IMG/VR virus record: IMGVR_UViG_3300017991_000077
Location: 33,476 to 97,475 of that record
Reading direction: 5' to 3' (one strand)
Length of the DNA stretch: 64,000 bases
Source of the DNA: a virus
Made by a program: the position numbers and the translations under genes. Shown here piece by piece: positions 1-64,000 of this stretch. The notes below the pieces were generated by a model, which was given only the letters and a program-made list of their open reading frames with translations, was not told where the DNA came from and searched no databases. Each line of letters starts with the position of its first letter. Positions within the stretch are counted from its first letter, which is position 1.

Positions 1-1
1 A

Positions 2-1957
2 ACAAGAATAGCTTTAGTGATGGAAGATGGTTCCACTAATACTGCTACGGTATATGGGGCGTCTAATTCGTTTTTAGACGGTGAGTGGGGATTTTTTGTT
101 ATCTGTATCGATAGAGATGAAGCGAGTGTAAACGGTTCATCTATAATAACAAATGGATCATTGACTGGTACTGGAGTAGATTTTTCTAGTGTTGGGGATG
201 CTGATAGTACAGTTAGTCTTACTTTTGGTGCTACTACTACAGGCACTAGTGGATTTGATTCTAACATAGCTTATTTTGCCATGTATCAGGGTGCCGATTT
301 GTTTCCTGGTGGAAGTCTTAATGTTGAAATTTTTGAAAATTTAGCTGCTAAAAGGTTTGCTCAAGTATCCGGAAGGTACCCACAGAATTTTACGCATGAT
401 ACCGTAATAACAGATGGAGATTGTGAAGCTGTTGGAACAGGCGATTGGAATGTTTTAGATTCTACCCTTTCTAAAGATACTACAGCTCCTTTATACGAAG
501 GGACGCAGCATTTAAGAATAACTTCCACAACGGATAGTTTTTATGCTTATCAGTCAATTACTATATCAGGACATAAATATAGAGTAACTGGAGTAGCTAG
601 ATCTGTAAGCGGTTCAGCAATTCCTCAAGTTTATAGATCAGTTGGTGAAGTATGGGGTGGAACATCTTCAACGGATTGGCAAGAATTCGATGAAACTTTT
701 GTAGCTTCAGCAACAAATTTATTTTTTGGTAGTAGTAGCAGTCATCCTGGGGTCGTTGATTTTGACGATATTACGGTCACAAGAGTTGACGAGCTTCCAA
801 TAGTCGCAACACGAGCATTTGCAGCTTACTTAGACAAAATCGAAAGTGACGGAACAAGAAAACTTTATTACGTTGGTTCCGAATGGTTAAGGCAATGCTA
901 TCGTAATGATGGGACGTATGACGTTTATGGATATTTGCCAGAAGCTCAGAGTACAAATCAGATATCTTATTCACAGGAATTAGACAATGCTGCTTGGGTA
1001 CAGGTAAATATTGCATCAATTGATGTAGATGCAATTACTGCTCCTGATGGAACAACAACAGCGGATGGGTTGATTTCCGACGGTACATCCGGCAATCATA
1101 CTGTGCATGATGTAGTGGCTACGAGTGCTGGTACAGATACTTTTTCATTTTGGGCAAAAAAGGGTGATAGCGTTTATGATTGGGTTAGAGGTTATATCAC
1201 TACCATTGGCGCTTCTTGTTTCTTTGATTTAGATGCTGGAGTTGTTGGAACATCAGCAAATTGCACTGGTTACATAGAAAATTGGGGAAATGGTTGGTTT
1301 CGATGTATTCTTGTTTTTACTGGTGATGGATCTAGTAGACATGCATATATCTATTCAGCAGAAGCTGACGGGGATGCTACTTTCTCAGGCAATAGCTCAG
1401 ATGTTGACACTTATATTTGGGGTATTCAATACGAACAAGGGATGGATTACGCTTCGAGTTATATCCCGACGTCTGGCGGAACGAGCACAAGACTTGCTGA
1501 TCAATTGCGCCATAAAGGCGATGATGGAAACATTACAGATAACGGACAAGGAGCGGTTGTTTGTGATTTTTATTTAGAGAATTACGATACTCAAAACACT
1601 AAAAGAATTATGTCCTTCAATGATGGTGGCGCAGCGGCAGATAGAATTAGTGCGTATGCGAGTAGTTCTAGCGACGTACTAGCAGGGCAAACTGCGGCAA
1701 CAGCCGGAAATGCTGGTTTTTCTTCAACTGTAGGGGATATTAGTGATGGTTCTAAGCATACAGCAAGATTAGTATGGAAAACTGATCTTCTTACTGCATA
1801 TTTAGATGGTGTTCCGGATGCTTCTCCAGATATATCTTGCGATATACCAGATGATATTGATCGAATCGAGATAGGATCTAGTTACGCTTTAGGCACTCAA
1901 TTTTCTGGCTTACTTCGGAATCTTAGAATTTATAATACTCCAATTACTAGAGGATAA
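2..1957 (+). CDS. Virion fibre/adhesin, 5'-truncated by the window (LamG-like + carbohydrate-binding-like + spike-fibre + LamG-like modules)
   Basis: The frame is open from base 2. The protein is beta-rich and Thr/Ser/Gly/Asp-rich, has the 'WGIQYEQG..YASSYIPTSG..STR.AD' phage spike-fibre motif, and is collinear with the downstream paralog. Confidence 0.7.
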   Translation, partial: TRIALVMEDGSTNTATVYGASNSFLDGEWGFFVICIDRDEASVNGSSIITNGSLTGTGVDFSSVGDADSTVSLTFGATTTGTSGFDSNIAYFAMYQGADLFPGGSLNVEIFENLAAKRFAQVSGRYPQNFTHDTVITDGDCEAVGTGDWNVLDSTLSKDTTAPLYEGTQHLRITSTTDSFYAYQSITISGHKYRVTGVARSVSGSAIPQVYRSVGEVWGGTSSTDWQEFDETFVASATNLFFGSSSSHPGVVDFDDITVTRVDELPIVATRAFAAYLDKIESDGTRKLYYVGSEWLRQCYRNDGTYDVYGYLPEAQSTNQISYSQELDNAAWVQVNIASIDVDAITAPDGTTTADGLISDGTSGNHTVHDVVATSAGTDTFSFWAKKGDSVYDWVRGYITTIGASCFFDLDAGVVGTSANCTGYIENWGNGWFRCILVFTGDGSSRHAYIYSAEADGDATFSGNSSDVDTYIWGIQYEQGMDYASSYIPTSGGTSTRLADQLRHKGDDGNITDNGQGAVVCDFYLENYDTQNTKRIMSFNDGGAAADRISAYASSSSDVLAGQTAATAGNAGFSSTVGDISDGSKHTARLVWKTDLLTAYLDGVPDASPDISCDIPDDIDRIEIGSSYALGTQFSGLLRNLRIYNTPITRG

Positions 1958-1959
1958 TC

Positions 1960-4900
1960 ATGGAACCAGTTATCCACAAAATGAATTTGAAAGGGCAGTT
2001 TGAAACTTCAGACGCCACACCAACGACATCAGCTTTAGAGAATTCTATTGCAACGATGTTTTCCGGAGAAGAAGGCGTTATCAGAGTTTCGTGCAAGGTA
2101 TCTGCATATAATAAGGCTTCGTATGGTGAGGATTATTATTTTGGTTCCGAAACGACTTATATGTACAACCAACATGGTAATAACGAATTCGATCAAATAG
2201 ATTCGAGTTCAGACACCACGTATTCAGAGACGGCAACTTCAGCTTTATCTTTTTCATTGGATGATACTGATGATGTTATTTCGATGGCATATACTGGTGA
2301 AGCTGGTGAAGATTTTATTTGGGAATATGAAGCTGAAATAGAATTATTTGTTGGAAGTTTGCAAGATTGGTTGGATTTGTATTTAACCTTTCAAATATTC
2401 GATGGAAGAAGTGGAGTTGCAAATCTAGATGAAGATATTGAAGTAAATGGAACAACCGTTTCTCCTACTTTTGTTTATTATGGCGGCGATGCTGATGGAA
2501 CAAATTGGATTCCAAGAACTGGCGGACAGACTTTAACGTTAACAGCAACACCAGTTCCAACTTACAACGATGGTTCACCTTGTCTTGGAACAAATGATGA
2601 TTCGGTTAAATTTAATGATGGTGGATTTTACGATGGTACTGATAACGACGTTGCAACTGAAGACTTTGTTATTGAGGTTTTATTTAAACATCAGGCTGAT
2701 GCAGGAAGATACCTTATAAGCACTTACGATGGATCTACCGGATATATTCTTTATACAAATTCAGATAATGCACGGCTTTATATAGAAGATAGTGGTGGAA
2801 GTTCAACGCTTAATACAGGTGCTGTATTAACTCCAGGTTGTTGGTATTATTTATTAGCATATGTCAATCGGGATGAAGCAAGCGTTAATGGTAGTTTTTT
2901 CTATATTAATGGGGTTGCTGTAGGTTCCGGAAAAGATTCTTCAGCAGTTACTGGAACATTAAACACTAATGAATTTCAGCTTGGAGCTTCTTATCTAGGA
3001 TCAGCCAAATCAACTTGTAATTTAGCTTATTGTTCGATGTGGAAATATTCCGATTTGTTCTCAGCAGGTGCTCAAGGTGAAGCAGAAGCGGCTAATTTAG
3101 CGGCGAGTAGATTTGCTCAAGTATCTGGTCGTTATCCTCAAGTTTTTACGCACGATGATGTTTTAATTGATGGAGACATGGAAGCAAGTCCTATAGAGGT
3201 TATTGTTGATGGAGATTGTGAAGCTGTTGGAACAGGTGATTGGACTGCGACAGATGCTACGCTTTCAAAAGATACGACAGCTCCTTTGAATGAAGGTACC
3301 CAACATCTTAGAATAACTTCAACAGCTAATACTTTTTGGGCATCACAGACAATCTTAACAGTAGGAAAAACATATAGAGTAACTGGATCAGCTAGATCGG
3401 CTGGTAGTTCGGCAATTCCAAAAATTAATTCTGTTGGAACTGTTTGGACGGGAACAACAAGTACTGATTGGCAGGATTTTAATGAAATTTTTGTAGCTAC
3501 AGGTACTGTTATTTATTTTGGAAGTAGTAGTACACATCCTGGAATTGTAGATTTTGATAACATACAGGTACTAGAACAAGACGGGGATTGGACTGTTACC
3601 ACAGCAACCCTATCTAAAGATACAACTGCTCCATTATACGAAGGTACACAGCATTTAAGACTTACTTATTTGTCAGCTTTTAATGGATATGCTCAACAAG
3701 CAATTCAAATAGTAGGTCATAAATACCGAGTTACAGGTGTAGCTCGAAGTGACGGAACAGGAATTCCAAAAATAAGTGAGATAGGTGCTACCCATTGGAC
3801 TGGTACTACTTCCACGTCTTGGCAACCTTTTGATATAACATATGTTGCGTTAACCACAGCTCTTAGACTTCAAGGCGGAACTTTAAGTGCAGGTGTATAT
3901 GTCGAGTTTGACGATGTTACAGTTACACGTGTCGATGAGCTTCCAATAGTTGCAACAAGAGCTTTTGCAGCTTATCTAGATAAAATCGAATCAGATGGAA
4001 CAAGAAAACTTTATTACGTTGGTTCCGAATGGTTAAGGCAGTGTCATCGAAATGATGGGACATACGACATTTATGGGTATTTAGCTGAAGCTGCAAGTAC
4101 AAATCAGGTTGATTATTCAGAAGATATTGACAACGTTGCATGGACGCCAACGCAGGCAACCTTTCATGCAACTAAAATTGCTGCTCCAAATGGTGTCGAA
4201 AATGCAATAGGCATGGTTGCAAGTTCTGTCGCTGGTAATCATGCAATACAAGATAGTATCACGTCTAGCGCTGGTACTGATACCGTGTCATTTTGGGCCA
4301 AAAAAGGTAATCAAGACTGGGTGCTCGGGTATTATGGGCTAGGTGCGGCGGCTCAATGTTATTTTGATTTAGATAACGGCGTTGTTGAAGGTACTCCAGT
4401 TAATTGCATTGGATACATAGAAGATTGGGGGGATGACTGGTTCCGTTGTATTATGGTCTTTACAGGTGATGGTGCTGCCCACTCGTTTTATGTATTTTGC
4501 GCCGAAAATGACGGGGACACGTCTTTCTCTGGCGACGATTCTACAGTTTCGACATATGTATGGGGTGTTCAATACGAACAAGGAAGAGATTACGCGACTA
4601 GTTATATCCCAACTTCAGGTGGAGTTAGTACTCGACTTAAAGACCAATTAGAATTTAAGGGTGATGATGGGAATATTACTAACAACCAACAAGGCTCTAT
4701 AGTTGCTAACATTTTACATCCTGATAAAACTCCAATAGATGCCGGTTGGATATATTCATTGAGTGATGGTGCTGCTTCAGCTGATAGAATATACGGATTT
4801 ACTACCAGTTCAGAACATTATATTTGTAGTATGCTTGCTTCTGTAGGAAATGCAGGAGCATCTGCGGGTACTGTTGATGTTTTTGACGGTATAATTCATA

Positions 4901-5094
4901 CAATAAGGGGTAGATGGGAAATTGATAATTTAATTGGTAGAACTGATGAAACAGATGCTACTGCAGATATTGATTGTGGAGTACCAGACGATATAGACAA
5001 AATAGCTATAGGTAACAATAGACTTATGACCAATCAGTTTGGTGGTTTGATAGAAAATTTAAGAATTTATAATATTCCAACAACAAAGGGGTAA
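1960..5094 (+). CDS. Virion fibre/adhesin, 1044 aa, paralog of the upstream gene, with two CBM-like modules
   Basis: AGGA RBS; LamG-like segment (GCWYYLLAYVNR..FYING); repeated 'GDW...TLSKDTTAPLxEGTQHLR' modules; same C-terminal architecture as the upstream gene. Confidence 0.75.
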   Translation: MEPVIHKMNLKGQFETSDATPTTSALENSIATMFSGEEGVIRVSCKVSAYNKASYGEDYYFGSETTYMYNQHGNNEFDQIDSSSDTTYSETATSALSFSLDDTDDVISMAYTGEAGEDFIWEYEAEIELFVGSLQDWLDLYLTFQIFDGRSGVANLDEDIEVNGTTVSPTFVYYGGDADGTNWIPRTGGQTLTLTATPVPTYNDGSPCLGTNDDSVKFNDGGFYDGTDNDVATEDFVIEVLFKHQADAGRYLISTYDGSTGYILYTNSDNARLYIEDSGGSSTLNTGAVLTPGCWYYLLAYVNRDEASVNGSFFYINGVAVGSGKDSSAVTGTLNTNEFQLGASYLGSAKSTCNLAYCSMWKYSDLFSAGAQGEAEAANLAASRFAQVSGRYPQVFTHDDVLIDGDMEASPIEVIVDGDCEAVGTGDWTATDATLSKDTTAPLNEGTQHLRITSTANTFWASQTILTVGKTYRVTGSARSAGSSAIPKINSVGTVWTGTTSTDWQDFNEIFVATGTVIYFGSSSTHPGIVDFDNIQVLEQDGDWTVTTATLSKDTTAPLYEGTQHLRLTYLSAFNGYAQQAIQIVGHKYRVTGVARSDGTGIPKISEIGATHWTGTTSTSWQPFDITYVALTTALRLQGGTLSAGVYVEFDDVTVTRVDELPIVATRAFAAYLDKIESDGTRKLYYVGSEWLRQCHRNDGTYDIYGYLAEAASTNQVDYSEDIDNVAWTPTQATFHATKIAAPNGVENAIGMVASSVAGNHAIQDSITSSAGTDTVSFWAKKGNQDWVLGYYGLGAAAQCYFDLDNGVVEGTPVNCIGYIEDWGDDWFRCIMVFTGDGAAHSFYVFCAENDGDTSFSGDDSTVSTYVWGVQYEQGRDYATSYIPTSGGVSTRLKDQLEFKGDDGNITNNQQGSIVANILHPDKTPIDAGWIYSLSDGAASADRIYGFTTSSEHYICSMLASVGNAGASAGTVDVFDGIIHTIRGRWEIDNLIGRTDETDATADIDCGVPDDIDKIAIGNNRLMTNQFGGLIENLRIYNIPTTKG

Positions 5095-5097
5095 GTT

Positions 5098-5556
5098 ATG
5101 GCTGATGAATTTGAAGAACTAGCTCCAAAAATACCGAGAGAATATATCGATATTGCAGCATACAAACAGGATAAAGAATTCAAAGATGTTTCAAAAGAAT
5201 GGGAAAAATTAAGAGAAGACCCAGAATCTGAAAATATAGACCTTGATTTATTGCATCGGTTTTATTCTGAGCCAGTAAAAGTACATTTTGGCGAAGTTGA
5301 AGAAGGTGATCCAGAACCTGATTGGTTTTGGCATGTTCTAATTACTCGTGAACAGTGGTTGCAACGAATCAAAGATGAAAGATCCGTAATGGATTTTGAA
5401 TTGCAGCCGATAACAATGAAAAAACCTAAGCCAAATAAACCTACTGAATATCGACCTAGACATATGTTCGGTGGCGGTCAAAACGCCCATTTACCGAGAG
5501 AAAAACAGCCAGTAATTGAAGCTGAAGCACGAAGTCTAGAAATCAGAAAGGAATAA
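5098..5556 (+). CDS. Hypothetical protein (possible fibre chaperone)
   Basis: Tightly coupled ORF between the fibre and baseplate genes; function inferred from position only. Confidence 0.5.
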   Translation: MADEFEELAPKIPREYIDIAAYKQDKEFKDVSKEWEKLREDPESENIDLDLLHRFYSEPVKVHFGEVEEGDPEPDWFWHVLITREQWLQRIKDERSVMDFELQPITMKKPKPNKPTEYRPRHMFGGGQNAHLPREKQPVIEAEARSLEIRKE

Positions 5557-5559
5557 GTC

Positions 5560-6663
5560 ATGTCCGGTTTTGGTTTAGGGGCATATGGAATGGGTATACC
5601 CTACGGGTCGGTAGTCGCAGGAGGACCTCAAGACTACAGGTCTTTAGGGGATTTCGATTTTTCTGCGGTGTCTCGGAGTGAAGGATATAAGATTCGGATT
5701 ACTTTCACTATTCCGGCAATAGCTGATGCTCCTCAGTGGATTCGTCGTTTACGCATTTTGAGGAAGACGGGAGAATGGCCGCAGTCTTGGGATGACGCAG
5801 ATGCTCAAGAAGTGATCGACGATTATTTCTTTACGGAGGCTACCCACTACATAGACCAAGACGAGTTGGTGCCAAGGCAGACTTATTATTATTCTTTGTT
5901 TGCGCTTCGAGATGACGGTACTTGGGTTAACGACAAGATTTACAACCGAGATTCCGCTTATCCCTATGATCGTTGGGGTTCGGGTTTGAATATGTTTGAT
6001 TCGCTTCCAAGGGGATGGAGGTCAGCCGACGCAGACGAATCGGGAAACCCGTTAGAAAATTTCATGGCCATTTTTGGAGCTTTATCCGATAACATAAAGA
6101 CCGATTGCGAAGCTCTTCTAGACCTCTTCGATATTGATGAACTGCACGATGACTTAGTGTATATCCAAGACAAACGAATCGGTTGGCCTACGTGGTATGC
6201 AGCAGGAGGATTGAAACGAAAGAAGGAAACCAAGGAGGCAGTAGATTTATACAAGCTTCTAGGCAGAGAAGTTGCGTATGAGCAGATGTTAGAAGAGGTT
6301 TCTGGATGGGATGCTTCTATCGAAGAGGGTTGGAAATATATCATGTGGTCTACAGATCTTGAGTGCACTACTCCAGATACTACGCTTCCAGGAATCATCA
6401 CAGACCAAGGTACTCAAGATGATCTTCTGAAGTATACAAACGATAATAATTCGTGGCATTCAGCAAACGGGTTGGGATTATTCATGTCAGAGATTTTGAC
6501 GGTTTCTGATGATCTCTCGCAAGAAATGGTAGATAGATTTGAAGAGCTTCTTGACTGGGGCAAGGCCGGTTTTGTAACGGCTGACTTGATTGTATCCCCA
6601 AAGACAGAAGAGATTTGGTACTCAAATTGGGTTATCGAAGACTGGGATGACGTAATCAGCTAG
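5560..6663 (+). CDS. Baseplate/tail protein (P2 gpI-like tail domain)
   Basis: 'LFDIDE...RIGW...KRK...AVDLYKLLG...YEQMLEEVSGWD' resembles the Tail_P2_I pattern; structural context. Confidence 0.6.
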   Translation: MSGFGLGAYGMGIPYGSVVAGGPQDYRSLGDFDFSAVSRSEGYKIRITFTIPAIADAPQWIRRLRILRKTGEWPQSWDDADAQEVIDDYFFTEATHYIDQDELVPRQTYYYSLFALRDDGTWVNDKIYNRDSAYPYDRWGSGLNMFDSLPRGWRSADADESGNPLENFMAIFGALSDNIKTDCEALLDLFDIDELHDDLVYIQDKRIGWPTWYAAGGLKRKKETKEAVDLYKLLGREVAYEQMLEEVSGWDASIEEGWKYIMWSTDLECTTPDTTLPGIITDQGTQDDLLKYTNDNNSWHSANGLGLFMSEILTVSDDLSQEMVDRFEELLDWGKAGFVTADLIVSPKTEEIWYSNWVIEDWDDVIS

Positions 6664-6672
6664 GCGAGGTAT

Positions 6673-7200
6673 GTGATGAAGATAGTCGGGCGTTGGAAAG
6701 ACAGGTGCTGTAAAAACGGTAGGTGGTATGACGGGGAACACGGTAAATTCGAATGGGATTTTAATCAGATTCAGAACACTTTTGCCACGTTACTCACGTG
6801 TTGGCTTAGAGAAGAAGCAGGCTACAATCGAATAGGCTATATGGGCATCGGGTCTGGATTGATTGGTTGGGATACGTCCCCTCCAGCACAGCCTTACAGC
6901 CAAACAGCCTTGACCACCGAGTATGCGAGAATGACCATCGCTCAAGTAGACTTAGTTTTTATTGACCCAGCTACAGACCTCCCTACAGGTGGTACTCCGA
7001 GTTCTAAGATAGAGATTACCGTCAACATGGGTGCGGGCGATGCCAACGGTACGATGAGAGAATTTGGACTATTCGGAGGCACGGCTACCGCGGCTTTAGA
7101 TTCAGGGGAAATGGTAAATTGGGTTGTTCACAACAAAATTATCAAGTCACCAGCGATATCGATTCAACGCAAAGTCAGGATTGAATTCCAGACAAACTAG
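6673..7200 (+). CDS. Baseplate/tail-collar-like protein
   Basis: 'YMGIGSG...TALTTEYAR...ANGTMREFGLFGG...IIKSP' pattern typical of fibre-attachment proteins. Confidence 0.6.
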   Translation: MMKIVGRWKDRCCKNGRWYDGEHGKFEWDFNQIQNTFATLLTCWLREEAGYNRIGYMGIGSGLIGWDTSPPAQPYSQTALTTEYARMTIAQVDLVFIDPATDLPTGGTPSSKIEITVNMGAGDANGTMREFGLFGGTATAALDSGEMVNWVVHNKIIKSPAISIQRKVRIEFQTN

Positions 7201-7209
7201 GAGAAAGAC

Positions 7210-9702
7210 ATGTCAGGGAATACGCCAAATATCAGCCGAGACAGTTTTGTATTTGGAAAACTGTACGATAGAGTAACGCTTCAGCAAGGAGTGCCTATAC
7301 CAGATTCAGACTGGAATGAGCTGGCCGACGTTCTTTCCATGTCGCAGATCCTTGGAGGAATCTATACGCAGCGTGACGGAGTTTTCGGGCCGAACCCCAC
7401 CGCAGCAATAGATTCAGGTTATCGAGTCATAGAAGCTTCAGCTCCTTCTCAGAATTTCGAAATCGAGGCCGGTTGGGCGATGGTTAAAGGCGTTTTAGTG
7501 CCTACGGTTTTAGGACATCCACCGACAGACCACGATTATGAAGATGATACGAACCTCATGGGAGAAGGAACGGTCACGAGTACTGCCGTAGGCGGAACTG
7601 GATCTCAGTTGACCGATTCTTCCAAGTATTGGGAAACATTTCATAGTTTGGCCGGATGTCGGGTGAAGATGACTTCAGGGGCCGAAAGCGGAAACACCTT
7701 CGAAATCCTTAGTCGAACGAACAACACGACTTTTGAGTTGACCACGGTAGAAGCCGGAATCGTAGCCACCGATACCTTTATCATAAAGCCACCAGCGTTG
7801 ACTTCAGCTGTGGCAGTTCCTCGGACAGATGAAGTTTACATCATGGTTTGGTGGGAAGATATTAACGAAGACGAAGATTCGAATTGCGTTCATGCTGGCT
7901 TGAACATTGAAACGAGTCATAGAAGACAACGGAGATGGTGTGTTCGAGTAGCTGAAGGTGGGTCTACTCCGTCAACAGTCGATGCCCACAGTTTCGATGC
8001 TCGGTATCTGAAGATAGCTGAGTTTGTACGGCCAGCAGCTACCGCAAATATTCTGACCGCTCATATTACCCAAGAAGTCTTTTCTGATTACATTGAGACA
8101 GGTCGAATATCTGTAAATCCGATTGCTGCTTACGGAAGTTATCCCGCAATCACAGCCGTAGGAAGTGGCACTGGGGAAGGTCTCAATGTTACAGGCGGCG
8201 CAACCAGCGGAAAAGGAATTATTGCGTTAGGTATCAGTACTGGGGAAGGAATTCATACCACGGGAGGAAGCGTCGGCGGTAGTGGAGTGACAGCCGTAGG
8301 TGGAGCAACAAACGGCGACGGAATTACCTCCACAGGTGGAGCGACAAACGGCAAAGGAATCGTTTCTCAGGGAACAGGAACAGGAGCCGGTATCCAAGCA
8401 ACCGGTGGAGTTTCAGCAGCAACAGGTGTTTTAGCCTACGGAGGAGCAAGCGGTGGTGTAGGAATAATTGCCACAGGAGGAGCTACTAGTGGTGTAGGAG
8501 GAGAGTTCGCTGGGGGATCTCCAGACGGCGGTGGTCTTGTAGCTATTGGCGACGGTACCGGGGTAGGAGTTATTGCAGTAGGTGGAGATACTAGTGGAAC
8601 AGGTCTCAATGCTACAGGTGGAAGTCCCAATGGGTATGGGATGGTCGTTGAGGGAACCGGATCTGGGCGAGGCATACAAGCGTCAGGTGGAGCTACAGGC
8701 GGCCCAGGTATTGTAGCGCTAGGAGGAGCGAGTAGTGGAGAAGGAATCATTACTACAGGGGGGACCCCAAACGGTATAGCCTTACTTGCTACAGGAGACG
8801 GTACCGGAGAGGCTATCGATGCTACCGGAGGAGATTCTGACGGCGATGCAATAAAGGCGACAGGGGGAGCCACAAACGGTCATGGCGTTGTAGCAACCGG
8901 AGCGGGAACAGGTGAAGGTGTTGTTGGAATAGGAGGAACTACTAACGCAGCTGGCGTTGCCGGAATTGGTGGAGTCACTAATGGCATGGGAGTTTCGGGA
9001 ACGGGAGCGGGAACAGGTATGGGAGTTTATGCGTTAGGAGGTTCGAGCGGTGGAGATGGTGTTTGGGGTGTAGGTCAAGGTGGCGGCGATGGAGTAAATG
9101 CAACAGGCAACGGTGCCGGCAGAGGAGTTTATGCGTTAGGCGGAAGTACGAGTGGCATTGGATTATTCGGTACGGGAGGATCTCCTAATGGTTCGGGTGT
9201 AAAAGGACAAGGTACAGGGACAGGAGATGGCGTACATGGAACTGGGGGACCGTCGGCAGGTAATAATGGCGTCGTAGGCGTAGGTGGCGGCGTCACGAGC
9301 GGTGTAGGGGTTCACGGAACCGGATCGGGCATCGGTGCAGGAGTTCAGGGATATGGAGGTTCTGGGGGCGGTAACGGCGTAATGGCTTACGGGTATAGTG
9401 GAGGTTTTGGTATATATTCTGTCGGAAGTGCGGCCGCAGAAGGGGTCTATTCAATAGGTGGAACCTCAAATGGTTCTGGAGTAAAAGGTGTGGGAGGAGC
9501 TACCAACGGTGTCGGCGTTCAGGGACAAGGAACAGGAACCGGGGCCGGAGTATATGCAACGTCAACAGGCAACGCAGCTCCTCTTAGAATAGAACTCACT
9601 GCAGGAGACCCAGCCGCTCCAAATGAAGGCGACATATGGATTACGGGAAATGTGATGCATTTCTATTCGGGCGGAGCAATAAGAACAGTTACGCATACGT
9701 AA
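7210..9702 (+). CDS. Tail fibre with DUF6519-like N-terminus and long Gly-rich repeat shaft
   Basis: N-terminal 'SRDSF...YDRVTLQQGVPIPDSDWNE' matches the DUF6519-type motif; about 480 aa of 12-13-aa GxG-hydrophobic-xG repeats follow. Confidence 0.7.
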   Translation: MSGNTPNISRDSFVFGKLYDRVTLQQGVPIPDSDWNELADVLSMSQILGGIYTQRDGVFGPNPTAAIDSGYRVIEASAPSQNFEIEAGWAMVKGVLVPTVLGHPPTDHDYEDDTNLMGEGTVTSTAVGGTGSQLTDSSKYWETFHSLAGCRVKMTSGAESGNTFEILSRTNNTTFELTTVEAGIVATDTFIIKPPALTSAVAVPRTDEVYIMVWWEDINEDEDSNCVHAGLNIETSHRRQRRWCVRVAEGGSTPSTVDAHSFDARYLKIAEFVRPAATANILTAHITQEVFSDYIETGRISVNPIAAYGSYPAITAVGSGTGEGLNVTGGATSGKGIIALGISTGEGIHTTGGSVGGSGVTAVGGATNGDGITSTGGATNGKGIVSQGTGTGAGIQATGGVSAATGVLAYGGASGGVGIIATGGATSGVGGEFAGGSPDGGGLVAIGDGTGVGVIAVGGDTSGTGLNATGGSPNGYGMVVEGTGSGRGIQASGGATGGPGIVALGGASSGEGIITTGGTPNGIALLATGDGTGEAIDATGGDSDGDAIKATGGATNGHGVVATGAGTGEGVVGIGGTTNAAGVAGIGGVTNGMGVSGTGAGTGMGVYALGGSSGGDGVWGVGQGGGDGVNATGNGAGRGVYALGGSTSGIGLFGTGGSPNGSGVKGQGTGTGDGVHGTGGPSAGNNGVVGVGGGVTSGVGVHGTGSGIGAGVQGYGGSGGGNGVMAYGYSGGFGIYSVGSAAAEGVYSIGGTSNGSGVKGVGGATNGVGVQGQGTGTGAGVYATSTGNAAPLRIELTAGDPAAPNEGDIWITGNVMHFYSGGAIRTVTHT

Positions 9703-9782
9703 AAAGTTGCAGGCTCATTAACGAGCCAGTATCTTTAGATAAGGCCATTGTCTCAGGCTAATGGGACGTAAGGAGGTAAGAG

Positions 9783-12524
9783 ATGGGTCAGAGTATTAGT
9801 AAACTGGACATCATCGCGATTACTGCAAGTAACGCTGCAGCTACCAAGCTATGGGAGTTTCTTCGGGATCTCCGAGAAGACGCAGCGAACGCTATCGCAG
9901 GAATCACAACGGTATTCCACAAAACTCAGTTGGGCAGTTCTGTAGAGGACACAGCGAATGCGTCGGACTTAGCGACGGCGTATACACTTGCGAATTCCCT
10001 AAAGGCGAAGCTCAACATTCACTTGGCATCGACAGGTACTACGGGGGCGCACGCAGCGGCTTCCGCAGGGTCTATCACTGCAGCCAATGCAACCACAAGG
10101 GAGACTCTAGTTACGCTGCTCAACGAGTTGAAGGCTGATTACAATACCCATCTCACGGAGTCAGGTGTTCACTTAGTCAACGATTCGACTAACTCGACAT
10201 CTTCAGCTGACGGTATGGGTCTTTCAGATCTTTACGATTTGGCCAACGATGTCAAAGCTCAGTACAACGCACACCGGGTAGAAGCGACCGTGCATAAGAC
10301 CAATGACACTACCAACATAGTGTCTTCGGCAGATGCAACGGATCTATCTTCGGCGTTGACTCTGTTGAATGAGATCGACACCGATTATTCGGCGCACATT
10401 GGAACGGCAGATGTTCACGATGTAGCGGATTCGACGAATGTAGTCACTTCGGCTGATGCAACGACCAGAGATACTCTGGTCACTTTGCTTAACGAGCTGA
10501 AGACTGACTATAACGCACACCGGTCTCAAGCCACCGTGCACGCAGTGAACGATTCGGCCAATGCGGTAACCCATGCGGCCGGAAATCTGGCCACAGACCT
10601 CTATGACTTGGCCAACGACGTCAAAGCTCAGTACAACGCTCACAGAACTCAGGCCACTGTTCACAAGACCAACGATACTACAAATGTAGTAACCGCGGCC
10701 GACGCAACAGACTTGGCTTCTCTTCAGACTTTGCTTAACGACATCGACACTCAGTATGCTGCACACTGCGCCACCGCAGATGTTCACGATGCTGCGGATT
10801 CAACCAATGTCATAGCCTCTGCGGACGCGACGACAAGAGACACCTTGGCCACTTTGCTCAACGAGTTGAAGTTGGACATCAATGCACACAGATCGCAGGC
10901 AAGTGTTCACGCAGTGAATGACACTTCGAATGCGATCACGGCAGCCGACACCAATTTGGCTTCGGATCTTTACGATCTGGCCAACGACATCAAGACTCAG
11001 TACAACGCACACTTGAGCGAAGCGACGGTTCACTCCACGGACGATGCAGTGAATACGGTTGTCGCAGCAAATGCGACCGACCAGGCCACGCTCGAGACTT
11101 TACTCAACGAGATCAAAGTCGACTACAACATTCACAGAGCGCTGGGCGCAGTTCATGATGCGGCCGACTCGACGAACGATGTCTCCTCGGCGAATGCTTC
11201 GGACTTGGCCTCGACTCAGACTCTGTTGAATGAATTGAAAACAGACTACAATGCACACAGAACCCAGGCTTCAGTTCACCCAGTGAACGACACTACCAAC
11301 GTTATCGTAGCAGCCAATGCTTCGGACTTGGCAACATCGATCACGCTGGCGAATGAGTTGAAAACAGACTTCAATCTCCACTTGGCAGAAGCCACAGTCC
11401 ACACCACGGATGACACGAAGAATGTAGTTTCGACTACAAATGCTTCGGACCTCCCGACAGCACAGGCTTTGGCCAACGCCCTAAAAGCGGCCTACAATCT
11501 CCACCGGGTTTTAGTGGCAACGCACTTGATCCCAGACGCAACGAACATTATCGCTTCGGCCAATGCATCCGACTTGGATACGGCCATCGCACTGGCGAAC
11601 GAGATTGCGGCGGATTTCGATCTGCACCGGTCTCAGGTAGGCGTTCACCCAGTTGCAGATGCAGTGAACGACGTTACGGAAGATCTGGCCACGACTTTGG
11701 CTCAGATGGTGACGTTCGTGAATGAGGTCAAGACCGACTACAACGCGCACCTTTCACAGTCCACAGTTCACACCACAGACGACGCGACCAATGTGGCTTC
11801 TTCTGCCAATGCATCGGATGAGTCTTCGGCTTACACCTTAGCTAACGAGATAAAAGCCGATTACAACGCCCACCGGGTTCTCACCGGTATGCACGAGCTG
11901 GCAGATGCGACTAACACAATCGCTGCGGCGGCTGCTTCGGACTTGGACACTTCTATCGCTCTGGCGAATGAGCTGGCTACAGACTTCGATCTTCACCGAG
12001 TGGAGACTGGAGTTCACGCGGTCGACGATGCGGTAAACGACGTCACCCAGGACCAGGCGACAGCCCTCGCAGAGGCAGTGGCTTTTGTGAACGAAATCAA
12101 GGCAGACTACACAGCGCACCTTTCGCAGTCTACGGTTCACACATCGGACGATGGAACCAACACCATTGCGGCAGCGGACGCCACAGACCAGGCTTCGGCA
12201 TTCACTCTGGCCAACGAGTTGAAGGCTGATTACAACCTACACCGGGCGACGACGGGTGTTCACGAGATCCAAGATTCTACGAACACCATTTCAGCTCCTT
12301 CGGCGACAGACCTCGATACTGCTATCGATTTGGCCAACGAGTTGGCAGCAGATTTCGATGTACACAGAACCCAGGCCGGCGTTCACGCAGTGGACGATAC
12401 AACCAACGATGTCACTGAGTCTCTTGCATCCACGGATGCAGCTCTCGTGACCCTAGTGAATGAATTGAAGACTGACAACAACGCCCACGTTATTTCGGCG
12501 ATGACATCAGCAATCATTGAGTAA
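9783..12524 (+). CDS. 913-aa protein of about 21 tandem 41-aa His-containing repeats (probable virion fibre/decoration protein)
   Basis: Strong AAGGAGGT RBS; repeat consensus A(N/D)A(S/T)DLxxxxxLxNE(L/I)KxD(Y/F)NxHxxxxxVHxxxDxxNxxxx. Confidence 0.75.
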   Translation: MGQSISKLDIIAITASNAAATKLWEFLRDLREDAANAIAGITTVFHKTQLGSSVEDTANASDLATAYTLANSLKAKLNIHLASTGTTGAHAAASAGSITAANATTRETLVTLLNELKADYNTHLTESGVHLVNDSTNSTSSADGMGLSDLYDLANDVKAQYNAHRVEATVHKTNDTTNIVSSADATDLSSALTLLNEIDTDYSAHIGTADVHDVADSTNVVTSADATTRDTLVTLLNELKTDYNAHRSQATVHAVNDSANAVTHAAGNLATDLYDLANDVKAQYNAHRTQATVHKTNDTTNVVTAADATDLASLQTLLNDIDTQYAAHCATADVHDAADSTNVIASADATTRDTLATLLNELKLDINAHRSQASVHAVNDTSNAITAADTNLASDLYDLANDIKTQYNAHLSEATVHSTDDAVNTVVAANATDQATLETLLNEIKVDYNIHRALGAVHDAADSTNDVSSANASDLASTQTLLNELKTDYNAHRTQASVHPVNDTTNVIVAANASDLATSITLANELKTDFNLHLAEATVHTTDDTKNVVSTTNASDLPTAQALANALKAAYNLHRVLVATHLIPDATNIIASANASDLDTAIALANEIAADFDLHRSQVGVHPVADAVNDVTEDLATTLAQMVTFVNEVKTDYNAHLSQSTVHTTDDATNVASSANASDESSAYTLANEIKADYNAHRVLTGMHELADATNTIAAAAASDLDTSIALANELATDFDLHRVETGVHAVDDAVNDVTQDQATALAEAVAFVNEIKADYTAHLSQSTVHTSDDGTNTIAAADATDQASAFTLANELKADYNLHRATTGVHEIQDSTNTISAPSATDLDTAIDLANELAADFDVHRTQAGVHAVDDTTNDVTESLASTDAALVTLVNELKTDNNAHVISAMTSAIIE

Positions 12525-12562
12525 CCTATCGATCAAAAGTATCGATTAGAAGGAGGCTCCAA

Positions 12563-12952
12563 ATGGCTCTAAGAATTGGATATGATTTGTTTTCCGGCGC
12601 ATCGCAGGCAGGTATCGACAACAGTGTTCCCGGTGTTGTCCAGGTAGAGACGGCCAAGGCTCTCAAGTACAAGTTGAAGATCCAGAGACTTGCCGACAAC
12701 AAGGAATGGAACACGACTACCGGCGCTTGGGCAACAGCCACCGTAGCAGAAGCCGACGAATTAGATTTCGAGGGTTCGGTTACATCTTCGGGCAATGTCC
12801 CAGCGATTCGCAGAATTTCGATGCGGATTCCAGCAGAGGCTCTTGTCGGAATCGACGCGGACGGTTGCATTATCACAGCCTACGCTACCGGCGATACACC
12901 CTCTTCGGCCGGTGTCGCAATGACACTTGCATTTAAGCCAACCACGCTGTAG
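12563..12952 (+). CDS. Hypothetical (probable structural) protein
   Basis: AAGGAGG RBS; last gene before a terminator. Confidence 0.6.
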   Translation: MALRIGYDLFSGASQAGIDNSVPGVVQVETAKALKYKLKIQRLADNKEWNTTTGAWATATVAEADELDFEGSVTSSGNVPAIRRISMRIPAEALVGIDADGCIITAYATGDTPSSAGVAMTLAFKPTTL

Positions 12953-12987
12953 CATTAATAGACCATTGTTTGTTTGTTCCTTTCTTC

Positions 12988-13042
12988 GTCCATCGAGTGA
13001 TCGCCCTCCCCAAGCCCTTGCTCGGTGGACATTTTTATTTTT
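12988..13042 (+). terminator. Rho-independent terminator-like hairpin
   Basis: GTCCATCGAG (12988) pairs with CTCGGTGGAC (13021, one G:U), followed by ATTTTTATTTTT; the loop is long (23 nt). Confidence 0.55.
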
Positions 13043-13081
13043 CCAGTTTTAGAGTATAATTTCGAATGAAGGAGGAAAGTT

Positions 13082-13468
13082 ATGGAAACACTACAAGGAT
13101 TTATAGAGTTTCTGTCCACGACAGTTTGGGTTCATTGGCCCATTCTGATGTGGATTGTCGTCCTATCGATGTTAGCTCAGATCGTAAAGACCAGGATTTG
13201 CACCGTAGACCTAGCGAGGAAAAATGTAGCAATCTTTTGGGTGAGGAGGATCTTCCCGATAATTTTGCTTTTGATGGGTTTAGTCATGGGGGCGATATGG
13301 CCCGGGGAATCTTCACCCGGTGTAGTAGGGCGTACGTATAATATGCTCTATTTTGCGGGGGGCTCGGCCATGTCCATTACTTTCTTTAACGTATTGAAAC
13401 AATGGATAAAGCGAAAGTACGACGTAGAAATTGGCCTGCTAGGAAGTGCTTATCCGCCGAAGCCATGA
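13082..13468 (+). CDS. Holin-like membrane protein (3 predicted TM segments)
   Basis: AGGAGG RBS; three hydrophobic segments and a basic C-terminus; lies after the tail genes. Confidence 0.55.
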   Translation: METLQGFIEFLSTTVWVHWPILMWIVVLSMLAQIVKTRICTVDLARKNVAIFWVRRIFPIILLLMGLVMGAIWPGESSPGVVGRTYNMLYFAGGSAMSITFFNVLKQWIKRKYDVEIGLLGSAYPPKP

Positions 13469-13797
13469 TATTTCAAAAAATCAAGAAAGCCGCATTGTGG
13501 ATTGTCGGAATACTGGCAATCATAGTTGGAATCCTATTTGCACTAGACTACGAGAAAGGAAAAGTAGCCCGGCTGAAGGCAGAGGTTGCCATAGCGAAAG
13601 CTCGAGAGAAACTTCAGCATCTAGAAATACAGAAGAAATCCCTTTTAGAACAAGAAAGGCAAATCGGGCGTAAGGATTCGAATCTTGGAAAACGTTTGGC
13701 AAGTTTAGATTCTGAGATTCAGAAAGTGAAGTCAGATGTTAAGAAGAAAACGAGTGCAGAAATTGTTCAGAGGCTTAACGAAATATATCGTCGTTAG
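13465..13797 (+). CDS. N-anchored coiled-coil membrane protein (inner-spanin-like)
   Basis: ATGA overlap with the holin stop; N-terminal TM 'ALWIVGILAIIVGILFAL' followed by a coiled coil. Confidence 0.5.
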   Translation: MIFQKIKKAALWIVGILAIIVGILFALDYEKGKVARLKAEVAIAKAREKLQHLEIQKKSLLEQERQIGRKDSNLGKRLASLDSEIQKVKSDVKKKTSAEIVQRLNEIYRR

Positions 13798-14215
13798 TTG
13801 GCTGCTTCTCATACCGTCGAGTGTTCTTGCCGAAGGTACGGACGCTTTGACTAAAGCCATTTCTTTGGAATACGAAGGCGAAGAAGGAATGTGGTTTCCT
13901 TCGGACATGGTTTCAGACATGCTTTTCGACATAGAACTCGCCCGAGTACTCCAAACGAAAGTAGATGTTTTAGAAGAAAGGGTTCGGGCTAAGGAGGATC
14001 GGATAATTCTTTGGAAGGATATTAACAAGAAGTCCGAAGAGAAGCAGCTCGAGACGATGAAAATACTCGATAAGTCTATTGAAAAGTATGAAAAAATGGA
14101 CCTTGCGAAGAATAAATGGTGGAAACATCCGGCTTTATGGGTGAGTGTGGGCGTCGTTTTGACCGTTTTGGTGCAAGTAGGATCTACGCAACTATTCAAA
14201 GCTATTGACGATTAG
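13736..14215 (+). CDS. Signal peptide + coiled coil + C-terminal TM protein (spanin-like partner)
   Basis: Overlaps the previous gene; signal-like '...SSVLA/EG'; C-terminal 'WWKHPALWVSVGVVLTVLV'. Confidence 0.45.
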   Translation: MLRRKRVQKLFRGLTKYIVVSWLLLIPSSVLAEGTDALTKAISLEYEGEEGMWFPSDMVSDMLFDIELARVLQTKVDVLEERVRAKEDRIILWKDINKKSEEKQLETMKILDKSIEKYEKMDLAKNKWWKHPALWVSVGVVLTVLVQVGSTQLFKAIDD

Positions 14216-14523
14216 ACTATAACTGTACTTTTTTCATAAGACCCTAAATTATCTATTTACAAAAATCCAACCATTCAATATCCTTATTTTACCTTTTCCT
14301 ACGAGGTGTTAGTGGAACCGTTAAAGGTAGAAGTAGTGACTCTATCTAGAAGAAGTGGTTAATTTGGTTGAACGAAACACCAGTTGCCCTATAATCAAAA
14401 TTGGCCGTCTCGGCATCGAGACCCCGTTGGTGATTGGTCGGGTCCTCATTCGAGGTGTTCTAACTACTTCGCCTGATTCAATCGTAGGAGCCAACGGGGT
14501 TTTCTTTTTCTCGGGAGATTCAT

Positions 14524-15654
14524 ATGACATCAAGTGAAGAATCGATGGTAGACAGTCTCGACCTTTCAGATCGAGACATCAGGTTGATATTCAAAATCAA
14601 GTCCCTTCAGAACAAAGGAGTTCGGGTTAGAATCGCAGATCTAGCAGAGTTTTTTCACGTCAGTAGACCTACTATAGAAAGATCTCTAAAGAAATTTAGA
14701 GAGCTGGAGATTCTCAATATGTCTCGTGAGGGGTCAGTTTTTTGGAGATATGAGTTCCATGATGGGTCACAAAAAATGGCCCATCATGCACCATCAAAAA
14801 GGGCAGGAGAAGTGTCAGAAATGACCCATCATTCTTTTGCTAAAGAGGAGTCTTCCCAGCCAAAAAACAGACGAAAGATTCGCCTTCCCTTGTCTATACA
14901 TACTAAGAGACAATTGTCCTTAGCCAGACAGAACAAAAATAGAAGGCGACCCATCAATTTGCTGGACCTCAGCAAAGAACGGAGTTCTTTAGGTTGTTTT
15001 AGGTCTTTAGAGAAACATAAAACACAAGAAAACAAACTTCGATGTCGAATAGACAAACCATTAATATCACCAGAATCCAACATTATCTACTTGTTCCCCT
15101 TAGACACAGAAATGATACCAAAGGAGGAGGTCATGCCCAAAGTTTCAGGACCATCAGGCCCAATTAGGGATGCGGTCGAACAGGGTTTATCTCAGTCAAA
15201 AGAGGCTCATTGTCTAGCTAAAAAGAGGACATCTAAGGCCCCGAAACAGACTGAAGTATTCAAGGTAAAAAGGACACGCGCAGAGCAACAAAGAGCTGCT
15301 ATGGAACAAAAAGACGTTTCAGAGTATAATTGTAATGATATGTGGTATGTGTTTAAAGATTTTTGGAGATGGGAAGGTAAACCGATAGGGTGGACAAAAA
15401 GAGATCGAAAGCACATAAAAGAGTTGATAGATGAGCAAGGAGCAGAGGCTGTGGTTACTTATATCAAGTATGCAATTGAACATTGGAATGCTTTATGTTC
15501 TAGGTTCAATGTGTCAGGGAAACCCAGCGTACCTTGTCTATATGGCTATAGACGAACATGGCTTTATGAGGCCCTAGAAGGTGGACCGAAGGCTAGAAAA
15601 AACTATGGGGCGGAGTATTCAGATTCAGATATTCCGTCAGGAAGTTGGGGTTAG
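14524..15654 (+). CDS. Phage replication initiator-like protein (N-terminal HTH)
   Basis: HTH 'IADLAEFFHVSRPTIERSLKKFRELEIL'; lies one gene upstream of a DnaC-like loader; has internal inverted repeats. Confidence 0.6.
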   Translation: MTSSEESMVDSLDLSDRDIRLIFKIKSLQNKGVRVRIADLAEFFHVSRPTIERSLKKFRELEILNMSREGSVFWRYEFHDGSQKMAHHAPSKRAGEVSEMTHHSFAKEESSQPKNRRKIRLPLSIHTKRQLSLARQNKNRRRPINLLDLSKERSSLGCFRSLEKHKTQENKLRCRIDKPLISPESNIIYLFPLDTEMIPKEEVMPKVSGPSGPIRDAVEQGLSQSKEAHCLAKKRTSKAPKQTEVFKVKRTRAEQQRAAMEQKDVSEYNCNDMWYVFKDFWRWEGKPIGWTKRDRKHIKELIDEQGAEAVVTYIKYAIEHWNALCSRFNVSGKPSVPCLYGYRRTWLYEALEGGPKARKNYGAEYSDSDIPSGSWG

Positions 15655-15657
15655 TTG

Positions 15658-15993
15658 ATGGCAGGGATGAGCAGTATGGCATTAAAAAGGTGCCGTCGAA
15701 TGACGATAGACGTGAGTGAAACCTCGGGATATTTGGCCCGAATTCAGGTATTTGATCCCAGACGAAATGGGAGTTGCATATCTGAATATCTGGCCAGACA
15801 CGCTATGGATACCGAGAGAATCAAGAGGGCTTGGATGTCTAAATTCCAGGTGCCTCCGGAGTTGATTACGGTAAAACATGAGGGTATACCCGTTTCGGAT
15901 AATGCCGAGACAGATATTATAGAAGATAAGCCTCCCGAGGGGAAAAGTGGAGGAAAAGAAAATGCCGATGAAATTGAGCGAAGCACATCATGA
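15658..15993 (+). CDS. Hypothetical protein
   Basis: ORF fills the gap between the initiator and the loader. Confidence 0.45.
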   Translation: MAGMSSMALKRCRRMTIDVSETSGYLARIQVFDPRRNGSCISEYLARHAMDTERIKRAWMSKFQVPPELITVKHEGIPVSDNAETDIIEDKPPEGKSGGKENADEIERSTS

Positions 15994-16576
15994 GTATATG
16001 AATATCGGTAAAGCGTACTGGGGTGCGGATACCGAGAATTTTACTCCCAAACAGAAAAAAGCGATAGCCGGATACCTTAGTGATCTGCCAGGCATGATTC
16101 GGTCTGGTATCGGTATCTATTTGTGGGGAGATAATAGCCGAGGTAAGAGTTATATCGCGGCTGCTTTATGCCGAAAGGTCTGGGCAGATTATCGAGTAAC
16201 TTCTTACTACGTAACGGCATCTGAATTGAAAGAAGCCTGGATTGATGACGTAGAAGCACATCCAGGATCTTCAGAGATGATGACAGACAGAGTTCAAGAA
16301 GCGAGATTCTTGGTTCTCGATGATTTCGGTAAAGAACATCGAACATCTTCGGGTTTTGCCGAGTCTAAATTCGGAGCTTTACTTCGGAGCAGAAAGAAAG
16401 AACTCTTGACTACGGTGATTACGAGTAATTTGGACCCGAGAGAGTTTGGGGAGGTCTACGGTCCATCTACGAAGCATTTAATGAGGGAATGCATGGTTCC
16501 TATCCGGCTCAAGGGACAAGATATTAGGGAACGGATAGCCAAGCGAATATACGACGTTTTTCAAGCAACGGCATAA
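15962..16576 (+). CDS. DnaC/IstB-like AAA+ helicase loader
   Basis: Walker A GDNSRGKS; Walker B FLVLDDFGKE; 'TVITSNL...G.DIR' motifs. Confidence 0.85.
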   Translation: MPMKLSEAHHEYMNIGKAYWGADTENFTPKQKKAIAGYLSDLPGMIRSGIGIYLWGDNSRGKSYIAAALCRKVWADYRVTSYYVTASELKEAWIDDVEAHPGSSEMMTDRVQEARFLVLDDFGKEHRTSSGFAESKFGALLRSRKKELLTTVITSNLDPREFGEVYGPSTKHLMRECMVPIRLKGQDIRERIAKRIYDVFQATA

Positions 16577-16590
16577 ACAAAGGAGCAGAC

Positions 16591-17550
16591 ATGAAGAGGA
16601 TTGAATTCAAAAATTATGCAGGGGTTCGGGTTGGTGGCAAGATTCCGTTGGACCTTTCTGAGTCGACACTCCATATGGAACATGCGTTTTGGCTTACTTC
16701 TCAGGTAGAGAGTGGCGGCAAATTCGGGTGTGTCTTGAACTATGACGGTACCGGCATGACAGCAGGAATAGACCAGTGTATTGCCGTGTATCCGAGAGCG
16801 CTGGACGACGGGAAGAGAAAGAATGACCAGGGACCCTTGTGGGGATTGCTCGCAAGTATTCGGGCAGCTCAGCCTGGTTTGTGGACTCATCGGAAACTAG
16901 ACATCGCTCTTGAACGTGAGGGGTGGTATCTCTCTGGCGATGGTAAATGTCGATGGGCATTTAACGGACGTCTCGTGCCCGGTAAGAAAATTCGAGAAGT
17001 TTTTACTGGGGATAGAGATGGAGTTATGCCGGAAGAAGGACCGGGAAGAAAAGCGGCCACGAAGTGGGTTAGATTATTTCATAGGCTTTTCAGTGATGAA
17101 GCCACTTTTCCGATCCAGGTTGCTTATGGGTTACGCCACTTTCAAAAAAGATCTTGTAAGCGACTGTCCTACAGTAAATATGGTTTTAATCGAGCCATGA
17201 CTATTAACGATGCGGTATATGAGTCTACGCATCTTTCGGCAGTCACGGATTGTTTTTCTGATGACTTCGATTTAGCTATGTCAGTATGGTGGTCTCATAC
17301 TGTAAACGCCCCAGCAGTAACTTTGAAGAAGTTGTGCAAAATCATAGATAAGTATGGAAAAGCCACAGAAGAGAATCAACTCTCTATTGCACGGGCGATA
17401 ATGAGATCTTTAGCTAATTCACATTGGGGAAGATGGAACGACGAGATAAAGAACGGACGATGGCAACGTACTCGTAAGTATGCCATGAAGGTCTGGCCAA
17501 AAGAACTCTTCGCAAAAGATGGGATTATGCCGAAAAAGATAGTCGGATAG
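16591..17550 (+). CDS. Putative lysozyme-fold peptidoglycan hydrolase (endolysin candidate)
   Basis: 'VESGG...LNYDGTGMTAGIDQ' resembles the E..(N)xYD..xSxGxxQ motif of lysozyme-like phage lysins. Confidence 0.45.
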   Translation: MKRIEFKNYAGVRVGGKIPLDLSESTLHMEHAFWLTSQVESGGKFGCVLNYDGTGMTAGIDQCIAVYPRALDDGKRKNDQGPLWGLLASIRAAQPGLWTHRKLDIALEREGWYLSGDGKCRWAFNGRLVPGKKIREVFTGDRDGVMPEEGPGRKAATKWVRLFHRLFSDEATFPIQVAYGLRHFQKRSCKRLSYSKYGFNRAMTINDAVYESTHLSAVTDCFSDDFDLAMSVWWSHTVNAPAVTLKKLCKIIDKYGKATEENQLSIARAIMRSLANSHWGRWNDEIKNGRWQRTRKYAMKVWPKELFAKDGIMPKKIVG

Positions 17551-17554
17551 TTCT

Positions 17555-17800
17555 ATGCTTAAAGGATATGTTGAAAAGTCTTTTCGTACGGATAGTCGAG
17601 CGAAAGATTATATTAAGAAACATGGCAAGCTTAGTTGGGAGTTAGATGCTTTAGAGCCACGTGTTCTTGCTGAGATAGTGGAGAACTCTATCATGGCGGC
17701 TGTGGATCAACCTGCTTGGGATGAGGCATGGGAGCAGGAAAGACAGATGAAAGATGTATTACAGAAGGCTTCGCAGCAGTTCAATAAACTGATAGAATAA
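17555..17800 (+). pseudogene. C-terminal remnant of a TopoVI-A/Toprim-like phage protein
   Basis: 'DSRAKDYIKKHG...SWELDALEP..L..IV' is the C-terminal motif of that family; the N-terminal Toprim part is absent. Confidence 0.45.
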
Positions 17801-17819
17801 TTCTTAACTTATATAGGAG

Positions 17820-18437
17820 GTGTTTATGCGAAAATCAAAGCGATATGTTATTGTATATTTGTTTACCTTTCCAATGGACTTACTTACCTGGTTATCGGTG
17901 TTGTTTCTTTGGATTTGTTGGGGAACTAAATTACAGTGGGTTTCGTATAGTGGGCTGTGGTGTGAGCTTAAGGTAAATTCCTGGCCAACCAAATCTTGGT
18001 ATAGAGTTCCCTTTCGTGAAGGTATCGCTAAGATACGGCCTATCACTGAGTGGGAACAATACGGAAAATGGTATACCTGGGCAGGAACTACTTTAGGTCA
18101 TGGTGGATTTTTTGGACCCGGCCAGTCGGGAGGAGATGGGATTGATACCGATGTGGAAGTACACGAGAATGTACATGTAGAACAATTTGAAGTCAGTATG
18201 GTCACTTCTTTTATTATGGGCCTACTCGTATTTGGAGTTCTTTTATTTGGAGGTCATATGCAAGTAGGAATTGTTCTCGGAGGTACTTTGTGGATATTGG
18301 GTTTTATTTTGATGTGCATGGGAGGCTGGTTGGTGGGTTTTCTTCAAGGTGAAGGAGCTTATCGAGGAAGTGTACATGAGGAGGGGGCGTACGCGATTGC
18401 TGCGGAATACGCTCGTAAGAAGAACGGACTTGATTGA
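17820..18437 (+). CDS. Membrane protein with HExxH motif (Zn-peptidase-like)
   Basis: 'HENVHVEQFE' plus a downstream 'EEGAY'; several TM segments; AGGAGG RBS. Confidence 0.55.
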   Translation: MFMRKSKRYVIVYLFTFPMDLLTWLSVLFLWICWGTKLQWVSYSGLWCELKVNSWPTKSWYRVPFREGIAKIRPITEWEQYGKWYTWAGTTLGHGGFFGPGQSGGDGIDTDVEVHENVHVEQFEVSMVTSFIMGLLVFGVLLFGGHMQVGIVLGGTLWILGFILMCMGGWLVGFLQGEGAYRGSVHEEGAYAIAAEYARKKNGLD

Positions 18438-18440
18438 GGA

Positions 18441-18866
18441 ATGCAGCGCGGAGAACTGTCCAATCGGCCCGCAGCTATTTGTGGCGTTGATTACCGAGTG
18501 TTATTGGATATCAGATTTCCTTACGGATGGTTCCTCGTAAAAGTACCTGAGTTACTTCTAAGCAAACATTTTGAAGGTATGATGCGGGAGGCGTTACCTT
18601 GGCGTGTCGGTGCTCGGGGTTGGCTTGAAAGAAACTGGGAAAGGAGGTTCGCAAGCGTATCAGTAGGAGTGCCCTTGCTAGCACCAGCTATTGATATGAT
18701 TTTAGGGGACTACATCGCAGAGCAATATCATTTCGACACAGTTCAGGATTTCAGACAATGGGTCAGAATTACTCCCCAGGTATATCGAGTGTTCACTGAA
18801 GATGCAGCCTTGTTGGGGTTAGATAACATTACTTCTCGATTATCTGGTTGGACGGAGAAAGCGTAA
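18441..18866 (+). CDS. Hypothetical protein
   Basis: ORF with GAGG RBS, translationally coupled to the helicase. Confidence 0.55.
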   Translation: MQRGELSNRPAAICGVDYRVLLDIRFPYGWFLVKVPELLLSKHFEGMMREALPWRVGARGWLERNWERRFASVSVGVPLLAPAIDMILGDYIAEQYHFDTVQDFRQWVRITPQVYRVFTEDAALLGLDNITSRLSGWTEKA

Positions 18867-20131
18867 TGAACTACGAAGAGGCGTTGATTTCTAAGATATT
18901 GACGGAGGGGTGTCTTGAAGAGGTTTTGGACGCTAGAGTTTCTGTAGACCTTTTCGAATCGCATAAGGATGTTTGGGAATATGTTTTGGAGGTTTTTCGG
19001 GAACATGGGAGCGTTCCCCCAGTAGATACAGTCGAACAACGGTTTCGAGATTTTTCGATGGAGGTTTCAGAAACCTCGATGACATTTTTCATATCGGAGC
19101 TTCGTAAGAGATGGGTTCACAATACGATAGCCACGAGCATGAAGGTTCAGGCGGATCTCTTGAAGAAAAGAGAACCTTTGCAGGCTTTAGATGAAATGAG
19201 GGAAACTCTACTCAAGGCGGAGGTGGAATCGAGACCTGCAAAAGACTTGAATATTGTAGAAGAACCTGAGCGTCGTATTACTGCATATGAAGACATTGTA
19301 AAAGCAGGAGGTGTTACAGGTATTCCTACTCCTTGGGCATGTTTTAACGAGGTTACTCAGGGGTTTAATGGGGAAGAACTCATTATGATGGCTGGGAGGT
19401 CTGGAATTGGTAAAACGTGGTGTGAGGCAGTTTTGGCTTGTGCTCAGTGGTCGCTAGGTTATACGCCGATACTGTTTTCAAGAGAAATGGCGGTACATCA
19501 GATTGTTCGGCGTATTGATGCAGTGCATGCGCAGCTCCCGTACCAGAGATTTCGATCTGGGTTGTTGACTACTGATGAGTTTGAACGATGGTCGAAATCT
19601 TTGGCCGAAATGAAAGATGGGTTACCTTTTTGGGTGACGGGTGATGATGAGGGAAGATTGGGCGTATCTGGTATTGCGGCAAAGATTCATCGATATAAGC
19701 CGTCAATAGTCTATATCGACGGAGGTTATCTTTTAGAAGATGAGAGAGGTGCTCGAGCATCTTGGGAGCGGTGGTCTAATGTATGTCGGGATTTGAAGAA
19801 GCTGGCGCAACAGGAGAATCTTCCGATAGTCTTATCACATCAATTTAATCTGGAGGGTAAAGACGATAAAGGGGATGCAGATACTCTGAAGTATGGTGAC
19901 GTACAGATGTGGTTTGATTTGATTGTCGGGTTATATCAGACAGAGGATTTGCGATTGAATAAGGAGATGCTTTTTAAAATAAACAAACAACGAGAAGGAG
20001 AGAGACTTGAGTGGGTGACTGAATGGGATCTAGATAAGATGGTTTTCGAAGTAAAATCTGAAGGACGAGATGATGTAGGAGAGGCTGTTCCTTATGAAGA
20101 AGATTCAGAAGGAGACAGAGTACCTTTTTAA
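18866..20131 (+). CDS. dnaB: DnaB-like replicative helicase
   Basis: Walker A AGRSGIGKT; FSREM; IVYIDG; 'LKKLA..NLPIVLSHQ'; KQREG. Confidence 0.9.
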   Translation: MNYEEALISKILTEGCLEEVLDARVSVDLFESHKDVWEYVLEVFREHGSVPPVDTVEQRFRDFSMEVSETSMTFFISELRKRWVHNTIATSMKVQADLLKKREPLQALDEMRETLLKAEVESRPAKDLNIVEEPERRITAYEDIVKAGGVTGIPTPWACFNEVTQGFNGEELIMMAGRSGIGKTWCEAVLACAQWSLGYTPILFSREMAVHQIVRRIDAVHAQLPYQRFRSGLLTTDEFERWSKSLAEMKDGLPFWVTGDDEGRLGVSGIAAKIHRYKPSIVYIDGGYLLEDERGARASWERWSNVCRDLKKLAQQENLPIVLSHQFNLEGKDDKGDADTLKYGDVQMWFDLIVGLYQTEDLRLNKEMLFKINKQREGERLEWVTEWDLDKMVFEVKSEGRDDVGEAVPYEEDSEGDRVPF

Positions 20132-20392
20132 ATGGCTGTATACGTTAGCGTTGAGTTGAAAGATGTTGGAAGTTTGATGGAAGCTATCCAATATGTAGTT
20201 GATCGAGAAGGCGAGCCTATAACTAAAGAAACAGCAGAATATTTACAGGAGACTCTTTCTCGGGTTCAACGGCATATTGATAACGAACATTATGGGGATG
20301 CAGCCGCTACGGAGATAACGCGGGTTTTAGATTTTCTTGGAGGAGGGAACTCATGGACGAAAGAAGAATCTTGGAGGTCTTGGAAGAGATAG
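20132..20392 (+). CDS. Hypothetical protein
   Basis: Coupled ORF between helicase and primase. Confidence 0.45.
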   Translation: MAVYVSVELKDVGSLMEAIQYVVDREGEPITKETAEYLQETLSRVQRHIDNEHYGDAAATEITRVLDFLGGGNSWTKEESWRSWKR

Positions 20393-21381
20393 ACGCCAAA
20401 AACATTTCAATTTATGATCGCAATATTCAGTGTTCTTGTTTCTTAGCTCCTTATCGAAGAGGACACGACTCCTACAGTGACCATGCAGGTTCGATGGGGA
20501 TTTCTATCGATTCCGAAGATGAAAGTAAGGTGCATTGTTTCAGTTGTGGATTCGGTGGTTCCTTTGTCAGAGCTGTTGAATTGTTGGATAAGTATAAAAG
20601 TCGGGTAGACCTTTCTAAGTTGCTTTCTCGAATGCGGGAGATTGAGGATAAGGACCCTGTTCAGGTGGCTGCATCTGTGGGAAGTTACGATGAGCCTTTG
20701 TTCCAGGCAGTGCGAAAGGCGTATTTGGGAGAATGTCTTTTGAGAATGTCCTTTTCTCCTGGAGCGCATACGAGCATTGTATCAAGGGGATTTTCTGTCG
20801 ATACACTTAAAACCTGGGAATGTCATTATGATGATCGCTATATGCGAGTAGTATTTCCTGTTCGAGACCGAGTACTTTCTTCGGGACTTAAATGTCATGC
20901 AGGTCTTGTAGGTGCAGTTGGCCGGACAGTAGTCAATAGCGATATAAAATATTTCAATTATTTTGGATTAGAAAAAGCAAATCATTTATATGGGGAGCAC
21001 TTAACTAAGACTGGACCAACTGTAGTGGTTGTAGAGGGAATATTAGATACTATTGCAGTTTGGCAGTCATTACAGAAAGCAGGTATGGGGGAGTATTGTG
21101 ATGTAGTTGGTTTGCTTGGAGCCTCTGCGTCAAATAAGCAAATGGCAAAATTGGCGTCTACCTGGGAGGAAATGATAGTCTTTCTAGACGATGATCCAGC
21201 AGGTTGGTCAGGTCAGCTCAGGTTGGTTAAAGGGTCTGGTAGAAAGGTTATGGTGAAAGGAGTTCAGTATCCCCGAGGAGTTCAGTATCCCCGAGGTAAA
21301 GGCAATGACCCGGCGAGTTTGATGCAGAACGGAGTAGATTTAGTACGCCTGATTAAGACTGCAAGTCTGCTGGTCTATTAG
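20353..21381 (+). CDS. DNA primase (Zn finger + TOPRIM)
   Basis: C..H..CFSC Zn finger; VVVEGILD; FLDDDPAG; DP motif. Confidence 0.88.
   Translation: MDERRILEVLEEIDAKNISIYDRNIQCSCFLAPYRRGHDSYSDHAGSMGISIDSEDESKVHCFSCGFGGSFVRAVELLDKYKSRVDLSKLLSRMREIEDKDPVQVAASVGSYDEPLFQAVRKAYLGECLLRMSFSPGAHTSIVSRGFSVDTLKTWECHYDDRYMRVVFPVRDRVLSSGLKCHAGLVGAVGRTVVNSDIKYFNYFGLEKANHLYGEHLTKTGPTVVVVEGILDTIAVWQSLQKAGMGEYCDVVGLLGASASNKQMAKLASTWEEMIVFLDDDPAGWSGQLRLVKGSGRKVMVKGVQYPRGVQYPRGKGNDPASLMQNGVDLVRLIKTASLLVY
21258..21296 (+). repeat. 18-bp in-frame tandem duplication in the primase gene (GVQYPR x2)
   Basis: AGGAGTTCAGTATCCCCG occurs twice in tandem. Confidence 0.9.
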
Positions 21382-21398
21382 CATAGAAAGGAGATACG

Positions 21399-22001
21399 AT
21401 GTTTAGGTTTATGCTATTGTTGTGTCTATTGATGGGGGTTTCAGGAAGCAGTCTCGCGCAGAAAGCTATTTATGACCCAGTTTATTACGGCAAGCTTACG
21501 TCTCACAGAGGGCTGAAAGGTCTTGGTGTAGTTAGACCTCAGGGACGTCCAGTATCGCGGGAGCAGTGGACAGATATGGAACGTCTGTGGATGGCTCGGA
21601 GTGTTGTTGGCGAGGCGAGTTTTTTGGCTCTTGAAGAGCATGTGGAGATCGCCTGGGTATATGCGACCATTGCTCGGCAAAAAGGATTGTCTTTGTTGAG
21701 GGTTATCAAAGGGTATTCTGCAGCAGTCAAGCAAAGAAGTACTAAGACTCGTAAGTGGATTCTTGAGTTGAAGTTAAATGGAAGTAAGCCAAGACATTGG
21801 CCAAGTAATTTGAGTTGGAAGGTACATAAAAAATTATGGTTCCGGATACTCGATAATTTAGAGGAATGGGCCAAAGGTAATAGACCCAGTAAATTGGATG
21901 GGGCTAATCATTTTGGAGGAGATATGGATACTCCTGGTATTCGATGGGTAAAGTTAGACGCTCCCTACGCCAATAGTTTTTATCGAGCCGAAGCTAAATA
22001 A
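21399..22001 (+). CDS. Secreted SleB/Hydrolase_2-like cell-wall hydrolase
   Basis: Signal peptide; 'LWMARSVVGEAS' resembles the SleB catalytic helix; 'GANHF' near the C-terminus. Confidence 0.5.
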   Translation: MFRFMLLLCLLMGVSGSSLAQKAIYDPVYYGKLTSHRGLKGLGVVRPQGRPVSREQWTDMERLWMARSVVGEASFLALEEHVEIAWVYATIARQKGLSLLRVIKGYSAAVKQRSTKTRKWILELKLNGSKPRHWPSNLSWKVHKKLWFRILDNLEEWAKGNRPSKLDGANHFGGDMDTPGIRWVKLDAPYANSFYRAEAK

Positions 22002-22007
22002 TACTGC

Positions 22008-22036
22008 TTGACAAAACTTTTTAATATACTTATCAT
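22008..22036 (+). promoter_or_regulatory. sigma70-type promoter, TTGACAAAACT family
   Basis: TTGACA-17-TATCAT upstream of the SSB gene. Confidence 0.75.
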
Positions 22037-22110
22037 TATTATCTACCTACATACATCAGTGGTCTAAGGGGAATTACGGCTAAAAGCCCACAATCAACAA
22101 AGGAGAAAAG

Positions 22111-22812
22111 ATGTCAAAAGCCAGTTGGTATTCTACAGGTAGTGACGCCGATGAAGCGGTGAAAGATGAAGTCGCAAGACAAGAAGCAGCCAGAGAAGAA
22201 AGATCAAGAAATCAGATTCGTCGCTGGTGGATGAGGCCGACGGACGAAGACGATGAGAAGCATTTAGTATTTGTTGACGATGAGAAGCATCCAGATGGAT
22301 ATAAGCTTCCTTTCGTATTTCGAGAGCATAATATCCATTTGAATGGACACTGGAGGAATTGGTTTACTTGTATCGAAGGGTTGCCAGGAGAAGATGGAAA
22401 GCCACAGCATTGTCCGTTGTGTAGGGCGGAGAATAGGCCCTATTTAGCGGCTGCATACACAGTCCAGAATAGGGATTCCTATACTGTAAAGGATGGGTCT
22501 ATTCGGAATGCTGACGGAACGGAGCTCAATCTGTTTGTATGTAAGACGAAGGTATACAAGATGATTCGGAAGGCCAGCAAGAAAAAGAAGGGGTTGCGGG
22601 GTTGGTTGGTGGAGGTTACCAGAACTTCTTCGGATGCTCCGAATACGGGTGACCTTTTTGAATTTGAAGAGTGGAACCAATTGCCGAAGAATGTAGTTCC
22701 TTATGACTACATGACTCTTTTTATGCCAAAGAGTGAAAAGGAGCTTGTAGACATATTGGCAGGAGGAGCAGCTAAAGAGGTAGAGGCACAAGACGACTTA
22801 ATACGGTTCTAA
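22111..22812 (+). CDS. Single-stranded DNA-binding protein (gp32-like, Zn-binding)
   Basis: H...C...CPLC motif; acidic/aromatic C-terminus 'DDLIRF'; lies just upstream of the polymerase. Confidence 0.7.
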   Translation: MSKASWYSTGSDADEAVKDEVARQEAAREERSRNQIRRWWMRPTDEDDEKHLVFVDDEKHPDGYKLPFVFREHNIHLNGHWRNWFTCIEGLPGEDGKPQHCPLCRAENRPYLAAAYTVQNRDSYTVKDGSIRNADGTELNLFVCKTKVYKMIRKASKKKKGLRGWLVEVTRTSSDAPNTGDLFEFEEWNQLPKNVVPYDYMTLFMPKSEKELVDILAGGAAKEVEAQDDLIRF

Positions 22813-22820
22813 CTCTTTGT

Positions 22821-22853
22821 GGGGGCCTGGTCACGTGGGGCTAGGCTCCTTTC
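22821..22853 (+). terminator. Terminator-like hairpin after SSB
   Basis: GGGGCCTGGTC...GGCTAGGCTCC stem (G:U-rich) followed by TTTC. Confidence 0.45.
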
Positions 22854-22872
22854 ATTAATTGAAAGGAAAACA

Positions 22873-22974
22873 ATGGATGCTCTATTTTTGGGGATTGTGT
22901 TTGTAGTCTCTTCCACCGTAGTTTATGTACTTTTGTATAGCATTAAGGCACTAGTAGAAAAGATATTCAAATAA
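22873..22974 (+). CDS. 33-aa single-TM protein (not in the ORF track)
   Basis: AAAGGA RBS; MDALFLGIVFVVSSTVVYVLLYSIKALVEKIFK; TAATG overlap with polA. Confidence 0.55.
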   Translation: MDALFLGIVFVVSSTVVYVLLYSIKALVEKIFK

Positions 22975-24827
22975 TGAATACCTTAACTATATTACCCAAG
23001 CATTTTCGAGAGCTTGAGCAGAAGCTTGAGCAGTTTCCTCGATATGGTCTTGATTACGAAACAACGAGTAGTCATCCACATCCGAAGGCGGCGCTGCATC
23101 ATGATAAGTTGCGAGTAGTCGGTTATGGGCTGGGGTTTCCTGATGGGAGCAAGACCTATGTTCCCATGGCTCATATTGATGGGGGTAACGCCCCGATGTC
23201 TGAGGCCATGACGACTTTAGAGAAAGCGGTATCTAATCCAAAGAAGGAGGTATGGGCACACGGGTTAAAATTTGAGATTCAAGCAAGTCGGGCGATTGGT
23301 CTCGAAATTCAGAATAAGAAGAGATGTAGTCTTCTTGCTCAGTGGTTACTCGGAAAAGGTTTTCGAGGGAGTAGGGGACATGGGCTCAAAGCTGCAGCCA
23401 AAGAATATTTAGGTGTGCAGATGACTGAATGGGGAGAAGTGATTTCTGAGACTAAACGAGCACATGAGGTATCCCCAGAAGTGATGGGTCCTTATTGCGG
23501 AGATGATAGTTTGCAGACTTTGCGTCTCGGCGAACTCTGGGTGCCGGAGATGCGGGAGTTGGATTTAATTCATGTGTTCGAAGATCTTGAGTGTCCTTTT
23601 GCTGAAGTGCTTACTCATATTCGTGAAGTGGGCTTTGCTATCAATCGAGATATGCTTTTGGAGATGCACGAGGATTTTTCGAAAGAGGAGAAAAGACTTG
23701 GGGACGCCTTTTACGATTTAGTAGGGGTCAGTATTTCTTCTAATCAGAAAATATCTAGGCGGTTGTATGAGGAACTCAAGTGGTGGCCTTGTAAGGGGTT
23801 CAAAAAAGGAGCCTCAGGGTATTATTCGATAGATAAAGGCCATAGAGAAAAACTGAAGTCTAGGTTGAAGGAGGGGTCTCCCGGATGGGCAGCACTTAAC
23901 CTCAAAAGTAAGCATGCCCAGATAGCAAAGCTGAATTCGACATATACTCATTCTCTAGTTAAAGCAGCCGACTCAAATGTAGATGGTCGTCTCCGATGTG
24001 AATTCAAGCAACATGGAACAGATACCGGAAGGTTATCCTCAGCTGATCCGAGTTTTCAAAACATTCCAAGTAGAGGTGACGGAAAAATAATTCGAGACGC
24101 TTTCATAGCGGAGGAGGGATGGGTAATTTGTGATGCAGATTATTCAGGAGCTGATTTAGTGATGATGGCTCATCTCTCTAGAGACCCCAAAATGCTAGAG
24201 TTGTTTAATCGGCCGAACAAGGAAGATAGGGATCTTCATCAGTTGACTGCTACTGAGTGTGATTGTCCGAGACCTACAGGGAAGGTTTTGAATCTTGGTC
24301 TTATTTATGAGATGGGGCCAGAAACCCTTTCGGGGAATTTAAAATGTAGTTTTCAAGTGGCGAAGATGATTCATGCGAAGTGGCACACTGCGTATCCAAT
24401 GGTTAGAGCTTATCATGCGAGGCAACATGCCTATGTTTTAAAGCATGGGTATGTGAGGACGATAACTGGACGTGTTCGGCTGCTTCCTGAAGTATATTCT
24501 AAGAATCCCCGAATTAGGGCTATGGGTTTACGAAACGCAGTCAATACTGCAGACCAAGGTTCGGTGGCCGATGTCATCAAAATCGCAATGAGGAATCTTT
24601 ATCTAGAATGGAAAGAGCGAGGAGTTCTTTATGATTATTGGACTAAGCAAGGAAAGGCTAAAATCCAGAGTCAAGTGCATGATGAGGTAATCTGTTCTCT
24701 TAGAAAAGATTTCGCAGAAGAGGGTAAGAACGACATCCAGAGGCATATGGAGAATGCGGTGAAACTTCGGGCACCTATGATAGCAGAGCCCGGACTAGGG
24801 CCTACTTGGTTGTCTGCGAAAGTATAG
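22974..24827 (+). CDS. polA: Family A DNA polymerase (3'-5' exonuclease + polymerase)
   Basis: Exo I LDYET; TDTGRLSS.DP..QNIP; motif A ADYSGADL; motif B R...K..NLG..Y; motif C QVHDE. Confidence 0.95.
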   Translation: MNTLTILPKHFRELEQKLEQFPRYGLDYETTSSHPHPKAALHHDKLRVVGYGLGFPDGSKTYVPMAHIDGGNAPMSEAMTTLEKAVSNPKKEVWAHGLKFEIQASRAIGLEIQNKKRCSLLAQWLLGKGFRGSRGHGLKAAAKEYLGVQMTEWGEVISETKRAHEVSPEVMGPYCGDDSLQTLRLGELWVPEMRELDLIHVFEDLECPFAEVLTHIREVGFAINRDMLLEMHEDFSKEEKRLGDAFYDLVGVSISSNQKISRRLYEELKWWPCKGFKKGASGYYSIDKGHREKLKSRLKEGSPGWAALNLKSKHAQIAKLNSTYTHSLVKAADSNVDGRLRCEFKQHGTDTGRLSSADPSFQNIPSRGDGKIIRDAFIAEEGWVICDADYSGADLVMMAHLSRDPKMLELFNRPNKEDRDLHQLTATECDCPRPTGKVLNLGLIYEMGPETLSGNLKCSFQVAKMIHAKWHTAYPMVRAYHARQHAYVLKHGYVRTITGRVRLLPEVYSKNPRIRAMGLRNAVNTADQGSVADVIKIAMRNLYLEWKERGVLYDYWTKQGKAKIQSQVHDEVICSLRKDFAEEGKNDIQRHMENAVKLRAPMIAEPGLGPTWLSAKV

Positions 24828-24836
24828 GAGAGATTA

Positions 24837-25022
24837 ATGGAGATTTCAGTAGCAGAGGCAAGAGAAGTTATTTCAAAGGCTTTTAAGGAGGACCCACATT
24901 TCAAATTTGGTTACATCGCCAATATTGCAGAGTTTCTTCATGATCGGGGTTATCTGAAACAGCCATTGAAAGATAAAAATGATGTAGCTGAGGCTGTGCT
25001 CGATTTAATATTTGAAGGGTAG
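24837..25022 (+). CDS. Hypothetical protein
   Basis: AGGAG RBS; short ORF. Confidence 0.55.
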   Translation: MEISVAEAREVISKAFKEDPHFKFGYIANIAEFLHDRGYLKQPLKDKNDVAEAVLDLIFEG

Positions 25023-25545
25023 TCCTATAGATAAGGACGGTGCCGGCAGCTAAGATTTCGCGAGTTTTCGACAACAAAAGTACATAGCAAGAAGACCAGA
25101 CAATAATGTGTGGGTTCTTGAGGTTGTCGGCACCGTTTTATATTTGGAGAAACAATGTCCGAATCAAGAACTATTCCTTTGAAGCACCCTCCTTTTTAGA
25201 GGAGGTTTGTGAGGAATTGAGTTTATATAGACCTCGTGTCTTGGAGTGTACGGTAGATGAAAGTTGGATTGATATGAAGCTTCGTTGTGGAATCAACAAA
25301 AAGCCTGTTTGGTTCATAGGGCGTGTTTGGTATGACCGTCCATATTATATGTTGCATACCGGGTGGATTTGGATTGGAGTCTGGTGATGAAACGACAACG
25401 AAAGAAGAATGCTAAGAGAGAAGCTCTATGGCTTGCGTGTTTGATAAAGGCACATCCTGGTTTAATATTCTTTTCTGGACCACGGAAACTCTATTATGTG
25501 GGTGAAGAGTAGCTGAGGCTAGGTCAAAAAAAGGAAACTCAGCAT

Positions 25546-25743
25546 ATGATTAAAAATATACCCGATAAGCCAGGACACTACTGGTATTGTTTGCAGGGTA
25601 AAGACCCAATAATAATTAAGATAATTAAGCTTCCTGGTAGAGAGGCATGGACTACGATTGATGGATATGGATGTAAGGTAGAAGACCTTCCAGGAGTCGT
25701 AGGGCCATTAAGAATCGAGGATTTTATTCCTCCAGCCATTTAA
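25546..25743 (+). CDS. Hypothetical protein
   Basis: AAGGA RBS; the 'PDKPGHYWY' start is common in small phage ORFs. Confidence 0.5.
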   Translation: MIKNIPDKPGHYWYCLQGKDPIIIKIIKLPGREAWTTIDGYGCKVEDLPGVVGPLRIEDFIPPAI

Positions 25744-25754
25744 CAGGTGAAATT

Positions 25755-26018
25755 ATGGCGACACATACTTTGAAGGCTTGGCCCAACTTTTTTGAGGCTG
25801 TGCGAAAAGGAATAAAGACTTTTGAAATCCGTAAAAACGATAGGGGATTTCGGGTAGGAGATATACTTAATCTTAATGAGTATGATCCTTCTAGAAAAAC
25901 CTATTCAGGAAATGTTTTGGAAATGAAGGTCACTTATCTGTTGAGTGATCCCCATTTCGGTCTTCAAGACGGATACGTGGTGATGGGTATTGTTCCGAGG
26001 AGTTTTCATGAGTTTTAA
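25755..26018 (+). CDS. DUF3850 / ASCH (PUA-like) domain protein
   Basis: 'HTLKAWPNFFEAVRKGIKTFEIRKNDRGFRVGDIL.LNEY...VTY...GL.DGYVVMGI'. Confidence 0.85.
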   Translation: MATHTLKAWPNFFEAVRKGIKTFEIRKNDRGFRVGDILNLNEYDPSRKTYSGNVLEMKVTYLLSDPHFGLQDGYVVMGIVPRSFHEF

Positions 26019-28236
26019 GAGTGCTATTGTGGATAGTATGGTTCGAGTATTCGAGACTAAGGTGCCTGAGTATCTTTACTCTGAGTATACACTCAACACC
26101 GTAGAGGGAGGTTTTAAGCTCTATTCGGTAGATTCAAATTCTGGGGTAGTTTCTTTTCCACGTTCGGCCCAACGATATTTTGATTGTGAAGATCGTACTT
26201 CTCAAGGAAGAAGTATTGATCGGGAATACGAGGCTAAGTTTAAGCCAAGAGAATATCAAGAAGAAGCTGTTGCGGCGACATGTCAGTACCTGTCTCGGCA
26301 TAGGGGAGGAGTTCTTATTGCAGGTTGTGGAAAAGGAAAGACCGTTATGGCCACTGAAAGTGCACTCAGACTAAACAAGTCGACATGTATTTTAGTGCAT
26401 AAGGAGTTTTTGGCAGACCAATGGGAAGCAGCTATAAAAATGCTTTCTGGAATTCATACTGTAGGTCGGTTGAAGCGGGATCAATGTGATACAGGTCAAG
26501 ATTTTGATTTCGTCATTGCGAGTACTCAGAGTCTTACTAATCCAAAGCGGGAGTATCCCAAAGAATTTTTTGATTCTTTTGGATTGTTAATCGCAGACGA
26601 ATGTCACAGATACGGGGCTGAAATTTGGCACCAGGTATTTCAGCAGTTCCCCGCTCGGTATCGACTCGGGTTAACAGCCACCGCGGAGAGGTATGATGGG
26701 CTGTGGGGACTCGTGCAAGAACATGTCGGATATACCGCGACTTGTATCGATGCAGATCCTATCGAGAATAAAGTATTCATGGTGAAACTGACTACAGGAA
26801 TTCCAGAATCGGCATGGAATCATAAGTGGTTGGACGATAATATGAAGAGGGCCAAGCTAGTATCTATTTTAGCAAACCACGATGGCAGGAATGAGGTGAT
26901 TGCTCGGAATATTCTCAAGGCTTTCGAGAGCAATCGAATAACTTTAGTGATTTCAGAAAGACGGGCGCAGCTTGAGGAGCTTAGTAAGAAGCTTCAGAGT
27001 AGAGGCGTAGATGAAAAGCATATTGGATTTTTTGTAGGGGGTCGCAAGAAGAAAGATTTAGACGAGGTACAGTTGAAGCCGCTTATCATGTGCTGTTTGG
27101 AAGAAGATGCTTTGTGTTTAACTCTAACTGGGTGGAAGCATTATTCTCAGTTGAGTATCGGGGAGTGGGTAGCATCCTATAGTATAGAGAGAGAGGTTAT
27201 TGAGTATGTCCCTCTAGTAGATATTAAGGTTTATGATTTTGATGGCTATCTCGCTGAAATAGATAGGAAAAGATTAAATGTTAGGATGACTTGGGGTCAT
27301 AAGAATGTAGTTTATAGAGGAGGTAAAGAATTTCTTGAAAAGGCGTGTTTTTTACAGACTGGAGACAAAGTTAGAGTGTTTGCTCCTGTTGATTATCCAG
27401 AACATGGGGAGAGTATAGGAGTTTCGCAGGCAGAGTTGGTGGGATGGTTTATCGCTGAAGGTACATGTACGCGGGATGATGGTGTGATTTTATACCAAAA
27501 CGAGGGGAAGACTGCTGAGCGGATAGACTATTTACTCGGAATAGCTGGTTGGGCGTATTCTCGAAGAGAGTATCGTCCAGGACAAATCAGTTGGCATTTC
27601 GGAGCAGCTCTTTCTAGAGCTACTTTTTTGAATTGGTCTCCAGATAAAGATTTAAATTCTTTTTTAATAGGGTTGCCTCAAAGGGAAGTAGACGCTTTAT
27701 TTGTTGGTTTGGTTGATGGTGATGGGAGTTACTACAAAAACACAGTTGTTTTTACGCAGAGAAAAGTTTCTACGGTCGATTGGTTTACTATTTTAGCTCT
27801 TCGGTGTGGCTATTCACCTTATGTAGGTAAGGATGAAAGAATAGGTAGAGTCTTCTTAACTAAGAAGAAATTTGTTGGTCTTACGGATAGAGAGTTTCAT
27901 GTAGCTCCAGTTAAGTATAGAGGGAAGGTATGGTGTCCGAAGACGAAGAATGACACTTGGATTGCTCGGAGTAGAGGTTCTATTTTTATTACTGGTAATA
28001 CCTATCAGATGGCCAAAGAAGGATTAGATATTGAGGCGTTGGATGCTTTGTTTATGGCTACCCCTCAATATGGAGTTACGCAGACCGTAGGTCGAATATT
28101 GAGAGAGCTTGAAGGTAAGGCTGTTCCCGTTACAGTTGATTTTGTTGATTCAGATGTTGAGCGGTTGAGAGGTCAGGCGTTTGGACGGGTAAAACAATAT
28201 CGCGCTTTAGGATGTGAAGTTGTAGGAGAGTTTTGA
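26008..28236 (+). CDS. Superfamily 2 (DExH) helicase containing an intein
   Basis: Q motif PREYQ; GCGKGKT; DECH; GLTAT; EGLDI; Q.VGRILR. Confidence 0.9.
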   Translation: MSFKSAIVDSMVRVFETKVPEYLYSEYTLNTVEGGFKLYSVDSNSGVVSFPRSAQRYFDCEDRTSQGRSIDREYEAKFKPREYQEEAVAATCQYLSRHRGGVLIAGCGKGKTVMATESALRLNKSTCILVHKEFLADQWEAAIKMLSGIHTVGRLKRDQCDTGQDFDFVIASTQSLTNPKREYPKEFFDSFGLLIADECHRYGAEIWHQVFQQFPARYRLGLTATAERYDGLWGLVQEHVGYTATCIDADPIENKVFMVKLTTGIPESAWNHKWLDDNMKRAKLVSILANHDGRNEVIARNILKAFESNRITLVISERRAQLEELSKKLQSRGVDEKHIGFFVGGRKKKDLDEVQLKPLIMCCLEEDALCLTLTGWKHYSQLSIGEWVASYSIEREVIEYVPLVDIKVYDFDGYLAEIDRKRLNVRMTWGHKNVVYRGGKEFLEKACFLQTGDKVRVFAPVDYPEHGESIGVSQAELVGWFIAEGTCTRDDGVILYQNEGKTAERIDYLLGIAGWAYSRREYRPGQISWHFGAALSRATFLNWSPDKDLNSFLIGLPQREVDALFVGLVDGDGSYYKNTVVFTQRKVSTVDWFTILALRCGYSPYVGKDERIGRVFLTKKKFVGLTDREFHVAPVKYRGKVWCPKTKNDTWIARSRGSIFITGNTYQMAKEGLDIEALDALFMATPQYGVTQTVGRILRELEGKAVPVTVDFVDSDVERLRGQAFGRVKQYRALGCEVVGEF
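27094..27999 (+). mobile_element. Intein (302 aa) with LAGLIDADG homing endonuclease
   Basis: Starts CLEEDALCLT, ends VWCPKT...IFITGN followed by Thr+1; LAGLIDADG-like LVGWFIAEG and FVGLVDGDG; removal restores helicase motif V (LIMC/TYQMAKEGLDI). Confidence 0.9.
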
Positions 28237-28824
28237 GTGATACGATGTAAAGACTGTGACTTCTGGTTGGGCAAATATTTTTTTGAGAGTGATTATTATA
28301 CGGGAGAAGAAAAAACAGGGCCAGTTCCTAATTGTAGCCATCCCAAATGGGTAGAGGCTTCGAAAGAGGAGGTTCCTCCTTCGGATGGAGTGCACTATTG
28401 GGATTTTGAAGATTACGGGGCGATGTTTGCAACGGGTCCGGAGTTCGGATGTATCCATGGGGAAGCTCCTGATACGCTTGATCAGATTTACATAGATGAA
28501 GAATTTTGTAAGAAGGTGACGATTAAAAGCGGAGGGGAAGACGATGAAGAACTTGTGGACTGGTTTGAAGATGAATCGATAGCCTTTAATTGCGGTGGGT
28601 ATTATGAGGCTCCAGTTCCTTTGTCAAAAGATCTCGGGAAGGAAGATGTATGTATTGTCTTCTATCCAAAAGAAGGAAAAATCATTGATGAAAGTGAGAT
28701 GCTAAGTAGGTTGCACAACGGACCTAACGATTGGGTTGCTTTTCGATCAGATGGAAAAGACCTCCGGCCAGTACATGTTGATCGAGACGCCTCGAACGAG
28801 GTTGAATATAGCAAAACTCTCTGA
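28237..28824 (+). CDS. Hypothetical protein (N-terminal Cys cluster)
   Basis: CxxC...C...'TGPEFGCIH' motif seen in small phage proteins. Confidence 0.55.
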   Translation: MIRCKDCDFWLGKYFFESDYYTGEEKTGPVPNCSHPKWVEASKEEVPPSDGVHYWDFEDYGAMFATGPEFGCIHGEAPDTLDQIYIDEEFCKKVTIKSGGEDDEELVDWFEDESIAFNCGGYYEAPVPLSKDLGKEDVCIVFYPKEGKIIDESEMLSRLHNGPNDWVAFRSDGKDLRPVHVDRDASNEVEYSKTL

Positions 28825-28956
28825 ATGCACTTTAGTAGAAGAGAATTTTTTCTTGGCTTTTGTCGATAAGGAAGGAAACAAAGTAGACCTTTTTATCCGA
28901 GAAACGAGGGAGGACGGAACAGTAATCCCAATAGTCATTAAGCATAAGGAGAAGAT

Positions 28957-29379
28957 ATGAAGGTTTCACATGTGCGTATCCCTAGAAAATCCGTCGATTT
29001 GAGACTTAATGGTAAGGATATATTAATCAGTCTAGACATCCCTTGGTTTACTTATCTTTGGAGACGATTAGAGCTAGAAAACTTGTTGGTTAATGGTGTT
29101 GAGGGTTTTAAAGAATTGGTTTTATTCGATGGAGATTTGTACTGGCCAGCCCTTACGCAGATTCGAAGTACGACGGATGGAATACATTTACGAGTATCGT
29201 GGGAGACTCTGACGAAAAAAGATTTGGTTGTTCTGTTTTGTGAGGAAGCAGCCGCTAATGCCGCATTACGGCATCGATTTGGGGGGGATGTAGTCGATGA
29301 GGTAGAAGATAAAAGGCATTCGATTTTTAAGCAGAGTCTTCAATCAATAGCCGCTGAACTGAGTGTAAGAAGGAGGTAA
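28957..29379 (+). CDS. Hypothetical protein
   Basis: AAGGAG RBS. Confidence 0.55.
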   Translation: MKVSHVRIPRKSVDLRLNGKDILISLDIPWFTYLWRRLELENLLVNGVEGFKELVLFDGDLYWPALTQIRSTTDGIHLRVSWETLTKKDLVVLFCEEAAANAALRHRFGGDVVDEVEDKRHSIFKQSLQSIAAELSVRRR

Positions 29380-29512
29380 TAATGGGAAAGTTGAGTGAAC
29401 TTGCTTCTGTTTTACAGGAGTCTTCAATCAATAGCCGCTGAACTGAGTGTAAGAAGGAGGTAATAATGGGAAAGTTGAGTGAACTTGCTTCTGTTTTACA
29501 GGAGTCTTCAAT
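29334..29512 (+). repeat. 84-bp tandem duplication spanning a stop/RBS/start junction
   Basis: Exact repeat with period 84, bounded by GAGTCTTCAAT at 29334, 29418 and 29502. Confidence 0.92.
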
Positions 29513-29993
29513 AGTCGTAGACCAGGAAGTTTTGTTTTCTACTCCTGTAGAAGAAATGACCGAAGAAGCAGTTTTGGCTGCTTGGTCTTTTATTGATCGT
29601 ATCGAGAAGGAGTTATTCAAAAAGAGGAAGGCGGAGTTGCGGACTGCTCTTATGGAGTTTGCGGAAGAGGGAGGTTCTAAGGACGCGAAGGGGTCCTTTA
29701 TTTATCCTATCGGGGATGGTGAAGCGAAGAAGGAGCATAGGTCTGGCAAAATTTCTTTTGTGATGGAGGAAGTAGAGAAATTGATTGAGAGATGGGGAGA
29801 TGATTCGAGGTTCGAGTCTCTTATCAAATACGTACCAAAAGTAGATGAATCTGTTTTCAAATTTCTTGTGGAAGCTGGTCTTCTCTCTAAGAGGGATATT
29901 GCACGGATAACTGATGTTGGGAAACCTACTTATGCTTTGAAGGTTAAAAAGCCTTCTGCGGTAAAGAGGCTTCCTATTAAGAAGGGTAACTAG
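29466..29993 (+). CDS. Hypothetical protein
   Basis: AAGGAGGT RBS. Confidence 0.6.
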   Translation: MGKLSELASVLQESSIVVDQEVLFSTPVEEMTEEAVLAAWSFIDRIEKELFKKRKAELRTALMEFAEEGGSKDAKGSFIYPIGDGEAKKEHRSGKISFVMEEVEKLIERWGDDSRFESLIKYVPKVDESVFKFLVEAGLLSKRDIARITDVGKPTYALKVKKPSAVKRLPIKKGN

Positions 29994-30563
29994 ATGTCAG
30001 ATTCAGTAGACACGGAGGGTGGGGGGAACAAAGCGGCTGAATACAATCGGACGTATTACACGAAGAACCAGGAGAGACTCAAAGAATACAGACGAAATCG
30101 CTATCGAGATGATCCTGAATATCGAGAGCAATGTATTCAACGGGCGCTTGAGAGAAAACAGAGATTGGCTGAACAGCGGTATCGAGAGGGAGGGCCGAAG
30201 CCGAGGAGGAATTTCTTGGAACCGGGTTACTTCTTGATCTCTTTAGGAGATACGGAAGTGAAGGTCAAGATGTTTACTATTGGTGTTTTGGCTAAACGGT
30301 TTGGAAGGGGAGTAAAAACTCTTCGAATGTGGGAGAGAAGAGGAACGATACCTTCGGCGATGTATCGAGATTCAGGGGGACGTTCAGGGAATCGATTATA
30401 TACGGAGTTTCAGGTGGAGAAGTTGGTAGCTATCTTCAAGGAAGCTATCGAGGTAAATGGTCGTAGAATGGTGAAAAACCGAATAAACAAGACGGTGTTC
30501 CCAGAGTTGGCGAGGAAGCTTTGGGAAGATTATCCATTGGGAATTGACCCAGAACAATATTGA
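29994..30563 (+). CDS. MerR-type HTH DNA-binding protein
   Basis: 'FTIGVLAKRFGRGVKTLRMWERRGTIP...GNRLYT'. Confidence 0.8.
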   Translation: MSDSVDTEGGGNKAAEYNRTYYTKNQERLKEYRRNRYRDDPEYREQCIQRALERKQRLAEQRYREGGPKPRRNFLEPGYFLISLGDTEVKVKMFTIGVLAKRFGRGVKTLRMWERRGTIPSAMYRDSGGRSGNRLYTEFQVEKLVAIFKEAIEVNGRRMVKNRINKTVFPELARKLWEDYPLGIDPEQY

Positions 30564-30572
30564 GGAGAACAC

Positions 30573-30926
30573 ATGGCAAAGTCAAAAGAGAATACGTCAA
30601 AGAAATCCCCAAAGCCGCAGGGGATAGAAGCAGCCGGTAAGATTTGGGTTTCAAGAGAATATCCAAAGAATCCGTCTAAGGATGCTCAAGATGAAAAGTA
30701 TCTTCATGTTAGGTCTTTTGAAGTAGAGCCTGCATGGATACGAGTTGGGTATGGTCTAACAAAGAATCTAGGTAACTATGAGAGTGCTAGATGTGATGTC
30801 GGAGTTACGTTGCCTTGTTACGTGGAAGAGATCCCAGAGGCGTTTGAAGAAGCCTGGGAGATAGCTCACAAAGAGATTCAGGCACAGGTAGAGCAGATCA
30901 ATAGTCCTCCTCGTCGGAAACGATAA
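30573..30926 (+). CDS. Hypothetical phage protein
   Basis: 'TKNLGNYESARCDVG' motif; GAGGAG RBS. Confidence 0.6.
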   Translation: MAKSKENTSKKSPKPQGIEAAGKIWVSREYPKNPSKDAQDEKYLHVRSFEVEPAWIRVGYGLTKNLGNYESARCDVGVTLPCYVEEIPEAFEEAWEIAHKEIQAQVEQINSPPRRKR

Positions 30927-32095
30927 TGGCAAAATCACCGCTTCACAAGACAATGATGTCCATCAATAAAAAGTATGGACATGGGACAATACTGCCGGCA
31001 GGTGAGGCTACAGGTCTTGTTATTGATCGGCTACCAACGGGAATTTTCGATCTGGATATGAAGTTAGGAGGAGGTATTCCGAGAGGTCGAATCACGATGT
31101 TCAAAGGAGAATTTTCTACTTGCAAGTCTGCGGTATGCATGAGAGCAGCTGCAGCAGCACAGCGCTATTGTCGTTATTGTGGTACTCCCTTTGAATTTAT
31201 TTCCTTTTATGGGGAGGTTACTGAGCAGGATTGCGAGTGCGGAAGAAATGAGCCTATGCGGGTAGTTTGGCTTGATGCTGAGCATTCGTTTGATCCGCCT
31301 TACGCAGCTAAATGGGGAATCTCTATAGACGATCTATACGTCATCGAGACGGAATATGCAGAACAGGCAATCGATGTAGCAGATGCTGTTATTCGTTCTG
31401 GAGAGTGTGACCTTATGGTTGTTGACTCGGTTGCTGCTCTTACTCCTTCCATCGAGGTAGCGGAGTCGAGTGAGAAATGGCAAATGGGCGTGATGGCTCG
31501 ATTGATGAACAAGGCTTTGAGGAAGTGGACCTCGGGGATGAATTCCTTCGGTCTGTTATCAGAGACAAACGTCACCATAATTTTGGTAAACCAAATGAGG
31601 GTGAGTATCGGAGGGTATCGGCCTACTATGACTTCGCCTGGAGGAAAGGGATTGGATTTCTATGAGTCCGTAGAGGTTCGATTCAAGAAAGACGACCTCC
31701 TTCTAGATCCAGTGACAAAACGGCCAATCGGTTTGCAGGTTGATTTCGTAGTTAAGAAGAACAAAACAGCTCCACCAGCACCGCCAGGAGGAAGTTTTGC
31801 TTTGTATTTTGTACCGAAGCCTGGTCAATATCAAGTTGGAAGTACTGACCTTGATATGCAGGTATTGAAAGCAGCTATTTTTTGGAAGCTTATCGTGAAG
31901 AAAGGGTCTTGGTATCAGCTTCCTGGTGGAGAGAAATTCCAGGGGTTGAGACCAACGGCAGAATGCTTGAAAGAGAATCCAGAACTCCTGTCCAGTTTGA
32001 TGGAAGAAATCGAAGCTCGAGAGTTAGCTTGGGTCAATACCGGGGATGCAGGAGAGACAGAGGTTGAAGTCGAAGAGGAAGAAGAAGATGACTGA
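30926..32095 (+). CDS. recA: RecA/UvsX-like recombinase with a Cys4 insertion
   Basis: LGGGIPRGRIT; WLDAEH; VVDSVAAL; ARLM.KALRK; NQMR; PGGKGL.FY; KNK; acidic tail. Confidence 0.93.
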   Translation: MAKSPLHKTMMSINKKYGHGTILPAGEATGLVIDRLPTGIFDLDMKLGGGIPRGRITMFKGEFSTCKSAVCMRAAAAAQRYCRYCGTPFEFISFYGEVTEQDCECGRNEPMRVVWLDAEHSFDPPYAAKWGISIDDLYVIETEYAEQAIDVADAVIRSGECDLMVVDSVAALTPSIEVAESSEKWQMGVMARLMNKALRKWTSGMNSFGLLSETNVTIILVNQMRVSIGGYRPTMTSPGGKGLDFYESVEVRFKKDDLLLDPVTKRPIGLQVDFVVKKNKTAPPAPPGGSFALYFVPKPGQYQVGSTDLDMQVLKAAIFWKLIVKKGSWYQLPGGEKFQGLRPTAECLKENPELLSSLMEEIEARELAWVNTGDAGETEVEVEEEEEDD

Positions 32096-32411
32096 TAAGT
32101 TTGATTTGGAAGAGAGTAAGAAATTTGCAACGGATGTTCTTACCTCTACTTTACATGGGCCTTTGCCTACTAAGTCAGCGATGAGGTTAGCTCAAGATGT
32201 GGTGACTTTATGCGAGGCTATACAGCCAGCGGAGGTGTTGTTTATTTTTGCGAATTGGTTGTCAGTAAGAAAAAAAGAGATGATTTTAGGGAATTGTAAG
32301 TCTCATAAAGAAGTTTTACGTCTTACCCACGTTTTTTGCGAGAAAAATGGATTTGATGTAGGCGAGAAATCTCGCACTCGCCATTGGAAGATACCGAAGG
32401 AGGAAGAATGA
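32088..32411 (+). CDS. Hypothetical protein
   Basis: Overlaps the recA stop; shares a domain with the next gene. Confidence 0.5.
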   Translation: MTDKFDLEESKKFATDVLTSTLHGPLPTKSAMRLAQDVVTLCEAIQPAEVLFIFANWLSVRKKEMILGNCKSHKEVLRLTHVFCEKNGFDVGEKSRTRHWKIPKEEE

Positions 32412-33157
32412 CATCCCCAGGAAATGAAGATCAACACTATGATGAATCTCTTTCTATTCAGCCAATTAATTTGATCGAAGATTGGGGTCTTGATTTTATC
32501 GATGGGTCTATTGTGAAGTATGCTACTCGATGGCGGAAGAAAAATGGCATTAAGGATCTTGAGCGTATCATTTGGTATGCGAATCGACAGAAAGATAGAT
32601 TTCGTGCAGGAGATGTGATTTGGAATCGAGATAGAAAATCTATAGAGCTATCTGAGTATATTGAGCTTCAGAATTTAGGGTATTCCGAAGCGACTATTGT
32701 TTCGAATGCATGTTTATGGAAAGATTTTTTACTCCGTGAACACGTAAATTTCGATATGGGAGGAGTTTCGGATAGCGGTCAAATGTTAGACGAAATAATT
32801 GAGCACGCTGAGATACTTATCAAAAAAGAAAAAGAATCTGTAAAGAAGACTAGTATGACGTTGACTGATTGTGTCGACATCTCACCTAAGATTTTGGCTC
32901 CAGAGTATTCATCTATCTCTATAGATGTTGCAAAGACTTTAGATCAAACAGTAGTGTTTTATTACGATACGTTGCAGCCCTCTGAAGTACTACTCGGATT
33001 TATGGCCTGGCTTACAACACGGAAGCAGGCAATCACCTTCAGTGAGAAGCATGATGCATCTGTAGCAGCCAAGCTTATACATAAATTTTGTAAGGTTAAT
33101 GATTTTGAAGCACCTCGAGATAATTATACAGAGTATTTTGAGATGCCGGAGGATTAG
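32408..33157 (+). CDS. DUF3310-like domain protein with C-terminal extension
   Basis: 'HY...IQPINLIEDWGLDFIDGSIVKYATRWRKKNGIKDLERIIWY'. Confidence 0.75.
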   Translation: MTSPGNEDQHYDESLSIQPINLIEDWGLDFIDGSIVKYATRWRKKNGIKDLERIIWYANRQKDRFRAGDVIWNRDRKSIELSEYIELQNLGYSEATIVSNACLWKDFLLREHVNFDMGGVSDSGQMLDEIIEHAEILIKKEKESVKKTSMTLTDCVDISPKILAPEYSSISIDVAKTLDQTVVFYYDTLQPSEVLLGFMAWLTTRKQAITFSEKHDASVAAKLIHKFCKVNDFEAPRDNYTEYFEMPED

Positions 33158-33190
33158 AAGAAAAGATAAAGCATAGACAAAGGAGAAGAC

Positions 33191-33610
33191 ATGGCAGAGT
33201 TGATCAAAAGAATTACTGAAAAGTCGAAAGAGAAGCCGTGGTTCCATACTGGCACAACAGCGGATTCTCTTATGCAGGCGCGCAAGGAATACGCAGAAGT
33301 AATTTCGCCTAGGAAGGCGGGGTCAGGTCTTCCTTGTGATTCTGTTTGGCTAACACAGGATGGAAGAGAAGTTCGAGTAGCCGATATGGGAGATAGACAT
33401 CTTTTAAACACAATACGTTTTATTGAGAGAAACAGGCAAGCATACGCGTTTAAAGAAGCAATATCCTGTATGAGATGTTCGATTCAGGTTGGAACTATGG
33501 CGAAGTTTGCTCTTGAGCAGGAAATAAATTTTCTTCTGTATAGTGACGATGCGTATCCTTATGTCTATTACGATATGTTGGAAGAAGCTGAGCAGAGGAG
33601 TTTACAATGA
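33191..33610 (+). CDS. Hypothetical phage protein
   Basis: 'WLTQDGRE..VADM.DRHLLNTIR' motif; AGGAG RBS. Confidence 0.55.
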   Translation: MAELIKRITEKSKEKPWFHTGTTADSLMQARKEYAEVISPRKAGSGLPCDSVWLTQDGREVRVADMGDRHLLNTIRFIERNRQAYAFKEAISCMRCSIQVGTMAKFALEQEINFLLYSDDAYPYVYYDMLEEAEQRSLQ

Positions 33611-33870
33611 AGGATACTATGACAAGATGTTTATCTCACGCCGGGGAAAAACCAGATAAGTGTTTAAGCTGCAAAGTGCAGTGTTTGGAAAGAGTGCTCG
33701 TAGAAGCGTTGGTACAGTGCCGCGATTTTATGGAAGCACGGGGTTGTTTTGGTGATGATGGGTGCGCTGCATTCGGTGGTGAGAAGTGTTTGTGCGAAGA
33801 GGCCGTAGTATTTCATATTCTAAACACTCCGTTGATTCAGCGGGTTATGGGGCAGAAGGGTGGATCATGA
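33607..33870 (+). CDS. Cys-rich hypothetical protein
   Basis: ATGA-coupled ORF. Confidence 0.45.
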   Translation: MKDTMTRCLSHAGEKPDKCLSCKVQCLERVLVEALVQCRDFMEARGCFGDDGCAAFGGEKCLCEEAVVFHILNTPLIQRVMGQKGGS

Positions 33871-34196
33871 GTATCTTATCCAAAAAAGAATTTCATGGAA
33901 GGTTGGTCGATTTGCAGATGGAGATTCTTAAGGTGTATCCGGATGTTGAGGTGGCTCTTCGATTTTATCGCCCGGTAGGACTATGTGATTCTTTTAACTT
34001 TGATTCATCTACAGTATCAATAACAGCTAGAATTTACCGTAAATTTAAAGGTCTACCTATGAAGGCGGTAGCAGCTTCTGTACGCGTACCTCTTCAGTAT
34101 GTAGATGAGTCTGATGGAAGTATGGACGATGCATATTGGGACCACCTTTTTCGACATTTAACTTATGATCTTGCTAGAGAACTTCGAAATGCTTAA
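33867..34196 (+). CDS. Hypothetical protein
   Basis: ATGA-coupled ORF. Confidence 0.5.
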   Translation: MSILSKKEFHGRLVDLQMEILKVYPDVEVALRFYRPVGLCDSFNFDSSTVSITARIYRKFKGLPMKAVAASVRVPLQYVDESDGSMDDAYWDHLFRHLTYDLARELRNA

Positions 34197-34563
34197 GCCA
34201 AAGAAGCATACTCCAAACAAGCCGCGGCCAAATATGTGGGATGCGGAGGAGCCTTCAGCAAAGGCAAAATCGATGGGCAATGAAAAGCGATTATCAAAGG
34301 CTCTAGGTTTTAGGCTGACGCCAGGTTCGGGTAATACTCCTTGGGTCTCAGTAAAAGGAGACGGGGTTACTTCGGAATTTATGGTGGAATGTAAGGAAAC
34401 CAAGGGGTCTAAGATAATCGTTGGAATAGACATATTGACTAAGCTGTGCAACGAGGCGGCACGAGCAGGGAAAGACCCAGTTTTGGTACTATCTGCATAT
34501 GGAATACCGGACCCGATACCCAAGGAATGGGTCTGTTTCCCTTTAGGGGTATTTGAGGAGTAA
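34189..34563 (+). CDS. PD-(D/E)xK Holliday-junction-resolvase-like nuclease
   Basis: 'E...TPGSG...KGD...VECKET'. Confidence 0.7.
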   Translation: MLKPKKHTPNKPRPNMWDAEEPSAKAKSMGNEKRLSKALGFRLTPGSGNTPWVSVKGDGVTSEFMVECKETKGSKIIVGIDILTKLCNEAARAGKDPVLVLSAYGIPDPIPKEWVCFPLGVFEE

Positions 34564-34588
34564 ACTAGTGGCGAGAAAGGATTGAATA

Positions 34589-34927
34589 ATGGGACAAAGT
34601 TTGAAAGTACTTCCTAAGTTGAAGCTATGTGAGGGTTGTCCTCTGAATTCGATAACATTGGTTAATGGGTCTGTTCCTCTTGATTGTGTTAATTGTCTTC
34701 GGAAAGAGGTTGCTCGATTGGAGGCGGAAATGGAGGGGACTGATGTGGAGATCTCCGGTTTGAATGGTCGAATAGCGAAAGCGGCAGGAAAGCTGGGAGG
34801 TCTTTCTAGGGCCTTAAAGGAATCTCAGGTCAAGGTATCTCGGTATGAAAAGGTGATGTGTGTAGTATTGCCTCGCCTTCTGACTAAAGATGTTGAAATG
34901 ATACAGAAGATCTTGGAGGTATCGTGA
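34589..34927 (+). CDS. Hypothetical coiled-coil protein
   Basis: ORF with AAAGGA RBS. Confidence 0.5.
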   Translation: MGQSLKVLPKLKLCEGCPLNSITLVNGSVPLDCVNCLRKEVARLEAEMEGTDVEISGLNGRIAKAAGKLGGLSRALKESQVKVSRYEKVMCVVLPRLLTKDVEMIQKILEVS

Positions 34928-35127
34928 GTTTTATTTTGAAAGATGCAACAGTAGTTGCGGTTAATCGAGAGGGTACTGCGATTTTGGTAGATGCAGTGGA
35001 GTTGGATGAGCCTGTATGGGTTCCTCAAAGTCAAATTGAGGCTGAATCGGAAATTTGGAAACGAGGAGATGAGGGGGATCTTGTGGTTACTGAGTGGATA
35101 GCTGGAGAGAAAGGGTGGTTAGATTAA
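34924..35127 (+). CDS. Small hypothetical protein
   Basis: 'AILV...WVP.SQI...LVVTEWIA.EKG' small beta-domain common in phages. Confidence 0.6.
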   Translation: MSFILKDATVVAVNREGTAILVDAVELDEPVWVPQSQIEAESEIWKRGDEGDLVVTEWIAGEKGWLD

Positions 35128-35474
35128 TGAAGAAGGTGTATTGCCCGGAGTGCGGTCGGGAGATGAAGTTGGTTTCTCAGGGAAACGTGAATAGGAATCT
35201 CCAACGAAAAACCTCTAAAGGGGGCTGGAGTGAAGTGAAGCAGCTGCCTAGGTATCGTGTAGAATTCAAATGCCGGAAACGCTCATGCAGAAATTTAGTA
35301 TTCGAGCATACGAGTAAGGCAAAGGCGATGCGATTGATAAACATTCGTTTCGACAGAAGAAGACATGAATTGTTGGCAGCCGCAAAAGAAGAGCGTCTTG
35401 AAAAAGAGGCAAAGCAGAAGGCGGCTAAGAAGGCTTTTCTAAAGAAGGAGAAGGAGAATGTCGTTACTCCCTAG
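35127..35474 (+). CDS. Zn-ribbon hypothetical protein
   Basis: CPECG...CRKRSC. Confidence 0.5.
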   Translation: MKKVYCPECGREMKLVSQGNVNRNLQRKTSKGGWSEVKQLPRYRVEFKCRKRSCRNLVFEHTSKAKAMRLINIRFDRRRHELLAAAKEERLEKEAKQKAAKKAFLKKEKENVVTP

Positions 35475-35745
35475 AATCAAGGATGCTATTGATCGTCATG
35501 TTGTGACAGGTGGTCATTGTGGTGATTTTGTTACCGCTGTTCTTGAGAATAATTTAAAAGAAGCGTTTGTCCGTGCTGACGATCATAATGCTGCTCATAT
35601 GAAGGACATTGTGGCTTATTGCTACTATGAGATCCCTTCGACTGCTTGGGGATCTCCTGAAGCTGTGGCGAAATGGCGAGAGCTTGGGGGTACTAAGGGA
35701 CTTGCGGAGAAACATACCAGACAGCAGGCCGAGGAATCTGAGTAA
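35458..35745 (+). CDS. Hypothetical phage protein
   Basis: 'GDFVTAVLENNL.EAF.RAD..N...P..AWGS.E.V..W' conserved phage motif. Confidence 0.6.
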   Translation: MSLLPRIKDAIDRHVVTGGHCGDFVTAVLENNLKEAFVRADDHNAAHMKDIVAYCYYEIPSTAWGSPEAVAKWRELGGTKGLAEKHTRQQAEESE

Positions 35746-36083
35746 TGGGGGATCTCAGAGAGATACGAAAGTGGTCGCCAGAGAAGATGAACTTACGGAT
35801 AAGGGAATTGGCGCAAGGCAAGATCCAAAATAAAGAACTAGATGAGTTGATCGTAATATGCCTAGAAGTTCTTCGTATCGTTGTCAATGAGCAGGGCTGG
35901 AATAAATCCCCGTTAGATTTATTTGTCGGTGCTTTTGGTTCTTTGGAGTTAACAGGCCCCATTTCCAAGCCTTTAGTGAAGCGTTTTCTTGAGACGAAGG
36001 TTTTGTTAGCCAAATTTGAGAGTGGAGACCCTAATGTGAAGGAGACAGTTCGACCAGAGTTAGTTGCTAGGGGAATGCTCTAA
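35745..36083 (+). CDS. Hypothetical protein
   Basis: TAATG-coupled ORF. Confidence 0.5.
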   Translation: MGDLREIRKWSPEKMNLRIRELAQGKIQNKELDELIVICLEVLRIVVNEQGWNKSPLDLFVGAFGSLELTGPISKPLVKRFLETKVLLAKFESGDPNVKETVRPELVARGML

Positions 36084-36086
36084 ATT

Positions 36087-36114
36087 TTGACAAAACTTTG
36101 TCATATGCTACAAT
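36087..36114 (+). promoter_or_regulatory. TTGACAAAACT promoter with palindrome TGACAAA-AC-TTTGTCA
   Basis: TTGACA-16-TACAAT with an extended -10 TGn. Confidence 0.8.
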
Positions 36115-36166
36115 ATAATTGATCTTATAAACAACAGAAGATATACCAAAGATAAAGGAGAGAGAC

Positions 36167-37207
36167 ATGGAAGACCTGAAGACTATTCTGCAGTTGAAGC
36201 CAGCAAAGTGTGATGGGAGTTGCGATACTTCAGTAGAGCATGTGGCGGAACGTAAGATAGATGGGCATCGTGCTTTGCTGCATTTTGGGAAGCATCTTAC
36301 TCGGGCGTATCTGACGTCTAGACGTATTTCAATAAAGACTGGGGAGTTCGCAGAGAATGGTCTGAAGGTGCCGCAGATCATCGTTCCAGCAGATAAGTAT
36401 GCTCAGAAGAGGGGCCTTGGATATACAGTGTTAGATGGGGAGATTGTAATTCCTGGAGAGCCCTTTGAGGCCGTGCAGTCTGTTTTGGGATGCAAACCAG
36501 GTAAGGCAATTATGCGACAGGAGAAAGGGCCGAAGGCGGTATTCAAAGTATTCGATATTCTCTTCTATGGAAATGTAGATGTTCGGGTATTACCTTGGGT
36601 TGAGCGACGATCTTTGTTTGTAAACCGGATTCTTGGTGATCGTCGAGTGGCGAGGTTAGGGGTTTCGCTTAAGTCTGAGTTTATACATGAGGAGGAGGTT
36701 TTATACGGTACGGACCACTCCAGGATTTTTAATCGGATAGTTGCAGAGGGAGGTGAAGGATTGGTTTTGAAAGATCCCCAGGCTATCTACGGAAAGGGGT
36801 GGACTAAGTGGAAGAAGGAGGAAACCTACGACGTAGTGATAATGGGGTTTACGGAGGGAAACAAAAAGCTTCGGGGGATGTTTGGTGCAGTACGATTTGG
36901 GGCGTATAAAGATGGAGCGCTTGTAGAGATTGGGAAGTGTTCGGGTATGCCAGAAGGGGAGTGTTTTTATGTCAACGATGCGGGCGATACTGTAGCTCCG
37001 AATTCTCCAGGTTGTTTATTGAAGCCTCTTTATGAAGATGGCCAGGAGCCAGGAACGAGGGCATGGTTTCACGCGAATAGAGAACGACTAATTGGGTCGG
37101 TAATAGAAGTGGAATGTAAGGGATTGACCAAAAAGCGGAAATTAAGACATCCACAGTTCTTTAGGATAAGAGAAGACAAACTAGCTGCACAGTGTGTGGC
37201 ACCATAG
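36167..37207 (+). CDS. ATP-dependent DNA ligase
   Basis: KIDGHR adenylation motif; LDGE; FDIL; EGLVLK; WTKWKK; LRHPQF.RIREDK. Confidence 0.92.
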   Translation: MEDLKTILQLKPAKCDGSCDTSVEHVAERKIDGHRALLHFGKHLTRAYLTSRRISIKTGEFAENGLKVPQIIVPADKYAQKRGLGYTVLDGEIVIPGEPFEAVQSVLGCKPGKAIMRQEKGPKAVFKVFDILFYGNVDVRVLPWVERRSLFVNRILGDRRVARLGVSLKSEFIHEEEVLYGTDHSRIFNRIVAEGGEGLVLKDPQAIYGKGWTKWKKEETYDVVIMGFTEGNKKLRGMFGAVRFGAYKDGALVEIGKCSGMPEGECFYVNDAGDTVAPNSPGCLLKPLYEDGQEPGTRAWFHANRERLIGSVIEVECKGLTKKRKLRHPQFFRIREDKLAAQCVAP

Positions 37208-37215
37208 GAGGAGTT

Positions 37216-38310
37216 ATGCCGGAAGTAAAGAAAGTTTTAGTTGAGAAGTGTGTTGTGAATGACGATTTCAATACTCGAAAAATGGGTCCAGGGGACCTTA
37301 CGGATTTGACGGAATCTATCAAGGTCAAGGGTATCCTTGAGCCGATTCTCGGTAAGGACAAAGGCAAAGGAGGAGAGGTAGAAATTTACGCTGGATTTAG
37401 GCGGTTGGCTGCAGCAAAATTGGCAGGGTTGACTTCGGTTCCTGTGTTGGTACGGCCTCGGAGGTCTGTTACTCGGCAGCAGATGCTTGAGTATAATGTT
37501 GTAGAAAATGTTCACAGAGAGAATTTGAACTCTGTAGACGAAGCGTATGCCTATCAACGTATGCAAGAAGATCATAAGATGGGCGTTCCGGAAATCTGTG
37601 CTTCTATTGGGGTCAAGAAGGCTCGGGTGGAACAACGGATGAGGTTACTTAAGTTGCAGCAGATTGTTCGGGATGCTGTACACGAAGAGAGAATTTCGAT
37701 GGTCTCAGCTTTTGAGATTGACAGGCTTCCCGTTGAAAAGCAGGCAAAGTATGTCAGCGTAGCTGAAGATCTTTCGGGACAACGGTTGGTGGCTATGATT
37801 AATCAGGAGCTCGACAAGCTTCAGAAAAAGGTTCCGGGTACTAAGAAGGATGCTCCGGATGATGGGGAAGGTGATGATAAGCCACCCGTAGCACAGACTG
37901 TGGAGCACGTTCGGGTCATCAAGCAGGCGAGCGCAGTTATCTGTGCGGGTTTAGGATACGACAAAGAGCGCACAGCTGAAGTCAAAAAGGTAGATTTCAG
38001 ACCCTTAGAGGATGACCATTTGACAGTCGTAGCGAGATTCTTCGATGATTGTGCGGATCAAGTAGAAGAGGATATTACTATCAACGAGAAGGCTCAGAGG
38101 GAAGTCATTGAATTTGTTGAAGGAGACCAGGGGGGCAAGTATCTTGATATGGAGGCACCGATAGTGCGCGGAGCCCTTATCTCGGCAATCATGCAACGGG
38201 CGAAAGAAGTTGCATTGGAGAATGCGGCGGGAAAGGATATTCGTCCCAAGATTACTTATGCTCTAATTAAAGGCATTCTCGATGAGTTCTTTGTTGAGGA
38301 AGAAGAGTAA
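37216..38310 (+). CDS. ParB/Spo0J-family protein
   Basis: 'LTESIKVKGILEPI...AGFRRLAAAK.AGL..VPV...EN.HRENLN.VDEA.AY' plus HTH. Confidence 0.88.
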   Translation: MPEVKKVLVEKCVVNDDFNTRKMGPGDLTDLTESIKVKGILEPILGKDKGKGGEVEIYAGFRRLAAAKLAGLTSVPVLVRPRRSVTRQQMLEYNVVENVHRENLNSVDEAYAYQRMQEDHKMGVPEICASIGVKKARVEQRMRLLKLQQIVRDAVHEERISMVSAFEIDRLPVEKQAKYVSVAEDLSGQRLVAMINQELDKLQKKVPGTKKDAPDDGEGDDKPPVAQTVEHVRVIKQASAVICAGLGYDKERTAEVKKVDFRPLEDDHLTVVARFFDDCADQVEEDITINEKAQREVIEFVEGDQGGKYLDMEAPIVRGALISAIMQRAKEVALENAAGKDIRPKITYALIKGILDEFFVEEEE

Positions 38311-38358
38311 TCTGCCGGGTTCGTATTTTCAGTTCAATAAAAGAAAGGAATTCAAACA

Positions 38359-39537
38359 ATGTTGACGCATTATGGGGAGAAGGATTATGCGGTTGCGGCT
38401 TCGGAGGCGGCTGCACACGCGAAGAACAAGTTATATGGGCTTATCGATGAAGGTCGGTCTTCTGCCCAGTGGCTTGTGAATAAGGTACAGACTGAGGTGC
38501 CAGAAGATCGAGTTATCGCTGCAAGAGATTTTCGGTTTGATGGGATGGTGGATGATAGACCTCCAGGGTTTCCTCATGGTTTATTGTTTCAGTTTGCTGA
38601 GAAGGACCGTACAGGAATAATGGGTACTTCTGTAGAGAAGGATTTTACACTAGAAGACCATGCGTTGTCTCAGATTTGTGGGAGAACTGACGGCAAGAAG
38701 ACGGGGCTTGCGTGGAAGTACGCTCAGTGGCTTCGAGAGCCAGATAGGATAGGCTGGGGTCTACCTCTGTTGGCTAACAATCTAAACGAGATTTATAAGC
38801 ATCAGGGGAACAAGAGGTACCTTGTGAGGAGTTATCACGAGAATGTCAGAGGGTTTCTCAGCGACAGTTATCGAAGGTTGGATTCAAGACCTTTACTCGA
38901 GGCTTTTGCTACGACTGCACAGGAATGTGGAGCTGTTCCTATTCGGGGATATGGGAACAATACCAAGGTAGCGATGAAGGCTCTCTTGCCGTACGTGTTC
39001 GAGCCAGCAGACAACGAGGTCATTGCTTTCGGGGCGATGTGGGAAAACAGTGATTATGGAAAGGGCAAGTTGAAAATATGGGGTTTTATGATGAGATTGT
39101 GGTGCACTAATTACATGATCAGTGAAACAGGATTTTCTCAAGTCCATCTCGGAAAGAAGCTCTCAGACAATATGCTTTTTAGCCAAAAGACTTACGATTT
39201 GGATACTGCTACTTCGGCTTCGGCTATCAAGGATGTAGTAACCCAGGCATTGAGTCCTGATACGACGAACAAGTATTGTGAGGTAATACGGAAAGCACAC
39301 GAGCAGAAGATAGATCCTCGGGTGGCGATTAAGAGGGTATCGACTGCTTTAAATAAAGGAGAAACGGAGTTACTTACGGAAATTTATAACACTGGGGGAG
39401 TTGAGTTATTACCCCCAGGGGATACTGCATGGCGACTTAGTAATGCCTTATCGTGGGTAGCTGGACAAAGTGAGGACCAAGAGCGTAAATTAGATATAAT
39501 GAAAGTTGCAGGAGGAGTGCTTTCTGCGGTAGCATAG
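38359..39537 (+). CDS. DUF932/DUF945-like phage protein
   Basis: 'VRGFLSDSYRRLDS', 'NSDYG', 'RLWCTN', 'HLG', 'WRLSNALS' motifs. Confidence 0.6.
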   Translation: MLTHYGEKDYAVAASEAAAHAKNKLYGLIDEGRSSAQWLVNKVQTEVPEDRVIAARDFRFDGMVDDRPPGFPHGLLFQFAEKDRTGIMGTSVEKDFTLEDHALSQICGRTDGKKTGLAWKYAQWLREPDRIGWGLPLLANNLNEIYKHQGNKRYLVRSYHENVRGFLSDSYRRLDSRPLLEAFATTAQECGAVPIRGYGNNTKVAMKALLPYVFEPADNEVIAFGAMWENSDYGKGKLKIWGFMMRLWCTNYMISETGFSQVHLGKKLSDNMLFSQKTYDLDTATSASAIKDVVTQALSPDTTNKYCEVIRKAHEQKIDPRVAIKRVSTALNKGETELLTEIYNTGGVELLPPGDTAWRLSNALSWVAGQSEDQERKLDIMKVAGGVLSAVA

Positions 39538-39553
39538 CTTTAAGGAGTTTTAG

Positions 39554-39691
39554 ATGATAAGGTCAACCAAAGGTGGTTTTGTAATATTTTCTGAAGATGG
39601 CTCCAAGAAATTAAGTAAAGTCTATAAAACCAGAGAAGAGGCAGAGAAGCGACTAAAACAGATAGAGTATTTCAAGCGTAAAAAGAAGTAA
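39554..39691 (+). CDS. 45-aa basic protein (not in the ORF track)
   Basis: AAGGAG RBS; MIRSTKGGFVIFSEDGSKKLSKVYKTREEAEKRLKQIEYFKRKKK. Confidence 0.65.
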   Translation: MIRSTKGGFVIFSEDGSKKLSKVYKTREEAEKRLKQIEYFKRKKK

Positions 39692-39730
39692 TAGTTCAGT
39701 TATCGCAGTAAGACATACTAGGAGATATGG

Positions 39731-40648
39731 ATGACGTTACAGGATTTAATACGAAGCGTTCACGGACCCGGAGAATTAATCCCCGCACTAGACCTATTTC
39801 TTGCAAAGCGAGAAGGCGATTATAGAGCATCTGGATGGCATCCGTCAGATTTTTGTGGGATATGTGTTCGAAAGAGAGTGCTTCATAGTTTGATACAAAT
39901 GCCGAGTAAATGGGGAGAACCAGATCCCGGAAGACAGCGGATATTTGATTTAGGTTCAGCACTTCATGCCCTTTATCAGAACGAATATTTTGGCGATATG
40001 GGTATTCTTTGGGGGAAATGGAAGAACCTTATTACTCAGGAGATAGTTTGGGGATTCAAACCAGAGTTGGGAAGTCGTCTTTGGGAATATCTAGAAGTAC
40101 CTATTGTAGCACCCTTGATAGGATATAAGCCGTCAAAGCATGGGAAGTTGGCTGCTCCTTCGGGTAAACTTCGAATTGTGGGACACACTGACGGGCTCGT
40201 GAAAATCGATAATATCTGGGCGATACTGGAGATGAAGTCCATAAATGAAAGAGGGTTCGGCTATCTTAGTGCTCCGGTTTACAATGCAGATCTTCAGGGA
40301 CAGATTTATGGAGAGCTTATTCGAGACGGACATGTTCCCGTTCCGAAGGGGGTGAATGTTCCTAGACCTACCAAGTTAATAGTGTTCTATATTGGGAAAA
40401 ATAATTCTAAAGAAAAAGAGTTTTGGCAGGATCTTGACAAAGATGTAGCTGATGAGCAGTTGCAGAAACCTCTTCAGTATGAATTGGCGATGACACGACG
40501 AGAGCTTCCTCCTCGAGAGGCAGAATGTACAAATATGTTGAAGCCTCCGGCAAAGAAGTGTGATGTAGGTTCACATTGTTTCGGAAGTCTTTCTTGGGGT
40601 GAGTTGGAACGTTTTGGAAGGAATGCTGACAGTAAAGTTTCATGGTGA
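39731..40648 (+). CDS. Cas4-like PD-(D/E)xK exonuclease
   Basis: HPS..C..C.R; G..LH; GHTDG; LEMKS; Q..IY; three C-terminal Cys (Fe-S staple pattern). Confidence 0.75.
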   Translation: MTLQDLIRSVHGPGELIPALDLFLAKREGDYRASGWHPSDFCGICVRKRVLHSLIQMPSKWGEPDPGRQRIFDLGSALHALYQNEYFGDMGILWGKWKNLITQEIVWGFKPELGSRLWEYLEVPIVAPLIGYKPSKHGKLAAPSGKLRIVGHTDGLVKIDNIWAILEMKSINERGFGYLSAPVYNADLQGQIYGELIRDGHVPVPKGVNVPRPTKLIVFYIGKNNSKEKEFWQDLDKDVADEQLQKPLQYELAMTRRELPPREAECTNMLKPPAKKCDVGSHCFGSLSWGELERFGRNADSKVSW

Positions 40649-40651
40649 AAT

Positions 40652-41146
40652 ATGGAAGACAGTCAAACGGTTATAAAGGCTAGAAAAAAGATAGAAAAAC
40701 TTGGACTCCCTGTTCCCGACAAACCAGCAGGAGGATCGGCGGATCTAGAATGGCCGGCCAATGTCGGAGATCTTTCTGTAGATGAACTTGCTGAGCATAT
40801 GTCTTGGTGGACAGGTTGGGCTTCTTATGCCAGGCAGCATTTAGCAGAAGCAGATACGAATGCAGCCGCATACAAGGAGCAGTACAGTACTTCAATGAGT
40901 GAGGCAGTGTTTAAAAGCGAAGGTGATTACGGCACTGTTACTGAGATGAAGGCGGCTATTGCACAAAGACCTGATTTGCAGAAGATACAGGCCCGCGTGT
41001 TAGAAGCCAGCGGAATACGAGATATGGTGAAGGCTCTGTTGGCGGGATACGAAGAAAAGCGGGCCACTATCAGCCGAGAAATCACCCGTAGAGGTTTGGA
41101 GTGGGGAGAGCAGACTTCTGAGGGGAAGGACCGGTTTAGGGCATGA
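40652..41146 (+). CDS. Helical protein, possibly a UvsY-like recombination mediator
   Basis: Coiled-coil ending 'ISREITRR'; recombination context. Confidence 0.4.
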   Translation: MEDSQTVIKARKKIEKLGLPVPDKPAGGSADLEWPANVGDLSVDELAEHMSWWTGWASYARQHLAEADTNAAAYKEQYSTSMSEAVFKSEGDYGTVTEMKAAIAQRPDLQKIQARVLEASGIRDMVKALLAGYEEKRATISREITRRGLEWGEQTSEGKDRFRA

Positions 41147-41700
41147 AAATCTTGGGGATAGACCCTGGGCAGACTAAGAGCGGAGTGGTCATTCTGGATA
41201 CTGAAAAGCAAAAGGTTCTCTATTCAAAGCACTTAGATAATCACGAGATATTTGCATCTTTGGGTGGAAGCCTCGTGTGGTCTAAGACTGGTGGGATTGA
41301 GGGGTTGGGTGATAGTGCTTGGGAAGCTGTGGCTATCGAGGATATTCAGCCACAGGGTTATGCGGTAGGAAATACGACTTTTGACACTCTTCGATGGGTT
41401 GGTAGGTTTGAGGGAAGGTGTTGGGTATCTCATACCACTGTGAGGCTTATTGGCAGAGGTGATGAGAAGATAGTATTATGTGGGTGCAAAACGTTTATTG
41501 ATCCCAAGACGAATAAGCGTCAGGGGATAAAGGACGCACAGATTAGACAGGCAATCATAGATATGTTTCCAGCTACCGGAGGGGGTAAGAGGCCCGTGAT
41601 CGGTACCAAGAAGCAACCCGGACCTCTTTACGGGGTATCTGGTCATTGTTGGTCTGCATTGTCTGTGGCTATTACATATTGGAAAACCCAGGAGGAGTGA
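41143..41700 (+). CDS. RuvC-like (RNase H fold) resolvase
   Basis: 'ILGIDPG..SG', 'VAIE', 'WSALSVA'. Confidence 0.75.
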   Translation: MKILGIDPGQTKSGVVILDTEKQKVLYSKHLDNHEIFASLGGSLVWSKTGGIEGLGDSAWEAVAIEDIQPQGYAVGNTTFDTLRWVGRFEGRCWVSHTTVRLIGRGDEKIVLCGCKTFIDPKTNKRQGIKDAQIRQAIIDMFPATGGGKRPVIGTKKQPGPLYGVSGHCWSALSVAITYWKTQEE

Positions 41701-42006
41701 ATGAAAACCGCAGTTGAGACGGAGACAGAGTATCCTGATAAGACGGAATTAAGGGTGGCGGGTGGATCGGCTGCGGCGAAAGTAGCAGGAGCACTTGTAA
41801 AGAACATGCAAGAAGGAAAGAGGGTGCAGCTCCTAGCAATGGGGGCAGGGGCTGTTAATCAGGCGGTCAAGGCTATTTGTATTGCTCGGGGAATGGTAGC
41901 GCCTTACGGATGGAATCTGAATTGTATCCCTGGGTTTGTGGATGAGTATGTGAATGGTCAACATAGAACCGCAATAAAGCTCTACGTGCAGAAGGAGACG
42001 GTGTAG
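41701..42006 (+). CDS. spoVS: SpoVS-family (Alba-like) nucleic-acid-binding protein
   Basis: 'LRVA..S...VAGAL...AMGAGAVNQAVKAI.IARG...CIPGF.D...RTAIKL'. Confidence 0.9.
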   Translation: MKTAVETETEYPDKTELRVAGGSAAAKVAGALVKNMQEGKRVQLLAMGAGAVNQAVKAICIARGMVAPYGWNLNCIPGFVDEYVNGQHRTAIKLYVQKETV

Positions 42007-42008
42007 GG

Positions 42009-42494
42009 ATGACGTTCGAGGTTTCAAAACGATTTGAATTCGATGCGGCTCATAGATTGATGGAACATCCAGGAAAATGCAAAAATATCCACGGACATCG
42101 ATATGTGGCTGAAGTGGTAATACAGCATAATACGTCTGTAGTAGGTGAGATGGCTTCGGGTATGGTTATTGATTTTGGAGTTCTTAAAGAAGTTGTCGGT
42201 TCTTGGATAGATAAGGCATGGGATCATTGTCTTATTCTTAACGATAGAGATCCTTTGGTGTCGTTATTGTTGACTAGCCAACTTGGTGAAGACATCCCAA
42301 ATATGTTTCTTACAGTAGGAGATCCTACAGCAGAAAACATGGCTGAAATTTTGTATCGTAAAGCTAGAGATCTTTTGTATTTGTCAGGTCCGCTTGATGT
42401 GGCGTCAACACTTTCTCCAAAGGAGACGAAGATTGTGACTGCTCGAATTTGGGAGACGCCTACGAGCGTGGCGGAATATCGAGAAGAGCGATGA
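42009..42494 (+). CDS. queD: 6-carboxy-5,6,7,8-tetrahydropterin synthase
   Basis: 'FDAAHRL...KC.NIHGHRY', 'GMVIDFG.LK', 'WDH', 'PTAENMA', 'ETP'. Confidence 0.93.
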   Translation: MTFEVSKRFEFDAAHRLMEHPGKCKNIHGHRYVAEVVIQHNTSVVGEMASGMVIDFGVLKEVVGSWIDKAWDHCLILNDRDPLVSLLLTSQLGEDIPNMFLTVGDPTAENMAEILYRKARDLLYLSGPLDVASTLSPKETKIVTARIWETPTSVAEYREER

Positions 42495-43159
42495 CCTACA
42501 AGATAAACGAGGTCTTCTTTAGTATTCAGGGAGAAGGGGAATCTCTCGGGTTTCCCGCAGTCTTTATTAGGTTTTCTGGATGTAATTTGAAGTGTTCTTT
42601 TTGTGATACTTCTCACGAGTTTCACGAGGTACTAACAGCGAAGCAAATTGCACGAAGAGTACGAAGTGCCTTGGCAGAGAAGCTGTGGCCGCAGTCTTTG
42701 GATCATATTCCTTTGCGATGCGTCTTCACCGGAGGCGAGCCTTTGATGCAGCTCAGTAATGAGATCGCAGATGAGATAAAAACCTTGGGATTTTCCTTGT
42801 GTATCGAGACTAACGGAACGATAGTTCCTGACGATTTTGATTGGGGTCTGTATGACGAAGTTGTAGTAAGTCCGAAGAGTCCAAACGGAGTATCAGATAA
42901 AATACTCGAGAGAGCCACTTGCCTTAAAGTGGTAGTTCCTTTGATGCAGTCTCGGTCTGTGGTGAAATACATGTCGGCCAATGGACCTCGGTTGAGGTCA
43001 AGGGTTCTTCAGCCGATACTCCCACGAGAAGGATTCCACAGTTGGAAATGGACGGACAATTGTTTAGACGCTAAGCATCTAGCTATGGCATGGTTACGTG
43101 ATCGACAAGAAGAGTGGAGAGTGATTCCCCAGGCACATGCCTCGATGGGACTAAAATAA
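42491..43159 (+). CDS. queE: 7-carboxy-7-deazaguanine synthase (radical SAM)
   Basis: 'EVFFSIQGEG...FIRFSGCNLKCSFCDT', TGGEP, IETNG, VSPK, PQ.H. Confidence 0.93.
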   Translation: MTYKINEVFFSIQGEGESLGFPAVFIRFSGCNLKCSFCDTSHEFHEVLTAKQIARRVRSALAEKLWPQSLDHIPLRCVFTGGEPLMQLSNEIADEIKTLGFSLCIETNGTIVPDDFDWGLYDEVVVSPKSPNGVSDKILERATCLKVVVPLMQSRSVVKYMSANGPRLRSRVLQPILPREGFHSWKWTDNCLDAKHLAMAWLRDRQEEWRVIPQAHASMGLK

Positions 43160-43169
43160 AGGAGATATT

Positions 43170-43562
43170 GTGGACGAGAAAAAAGAATACAGAGAAGGAC
43201 ACGACCCAGATCCAAAGGGGCCAAGTGAGGAAGTAGGTGCAGCCGAAGATAGCCACAAGGATGTCGTTTCTGAGAAGCCCCGGATAGTGACTGCATTTTT
43301 GATAGTCAAAACTATAGACGGAATTGAGCTGGTAACCGATTTACCCGACTTGAACATGGATCACTCTGTGAGTCTTCCAGAACTTCGGGACCTTACTTAC
43401 AGTGTTTCAATGGATACTCAGGCAATTTTGGTAGCTCGTAGAGCTTCTACTATGTGCATGACCTCTATGAGGGACCCTGCATCGAAGAGGGCAAGAGACG
43501 CTTCTGTAATTCAGCCCGTAGGTAAGCCAACGCTTGTTGGGCCAAATGGAGTTCCAAGATGA
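43170..43562 (+). CDS. Hypothetical protein
   Basis: AAGGAG RBS; lies within the que cluster. Confidence 0.55.
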   Translation: MDEKKEYREGHDPDPKGPSEEVGAAEDSHKDVVSEKPRIVTAFLIVKTIDGIELVTDLPDLNMDHSVSLPELRDLTYSVSMDTQAILVARRASTMCMTSMRDPASKRARDASVIQPVGKPTLVGPNGVPR

Positions 43563-44122
43563 CAGAACAAGATGCTCAGGCTGTAGCTACTATTTCTGAG
43601 GCTGTGTCTAAAATACTTCCGGCGTTGGGAGAAGATGGAAACAGAGAGGGCTTGAAAGATACTCCTGAGCGAGTAGCGAGAATGTTTCTAGAAATGACGA
43701 CAGGTCTCAGAGAACCCGCACCCAAGATAACGACGTTTGACCGCGGAAATAATGACCAGATGATTACAGTATTGGACCTTACCTATTTTTCAAATTGTGA
43801 GCATCATCTTGTACCTTTTTTTGGAAAGGTACATATCGGCTATATTCCCAGGGATCGTATTGCGGGGTTGTCGAAATTTGGTCGAGTAGTGGATTGGTTT
43901 GCGAAGAGGCCGCAGATACAGGAGCGTCTCACTGCTCAAATAGCGGACCATATTATTGACCAGATAGCTCCTTTAGGCGTTATCGTTGTGGTAGAAGGAA
44001 TGCATATGTGCATGGCGATGCGGGGAGTCAAAAAGCCTAATCATATGACGATTACAAGTGCCATTCGTGGAACCATTCCAAAGAACGAATTTTTTGACCT
44101 TTTGAAACTCCAAAGAGGGTAG
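43559..44122 (+). CDS. folE: GTP cyclohydrolase I
   Basis: REGL.DTPERVA; CEHH; GLSK; QERLT; H.CM..RG. Confidence 0.96.
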   Translation: MTEQDAQAVATISEAVSKILPALGEDGNREGLKDTPERVARMFLEMTTGLREPAPKITTFDRGNNDQMITVLDLTYFSNCEHHLVPFFGKVHIGYIPRDRIAGLSKFGRVVDWFAKRPQIQERLTAQIADHIIDQIAPLGVIVVVEGMHMCMAMRGVKKPNHMTITSAIRGTIPKNEFFDLLKLQRG

Positions 44123-44124
44123 TT

Positions 44125-44553
44125 ATGGGAACGATAGTTTTTGACCTCGATGGCGTTATTGCCACCGGGACGAAGGAAGAGATTTATTCTGACGAGGCGG
44201 GATGGGCCTATGAGAAATGTGAAGTTGTAGAGTCTTCAAGATTGTTGGTTAGTCTTTTGTTTCTGAAAAATCATACGATCATAATCAATACAGCTAGGCC
44301 GGAGGTTGACCGCGAGAAAACTATCGCCTGGTTAGACCAAAACGCCATACCTTTTTCTAGACTCTATATGAATAAGCCCCGAGGTGAGATCTATATTGAT
44401 GATCGCAATTACCCAAAAGCGTTTTTTCCAGGAGATGAGGCTACCGCTCTTGAAGTCGCGGCGGACATAGATAAAACGGTAAAAAGACGATTGGATAGAT
44501 GGGAGCAGGGAGGAAAAGACCCCTTCCACAGAAAGGTAACTAATCCCCAATGA
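44125..44553 (+). CDS. HAD-superfamily phosphatase
   Basis: FDLDG; TAR; KP; YIDDR. Confidence 0.85.
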   Translation: MGTIVFDLDGVIATGTKEEIYSDEAGWAYEKCEVVESSRLLVSLLFLKNHTIIINTARPEVDREKTIAWLDQNAIPFSRLYMNKPRGEIYIDDRNYPKAFFPGDEATALEVAADIDKTVKRRLDRWEQGGKDPFHRKVTNPQ

Positions 44554-45254
44554 AAAAACAGGTAGTATTGTATAGTGGAGGCCCGGATTCTTACATAACT
44601 TATCGATACGTTAAGGGTGTTCATAATGCCGAACGTCGTGGGGAAATCATTCCTCAGTATTTTGATCTAGGTCACAGGTATGCAACGTCAGAGTTGGTAG
44701 CGGTTGCTAGGACCGTACCTGAGACTCGGGTGGATCGCAGTTTGATTGGGTTAGGTGAGCTTGAGCAACCGGATGGATATATTTGGAATCGCAATGCGTT
44801 TTTGGTGTTAATGGCCGCAAAGAATTTTGATGGAGATGGGGGACGTATTTATCTCTCAGTACAGCGGGACGAGCAAAGTATTCCAGATAGAACCGACAAG
44901 TTTATGCGCCAGTTACCTTATCTTTTAGATACACTAGGTCAGTCTAATATCGAAGTAGTAACGCCCTGGGCAATTTCTGATAAGACTGATATGGTTGAGT
45001 GGTATCTTGAGAGATTCAATCCAGAAAAATTGATGATGACTACTTCGTGTTATCAGAGAACAGAAGGTTTGCCTTGCGGGAATTGTCCGGCATGTATTCG
45101 TCGATATATTGCTTTTTCTCTAAACGGGCTTGTTGAAAAGTATGCGCAAGACCCCGTAAGAAGTGAGATGGCTCGACAGTATCGTCTTCGGGCAGATGCC
45201 GGGGAGTATAGTGAAAAACGAACACAGCGGATATGGGCTGCTTTGGGGGTGTAA
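44550..45254 (+). CDS. queC: 7-cyano-7-deazaguanine (preQ0) synthase-like
   Basis: SGGPDS PP-loop; RN; SCY...CGNCPAC Zn site. Confidence 0.88.
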   Translation: MKKQVVLYSGGPDSYITYRYVKGVHNAERRGEIIPQYFDLGHRYATSELVAVARTVPETRVDRSLIGLGELEQPDGYIWNRNAFLVLMAAKNFDGDGGRIYLSVQRDEQSIPDRTDKFMRQLPYLLDTLGQSNIEVVTPWAISDKTDMVEWYLERFNPEKLMMTTSCYQRTEGLPCGNCPACIRRYIAFSLNGLVEKYAQDPVRSEMARQYRLRADAGEYSEKRTQRIWAALGV

Positions 45255-45255
45255 C

Positions 45256-45480
45256 ATGGCAAAGTGCAAGAGTTGTGGGGCATCTATTATCTGGTCTAAA
45301 ACAGTGAAGGGAAAAGCAGTTCCTTTAGATGTTGAGCCAACGAAACGGTATGTTTTGTGTTCAGACCCCTTTGCAGCTCCAGGAGAGGAATCACGGGTAG
45401 AACTTCGCACTTGTTATCGGTCTCACTTTGTTACATGTCCACATGCCGATAAGCACAGAAAGGGAAAGAAGGATGGTTGA
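45256..45480 (+). CDS. Small Zn-finger protein
   Basis: CKSCG.I.W....GK.VPLD...SHF.TCP.A. Confidence 0.65.
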   Translation: MAKCKSCGASIIWSKTVKGKAVPLDVEPTKRYVLCSDPFAAPGEESRVELRTCYRSHFVTCPHADKHRKGKKDG

Positions 45481-46624
45481 TAACCAAGAAGGAACATTTG
45501 AAAAACGGTGGGATAAGTCCTTTGAAAAAATGCAGGTTTTAAAAGCGGAATGGATGATCACTCGGAAGTGCAATCTCAAGTGTTCATATTGTAAAATACG
45601 GGATAGCCGCACTCTGAAGGCTCCAGAGCTTTCAACTGAAGCATTGGTCAAGATAGTTCAGTTGTTTAGTCGAAATTGGCCGGGAGCACCTATGGTGGTG
45701 TACGGAGGGGAGCCTACTGAGCGGGATGATTTACCGGAGTTGCTGAGGGCAGGCCGGTTATATCGAGTGAAGTTGCCTGTCATTTCTAATTCGATTCGGG
45801 TAGTTGAAGATTCGGGTTATGCTCGGTTGCTCGTAGAATCGGGATTGGAAAATTGGTCAGTCTCTCTTGATGGTCTTGCTTATATGAATTCAGCTCTTGA
45901 TATGTCGGGACGAAAGAAATCGTTGTACGGATTGATGGCGCTCAGATTGTTCAGGGATATTTATGGTCTTCGAGACTTGGTGGCGTGTGTCACAGTGAAT
46001 CGAAAAAATATTCGGTATTTGCCCGATATACTTCGAGCGCTAACCTCCGAAGGAATTCATAGTATCTTTACTCCGTTGCATATTGGCGGTCCCGGATATG
46101 AGTATGCTCAGGGCAATGTAGAGGATCTTCCTCTACAAGAGGATCTCGACGAGATTTCTCCTCTAATGTACGAGATGGTGAAATCGGGAAGGTTCTTGTG
46201 TTCTAACGATGCAGCCTGGTTCAACGTTTGGCCGAAACACTTCCGTAAGCAGGATTGGATGTGTAACGATAAAGGGCTTTTAACCATAGATGCAGACGGC
46301 AGCCTAAAATACTGCGTTGATATTCCTTTTAGAGAAGAAGACCGAATGAATGTATTCGAGCTTAATACGGAGACAGGCCAGAAGAAGTTTTTGGATATTA
46401 TCCAGAAAGGGCCTCCTTGTAAGGGGTGTCTGTGGAATCCTGCATACGAGTGTATCAAGAGAGCACGGGACCCACACATCGGTATTGAGAGCGGGAGAGA
46501 GCGGTCCAGGCATTATGTGGCAGAGGAAAGGCTTGAGTTGTTGCATGGAGGAGCTGGGAGATATTTTGAAGGGAATCCGGAATTGAAGCGTGTTCCTCTT
46601 GGAGGGAAGCATGAATCCGATTGA
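45473..46624 (+). CDS. Radical SAM enzyme with Twitch/SPASM-like Cys domain
   Basis: CNLKCSYC; GGEPT; SLDG; C...IDADG...C...CKGC. Confidence 0.88.
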   Translation: MVDNQEGTFEKRWDKSFEKMQVLKAEWMITRKCNLKCSYCKIRDSRTLKAPELSTEALVKIVQLFSRNWPGAPMVVYGGEPTERDDLPELLRAGRLYRVKLPVISNSIRVVEDSGYARLLVESGLENWSVSLDGLAYMNSALDMSGRKKSLYGLMALRLFRDIYGLRDLVACVTVNRKNIRYLPDILRALTSEGIHSIFTPLHIGGPGYEYAQGNVEDLPLQEDLDEISPLMYEMVKSGRFLCSNDAAWFNVWPKHFRKQDWMCNDKGLLTIDADGSLKYCVDIPFREEDRMNVFELNTETGQKKFLDIIQKGPPCKGCLWNPAYECIKRARDPHIGIESGRERSRHYVAEERLELLHGGAGRYFEGNPELKRVPLGGKHESD

Positions 46625-47501
46625 CCGAGTAACAGTGGCCATTCCCACTAGGGATAGGCCGGAGTATCTATCAATTCTATTGAGTTCTCTGATACCTCAA
46701 GCGAAGTATATTTCAGAAATTATTATTCTTTCAAATGGTCCAACAGAGAATCAGACTGAGGTTCCGATTGTTACTCGATTTACAGATACCCTAAAAGCTA
46801 TGGATCTCAGCGTGCGTTCGATTTATTTGGGAGAGATTGGGAGAAGTGCCGCAACTGCATACAATCGGGCGATGTTGGAATGCCAGTCCCAGGTATTGCT
46901 CTGTTTAGATGACGATACTTGGGTTGAGCCGAATTGCTTGGGGTGGCTAATCGAGTCTTTCAATTTTTTAGAAACTCAGGGTTCCGAGCCGGTAGTATTG
47001 AGCCCGGTCAGTCCGTGGATGGATCGAGCGTGGGAGGGGATTGGACCAGAGGTCATTAACTATTCGTTTGACGAAGATACTCGGATGGTGGAATTGATTC
47101 CGCATCATGAGCCTTTGGACGGAAATGCACACGAGACTTTTAGTCGTCTAGTACGATTTAATTCTCAGTTTGATGTGGATAGTTCTCAGCCACAAATTCA
47201 CCCTTCAGATGCTATAAGTCCTCTTGCGTTTATGCTTCGACCAAATTTGGGGGCTCCTTGGAGTGATGTTGGGCATCCTTGTACGTTTTCGGATTTAGCT
47301 TGGAGTATTCAGCTCCAGTTATTCCATGGGTATAAATTGTTTTTTGATATTCGATGTGATGTTTGGCACGTGAATGCTAGTCACGGCGGACTTCGAAAGA
47401 GTGAGGGAGATTACTCCAAACGAAGTGAAGGATACCTGGCTCAACTTCGAAGAGTTGGGAGTCTTCTTTCGTCATTAAAGTTGAGAAAAGAGCAGTCATG
47501 A
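46611..47501 (+). CDS. Glycosyltransferase, GT-A fold (GT2-like)
   Basis: 'VAIPTRDRPE.L', 'LCLDDD'. Confidence 0.8.
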   Translation: MNPIDRVTVAIPTRDRPEYLSILLSSLIPQAKYISEIIILSNGPTENQTEVPIVTRFTDTLKAMDLSVRSIYLGEIGRSAATAYNRAMLECQSQVLLCLDDDTWVEPNCLGWLIESFNFLETQGSEPVVLSPVSPWMDRAWEGIGPEVINYSFDEDTRMVELIPHHEPLDGNAHETFSRLVRFNSQFDVDSSQPQIHPSDAISPLAFMLRPNLGAPWSDVGHPCTFSDLAWSIQLQLFHGYKLFFDIRCDVWHVNASHGGLRKSEGDYSKRSEGYLAQLRRVGSLLSSLKLRKEQS

Positions 47502-48328
47502 CATCTATTCAAGAAGACAAGAAGGTATCTGTAGTAATCCCTACTATCGGTAGAATCGAGACTCTTCCGGCAGTGATCACCGCAGTTGAATTTCAAACCT
47601 ATAATATGATCGATGAGATTATTATTTTGGATGAAGCGGCTTGTCCGATTTCGGAGTCTTATCCCGTGAATCAGGCTTTAGATGTTCTTTCGGTAAGCGG
47701 TATCGATGTAAAGATCCTTCGTAATCGCAAGCGGAAGGGGATAGGAGCTGCTCGACTATTGTTGGCGAAAGAAGCCAGGAATGAGTTGATTTTGATGATA
47801 GACGACGATGTAGTTCTATACCCCAGGTGCTTGGAAATCTTGGTAGAGTCTCTTGGACTTGAGTATCCCTGGGCGGTCCCACATTGTTTTTTAGTGCCCA
47901 AGGCTTTAGAGCTAGATGGATATATCGATTGGAAGGTAGATCCAGATAATCCGGAAGTTTTGAAGTGGACTCAAAAGTACCCATGGTTTATTCCGTATTT
48001 TAGATACTCTACGAGAGTCATTACTCAATTGGAGATAGCCGGCACGCAGAGCATATTGATTCGAAAGACTCGTTTTTTGAATTCTTGTTCACGTTTACCT
48101 GAGCTTGGGAATCTCCCGAGGGAAGATACCTATATGACCAAGAAGATGGGATTAGGGGTTTTTGATTCTTATGCGGAATGTCTTCACTACGAGCATCCAT
48201 CTCAAGTCGACAGAGGGAATTGGGGATCTTCTATGTTTTATCGACTCCATGAGGCTATCAAACGAGACCCCGATGCATTCCTGGGGTTTATTCGTAAGTT
48301 CGACAGTTCAGAAAAAAGGAATGGATGA
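47498..48328 (+). CDS. Glycosyltransferase, GT-A fold (GT2-like)
   Basis: 'SVVIPT.GR', 'GIGAAR', 'MIDDD', 'ED'. Confidence 0.82.
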   Translation: MTSIQEDKKVSVVIPTIGRIETLPAVITAVEFQTYNMIDEIIILDEAACPISESYPVNQALDVLSVSGIDVKILRNRKRKGIGAARLLLAKEARNELILMIDDDVVLYPRCLEILVESLGLEYPWAVPHCFLVPKALELDGYIDWKVDPDNPEVLKWTQKYPWFIPYFRYSTRVITQLEIAGTQSILIRKTRFLNSCSRLPELGNLPREDTYMTKKMGLGVFDSYAECLHYEHPSQVDRGNWGSSMFYRLHEAIKRDPDAFLGFIRKFDSSEKRNG

Positions 48329-49101
48329 TGTATCCAGTTTTTGTGATCAATTTAGACCGATCAAAAGATCGTTGGGAAACGATGCTCAAGACTTTTCCTT
48401 TAGATAATCTCCAGCGAATTCGGGCAGTAGATGGAAGACAGTGGGAGCTGGGGGGAAAAACGGATGATACTGGAAGGGTTCTTTGGGATCCAGAGAAGGT
48501 AACAATGTTGAAGGATTTGGGTGTACTTGGAGACCATCCGATTTATAGCATAGGAGGTACGAACCCCCTCTGGCCAGGAGTTCCCTGTGACTTGGGTTGT
48601 ACGTTAAGTCACGCAAAGATATGGAGAAAAATTTATCAAGAGCAGATACCCTGGGCGGTCATTCTTGAGGATGACACTGAGCCTACGGAGTTTGTGGCTA
48701 ATCGGAGGTTATGGGACGTTTTAAGGTATATGATACCTATGGGGGCAGATGTAGTGCTTTTGTCTGGACATCAAGAGGGCACTAATAGTCGAGAACTCGA
48801 CCGCGATGGCCAGTTTATTGGGGGATTTGGGACTGAGGGATATGCTATCTCTTGGAGGGGTGCTGAAGTAGCGTTGCACGCAGAGTTCCCGATGTATGAG
48901 ACGTTAGACCGACAGTGGTTTAAGCGAGGTTTTTTGTCTTGCCTAATGAAAAATCAGATTCCTCTTCCGCCAGTTCCCTATAAGGTTCGAGCATATGGTC
49001 TTCGAGAACCGATTATTCGGATTTCTGCAGTAGGAGACACAACTACGTTTTCTCATACCGGCAATAAAGAGTGGCACCTACAGAAAGGAAAGGACCAATG
49101 A
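48325..49101 (+). CDS. Glycosyltransferase family 25-like
   Basis: 'FVINLDRSKDRW', 'AVDG', 'GC.LSH..IW', 'ILEDD', 'GYAIS..GA'. Confidence 0.85.
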   Translation: MMYPVFVINLDRSKDRWETMLKTFPLDNLQRIRAVDGRQWELGGKTDDTGRVLWDPEKVTMLKDLGVLGDHPIYSIGGTNPLWPGVPCDLGCTLSHAKIWRKIYQEQIPWAVILEDDTEPTEFVANRRLWDVLRYMIPMGADVVLLSGHQEGTNSRELDRDGQFIGGFGTEGYAISWRGAEVALHAEFPMYETLDRQWFKRGFLSCLMKNQIPLPPVPYKVRAYGLREPIIRISAVGDTTTFSHTGNKEWHLQKGKDQ

Positions 49102-50654
49102 GTAAGAACGAGACTTCGATTGTTCCGATAGAAGACCCCCTTTCTCTAAGTAAAGAGAAGCTCGAAGCTCATTTGAAACGATGGGATAGAGATCTTTCTG
49201 AGGAGAATCGATGTTATGGAATGAAGCTGCTTTTAGCAGGAGCTGAGCAGAAGAAAGTTCGGGATGGTTTGTATCGAGCCGGGATTCGACATATTCTCGT
49301 CTCGTATTACTACCTGAGAAAGTGGTTAAAGAATCGACCTGCCCAGGAGATTGCAGAAGACTTTGGTCGTTTTGATTTCGTGTTTCTGGATTCTGGAGGA
49401 TATACGTTGATGGTCCAGAACGAAAAAGAAGGCGTCCAGGTAGATATTAACGAGTATTCCAGCGAGTATTATACTGAGCTAAAACGTATTGGATCTATCT
49501 TTGCAGGGTGTGCTGAAGTGGACCTTCCGAATAAGTTGGGATGGGATTATTATGAGAGCATCAAACAAGAGATGGTGGATGAAGGGGTGCCTATAGTCCC
49601 TGTGATGCATGGAAAACCCTTAGAGTTCTATGGGGATCTTGGATGGTTTGATGATTATCCTTATATTGCAATCGGCTCTTTGGTACTTACAACCCCCAGT
49701 TATCGAGGATGGGTGAATCAAGTATTTGATGTGTGTAAGGAAAAAGGAATATTAGTTCATGGTTTCGGGGTCACCGATACCAAGACTATGCTCAAATCTC
49801 AGTATTATTCTTGTGACTCAACTACCTGGTTAAATGGGTCAAAGTTTGGGTCTACGATGGTTTTTGAGAATGGTCGAATTCGGCATTATGATCATCTTAA
49901 TAAGGCTGTGCGTCGAAGATTTAAAAAGCGTTTTGAGGATAATGGTATCATTTGGAGTGACATCGAGGCGGATAAGGGTTTCGAAGTAGACATGATGAAT
50001 GCGCTTGCTTGGAAACAGCTCGGTGACTACGTGAGATATTCTGCTATTAGAAGCTATTGGCTCACTCCAGAGGAGAAGGATAGAGCGCTTACGTTAAAGT
50101 CTAAGGCGTTCAATGCTGAAGGGGTTATTGATCGAAAAGTTTCGATAGAGCGAGCGGAAGCCAGAAGATTACTGGCAGTGGAAGATCCGGATTCAGATGA
50201 CAGATCTCATGAGATACTCCATTGCGATACTTGCCACGTGACTGGACGATGCCCTCGGTGGAAAGCAGGGGAAGCTTGTGGATATGATATAAATGTTCGT
50301 TTAGAGTCTCAAGGAGACCTACAGAAAATGCTTCAGATATTACTGGAGGCTCAGTATGGAAGGGTTATGACCGGAGTACTTTTTGAAAAGCTTGAAGGAG
50401 GAGTGCTCGATAAGAATCTGTCTGCGGAGCTTCAGCGGACTATTGGTATGGTAGCAGATATTAAGAGTATCTTTGCACCCAGAGTTGAAGAGGAAATAGA
50501 GATTCGGGCTAAGGGAGGTAAAGGGGCTTTGTCCTCAATTTTGGCAGGCGTCTTTGCTCCTACAGGTGTTGGAAAATCAGGATCAGGAAATTCGCAGGTT
50601 CAGAGGGCAGCTAATAAGATTATTGATGTGGAGCCAGACGTATCAGAAGATTGA
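49098..50654 (+). CDS. DpdA-like (TGT-fold) deazaguanine-DNA transglycosylase with a C-terminal Cys4 extension
   Basis: 'LVSYYY', 'FLDSGGYT', 'VPVMH', 'IAIG', 'VHGFG.T', 'SCDSTTW' TGT/DpdA-type motifs; lies in the que cluster. Confidence 0.72.
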   Translation: MSKNETSIVPIEDPLSLSKEKLEAHLKRWDRDLSEENRCYGMKLLLAGAEQKKVRDGLYRAGIRHILVSYYYLRKWLKNRPAQEIAEDFGRFDFVFLDSGGYTLMVQNEKEGVQVDINEYSSEYYTELKRIGSIFAGCAEVDLPNKLGWDYYESIKQEMVDEGVPIVPVMHGKPLEFYGDLGWFDDYPYIAIGSLVLTTPSYRGWVNQVFDVCKEKGILVHGFGVTDTKTMLKSQYYSCDSTTWLNGSKFGSTMVFENGRIRHYDHLNKAVRRRFKKRFEDNGIIWSDIEADKGFEVDMMNALAWKQLGDYVRYSAIRSYWLTPEEKDRALTLKSKAFNAEGVIDRKVSIERAEARRLLAVEDPDSDDRSHEILHCDTCHVTGRCPRWKAGEACGYDINVRLESQGDLQKMLQILLEAQYGRVMTGVLFEKLEGGVLDKNLSAELQRTIGMVADIKSIFAPRVEEEIEIRAKGGKGALSSILAGVFAPTGVGKSGSGNSQVQRAANKIIDVEPDVSED

Positions 50655-50696
50655 GCGGCAAGGAGATTTAGGGTATAAGGAAATAGGAGGTAAGTT

Positions 50697-51104
50697 ATGA
50701 GGTTTCAAGCATCAGGACAATTTTTGGCGGGACAGACCGATGTAGATCCAGCGGCTGCTCCGAATACGATTTTGTTGCCCCATTTGTTGGTTCCAAGACC
50801 GAGACGTGAGGAAATCAACGCGCCTTCTGTTTTGAAGTTGGCATTGCTGGGTACAGGGGCCGAGACGTTAACTGTGTCGTTGTATGGTCTCGTAGAAGAC
50901 GTTGACAGGCCACAATCACGGGCAGATCTTAAGGCCGCAGGAATCCGATGGACTGTATTTGCGACCGGTGTTGTAGTGACCAACGGAGCCTATACGAATG
51001 TTACATCAGACCTACCTATCGGCGGCATTCTTTATGCTCGAAGGACTGCGGACACCATTACAGCACTTCAGACCCGTGCTTTGCACATGGCTTGGGGATT
51101 CTAA
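50697..51104 (+). CDS. Hypothetical protein
   Basis: AGGAGGT RBS; beta-rich. Confidence 0.55.
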   Translation: MRFQASGQFLAGQTDVDPAAAPNTILLPHLLVPRPRREEINAPSVLKLALLGTGAETLTVSLYGLVEDVDRPQSRADLKAAGIRWTVFATGVVVTNGAYTNVTSDLPIGGILYARRTADTITALQTRALHMAWGF

Positions 51105-51119
51105 TAAGTAGAGTATTCA

Positions 51120-51731
51120 ATGAAAAAGTTAGTTTTAGGCTTAGGTACCGGAAGGTGCGGAACGGTATCTTTATCGAGATTGTTGGATATTCAGGAGGGG
51201 TATGGGGTTACCCATGAAATGTATAGACTCCCCTGGATTGTAGATACAGGGGAATTCGAAAAAATCGCACATATTTTGAGGAGTACTACTACACCCATAG
51301 CGGGTGATGTGGCTTTTTATCTAATGCCTTATTTTGAGTTATTTTCTAAGTCTTTTGATGTTCGGGCTGTTTGTTTACAGAGACCCAAGGAAGAAGTAGT
51401 TGAAAGCTACCTACACAAGACTGAAGGAAGAAATCATTGGTCTTTTTATTCTCAGTCTTGGCAGAATAAACTTTGGAGACAAGAGGAGGAATGGGATCGA
51501 TGTTTTCCGAGTTATTCTCTGGCGAAAAAAGAGGCCATTGGGAAGTATTGGGATGATTATTATACGATTGCTCGGGAATACCAGGAGGAATACCCAGCGA
51601 ATTTTCGAATATTCGGTATGGACTACGCATTAAACACAGAAGACGGGCAACGTGATTTGTTAGGATTCGTTGGAGTAATGCATCCGATTACGTTGTCTAA
51701 AAACAGACTGAATGTCAGTAAAAGGAGATAG
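51120..51731 (+). CDS. Sulfotransferase-family (P-loop) protein
   Basis: 5'-PSB loop 'GLGTGRCGTVSL'; HE; 3'-PB 'LQRP...VVES'. Confidence 0.72.
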   Translation: MKKLVLGLGTGRCGTVSLSRLLDIQEGYGVTHEMYRLPWIVDTGEFEKIAHILRSTTTPIAGDVAFYLMPYFELFSKSFDVRAVCLQRPKEEVVESYLHKTEGRNHWSFYSQSWQNKLWRQEEEWDRCFPSYSLAKKEAIGKYWDDYYTIAREYQEEYPANFRIFGMDYALNTEDGQRDLLGFVGVMHPITLSKNRLNVSKRR

Positions 51732-51735
51732 GCAA

Positions 51736-52140
51736 ATGACAGAGGATAATAAACAGGAAGCCGGATTTAACTATGATGAATGGAAAAGTCAGGGTGAGAT
51801 GGCGCTATCTCAGCTTCGACTGAAGGAGGAAAGCCTTGAGTCTGCGCTCAAAGAGGTGAACGAGCAAATAAAGGGACTGGAGACTTCTTTAGGTCTCGTA
51901 AAAGGCGGGAAAAAAACTCGGGTCAGGATTCGTCCAGCGATTGTTCAGTGTATGAAGGAAGAGGAACGCAAAGATGCTCCGCTTTTGATAAAGGATTTGA
52001 TAGCTCTGGTACTGTTGGCTGTTCCACAGGCAACCTCAAGCAGTGTTGATCGAGCAATTCGACGTTTGGTTTCTGATACTCCGGCATATAGTATTTCGGG
52101 AGACCTTATCGCAATAGACCATTCTTTGTTGACAGACTAG
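51736..52140 (+). CDS. Coiled-coil + wHTH-like hypothetical protein
   Basis: AAAGGAG RBS. Confidence 0.5.
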   Translation: MTEDNKQEAGFNYDEWKSQGEMALSQLRLKEESLESALKEVNEQIKGLETSLGLVKGGKKTRVRIRPAIVQCMKEEERKDAPLLIKDLIALVLLAVPQATSSSVDRAIRRLVSDTPAYSISGDLIAIDHSLLTD

Positions 52141-52158
52141 TCTCGTATTTCTCTCTAA

Positions 52159-52186
52159 TTGACAAAACTTTTCTATCTGCTATACT
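52159..52186 (+). promoter_or_regulatory. TTGACAAAACT promoter
   Basis: TTGACA-16-TATACT with an extended -10 TGn. Confidence 0.8.
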
Positions 52187-52337
52187 CTATTACCCTACTG
52201 TGAGTTCATATTTTGCATGGGCTGCATAGTATGGTATCGTTGAATCATCATAGCAAAGGAGGATTTCATGGGAGGCTGAGGCGAAGCTGGAGACGGCTAA
52301 GGATAAGTTGAAGTCTCTTAGAAGTTAGGAGGATTTC

Positions 52338-53057
52338 ATGGGAGTACCTGATACATCTAAGTGGAAAAGACTTCCAGGTAATTTTGATGTTCTGAATCTT
52401 GTTAGAGATGAAGAGTATTATAGCGACAATGAGTATGGAATTCCCGTCGTTCAAGGTATCGAAGCGCTCGAGCCTAATTTTGTGGAGTTGTGGACTAGGC
52501 GAACACAGATAGAAGGCGAAGAACTAGATCTTGCATGGCACTTCTTTACAGATGATTACCGATTCGAGCCGGTTTGGAATAAACCAGATAAATACCTCGA
52601 AGAACTTTTAAGGGCCGAGGCAGTATTCACGCCAGATTTCTCTATGTATCTTGAGTGGCCTAGAGCAGCTCAAATTTGGAACACCTATCGAAATAGATGG
52701 TTGGGTGCTTTTTGGGAGAGTCACGGTATCTCTGTTATTCCTACGATCACTTGGGGAGATTGGCGAACCTACGATTTTTGTTTTTCTGGGGTAGCTCAAG
52801 GAGCGACGGTGGCTATTTCTACGATGGGTGTCCTTCCTAGTGATAGTGATAAAGACCTTTTTAAATCGGGATACTACGCAATGGTGGAGGCAATACAGCC
52901 ATCTTTAGTGGTTGTATATGGGGAACAGTGGGAAAAACTAGGACTCGATGACGTAGTGCCAGTGTGTCGATATGCTCCTACGGGAGTACTTGAGATGAGA
53001 GCGAGGCTTGAAAAAGCTTTAGATAGACGACAATTGAAATTATTTGTTTTCGATTAA
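52338..53057 (+). CDS. DUF4417-family protein
   Basis: 'HFFTDDYRFE.VWN.P..Y', 'PDFSMY', 'QIWNTYRNRW.G..W...GI.VIPTITW', 'VAIST.G', 'VYG'. Confidence 0.85.
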   Translation: MGVPDTSKWKRLPGNFDVLNLVRDEEYYSDNEYGIPVVQGIEALEPNFVELWTRRTQIEGEELDLAWHFFTDDYRFEPVWNKPDKYLEELLRAEAVFTPDFSMYLEWPRAAQIWNTYRNRWLGAFWESHGISVIPTITWGDWRTYDFCFSGVAQGATVAISTMGVLPSDSDKDLFKSGYYAMVEAIQPSLVVVYGEQWEKLGLDDVVPVCRYAPTGVLEMRARLEKALDRRQLKLFVFD

Positions 53058-53079
53058 TGCATTATTTAGTTACAGAACC

Positions 53080-53108
53080 TTGACAAAACTGATATGCATC
53101 CTTATATT
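53080..53108 (+). promoter_or_regulatory. TTGACAAAACT promoter
   Basis: TTGACA-17-TATATT. Confidence 0.7.
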
Positions 53109-53150
53109 TATATTATGTACAGAGGTTTACAACTAGCAAAGGAGGATTTC

Positions 53151-53810
53151 ATGGGAGGCAGAGGGTCAAAAGCAGGTGGCGGCGGAGGCGGTGGAGGTGG
53201 AGGAGGTGGTGCTGTTAAAAAGGCGGTTGCGAAGAAATTTACGGCTAAAGAAGTAGAAGCTAGGAAGGAGCAGGCTGAACGGTTAGCGAAGGCTAGTATA
53301 GCTATTCGGAATAACCCTAAAGCTACTAAGGCAGATAAAGCGATTTCGGTAAAAGATGCTGAGAAGGCTGTGAAAAGATTTGAGGAGGCCAAGAAGGCGG
53401 TAGCTAAAAAACCAGATAAAGGAGCTGTAGCTAAGAAAACTGTGGCTAAAAAAGCAGAGACTCGAAAACCAATAGAAAAGACTGAGGGAGGTAAATTATT
53501 ACCCGGAGGAAAAAAGTTAGAAATCTCAGCCGATGGTAAGACAGCGACGTCTAGCAAGTTGACAGAAAATCAGTTTGATAGAGTAAAACGGGGTGTGGAA
53601 GGGTCTAAGGACTGGAAACGGATGGAAAGAGAGCCGCACGGAGGTATGGGGTCAAGCGCTTGGGGGAGTACTACCAGGTATGTTAATAGTAAAGGAGACC
53701 GCATGACCTTAGATATAAGTGGGACGGAAGGAGGAGGTATGAGGCCCAGCAGACGTGCTCGTTTAGAGTTGAATAAGCTTTCGTCTAAAGAAATTGAAGA
53801 AGCCAGATAG
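53151..53810 (+). CDS. MGGRG-leader, poly-Gly, Lys/Ala-rich (histone-H1-like) basic protein
   Basis: AAAGGAGG RBS before ATG 53151; MGGRGSKA-(G)13 followed by AVAKK/TVAKK repeats. Confidence 0.7.
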   Translation: MGGRGSKAGGGGGGGGGGGGAVKKAVAKKFTAKEVEARKEQAERLAKASIAIRNNPKATKADKAISVKDAEKAVKRFEEAKKAVAKKPDKGAVAKKTVAKKAETRKPIEKTEGGKLLPGGKKLEISADGKTATSSKLTENQFDRVKRGVEGSKDWKRMEREPHGGMGSSAWGSTTRYVNSKGDRMTLDISGTEGGGMRPSRRARLELNKLSSKEIEEAR

Positions 53811-53860
53811 ACTTTAGCCACCCCATTAAAGACTATATATCATTCTTTTTTGTTGTTTTC

Positions 53861-53888
53861 TTGACAAAACTGTTTACTCTACTATAAT
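53861..53888 (+). promoter_or_regulatory. TTGACAAAACT promoter
   Basis: TTGACA-16-TATAAT with an upstream T-rich UP-like tract. Confidence 0.85.
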
Positions 53889-53946
53889 TGATCATATATT
53901 CAATCGAACGAAAAGAGGAACACAAAAACAATAGGAGAGGTACGTC

Positions 53947-54678
53947 ATGATGGTCAAAAAACCTAAGATTCGGAAGCCAACAAAACAACAGTTGGAATTG
54001 TATCAGAGGATGATGAGTGAGCGTATGGGACCTAAGATAGAGATGGGGACTTCTATGTTTACTGTTCCAGTCGATCACTCTACAAATTGGAACGCAGATA
54101 CTTTGGCTGTAATTGGTAAAGAAAAGCGGCCATACCTGATGGGTGAAGGATTGGGGTCTTCATTTTTTTCTGCACCTAAGTACACTGTAGTGAGATCGTC
54201 AGAGGAACAGGAGGCATTAGAAAAAGCAGAGCTTGAGTATAAGTTAGAAATGAAGATACTTGCCAAAAGGAAGCGAGAGCGTATGCGAAAGTCTGAGAAG
54301 GCTTTGAAGAAAATGCTTCCTGACAAGATAGAAACTAGCAAAGTCTTGGTACATCAGCGAATTTTTCATATGACTTGGGCTCGTAAGGACTGGGAGACTC
54401 GAGCGAATAAATGCGGGGGGCTTCTTGAGGGCATCGATGTGGCCAAGACGGATTATGGGCGCTTGTTGATCGTGCCTGTAATTGAAGAAGAAGAAGCCAA
54501 GGATTTAGGTTTGTTGGAGGAGAAGGTTCCGAAGAAAAGACAACTTCGGGATTTAGATGGCCGGCGATTTTGGGTAGCGGCTGAGATTAAAGAATTTGTT
54601 CAACGTGTGTTTGGAAGTGTTCGGTGGAATAGACCTTTGTCAATTTCAGAGGCTGAACAGTTTGGGGTTGGGGTATGA
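53947..54678 (+). CDS. Hypothetical protein
   Basis: AGGAGAGG RBS after the promoter. Confidence 0.6.
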   Translation: MMVKKPKIRKPTKQQLELYQRMMSERMGPKIEMGTSMFTVPVDHSTNWNADTLAVIGKEKRPYLMGEGLGSSFFSAPKYTVVRSSEEQEALEKAELEYKLEMKILAKRKRERMRKSEKALKKMLPDKIETSKVLVHQRIFHMTWARKDWETRANKCGGLLEGIDVAKTDYGRLLIVPVIEEEEAKDLGLLEEKVPKKRQLRDLDGRRFWVAAEIKEFVQRVFGSVRWNRPLSISEAEQFGVGV

Positions 54679-54948
54679 TTGAAAGTACATCTAAAGTGGA
54701 TATCTTTGGTCTTTTACTTTTAATCATTTTCGTCGTGTGGACGGTGGAACGGTGTGTTGGATAAGGAGCAGCCATGGAGGAAAAGAGAAAGAAGAAACGT
54801 GATTGGGAGTTGGAAGAAGATGAGGAGTGGGAACGGGTAGAGCCTTTACGGCGTCGAAAGCCCGCCCCGAAGTCACCAGTAATCGGCACGAATTTGAGGA
54901 AGCAGTTGGAAGAATGGAAACAACGAGAAAAGTAGACGGAGGTTCTTT

Positions 54949-55185
54949 ATGTCTAGTTCTAATGAGAGAGTTTCGACGTTACCCGGTATTCCTGATTTAG
55001 CTCAGCGATTACACGAGGACAGAGCAAGAGTGATTTTGTGCGCTTATAAGGCTGAAGTAGGAGATTGGCACTACATCAGATTTAATGACAACGGGCCTGG
55101 AGTGGAGACAGCAGAGATAGGGGCAATGGCGAAAATGCTGATGTGGCTCAATGAGCTTCAGGCGGCAGATGATGAGATAGATTAA
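54949..55185 (+). CDS. Hypothetical protein
   Basis: GGAGG RBS. Confidence 0.5.
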   Translation: MSSSNERVSTLPGIPDLAQRLHEDRARVILCAYKAEVGDWHYIRFNDNGPGVETAEIGAMAKMLMWLNELQAADDEID

Positions 55186-55932
55186 TTAGGGCCATAGAAT
55201 AACATCGTAGTCTAATGATTTTGGATCTGTAGGAAGAGCATCTATTTTAACTGTCGGATTCTTAGTAAGAGCAAACGTATAATTCAATTTTGAAAACATT
55301 TCATTTATTGAGGCTATGTCCGCACCCAAATGAGCGTGAAGCTCCAGAAGAATGATAGGTCGGTATTCAGCAATAGTCTCTTTAGCGCCTTCAAAGACTC
55401 TGTGTTCTGAACCTTCTACATCTACTTTCATGAGGTGTAGATTTTTCAGATTCATATTATCGAGCTGTTTGGTATATACCAAACATTGAGATGAATCTTG
55501 AGTCTGAGTTGGTTGGAGTTGTTCTTCGTTTAACGTATGCCAGCCGCTTTCTTTTCCTAAATGTAGTATCGCGGTGGAGGTGGAGTCGCTTAAGGCTGCA
55601 TTAATGGCAGTGATGTTTGCGAATTGATTTTCTTGGATGGATCTTACAATCCATTTGAAATTAGTAGGTTCTGGCTCGAAGGCGTATATTCGGCCTTTGT
55701 TGATAAGGGTTGCTGCGAAGAGAGCAAAGTCTCCTTTACAAGAACCAACATCAAGAAAGGTCATATTCTCTAGAAGGAGGTTGCTCAGTAGTTTGAACTT
55801 AAATGTTTCGTAAGTGCCAAGAACTCTGGCGACCATTTTGTATGATTCTTCTAGGTCCAGATATACGGTATAGTTGTGGGGAGTTTTATATTTTCTGTGT
55901 TCCATGCGTCGAGTGTAACACGAAGATTTCAT
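55186..55932 (-). CDS. FkbM-family SAM-dependent methyltransferase (start 55932 or 55905)
   Basis: 'FLDVGSCKG.FAL', 'IYAFEP.P.N', 'ALSD', 'KVDVEGSE..V..GA', 'LELH'. Confidence 0.88.
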   Translation of the reverse strand: MKSSCYTRRMEHRKYKTPHNYTVYLDLEESYKMVARVLGTYETFKFKLLSNLLLENMTFLDVGSCKGDFALFAATLINKGRIYAFEPEPTNFKWIVRSIQENQFANITAINAALSDSTSTAILHLGKESGWHTLNEEQLQPTQTQDSSQCLVYTKQLDNMNLKNLHLMKVDVEGSEHRVFEGAKETIAEYRPIILLELHAHLGADIASINEMFSKLNYTFALTKNPTVKIDALPTDPKSLDYDVILWP

Positions 55933-55955
55933 TTTAGTATTCAAAAGCTTGCCTC

Positions 55956-55983
55956 TTGACAAAACTTTTCATTATGCTATTCT
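55956..55983 (+). promoter_or_regulatory. TTGACAAAACT promoter
   Basis: TTGACA-16-TATTCT with an extended -10 TGn. Confidence 0.75.
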
Positions 55984-56053
55984 TAACACATACCCAATAG
56001 ATGGAAGGCAGAGAAACCGGCTGAAAAGCCGAATTTTTTCAAAAGGAGAAGTC

Positions 56054-56767
56054 ATGGTAGCCAAAAAAGTAGACAAAAAAGCAGACACGGCAGTAACCAC
56101 GAAAGAAGAAATCAAGACTAAGTCTAGTCGCAAGGGGAAGGGAACTGTAGATAAAGAAGCACCCTTTAAGGTATTCGAGGTTACTTTGCCTGGGAACATC
56201 AAAATTCAGAAGCGGTTTCGAGAGGGACGAGAGCCTCAAGCAGTGGTGGTTGGACTTCGATTGACTGGAGAGCCCTTTGTCTATCGGTGGACTTCAAGTA
56301 TCAGTGTTGCTCAAGGACTCGCAAAGTCTGTGACTACGAAGTATGTCGAGAAGAAAGACAGGTTCAAAGAAATTTGGGTTCTCGAGGGGAAAGATATAAA
56401 ATTTGTTCGAGTTCAAAGCCCAGATGAGGGAGCGTTACCCCGAGAAGTTACTGAAGACAGATCTTGGACACGGGAATATCGAAATAAAATCAGAGCCGAA
56501 AAAGGGTTGCCACCGTTAGGTAGTCATAAGACTAAATCAAAGGAACCTTCGAAGGAAGATTCGAAGAGCAAAAAGAAGGGTGACGCTAAATTTAAGACCA
56601 AAAAGAAGTCAGGAAAAAAGACTGTAGCAGATGCATCTGAGGCTGCGGGAGCGGAAGCATTCACTTCGAAAAAACGGGCTTTATCTGCGGCGAAAGCGCT
56701 TGGTATTTCTCCAAGTGCTGTTGTCAAAGATACTGACGGCGGCTGGATAATAAATAAGGCATCTTAG
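56054..56767 (+). CDS. Lys-rich hypothetical protein
   Basis: AAAGGAG RBS before ATG 56054. Confidence 0.6.
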   Translation: MVAKKVDKKADTAVTTKEEIKTKSSRKGKGTVDKEAPFKVFEVTLPGNIKIQKRFREGREPQAVVVGLRLTGEPFVYRWTSSISVAQGLAKSVTTKYVEKKDRFKEIWVLEGKDIKFVRVQSPDEGALPREVTEDRSWTREYRNKIRAEKGLPPLGSHKTKSKEPSKEDSKSKKKGDAKFKTKKKSGKKTVADASEAAGAEAFTSKKRALSAAKALGISPSAVVKDTDGGWIINKAS

Positions 56768-56776
56768 GAGGAAAAG

Positions 56777-57496
56777 ATGAAGTCTATTTTTGATATGTCC
56801 GATGAAGAGATTGTGAATCTCAGTGATGAGGAAATCGAAACTCAGGTTAAGCTTACGATGGCGAAAGAGGGCGTTCAATTTCCAGAGCCCGTGACTTTTG
56901 CCGAGGAGATTTCTATTCCAGAACCTGAGTTGGACATGTATTCATGTAATCTTTTTGATAACTACGGGTTTGCGACGATGGAGGATCTTCAGGAAGTACT
57001 GAATGTTTTAGACCGAGTAACTCTGTACAAGCAGGATTATGACTACAGTGTTGGGTATGACATAAAGTATCGTGTAGAGCTTTCTTCCGATGCGGAGGAG
57101 TTGGTCATTCGGCAAAAGAAGCTCTATTCCAAAGAAGACTATTTAAATTACTCGCAGGTATTGATCGATAACAAAAAGATCAAAAAAGAAAATGATAAGC
57201 TGACTTCGGCATATAAGTCTCAGATGGCTGAGGCTTCCGAGGTACGGAAAAGGGTAGACGCTAGAATACATGATGCGATTTCTGCACAAAGTAGAAAGGA
57301 ACGGTACTCCTCATTATATGAAGAGTACCTTGAGCTAGCTGAGGGTAGTACCTCCATAGCTTTACGTTTTCTTGTTGACGCTTATAAGCCAACCAAAGAG
57401 CAGCTGTTATACATTCAGAAAAAGCATTCATTTGAGGAGAAGCTTCTCGATGAATTCATTTCGGAAGAGAAAGAAGACGAAAACCCAGAGGTTTAA
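56777..57496 (+). CDS. Hypothetical protein
   Basis: AGGAGG RBS. Confidence 0.6.
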   Translation: MKSIFDMSDEEIVNLSDEEIETQVKLTMAKEGVQFPEPVTFAEEISIPEPELDMYSCNLFDNYGFATMEDLQEVLNVLDRVTLYKQDYDYSVGYDIKYRVELSSDAEELVIRQKKLYSKEDYLNYSQVLIDNKKIKKENDKLTSAYKSQMAEASEVRKRVDARIHDAISAQSRKERYSSLYEEYLELAEGSTSIALRFLVDAYKPTKEQLLYIQKKHSFEEKLLDEFISEEKEDENPEV

Positions 57497-57580
57497 CGGT
57501 TGGATTGTGTCATGATTACGGGGGATGAGCCCTATACTGCACAAGCAACTAGCCCTGACGATTTAATAAGGCTGAAGTAG

Positions 57581-58500
57581 ATGAAGCTTGTTAAGAAATA
57601 TACTTCTAAAGAATTGATACGGCGATTGCGGCTTCGATATGAAGACACCCAAAAGTATGCTTTTTTGAGCAAGTGGCTAACGGGACCGGGTTTCGATGTA
57701 CTAGTTGGGTGGATGCTGCGGTGTTAGGGTTGTGGCCTTCTGACGGACTTACACGACGAGCTTTCGAGGTAAAAGTATCTCGGGCAGATTTTTTGAATGA
57801 GTTAGATAAGCCCCTCAAGAATTCGTGGGTTCGGAAGTACTTTCATGAATTTTGGTTTGTCGCGCCAGCAGGAGTCATCAAAGAAGAAGAATTGCCGGAG
57901 GGAGATGGTTGGCTCTGTCCTCGTGGAGATGACCAGTTGACTACGAAGAGACATGCAAGCAGAAAAGTCGAGCCGTCACTTGACAACACCTTTTTAGCAA
58001 GTCTTGCTCGGTCGATGGGAAAGGCTAACGAAAAATATAAGGAGGTTGCGACGACTCGTTTTCTTGAAGAAAGTTCTGAGCATCAGAGGGCTTTGAGGTA
58101 TCAGCAGGCTACTGAGCGGTACTTAAAAGAAAGCGGGCAGTACGTTCGAAATTACTCAGGGGAAGATATGGCGAATGAGGTATTCGCTCGATTACAGAAG
58201 TCTTCGATGGATACGAAATATCAAGGGGATTACGAGAGAATTAAGTATCATCTCGAACAGTATCAAGAAACTTTATTTGAGATGTATGACGCGATGACTG
58301 CTCTAGTATTTGTGAATGTATTAGAGACCGATGAGATGGGTGAGCGATTGCACAAATATTTGGCCGATAAAAACAGTCTTACTCTGAGCCACCAGCGAGC
58401 CAGAACCAAAAAATCAAAAAAGAATTACAAAACGAAACAATGGAGTGAGATGTTGAAGACTTTTGATTTCATGAAAGAACGAATAAAAAAGCCCTTTTAG
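57581..58500 (+). CDS. MmcB-like PD-(D/E)xK nuclease-domain protein, with a -1 frameshift at 57661-57667
   Basis: 'VDA..LGLWPS.G....FEVKVSRADF..EL..P.K' motif; the natural N-terminus (MKLVKKY...YAF) is in a different frame. Confidence 0.6.
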
Positions 58501-58517
58501 GGGAATAGGAGTAATGA

Positions 58518-58982
58518 ATGGAGGAGCGTGTTTTGGTAAAAAAGAAAGATGCCGCTGAAATAATCGCAGAACTAAAGGTAGACTTGATAAAATTGAGAAG
58601 TGAATATGGGGAAGTGAAAGAGAAAGTAGAAGAACAAGAAGTAACAATAGGGGCGATAAACCGCACGAACGCAGTGTTGGAACAGGAGAATCTAGACCTC
58701 AAAGAGATAATTGCGCAGCCTTCAAAGCTTCGGGAAGAGTTGAGAGAGTTTGCCGATGCTCAAGAATCTGTTCTTCGGGTTCACGATGAAGATCGTGGGG
58801 ATAGTTGGAGAGATGCTTCGGTAGCTTGGTTATTTCATCGGCTAGAAGGGGAAGTAGGAGAACTTCAGGATGCTTTTAACGATTGTCTTCCTGAGCGTGT
58901 TCGTATGGAGTGCCTCGATGTAGCGAATTTCGCAATGTTTATTTTTTCTAAACTAAAAGGAGAAGTACTGACAAAATTTTAG
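58518..58982 (+). CDS. Coiled coil + MazG-like (all-alpha NTP pyrophosphatase) domain
   Basis: 'RLEGEVGEL...ECLDVANFAMFI'. Confidence 0.6.
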   Translation: MEERVLVKKKDAAEIIAELKVDLIKLRSEYGEVKEKVEEQEVTIGAINRTNAVLEQENLDLKEIIAQPSKLREELREFADAQESVLRVHDEDRGDSWRDASVAWLFHRLEGEVGELQDAFNDCLPERVRMECLDVANFAMFIFSKLKGEVLTKF

Positions 58983-59021
58983 TCTTTAACCTATGAGTTA
59001 CAAATGAAGAGGAACAAAACA

Positions 59022-59690
59022 ATGGCAAAAGAAACGAAGAAAAAAGAAACGAAGAAAAAAGAGAAGAAAAAAGCAACGCTGACTGTCAAGATGACTTTCA
59101 CTGAAGGTCTGTTGGGGACTGCTAGTGCGAACCCAGAATTGCATGAGGAGTATATTGCATCTAAGAGCGCAGACAAGGCCAAGATGAAAGAGGAGCTGGC
59201 CAGTCTGCCAAGCGAAGAACTGATGGATAAGTCGATGACGGTCTTTAGCCGCGACCCCGCAGGAGATCCTTTCTTATTTGATTATCAGATTAAGGGCTAC
59301 CTTAAAGAGACAATCGGTGCGATGGTGGATTTTGATCCAATAGTCCTTCAAGAAAAGCCTTCAGTCAAACTGTCGAAGTATACCTACAAGCGGTACATCG
59401 ATAAGTATATCTTCGTATTCCCACGAAAGATTCCTTTGAGGATGCCCGAAGGCTCTACGGTAACGACGTGCACAAGGCCCCTCAGAGCTGAGACGATGAA
59501 AGGGGAACGGGTTGCTTTGGCGACCAGCGAAGAAGTACCGAAGGGCACGGAGTTGGAGTGTACTATCTACTGGAGGCACCCAAAGTTTGAGGAGTGTATT
59601 AGAGACGCGTTGGAATACGGAGAATGGTCCGGCATAGGCCAGTGGCGGAATTCAGGAAAAGGGCGGTTTGTTTGGGAGGAATTGTCCTAA
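59022..59690 (+). CDS. Stand-alone Cas7/Csm3-like RAMP-fold protein
   Basis: RAMP hallmarks in order: beta1 'LTVKMTFTEGLLG'; 'RD..GDPFL...QIKGYLKE' (cf. P.ipgss.KG.lr); 'EEVPKGTELE'; terminal Gly-rich loop 'GIGQWRNSGKGRF'. Confidence 0.65.
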   Translation: MAKETKKKETKKKEKKKATLTVKMTFTEGLLGTASANPELHEEYIASKSADKAKMKEELASLPSEELMDKSMTVFSRDPAGDPFLFDYQIKGYLKETIGAMVDFDPIVLQEKPSVKLSKYTYKRYIDKYIFVFPRKIPLRMPEGSTVTTCTRPLRAETMKGERVALATSEEVPKGTELECTIYWRHPKFEECIRDALEYGEWSGIGQWRNSGKGRFVWEELS

Positions 59691-59785
59691 GACGCTAAGG
59701 CATGGTTGTGCCAGGCGAGGTAAGAGCATAGCCTGGATTGGCATTTCTCAGTAATAGTATGGCGATGAGTAGAAAGCAAAGGAAT
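59691..59785 (+). repeat. Short pentamer-periodic array directly after the RAMP gene (candidate guide RNA)
   Basis: GGC-AT GGT-TG TGC-CA GGC-GA GGT-AA...; delimiter-like sites at 59694, 59720, 59751 and 59776. Confidence 0.6.
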
Positions 59786-59789
59786 CGTT

Positions 59790-61823
59790 ATGAAATTTAA
59801 GGAATTTAACTCGTTGTTGCAGAAGCATGTTCAGGCGATGGCAAAAGACCAACAGTATTTGTTTATGGTGGATCTCGATAAGGACACTGTTTGGGATACA
59901 TACTTGAACAGTTATCCAGAGGGAACAAACCCGATTTTTAGAAAACGTCGCGAGCATGATTGCAGTTGCTGTCGGCATTTTATTCGGGATTTAGGAAGAG
60001 TCGTTGCCATTAAAAACAGGGAAGTGATTACTATCTGGGATTTCGATACGAAGAGTGATGAGTATCAGCCCGTAGTGAATGCTCTTTCAGACCTCATAAA
60101 GTCGAGACCTATTGTGGATGTCTTCATCCCTACTACGAAGTCAATCGGGACAAAGAATAATATAGAGCTTTTGGACAGCGGGGGTGTCCTTGAGTGGAAT
60201 CATTTTTATACCCCCGTACCGAAGTCTTTGGTGACATATGGATTAAGCCAGGCCAGTACTGTTCAAGGACAAATGAGGGATGTTCGTAACGTATTCAAAA
60301 GGTCGCTTAAAGAAATCAGTATCGAGGCGACGAAGACCGTTTTAGAGCTGATTGCTCAGAAGTCTCTGTACAAGGGAGAAGAGTGGCAGTCTGTTTTGAA
60401 GCAGTTTAAAAAGCTTCAGGAGGAGTATTCGAGTATAGACAGTCGGAGTATTTCAGAACTTTATTGTTGGGAAACTTCAGTTCGAGTAGGGCCGATTATT
60501 GGCAAGATTCGAAATCATTCTATCGGAGTTTTGTTAACGGACCTTTCGGAAGGAACAGACCTTGATGCGGCCGTTAGTCGTTATGAGGCCATTGTAGCGC
60601 CTACAAATTACAAACGGCCAAAGGCTATCTTCACCAAGATGATGATTCAGTCAGCTCAAAAGACTGTCAAAGAGTTGGGTTTTGAGGCTTCTTTGGGAAG
60701 ACGGTTCGCAGTACTCGAAGACATTACAGTGCCGAATACCCTTTTCGCCAATCGCAGCGCGACTAAGATTATGACGGGCGATGTCTTTGAGGAGATGGCA
60801 GCGGAGATGCCAGATGGACCGAAGAATCTATCCAAAGTAGAAGAGATAGATATTCGGACTTTCGTCGAACAAGTGTTGCCAAAGGCTACAAGCATCTCAG
60901 CCCTTTTAGAAAACAAGCACGAGAAAAATATGGTTTCTTTGATTGCTCCAAAAGACATCGGCAGCAAGACGATGTTCAAATGGAATAATAATTTTTCTTG
61001 GGCTTATTCGGGCAATATCACGGATAGCATGAAAGAGCGCGTGAAGTCTGCCGGAGGTAAGACCGACGGAGTTCTTAGGTTCTCTATTCAGTGGAATGAC
61101 GACGCCGATACGCCAGACGATTTGGATGCGCATTGCTATGAGCCAAGAGGGAATCTTATCTATTTTAGTAATATGCGGAATCAGAATACGGGTGGACATT
61201 TGGATGTCGACATAACACACCCACATAAAGAAGTTGCTGTGGAAAATATTACGTGGCCGAGTCTACGTAGAATGGAACAAGGAAGGTATGTTTTCTTGGT
61301 ACATAACTATGCTTCACGAGGAGGTAGGGCCGGTTTTTCTGCGGAAATTGAGTTCGATGGCAATATTTATTCGTTCGAGTATCCAAGGCCTTTGAGGCAA
61401 GGTCAGAAGGTGAACGTAGCTGAAGTGCATTTTGATGGGAAAGCATTTACGCTCAAAGGGCTTTTGAAGTCTCAGCATTCTTCTAAGGAGATTTGGGGCC
61501 TTTCTTCAAACAAGTTTCATCCCGTAACGGTGGCGTCGTTCTCGCCCAATTATTGGGATAAACAAGACGAGATTGGTCACCGACACCTCTTTTTTTTCCT
61601 CGATAAATGCGAGAATCCAGAGAGCCCAAACGGCTTTTTTAATGAGTTCTTGAATCAAAATTTGATGGAACATAAGAGAGTATTCGAGGCTTTAGGGGCC
61701 AAGATGCGGGTAGACGATTCAAGCAATCAGTTATCTGGACTTGGTTTTTCAATGACGAAGAGAGCACAACTAGTAGTGAAAGTAACAGGTACTTTTGAGC
61801 GAATGCTCAAGGTAAATTTTTAA
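59790..61823 (+). CDS. Conserved large phage protein (677 aa) with a YfaP/TerD-like C-terminal domain
   Basis: 'R.EHDCSCCRHFI' N-terminus; 'DLDAHC.EP...LDVD...VENITW' domain. Confidence 0.65.
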   Translation: MKFKEFNSLLQKHVQAMAKDQQYLFMVDLDKDTVWDTYLNSYPEGTNPIFRKRREHDCSCCRHFIRDLGRVVAIKNREVITIWDFDTKSDEYQPVVNALSDLIKSRPIVDVFIPTTKSIGTKNNIELLDSGGVLEWNHFYTPVPKSLVTYGLSQASTVQGQMRDVRNVFKRSLKEISIEATKTVLELIAQKSLYKGEEWQSVLKQFKKLQEEYSSIDSRSISELYCWETSVRVGPIIGKIRNHSIGVLLTDLSEGTDLDAAVSRYEAIVAPTNYKRPKAIFTKMMIQSAQKTVKELGFEASLGRRFAVLEDITVPNTLFANRSATKIMTGDVFEEMAAEMPDGPKNLSKVEEIDIRTFVEQVLPKATSISALLENKHEKNMVSLIAPKDIGSKTMFKWNNNFSWAYSGNITDSMKERVKSAGGKTDGVLRFSIQWNDDADTPDDLDAHCYEPRGNLIYFSNMRNQNTGGHLDVDITHPHKEVAVENITWPSLRRMEQGRYVFLVHNYASRGGRAGFSAEIEFDGNIYSFEYPRPLRQGQKVNVAEVHFDGKAFTLKGLLKSQHSSKEIWGLSSNKFHPVTVASFSPNYWDKQDEIGHRHLFFFLDKCENPESPNGFFNEFLNQNLMEHKRVFEALGAKMRVDDSSNQLSGLGFSMTKRAQLVVKVTGTFERMLKVNF

Positions 61824-61833
61824 GGAGAAAACA

Positions 61834-62202
61834 ATGTTCGAAAAAGCATCGAGAAAGAAATTGCGGTTTAATTATCACGGGTCAATATCAGTAGAAGATC
61901 TGTGGGATCTCTCCGTCGAAGACCTGGATGATATGTATGGACTGCTGAGAACTGAGCAGAAGGAAACAAGCACCGAAAGTCTTTTGAAGTCGAAGAGGCT
62001 TGCGGGAACCAATCTTGATCTACGTATCAATCTTGTGAAACATGTCGTCGAGACCAAATTGCAGGAAGCCGATGAGAGAGAAAATCGAGCTATTGTGAAA
62101 CTTCAGAAAGAGAAGATCGCAGAACTTATTCAGGCAAAGAAGGACGATGGTTTGAAGGAAATGACCGTTGAAGAACTTCAAGAGAAGATGGACGAACTCT
62201 AG
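61834..62202 (+). CDS. Conserved phage protein, partner of the upstream gene
   Basis: 'MFEKASR.KLRF...G..SVEDLWDLS' motif; AAGGAG RBS. Confidence 0.65.
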   Translation: MFEKASRKKLRFNYHGSISVEDLWDLSVEDLDDMYGLLRTEQKETSTESLLKSKRLAGTNLDLRINLVKHVVETKLQEADERENRAIVKLQKEKIAELIQAKKDDGLKEMTVEELQEKMDEL

Positions 62203-62950
62203 CAGGGCAAAGCAAAGGCATGGGGCCGTGGTGCTGGTCATTGCAAAGGCATAGTCAAGGCGAAGGGGAGTGAAGCTACGTTATGCTCCGGTAAGGTTTT
62301 GAGAAGTTGGGTTTTGCGTTGAAATGGTTGTGTGTCGCGTTGAAATGGTTGTGTGTCGCGGAGATTAGTTCGGCTTTAGCAAAGCATAGATGAGATAAGC
62401 ATCAGTGAAGCGTAGGCAAAGCAAGGTACTATGACGTAAGGCCCAGGCGTAGAGTGGAGCTGTTTGGATTGGAACTGCAAAGGCACTGAAGAGTTGAGCA
62501 CCAGAACAGTACGGAATTGACTCGTGTCGTAAGCAAAGGCAAGGTAGAATCTGGTTTTGAGCGGCGATGGAGAAGCGGTGTGCTGACATGCGAAGGCAAT
62601 GAAATTCCTGGACTTGAGGCGTGTTGAAATGCAAAGGCATGGAAATGAACCGGAAAGCGTAGGCAGCGTTTGGAACGGCATCACTAAGGTACTGTGCTGC
62701 GAAGCATGATTCAGCAAAGGCAAAGAGATGTGAGGATACGAAATGCGATGGAATTGCGTAGACTCGAGACGCTAAGACTGTGCAGAGGCATAGAAAGGGA
62801 CGGTTAAGTGAAGGAAAGGTCGCGCTAGGTGCGGCAATGCAAAGCAAAGGCAGGACATAGTTCAGTAAGACACTGCAGAGGCGAAGTAGGTCCAAGAAGT
62901 GCTGCGGGATCGCGGGGTGAGGTGTAGACCGGTGTAGAAGTGCAAGGGCA
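62201..62950 (+). repeat. 750-bp non-coding array of nGnnn pentamers with GCAAAGGCA-type delimiters (candidate guide-RNA array)
   Basis: G recurs at every fifth base; exact GCAAAGGCA at 62212, 62243, 62477, 62533, 62631, 62714 and 62844, plus variants; spacings are mostly 26/31/36/41; the track shows no + strand ORF. Confidence 0.8.
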
Positions 62951-62967
62951 GAAAGGAGAGTATAAGA

Positions 62968-63378
62968 ATGAATATTCCGATAGTTAGATTAGAAATTGAG
63001 GGAATGAAACACTCTGTTCAAACGGCTTTGACTGAGTATATTATGCAGATGGATGAGGATATTCATGTAGCGATTGAAAAGGTAATTACTCCTGATAATA
63101 TTTCCTTGGTCATTTCTGATTCGGTAGCACGCACATTAAAAGATGTGTTGCAGACCGAAATAGATAGCCTGTTTAGGTATGGCGATGGACGTAGGGTCCT
63201 AAGAAAAACGGTAAGAAGTTTGATATGGGAACATCTTTCTAAAGATAGGGTGACTACAGATGACACGGGAACAGATACTTCAGAATCGGTTAGAGGATCA
63301 GAATCAGGAGATAAAGAATCTGAATCTGAAGATACAGATGATGGCGAAGAAGATGGAACATCTGAAGGTGGAGAATAA
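62968..63378 (+). CDS. Hypothetical protein with acidic tail
   Basis: AAAGGAG RBS at the end of the array. Confidence 0.55.
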   Translation: MNIPIVRLEIEGMKHSVQTALTEYIMQMDEDIHVAIEKVITPDNISLVISDSVARTLKDVLQTEIDSLFRYGDGRRVLRKTVRSLIWEHLSKDRVTTDDTGTDTSESVRGSESGDKESESEDTDDGEEDGTSEGGE

Positions 63379-63468
63379 TAATCTGAGATTCTTTGCGAAT
63401 ATTCGGCTTGAGGTTTCTAGTCCACGGGTCCCTGTAACAACGCTTCCAGGAAAACAATAGGGGTTTCC

Positions 63469-63729
63469 ATGTCAGCTACGTCCATCATGAGGGTTCTTCA
63501 GGTGTTGAGAGAAAAGCAGAAGAAGAGGCTGTCTGTTCAGGAGAGAAAAATTCAAGATGTTCTGTTAATGAAAACTTTCGAAACCTATGATGATCCGCAT
63601 GAGTTTTTTAAGTTTCTACGATTAGCCGCCTTAGAGCAAAAGTCGATAATGCGTAAAAGAAAAGGACAGCCCAAGCCTTTGACGGCGACAATTGAAGAAT
63701 TGATAGGGCATAGCGGACTAGAAAAATGA
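63469..63729 (+). CDS. Hypothetical protein
   Basis: ORF with a purine-rich RBS. Confidence 0.45.
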   Translation: MSATSIMRVLQVLREKQKKRLSVQERKIQDVLLMKTFETYDDPHEFFKFLRLAALEQKSIMRKRKGQPKPLTATIEELIGHSGLEK

Positions 63730-64000
63730 CTGGATTGGTTAACAAGGGGAAATCAATGCGACGTGATCCACGGACAGACCCGCAAGAGGGCGATGTGCTT
63801 TGGCAGGCCAACGGGACGCGAGAGCTACACATAGATCGGGATAAAGCACGAGGACCCTTGTGCTTTGGGGCATTAGTGATGAAACCTCCGGTTTGCCGCA
63901 TATGTCTGGCCGAGGATCTGGTGCGCATTGCCAAGACAATTGACATGCCTGATCGTGGGGTGCTCGTCACGGCGTCAGTGGATATGCGAAGGCGTCGGGG
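63726..64000 (+). CDS. Hypothetical protein, truncated by the window end
   Basis: ATGA overlap; the frame is open to the end (RDPRTDPQEGDVL...). Confidence 0.45.
   Translation, partial: MTGLVNKGKSMRRDPRTDPQEGDVLWQANGTRELHIDRDKARGPLCFGALVMKPPVCRICLAEDLVRIAKTIDMPDRGVLVTASVDMRRRR

What the first reader, a model, noticed from the sequence alone, without database searches (positions are those of the whole stretch)
59022..62950. Solo Cas7-like RAMP protein plus a pentamer-coded non-CRISPR RNA array: candidate RNA-guided system
Seen: ORF 59022-59690 carries RAMP/Csm3-type motifs in the right order and ends in a Gly-rich loop (GIGQWRNSGKGRF). No cas operon or CRISPR array is nearby. Directly after its stop, and again over 62201-62950, the non-coding DNA parses into 5-nt units with a nearly fixed G, e.g. 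agcaa aggcaa agaga tgtga ggata cgaaa tgcga and aggcgt agagt ggagc tgttt ggatt ggaac tgcaa. Known: Cas7-group RAMPs polymerise along guide RNA with a fixed nucleotide footprint per subunit. Inference: each pentamer is one protomer footprint. The conserved xG(Y) part would be held by the protein and the variable bases would read a target discontinuously, giving roughly 25 different short guides against competing phages/elements or the host. From memory this resembles recently reported phage RAMP + GGY/NN-repeat ('VIPR'-type) systems, which needs checking. Here the code is more degenerate (only G fixed) and has a distinct delimiter, so it may be a new subtype.
Basis: partly seen in the sequence, partly recalled or inferred. 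Interest (0 to 1): 0.95.

Follow-up and report, generated by a model that had tools for sequence, protein, structure and literature searches.

The report
Phage VIPR guide-RNA system, degenerate repeats
An uncultured 97-kb phage carries a lone Cas7-like protein gene next to about 28 short five-base-repeat guide units, which fits the CRISPR-related VIPR systems first published in 2026, so it is a real but already described kind of system.

Summary
ORF 59022-59690 is predicted to fold as a Cas7-type RAMP: the top matches are Csm3, Cmr4 and type VII Cas7 (Z up to 11.6, Foldseek E 4.5e-8). A guanine recurs every 5 nt in the non-coding DNA at 59691-59789 and 62203-62951 (z = 9.1 against shuffles). 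These are the only two places in the 64-kb window that light up on that strand.

The link between gene and array holds across the family. 157 of 160 homolog loci carry a same-strand period-5 G array next to the gene. The same scan picks out the known VIPR locus of phage SUSP1 as a positive control.

Arrays are chains of units 5n+1 nt long (mostly 26, 31 or 36 nt). Units are built of G-H-N-N-N pentamers and end in GCAAN+G.

This matches the published VIPR systems, including their YNNNG/NNNNG repeats and 'staggered' arrays. I therefore file it as a new member of a known kind, not a new subtype. This scan has already reported VIPR loci many times on other DNA, including this protein family.

The two genes between the arrays are an unrelated mobile cassette, not accessory genes. 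RNA expression, processing, protein binding and targets are all untested. My target searches gave only chance-level hits.

The parts
59022..59690 (+). vipr-like gene: a 222-aa single-RRM RAMP with a thumb hairpin, a helical insertion and a C-terminal G-loop (G-I-G-Q-W-R-N-S-G-K-G-R-F)
   Evidence: AF2 model built with a 52-sequence alignment: pLDDT 82, pTM 0.76. Foldseek top hits are type VII Cas7 and Csm3, E 4.5e-8. In VIA-align the 47 best entries are all CRISPR RAMPs, Z up to 11.6. The family profile hits PDB type VII Cas7 at E 5.7e-5. The family has 4375 homologs.
59027..59078 (+). 15-nt tandem repeat inside the gene, encoding a Lys/Glu-rich N-terminal extension of about 19 aa that most homologs lack
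   Evidence: Tandem Repeats Finder: period 15, 3.7 copies. Most homologs align only from query residue ~19-20.
59691..59789 (+). Proximal mini-array: about 3 pentamer tracts starting 4 nt after the vipr stop, bounded by GCTAAGG (59694) and GCAAAGG (59776)
   Evidence: Lag-5 G z = 4.1. Flagged by the window-wide scan. Motif positions, parse.
59790..61823 (+). 677-aa gene (phrog_1735), first gene of a mobile two-gene cassette that splits the array. Not part of the system.
   Evidence: PHROG E 5.5e-265. Present in 539 phage records, 56% identical in Bacillus Herelleviridae. No homolog in 80 vipr loci.
61834..62202 (+). 122-aa gene (phrog_2018), second gene of the cassette. Not part of the system.
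   Evidence: PHROG E 4.3e-31. The same adjacent pair occurs in Bacillus phage TsarBomba, 35% identity, E 8e-22. No homolog in 80 vipr loci.
62203..62951 (+). Distal array: about 25 abutting tracts of G-first pentamers, each 5n+1 nt long (16-41 nt, one of 71 nt). About 14 boundaries carry GCAAAG|GCA or a close variant. These are the putative vrRNA guide units.
   Evidence: Lag-5 G z = 9.1. Window scan, motif list, parse. RNA no more structured than shuffles, z +1.03. No Rfam family.
62306..62360 (+). 21-bp direct duplication inside the array (21 = 4 x 5 + 1, so one short unit was duplicated in register)
   Evidence: Tandem Repeats Finder: period 21, 2.6 copies. Parsed as two 21/26-nt tracts sharing the same first three pentamers.

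Best explanation
This is a VIPR system (Viral Interference Programmable Repeat) of the branch with degenerate YNNNG/NNNNG repeats and a 'staggered' array.

Proposed mechanism:
1. The + strand transcript that covers vipr and the arrays yields short guide RNAs (vrRNAs) of 5-8 pentamers.
2. Vipr protomers polymerise along each guide, one per pentamer.
3. The G-loop Trp/Arg and the thumb Arg clamp the fixed G and the base after it.
4. The variable bases are left exposed to pair discontinuously with double-stranded DNA of a competing phage or other mobile element. The bound filament blocks transcription.

Shown here: the RAMP fold; the period-5 array; the family-wide physical linkage of gene and array; the 5n+1 unit grammar; and rapid turnover of array interiors next to a nearly unchanged gene.

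Inferred by analogy with phage SUSP1: transcription and processing of the array, protein binding, DNA rather than RNA as target, silencing as outcome, and which of the variable bases pair.

A mobile two-gene cassette unrelated to VIPR separates the first ~3 units from the remaining ~25.
For: Fold:
- Cas7/Csm3-type RAMP.
- The profile hits type VII Cas7 at the G-loop, E 5.7e-5.

Link to a proven Vipr:
- Profile-profile comparison with the SUSP1 Vipr family gives E 3.7e-4 over the last strand, helix and G-loop.
- The full-length alignment is collinear.
- Shared motifs are G-h-G-[DQ]-W-R...G-R-F and [YT]-R-P-[IL].

Array:
- z = 9.1 at lag 5.
- These are the only such regions on that strand in the window.
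- The same statistic picks out only the known VIPR locus in the 90-kb SUSP1 genome.

Linkage:
- 79 of 80 IMG/VR loci and 78 of 80 genome loci have an adjoining same-strand array.

Grammar:
- Spacing of GCAANGG motifs is 5n+1 in 293 of 454 cases, mostly 26, 31, 36 or 41 nt.
- 988 parsed units peak at 26/31/36 nt.
- The pentamer is G(0.93)-[C 0.56, A 0.24, T 0.14]-N-N-N, and the last pentamer is GCAAN plus one extra G.

Turnover:
- Between phages with at least 90% identical Vipr, aligned arrays are 78% identical while the gene is 93% identical.
- Mismatch rates are 5% at G and 17-28% at the other positions.
- L014 and L019 have identical flanks, a densely substituted interior and a 31-nt (one-unit) indel.

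Context:
- The contig is a phage with its own replisome.
- No cas genes and no CRISPR array.

Literature:
- VIPR, its YNNNG/NNNNG variants and staggered arrays.
- Vipr-vrRNA contacts.
Against: - No RNA data: no RNA run holds the stretch, so expression, processing and binding are untested.
- Similarity to a proven Vipr is weak. It is about as strong as the similarity to CRISPR Cas7. The family profile finds nothing in the SUSP1 genome and hhalign probability is only 36%.
- I could not place the protein in the published seven-type tree, because the figures and supplementary tables are not held.
- No target was found. No decoding rule gave more matches than shuffled guides in 1-1.5 Mb of related phage DNA or in the phage's own genome.
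- IMG/VR scans gave chance-level hits.
- Units of 5-8 pentamers would specify only 10-16 bases under the NN rule, fewer than the 9-16 repeats of type II.
- No conserved accessory (vap) gene was found.
- The low mismatch rate at G partly restates the periodicity, because in-phase arrays align at G even when they are not homologous.
Confidence: 0.88

Rival explanations
1. It is a VIPR relative with a different decoding rule. The pocket for the first G has been lost, so a third base of each pentamer is free and is read as well. That would give three bases per pentamer, possibly reading contiguous DNA triplets with no skipped base.
For: - The two SUSP1 residues that bind G1 (H17, D177) are replaced by invariant T33 and Q207 in this family.
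- The residues that hold G2 and Y3 (W178, R179, R138-P139) are kept as W208, R209 and R152-P153.
- The former G1 position shows no G preference and has the highest mismatch rate of all five positions, 28%.
Against: - A freed position would also evolve fastest if it were simply unread.
- The gapless three-base rule gave no exact hit in 1 Mb of related phage DNA.
- In IMG/VR, one guide gave 0 hits and another gave 1 hit with an 18-mer. The flank of that hit does not continue the match.
- The H17 alignment comes from a low-confidence hhalign.
Confidence: 0.08
2. The RAMP and array form a ribonucleoprotein that acts on RNA rather than DNA. It would bind or cleave transcripts as type III or type VII Cas7 filaments do, or the protein would be mainly a Cas6-like processing enzyme for the array.
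For: The closest solved folds are RNA-targeting Cas7 proteins: Csm3, Cmr4, type VII Cas7 and gRAMP. Abutting units with a conserved GCAAAG|G junction need some processing activity, and none is known.
Against: - The period is 5, not the 6 nt of Cas7-crRNA filaments.
- The only tested systems with 5-nt repeats bind double-stranded DNA.
- The catalytic residues of Csm3-type RNases were not examined, so this rival is not excluded.
Confidence: 0.03
3. The periodic tract is not an RNA gene. It would be a DNA-level element (protein-binding iterons or bent DNA) or the coding sequence of the 176-aa antisense ORF 62365-62895.
For: An antisense ORF is open across the array, and similar antisense ORFs cluster across relatives. 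Elsewhere in this genome a real 10/11-mer tandem repeat also gives a lag-5 signal.
Against: - There is no period-3 signal.
- The antisense frames stay open because of strand composition.
- The tract is not a tandem repeat of a fixed word: only G is fixed.
- It sits strictly on the same strand as a RAMP gene in 157 of 160 loci.
- Its units turn over as modules of 5n+1 nt.
Confidence: 0.01

Closest known systems
VIPR systems with non-canonical repeats (YNNNG, NNNNG) and 'staggered' vrRNA arrays (bioRxiv 10.64898/2026.04.26.720920, methods and fig. S17/S18 legends)
   Same: - A lone small RAMP in a phage, with no cas genes.
- An adjoining same-strand array of pentanucleotide repeats in which only one G (plus a preference for a non-G, mostly pyrimidine, after it) is kept.
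- Units abut with a 1-nt register offset, so the end of one marks the start of the next.
   Different: I could not confirm that this protein family is one of the paper's seven types, because the tree, logos and tables are not held. In the window the base after G is less pyrimidine-biased than the family average (C 0.28, T 0.28, A 0.31). The paper says staggered arrays were not among the architectures confirmed by small-RNA sequencing.
Type II VIPR of Escherichia phage SUSP1 (KT454805.2: vipr 28474-29061, vap1 28031-28471, four vrRNAs)
   Same: - Protein of about 20-25 kDa with the same order of elements: first strand, helical insertion, RRM, thumb with an R-P motif, and a G-loop G-h-G-x-W-R...G-R-F.
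- 5-nt repeat arrays flank the gene on its own strand.
- My period-5 scan detects both loci in the same way.
   Different: - SUSP1 has strict GGY/NN repeats, 9-16 per guide, each guide about 100 nt with a structured pseudoknot tail, plus a vap1 gene.
- Here only one G is fixed and units have 5-8 pentamers (26-41 nt).
- The only conserved piece here is GCAAAG|G, with no structured tail and no conserved vap.
- The G1-binding residues H17 and D177 are T33 and Q207 here.
- Sequence similarity is marginal (E 3.7e-4).
CRISPR Cas7-family RAMPs: Csm3/Cmr4 (type III) and type VII Cas7 (PDB 8yhd, 6s6b, 9g9a, 6ae2)
   Same: Same fold with thumb and G-loop (Z 10.9-11.6, Foldseek E about 1e-7). The family profile matches type VII Cas7 at the G-loop (E 5.7e-5). 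Cas7 proteins polymerise on guide RNA with a fixed footprint.
   Different: There is no cas operon, no CRISPR repeat-spacer array and no adaptation genes. The RNA period is 5 nt rather than 6. Guide information is spread over the variable bases of each repeat instead of sitting in a contiguous spacer.
Non-canonical VIPR-like arrays found by entropy periodicity (bioRxiv 10.64898/2026.10.21.760802: GAC/NN, CAC/NN, WGT/NN, TGH/NN)
   Same: Period-5 arrays beside a Vipr-like fold, with a fixed part degenerate at one or more positions. TGH/NN is close to the N-G-H/NN pattern seen here.
   Different: Those clusters are described as having about 10 repeats per array unit. Here units are 5-8 pentamers in long staggered chains, and the position before G is fully degenerate.

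Membership tests
VIPR (Vipr protein + vrRNA) | Small single-RRM RAMP with G-loop and thumb, lacking the second RRM of many CRISPR RAMPs | tested here: met
   AF2 model has pLDDT 82 and shows a beta-alpha-beta-beta-alpha-beta core, a long hairpin at 148-172 and the G-loop at 204-215. The 47 best VIA-align entries are all RAMPs, Z up to 11.6. Foldseek E 4.5e-8.
VIPR (Vipr protein + vrRNA) | Sequence homology to an experimentally characterised Vipr (SUSP1 / X1U2U4 clade) | tested here: inconclusive
   hhalign of the two family profiles gives E 3.7e-4, probability 36%, 48 columns at the G-loop. Against the single SUSP1 sequence the alignment is collinear over the full length but E is 0.018. The A1 profile finds nothing in the SUSP1 genome. 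G-loop and thumb motifs are shared.
VIPR (Vipr protein + vrRNA) | Intergenic arrays of tandem pentanucleotide repeats, with a conserved G-containing part and variable bases, flanking the gene | tested here: met
   Lag-5 G z = 9.1. These are the only such regions on that strand in the window. 157 of 160 homolog loci have one next to the gene on its strand.
VIPR (Vipr protein + vrRNA) | Canonical GGY/NN (YNNGG) repeat | tested here: not met
   Only one G is fixed and G is depleted after it. The pattern fits the published alternative consensus YNNNG/NNNNG. This fails the type II repeat, not the class.
VIPR (Vipr protein + vrRNA) | Viral or proviral, non-CRISPR context (no cas genes, no CRISPR array) | tested here: met
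   The 97-kb contig has a phage replisome and PHROG hits. No PADLOC or NCBIfam cas hits. No repeat-spacer array.
VIPR (Vipr protein + vrRNA) | Accessory vap gene beside vipr (typical, not universal) | tested here: not met
   None of the window's neighbouring proteins recurs in 80 homolog loci. The commonest family neighbours are a divergent CI-like repressor and SSB, which are ordinary phage genes. The cassette 59790-62202 occurs in phages that lack this Vipr.
VIPR (Vipr protein + vrRNA) | vrRNAs are expressed, processed and co-purify with Vipr | not testable with these tools
   No RNA run holds the stretch. This needs small-RNA sequencing and pull-down.
VIPR (Vipr protein + vrRNA) | Targets dsDNA through the variable bases with a 1-nt skip | tested here: inconclusive
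   No rule beat shuffled guides in local databases. IMG/VR hits were at chance level and scattered. The guides are too short for a blind database search.
VIPR type II (SUSP1 clade) | Guides of 9-16 repeats followed by an invariant structured 3' tail (pseudoknot) | tested here: not met
   Units have 5-8 pentamers and end in GCAAN+G. The array RNA folds no better than shuffles, z +1.03. No Rfam match.
CRISPR-Cas class 1 Cas7 (Csm3/Cmr4/type VII Cas7) | Encoded in a cas operon next to a CRISPR repeat-spacer array, with a 6-nt footprint on crRNA | tested here: not met
   The fold is shared, but there are no cas genes or CRISPR array. The only curated cas-model match is far below its cut-off: Csm4 at E 0.066, 12.5 bits against a cut-off of 55. 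The RNA period is 5.

The most novel reading that the evidence does not exclude
In this very large, mostly gut-phage branch, the Vipr pocket for the first guanine appears to have been lost (H17 to T, D177 to Q). The freed base is the fastest-evolving position of the pentamer. The branch may therefore read three bases per pentamer, possibly contiguous DNA triplets with no skipped base, using very short guides of 5-8 protomers chained with a +1 offset. That would be a second decoding rule for this class of RNA-guided DNA binders. The processing step at GCAAAG|G is also unknown.
Probability: 0.1. Interest if true: 0.6.

Novelty: new member of a known kind. Interest (0 to 1): 0.3.

Why it matters
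VIPR is a newly described class of RNA-guided DNA binders, proposed to predate CRISPR. Only type II (strict GGY/NN repeats, long guides, structured tail) has been studied at the bench.

This locus belongs to a much larger branch: 4375 proteins in the search, mostly from gut Clostridia phages and prophages. In this branch a single G is kept, and guides are short and chained in a 5n+1 grammar. By the paper's own account, that architecture was not among those confirmed by small-RNA sequencing.

The locus itself adds little that is new in kind. It does offer a clean test case:
- about 28 guides;
- an array split by a mobile cassette;
- an invariant Q-W-R G-loop that suggests why the first G is dispensable.

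It could be used to ask how degenerate repeats are recognised, how staggered arrays are processed, and which bases are read.

Tried and rejected
- Single-sequence AF2 model was useless (pLDDT 34) and was replaced by the alignment-based model.
- Pfam and PHROGs give nothing significant for the RAMP.
- The A1 profile search of the SUSP1 genome found nothing.
- The supplementary tables of the VIPR paper are not held, so I could not assign one of the seven types.
I used the search for related loci instead.
- No RNA holder is listed for the stretch. Laying the one DNA run, a sediment metagenome, gave only low-depth identical fragments and a diverged homolog of the 677-aa gene, with nothing over the arrays.
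- Rfam found no family, including no hammerhead.
- Target decoding in 1.0 Mb of related loci: exact matches of whole guides under 24 rules (positions x skip 0-3) gave no excess over shuffled pentamer order.
- Target decoding in 1.5 Mb, using 7-word matches under 16 rules, gave no excess. The exception was skip 3, which matches leftover array copies with the same 5-nt period. An earlier attempt timed out.
- The window's 22 guides against its own genome matched no better than shuffles.
- IMG/VR scans gave 0, 1 and 39 hits, consistent with chance and scattered over unrelated genes and frames.
- A third period-5 signal, at genome 2541-2900 on the minus strand, proved to be plain 10/11-mer tandem repeats, not a guide array.
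- The two genes between the arrays were considered as accessory (vap) genes and rejected.
- The 176-aa antisense ORF was considered and rejected: there is no period-3 signal.

Full report
**What is there**

The window is the right-hand 64 kb of a single 97,475-bp contig. The contig encodes a DnaB-type helicase, a family A DNA polymerase, a UvsX-like recombinase and other phage proteins. All large genes lie on the + strand.

ORF 59022-59690 has a ribosome site and encodes 222 aa ending in G-I-G-Q-W-R-N-S-G-K-G-R-F-V-W-E-E-L-S. Four bases after its stop, a 99-nt non-coding stretch begins. Two genes follow (677 aa and 122 aa). Directly after the stop of the second gene comes a 749-nt non-coding stretch that runs to 17 nt before the next gene.

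**Checking the observation**

Against 300 dinucleotide-preserving shuffles, G autocorrelation in 62203-62967 gives these values:
- z = 9.1 at lag 5
- z = 5.1 at lag 10
- z = 4.0 at lag 15
- negative values in between, and no period-3 signal

The 99-nt stretch gives z = 4.1 at lag 5.

A sliding lag-5/10 statistic over all 64 kb exceeds mean + 3.5 SD for G only at 59581-59820 and 62181-63000. As a positive control, the same statistic on the 90.7-kb genome of Escherichia phage SUSP1 lights up only the two intergenic regions around ALH47069/ALH47068. That is the published VIPR locus, with the residues the structure paper names (H17, D177-W178-R179).

At 96 in-phase positions in the window only G is fixed.

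**The protein**

- Pfam, PHROGs, PADLOC and NCBIfam do not name it.
- It has 4375 relatives at E <= 1e-3, nearly all about 200 aa and unannotated.
- With 52 of them as alignment, AlphaFold2 gives pLDDT 82 and pTM 0.76. The model shows a ferredoxin-like core, a helical insertion after the first strand, a long beta-hairpin (148-172) and the C-terminal glycine loop.
- Foldseek against the PDB returns type VII Cas7 and type III Csm3 first (E 4.5e-8 to 1e-5, probability 1.00).
- An all-against-all structural search returns CRISPR RAMPs in its first 47 entries: Cmr4/Cmr-beta Z 11.6, Csm3 Z 11.5 and 11.4, type VII Cas7 Z 10.9.
- The family profile also hits type VII Cas7 by sequence, E 5.7e-5, at the last strand, helix and G-loop.

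The RAMP call is therefore confirmed.

**Is it a Vipr?**

VIPR is in print. It is described as a lone, phage-borne RAMP plus vrRNAs made of pentanucleotide repeats. One protomer binds each repeat, GGY is clamped, NN pairs with dsDNA with one base skipped, and the outcome is transcriptional silencing of competing elements.

The window's family and the SUSP1 family (529 relatives, among them a marine-sediment-metagenome UniRef protein, P0162, that may be the paper's seed X1U2U4; the accession was not shown) are only marginally similar by sequence:
- Profile-profile comparison gives E 3.7e-4, probability 36%, over 48 columns.
- The alignment is collinear over the full length at E 0.018.
- The A1 profile finds nothing in the SUSP1 genome.

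The shared pieces are informative. The G-loop is G-h-G-Q-W-R-N-S-G-K-G-R-F here and G-h-G-D-[WY]-R-P-R-F-G-R-F in the SUSP1 family. The thumb is C-T-R-P-L-R here and R-[YT]-R-P-I-F there.

In the SUSP1 structure, W178 and R138 hold the second G, R179 holds the pyrimidine, and H17 and D177 bind the first G. In this family:
- the first three are kept as invariant W208, R152-P153 and R209;
- the two G1 contacts are replaced by invariant T33 and Q207.

That fits an array in which the second G and a non-G after it are kept while the first G is lost. This is an inference from alignments, one of them weak, not a structural result.

**Linkage across the family**

I fetched 80 loci from IMG/VR and 80 from prokaryote genome assemblies. 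The latter are mostly MAG contigs of gut Clostridia, but also include Dehalococcoidia, Saccharibacteria, Bacteroidota and Coriobacteriia.

The period-5 G statistic finds an array touching the gene, on the gene's strand, in 79 of 80 and 78 of 80 loci. Most arrays lie downstream, some upstream or on both sides.

**Grammar**

- In family arrays the motif GCAANGG recurs at distances of 31 (89 times), 26 (66), 36 (59) and 41 (32) nt. 293 of 454 spacings are 5n+1, and most of the rest are 5n+2, meaning two units.
- An HMM parse that allows one extra G between tracts gives 988 internal units with lengths peaking at 26, 31 and 36 nt.
- Inner pentamers are G(0.93)-[C 0.56, A 0.24, T 0.14, G 0.05]-N-N-N.
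- The last pentamer is G-C(0.94)-A-A-N followed by the extra G.
- In the window the same parse gives about 25 tracts in 62202-62951 and about 3 in 59691-59789. About 14 boundaries carry GCAAAG|GCA or a near variant.
- The 21-bp duplication at 62306-62360 keeps the register.

My parse was made independently and agrees.

In the register of the papers, the repeat is Y/H-N-N-N-G. The first VIPR paper states that, besides YNNGG, it found 'NNNGG, YNNNG, and NNNNG repeats'. It also describes 'staggered arrays with overlapping vrRNAs' whose units derive 'from 1 nt overlapping positions'. A later preprint lists TGH/NN and similar motifs beside Vipr-like folds. The degenerate code and the delimiter are therefore already described in outline.

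**Evolutionary behaviour**

Among 197 pairs of loci with at least 90% identical Vipr, the gene is on average 93% identical in DNA and the aligned array 78%. In the 139 well-aligned pairs, mismatch rates by position are:

| Position | Mismatch rate |
|---|---|
| Fixed G | 5% |
| Extra G | 4% |
| Four other positions | 17%, 22%, 23%, 28% |

One caveat applies: arrays that are in phase align at G even where they are not homologous, and the pairs are not independent.

A concrete case is L014 against L019. The genes are 98% identical and the array flanks are identical. The interior is densely substituted with the G columns kept, and there is one 31-nt indel, exactly one unit. This is how a set of exchangeable guides would behave.

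**Other properties**

- The array RNA is no more structured than shuffles (z +1.03) and matches no Rfam family. So there is no pseudoknot tail and no hammerhead.
- There is no consensus promoter or terminator around it. It is probably co-transcribed with the flanking + strand genes.
- In several relatives the array ends in a terminator-like hairpin on the same strand (by eye).

**The two genes in between**

- The 677-aa protein (phrog_1735) occurs in 539 phage records and is 56% identical in Bacillus Herelleviridae phages.
- In phage TsarBomba it is followed by a homolog of the 122-aa protein (35% identity, E 8e-22).
- Only four phage records hold this Vipr family.
- Neither protein recurs in 80 vipr loci.

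They form a mobile pair that sits between units of the array, not accessory genes. This agrees with scan note e1-6068434. No conserved accessory gene emerged. The commonest neighbours in relatives are a divergent CI-like repressor (HTH + S24 peptidase; 85 of 161 loci) and SSB.

**Targets**

I could not find any.
- Whole-guide exact matches under 24 rules in 1.0 Mb of related loci gave no excess over shuffled pentamer order.
- 7-word matches under 16 rules in 1.5 Mb gave no excess, apart from the trivial skip-3 case.
- The window's guides match its own genome no better than shuffles. The paper likewise found no self-targeting.
- Four IMG/VR scans gave 0, 1 and 39 hits, in line with chance and scattered over unrelated sequences.

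With 10-16 coding bases per unit, a blind database search has little power. This is a null result, not evidence against targeting.

**Verdict**

However, the system belongs to a class published in 2026, including its degenerate repeat and staggered layout. This scan has already reported VIPR loci many times, including this protein family.

I rate it a new member of a known kind, interest 0.3. The most novel reading still open is a three-base code in this branch. It rests on the lost G1 pocket and on the fast-evolving fifth base, and I give it about 10%.

Noticed in passing
window 59790-62202: A mobile two-gene pair of unknown function: 677 aa (phrog_1735) plus 122 aa (phrog_2018). The 677-aa protein is in 539 phage records across very different hosts (Salmonella, Klebsiella, Bacillus, Caulobacter and others) and is 56% identical to Bacillus Herelleviridae copies. 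The pair is also adjacent in phage TsarBomba. Such high conservation across unrelated phages is unexplained.
   Followed up: partly
window 59027-59078: A 15-nt tandem repeat (3.7 copies) inside the start of the vipr gene encodes a Lys/Glu-rich N-terminal extension of about 19 aa. Most homologs lack it. Its effect on nucleic-acid binding is unknown.
   Followed up: no
G000:C1:2620-2800, minus strand (outside the window, about 30.7 kb before its start): Iteron-like tandem repeats: an 11-mer (GGGTATAGACA) x5, then a 10-mer (GGTTAGAGAA) x4, then degenerate copies, next to the first gene of the contig. They gave a false period-5 signal and are not a guide array.
   Followed up: partly
window 45428-46624 and 49071-50654: The same phage carries a radical SAM gene and a queuine tRNA-ribosyltransferase (DpdA-like) gene. 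Together with scan note e1-6068435, this suggests 7-deazaguanine modification of its DNA. Whether such modification affects recognition by VIPR filaments, its own or a rival's, is an open question that I did not test.
   Followed up: no
L126:1178-2212, L054:1758-2693 and 83 further homolog loci: In about half of the family loci, vipr plus array sits 0.4-1.5 kb from a divergently oriented CI-like repressor (HTH + peptidase S24). That places it at the lysis-lysogeny switch of temperate gut phages. The window's phage has no such neighbour.
   Followed up: partly
L014:6590-7000 versus L019:6590-7000: Two phages with 98% identical vipr genes and identical array flanks differ densely inside the array. 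One also has a 31-nt indel, exactly one unit. This is a clear example of guide turnover by whole units.
   Followed up: partly
L061, L111, L135: Three of 160 homolog loci show no period-5 array next to the gene. L111 is from a bin labelled Promethearchaeota. They could be orphan vipr genes or have arrays too degenerate for the statistic.
   Followed up: no
window 62365-62895, minus strand: A 176-aa antisense ORF runs through the array, and similar antisense ORFs cluster across relatives. They are shadows of the array's strand composition and could mislead gene callers.
   Followed up: partly

What the first reader, a model, noticed from the sequence alone, without database searches (positions are those of the whole stretch)
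62201..62950. Array grammar: delimiter spacing follows 5n+1, and a 21-bp duplication preserves the register
Seen: delimiter starts (GCAAAGGCA or variants such as GCGTAGGCA, GCCCAGGCG, GCGAAGGCA, GCGATGGA, GCAGAGGC) lie at 62212, 62243 / 62410, 62441, 62477, 62533, 62564, 62590, 62631, 62657, 62683, 62714, 62745, 62782, 62808, 62844, 62875, 62916, 62942. The gaps are 31 / 31, 36, 56, 31, 26, 41, 26, 26, 31, 31, 37, 26, 36, 31, 41, 26; all but one are 5n+1. An exact tandem duplication GCGTTGAAATGGTTGTGTGTC (62316-62357) is 21 bp, again 5n+1. Inference: each unit is n pentamers plus one extra base that breaks the phase, marking guide boundaries or processing sites. The array appears to diversify by in-register slippage or recombination rather than by Cas1-type spacer acquisition. 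Caveat: some variant delimiters were picked by eye with the pattern in mind.
Basis: partly seen in the sequence, partly recalled or inferred. Interest (0 to 1): 0.75.

Follow-up and report, generated by a model that had tools for sequence, protein, structure and literature searches.

The report
Staggered VIPR guide-RNA array in phage
The five-base rhythm with one extra base every 21-41 bases is real; it is the guide-RNA array of a phage VIPR system, a CRISPR-related system built on a Cas7-like protein and first described in 2026 preprints, so this is a clean new example of a known kind.

Summary
The 765-nt intergenic tract 62203-62967 has a G at every fifth base. The phase is reset by one extra base about 25 times, mostly at GCAAAGGCA-like junctions. 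G autocorrelation peaks at lags 5, 21, 26, 31 and 36 and not at 25, 30 or 35.

The tract belongs with the 228-aa gene at 59004-59690, whose model is a Cas7/Csm3-type RAMP. In 76 of 80 related viral loci the same kind of array, co-oriented, directly abuts a homologue of this gene, and none lies elsewhere. Across 84 arrays, 78% of breaks are +1, the junction logo is GCAANGG(C/A)A, and units are mostly 26, 31 or 36 nt.

This matches VIPR systems (Vipr protein plus pentamer-coded vrRNAs; bioRxiv 2026). It fits their "staggered vrRNA arrays" and YNNNG/NNNNG repeat variants, which the authors did not confirm by RNA sequencing.

In-register growth is supported. The 21-bp duplication is exactly one unit, 26 of 34 indels of 5 nt or more among relatives are multiples of 5, and no Cas1 is present. 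Unit processing and targets remain untested.

This scan has already found the same layout on other phage DNA several times.

The parts
59004..59690 (+). vipr-like gene: 228-aa stand-alone Cas7/Csm3-type RAMP ending in the G-loop GIGQWRNSGKGRF, with a Lys-rich N-terminal extension
   Evidence: AlphaFold model pLDDT 81. Foldseek PDB top hits are type VII Cas7 and Csm3 (E 6e-8), with 148 hits at E<=1e-3; every hit listed is a Cas7-type RAMP subunit or its effector complex. VIA-align Z 11.8 to Csm3. Profile against PDB Cas7: E 5.5e-5. 2149 homologues, no Pfam family.
59691..59789 (+). short G-phased pentamer stretch (about 3 units, three +1 breaks) directly after the vipr stop
   Evidence: HMM parse.
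59790..62202 (+). two-gene cassette (677 aa, phrog_1735; 122 aa, phrog_2018) lying between the vipr gene and the main array; not part of the system in relatives
   Evidence: PHROG hits. No homologue of either gene next to vipr in 80 related loci. The 122-aa protein occurs in 339 unrelated phage records.
62203..62967 (+). main staggered array: about 25 units of 21-41 nt (a few irregular), each made of G-H-D-N-N pentamers plus one extra base at a GCAAAGGCA-like junction
   Evidence: Per-phase composition: G 0.93; C .41 / T .28 / A .27; A .45; N; N.
62316..62357 (+). exact tandem duplication of one 21-nt unit (four pentamers plus 1)

Best explanation
The tract is the vrRNA array of a VIPR-type system, and the gene at 59004-59690 encodes its Vipr-like RAMP.

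By analogy with the solved SUSP1 system (inferred): the array is transcribed with or after the vipr gene. Protomers of the RAMP bind one pentamer each. They grip the fixed G, and more loosely the following non-G base, and present variable bases for gapped pairing with target DNA.

The array has the 'staggered' layout. Every 4-7 pentamers one extra base, placed between a near-constant xGCAA pentamer and a full GGCA pentamer, shifts the register by +1. A filament assembled in one register therefore cannot run on, and the RNA is divided into about 25 short abutting guide units.

Arrays evolve by gain, loss or duplication of whole pentamers or whole units and by point changes at non-G positions, not by Cas1-type spacer capture.

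Shown here: the grammar, the RAMP fold, the gene-array linkage and the in-register indels. Inferred: transcription, filament assembly, the unit boundaries as functional ends, and the DNA-silencing role.
For: - Grammar in the window.
- RAMP fold.
- Linkage: 76 of 80 IMG/VR loci with a homologue carry a co-oriented G-phased array abutting the gene (57 downstream, 12 upstream, 7 both), and none lies elsewhere in 857 kb.
- Family-wide grammar: 1145 of 1469 breaks are +1, and 961 of these are GG doublets. The junction logo is G(.98) C(.94) A A N G G C/A A. Unit lengths are 21:28, 26:212, 31:260, 36:164, 41:49.
- Conservation: the mismatch rate between related arrays is 2.0% at the G against 6.2-9.2% at the other four positions.
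- Published class: Vipr RAMP plus pentamer vrRNAs, seven types, 'staggered arrays with overlapping vrRNAs', and alternative NNNGG, YNNNG and NNNNG repeats (bioRxiv 10.64898/2026.04.26.720920). One protomer binds per repeat, with the G-loop D177/W178/R179 reading GGY (10.64898/2026.04.26.720927).
- G-loop match: the G-loop aligns with that of the SUSP1 family. W and R are kept, while D177 becomes Q and H17 becomes T. D177 and H17 are the two residues that read the first G, which these pentamers lack.
Against: - Sequence similarity to the reference Vipr family is weak: hhalign E 7.8e-4, probability 25%, G-loop only. tblastn does not reach SUSP1.
- No conserved accessory (vap) gene was found beside the gene.
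- No 3' tail or pseudoknot was recognised, and Rfam is silent.
- Units carry only 5-7 pentamers, so little specificity if only two bases per pentamer pair.
- A crude target search gave no enrichment for the 1-nt skip rule.
- There is no RNA evidence.
- I could not see fig. S18 or the supplementary tables, so the identity of the published 'staggered' layout with this +1 grammar rests on its legend.
Confidence: 0.8

Rival explanations
1. The array gives one long scaffold or decoy RNA that the RAMP coats in short register-limited stretches. It would have a regulatory, sequestering or anti-defence role, and the variable bases would not act as guides.
For: All four non-G positions vary at similar rates (6.2-9.2%), rather than two clearly hypervariable positions. 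Units are very short. No target signal was found. No vap partner was found.
Against: The only experimentally studied relatives use such RNAs as guides. The array varies strongly between close relatives while keeping its frame, as expected for specificity-bearing positions.
Confidence: 0.12
2. The tract is a DNA-level element: an array of protein-binding iterons such as an origin, partition site or packaging site. The 5-bp phasing would reflect half turns of the double helix.
For: 26, 31, 36 and 41 bp approximate multiples of 5.2 bp. The tract lies about 1 kb from the end of a linear contig.
Against: The array is strictly co-oriented with a Cas7-type RNA-binding protein gene and abuts it in 76 of 80 loci, at varied genome positions. 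The fixed base is strand-specific (G, never C-phased antisense arrays). Exact 5n+1 rather than about 5.2n holds up to 61 nt.
Confidence: 0.04
3. The pattern is a chance product of purine-rich composition plus delimiters picked by eye.
For: Three of 19 delimiters were not confirmed.
Against: Autocorrelation peaks lie 6-10 sd above shuffles. The HMM has no motif prior. The same grammar appears in 84 independent arrays.
Confidence: 0.01

Closest known systems
VIPR systems with 'staggered vrRNA arrays' and YNNNG/NNNNG repeats (bioRxiv 10.64898/2026.04.26.720920, main text, methods and fig. S18 legend)
   Same: A phage-borne small stand-alone RAMP with an abutting, co-oriented array of 5-nt repeats. 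There is one or few fixed bases per repeat. Abutting units are offset by 1 nt, so that the end of one marks the start of the next.
   Different: I could not check whether this clade is among the 667 published loci, or which of types I-VII it is. The paper gives no junction consensus or unit-length statistics in the text held, and this layout was not confirmed there by sRNA-seq. No vap gene was recognised here.
Type II VIPR of Escherichia phage SUSP1 (Vipr YP_009199429.1, vap1, four vrRNAs)
   Same: A protein of about 200 aa with an RRM core, thumb hairpin and C-terminal G-loop (G-x-G-x-W-R...G-R-F). Pentamer-coded RNA lies next to the gene. It is phage-encoded.
   Different: SUSP1 vrRNAs are runs of about 15 contiguous GGT/GGC-NN pentamers with no register break, followed by a structured tail and each a transcript of about 100 nt (paper). 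Here only one G is fixed (G-H-D-N-N), units have 4-7 pentamers, there is no tail, and about 25 units abut. Protein similarity is confined to the G-loop.
Cas7 backbone subunits of type III and type VII CRISPR-Cas effectors (Csm3, Cmr4, type VII Cas7)
   Same: Best structural matches (Foldseek E 6e-8, Z up to 11.8). These proteins form a filament along a guide RNA, with a thumb that flips bases periodically.
   Different: They have a 6-nt periodicity and are sequence-independent. They need Cas5, Cas10 or Cas11 partners and repeat-derived handles. Here there is no cas operon, no CRISPR repeats and no Cas1.

Membership tests
VIPR system | Small stand-alone RAMP (single RRM core, thumb, C-terminal glycine-rich loop) | tested here: met
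   Model pLDDT 81. Foldseek PDB: every hit listed is a Cas7-type RAMP subunit or its effector complex (E to 6e-8). VIA-align Z 11.8. Invariant G-loop in 24 homologues.
VIPR system | Homology of the protein to a reference Vipr (SUSP1 YP_009199429.1 family) | tested here: inconclusive
   hhalign profile-profile E 7.8e-4, probability 25%, 48 columns of the G-loop only. The single-sequence alignment spans the full length but at E 0.025. tblastn does not reach SUSP1. No solved Vipr structure is in the PDB copy used.
VIPR system | Intergenic array of tandem 5-nt repeats with fixed and variable positions, next to the gene | tested here: met
   Window. 76 of 80 related loci.
VIPR system | Canonical GGY/NN repeat | tested here: not met
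   Only one G is fixed (0.93 in the window, 0.87 family-wide). The next base is C/T/A and the preceding base is free. This fits the alternative YNNNG/NNNNG repeats named in the preprint's methods, and a full GGC occurs only at junctions.
VIPR system | Accessory vap gene in the locus | tested here: inconclusive
   None of the window's neighbours recurs beside the gene in 80 loci, and no universal neighbour cluster was seen. Some published systems may lack one.
VIPR system | Predominantly viral or proviral location | tested here: met
   The genome is a 97.5-kb virus record. 562 related loci were found in IMG/VR.
VIPR system | vrRNAs expressed and bound by the protein | not testable with these tools
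   No RNA run holds the stretch. Contigs of the one DNA run do not cover the array.
VIPR system | Gapped target recognition (1-nt skip rule) | tested here: inconclusive
   A 12-nt gapped-word search of 2 Mb of local phage DNA showed no excess for skip 1 over skips 0, 2 and 3. The control was flawed and the power low.
CRISPR array / CRISPR-Cas | Direct repeats of about 23-50 nt separated by acquired spacers, with cas1/cas2 | tested here: not met
   The junction motif is 9-10 nt. The 'spacers' are constrained to a G every 5 nt. There is no Cas1 (PF01867) in the genome and no CRISPR family in Rfam.

The most novel reading that the evidence does not exclude
The +1 punctuation is a distinct way of packing guides. 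A very large, mostly uncultured VIPR clade would use about 25 ultra-short units (5-7 repeats, one turn of the filament each), cut or insulated at GCAANGG(C/A)A junctions without ribozymes, tails or separate promoters. With only one protein-read G per repeat, up to three or four bases per pentamer may be free to pair. That would be a different reading rule from the published GGY/NN, 1-nt-skip code.
Probability: 0.25. Interest if true: 0.7.

Novelty: new member of a known kind. Interest (0 to 1): 0.4.

Why it matters
VIPR is a months-old class of RNA-guided DNA recognition, and only its type II (SUSP1-like) has been studied at the bench. This window belongs to a much larger clade: 2149 protein clusters in the protein search, against 529 for the SUSP1 family. 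Its arrays follow a strict, quantifiable grammar of one fixed G, +1 junctions and 26/31/36-nt units.

How such short units are made, how much specificity they carry, and which bases pair are open questions that this locus could help answer. For the scan itself it is one more well-documented example, not a discovery.

Tried and rejected
- Rfam (gathering thresholds) and tRNA scans of the window found nothing.
- blastn of the tract against 50,697 phage records found no match.
- The downstream 136-aa gene has no relatives.
- Sequencing runs: no RNA holder is listed. The one DNA run (sediment, small share) gave contigs on the flanks only and none on the array.
- Promoter and terminator scans gave nothing above shuffles in 58900-63500.
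- Target search with gapped 12-nt words against about 2 Mb of local phage DNA showed no enrichment for any skip length. The shuffled control was inflated by loss of redundancy, so the result is uninformative.
- BFVD fold search did not list SUSP1 Vipr, only same-family RAMPs and two archaeal-virus proteins.
- Before finding the VIPR literature I considered CsrA-type sponge RNA, TRAP-like binding sites, iterons and a packaging site. I rejected these because the array is linked to a Cas7-fold gene.
- The minus-strand 176-aa ORF 62365-62895 is a by-product of the purine-rich + strand.

Full report
**Setting.** The window is the last 64 kb of a 97,475-nt linear virus record, 94% complete by CheckV. 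All substantial genes are on the + strand. The finding covers a 765-nt gene-free tract, 62203-62967. It lies between a 122-aa gene (phrog_2018) and an orphan 136-aa gene. The tract is G- and A-rich on the + strand: G 268, A 227, T 153, C 117.

**Observation.**
- The listed delimiters and gaps are correct.
- With no hand-picking, GCNNAGGC occurs 13 times here, against 48 on the + strand of the whole genome.
- GCAAAGGCA with at most one mismatch occurs 10 times here out of 27 in the window. Shuffles give a mean of 12.8.
- G autocorrelation is 0.36 at lag 5 and 0.22, 0.32, 0.34 and 0.23 at lags 21, 26, 31 and 36. At lags 25, 30 and 35 it is about zero or negative. The shuffle sd is 0.036.
- No other 765-nt window of the genome shows this pattern.

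I trained a five-phase HMM on 84 arrays, with equal penalties for all four kinds of register break.
- In the window it breaks, 25 of them 'one extra base'.
The canonical-looking site at 62533 and the weak one at 62916 do not.
- The 37-nt exception holds two breaks.
- The 21-bp exact duplication is one complete unit, four pentamers plus one base.

**What it belongs to.** A pattern search in IMG/VR for two GCAAAGGCA copies 15-35 nt apart returned mostly noise. Four loci, however, had the same grammar, and in three of them the array starts at the stop codon of a gene whose product ends ...GIGQWRNSGKGRF. That protein is the homologue of window ORF 59004-59690.
- The family has 2149 members in the 5.8-billion-protein collection. 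Members are about 200 aa, have no Pfam or PHROG family, and come mostly from metagenomic phage contigs.
- Its AlphaFold model (pLDDT 81) matches type VII Cas7, Csm3, Cmr4 and gRAMP repeats (Foldseek E to 6e-8; Z to 11.8).
- Its profile hits PDB Cas7 over the G-loop (E 5.5e-5).

I fetched 80 related IMG/VR loci.
- In 76 of them a G-phased array, always co-oriented, directly abuts the gene: 57 downstream, 12 upstream, 7 on both sides.
- No such segment occurs anywhere else in 857 kb.

In the window the gene and the main array are separated by a two-gene cassette (59790-62202) that relatives lack. About three phased units remain directly after the stop codon (59691-59789).

**Family-wide grammar**.
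- The pentamer profile is G 0.87, then C 0.54 / A 0.25, then A 0.50, then N, N.
- Of 1469 breaks, 1145 are +1, and 961 of these are GG doublets.
- The junction logo is G C A A N G G (C/A) A. That is a near-constant xGCAA pentamer, one extra base, then a full GGCA pentamer.
- Unit lengths are 21 (28 cases), 26 (212), 31 (260), 36 (164), 41 (49) and 46 (15).

**Known class.** Notes of this scan on other genomes pointed to VIPR systems. I read the papers myself.
- bioRxiv 10.64898/2026.04.26.720920 describes phage-borne Vipr RAMPs with vrRNAs made of GGY/NN pentamers that recognise DNA by a gapped code. It defines seven types and mentions 'staggered arrays with overlapping vrRNAs'. The fig. [quoted passage not shown] It also names alternative NNNGG, YNNNG and NNNNG repeats. 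The staggered layout is not among the layouts the authors confirmed by sRNA-seq.
- bioRxiv 10.64898/2026.04.26.720927 shows one protomer per repeat. G1 is read by H17 and D177, G2 by R138 and W178, and Y3 by a pocket that includes R179.
- bioRxiv 10.64898/2026.10.21.760802 reports 99 period-5 clusters, 21 of them non-canonical.

**Comparison with the reference.** The SUSP1 locus (L200) has contiguous GGT/GGC-NN runs with no break. Profile-profile alignment with a SUSP1-family alignment is weak and limited to the G-loop (E 7.8e-4).
- Within that loop W and R are kept, and D177 is Q.
- In the single-sequence alignment H17 is T.
- These two residues read the first G, which the pentamers here lack. 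This is an inference from a weak alignment.

No conserved vap-like neighbour was found.

**Evolution of arrays.**
- Between related arrays (80-99.9% identical) the fixed G mismatches at 2.0%. The other four positions mismatch at 6.2, 6.2, 6.5 and 9.2%.
- Unique indels of 5 nt or more are 5 nt (15 cases), 10 nt (5) and 20 nt (6), that is 26 of 34. Three more are 5n+1. Some of these events may be the same one seen in several pairs.
- Tandem copies of whole units (26 nt, L097) or of two pentamers (10 nt, L170) occur in relatives.
- The genome has no Cas1.

**Verdict.** This is a real, statistically overwhelming feature. It is the guide-RNA array of a VIPR-type system in the 'staggered' layout, so a new member of a recently described kind. 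Transcription, unit processing, the pairing rule for this G-only repeat and the targets are all untested.

Noticed in passing
window 59790-62202: A two-gene cassette (677 aa, phrog_1735; 122 aa, phrog_2018) sits inside the VIPR locus, between the vipr gene with its three residual units and the main array. Homologues of the 122-aa protein occur in 339 phage records of unrelated groups (Salmonella, Klebsiella, Escherichia and Bacillus phages), which suggests a mobile or frequently exchanged module.
   Followed up: partly
window 59004-59078: The Vipr-like protein has a Lys/Glu-rich N-terminal extension (MKRNKTMAKETKKKETKKKEKKK) encoded by a 15-nt tandem repeat (TRF 59027-59078). Most homologues start about 25 residues later, and a few others (P0009, P0089) also carry basic extensions.
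   Followed up: no
L170 ~5000-5060, L195 ~7060-7110, L162 ~5590-5640, L097 ~11640-11690: In relatives the array ends with a G+C-rich hairpin preceded by an A-run. Read on the opposite strand, this looks like an intrinsic terminator facing the array. No equivalent was seen at the end of the window's array.
   Followed up: no
L126, L134, L136, L139-L142 (both sides of the gene); L121, L127, L128, L130, L133, L147, L179, L193, L198, L199 (upstream only): The array position relative to the vipr-like gene varies (downstream, upstream or both), but the orientation never does.
   Followed up: partly
window 57673-58982: Upstream neighbours are a PD-(D/E)XK-like 'DNA repair protein' (phrog_5429) and a 154-aa protein of unknown family (no PHROG or Pfam hit above threshold). 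Neither is conserved next to vipr in relatives, so they are probably not vap genes.
   Followed up: partly
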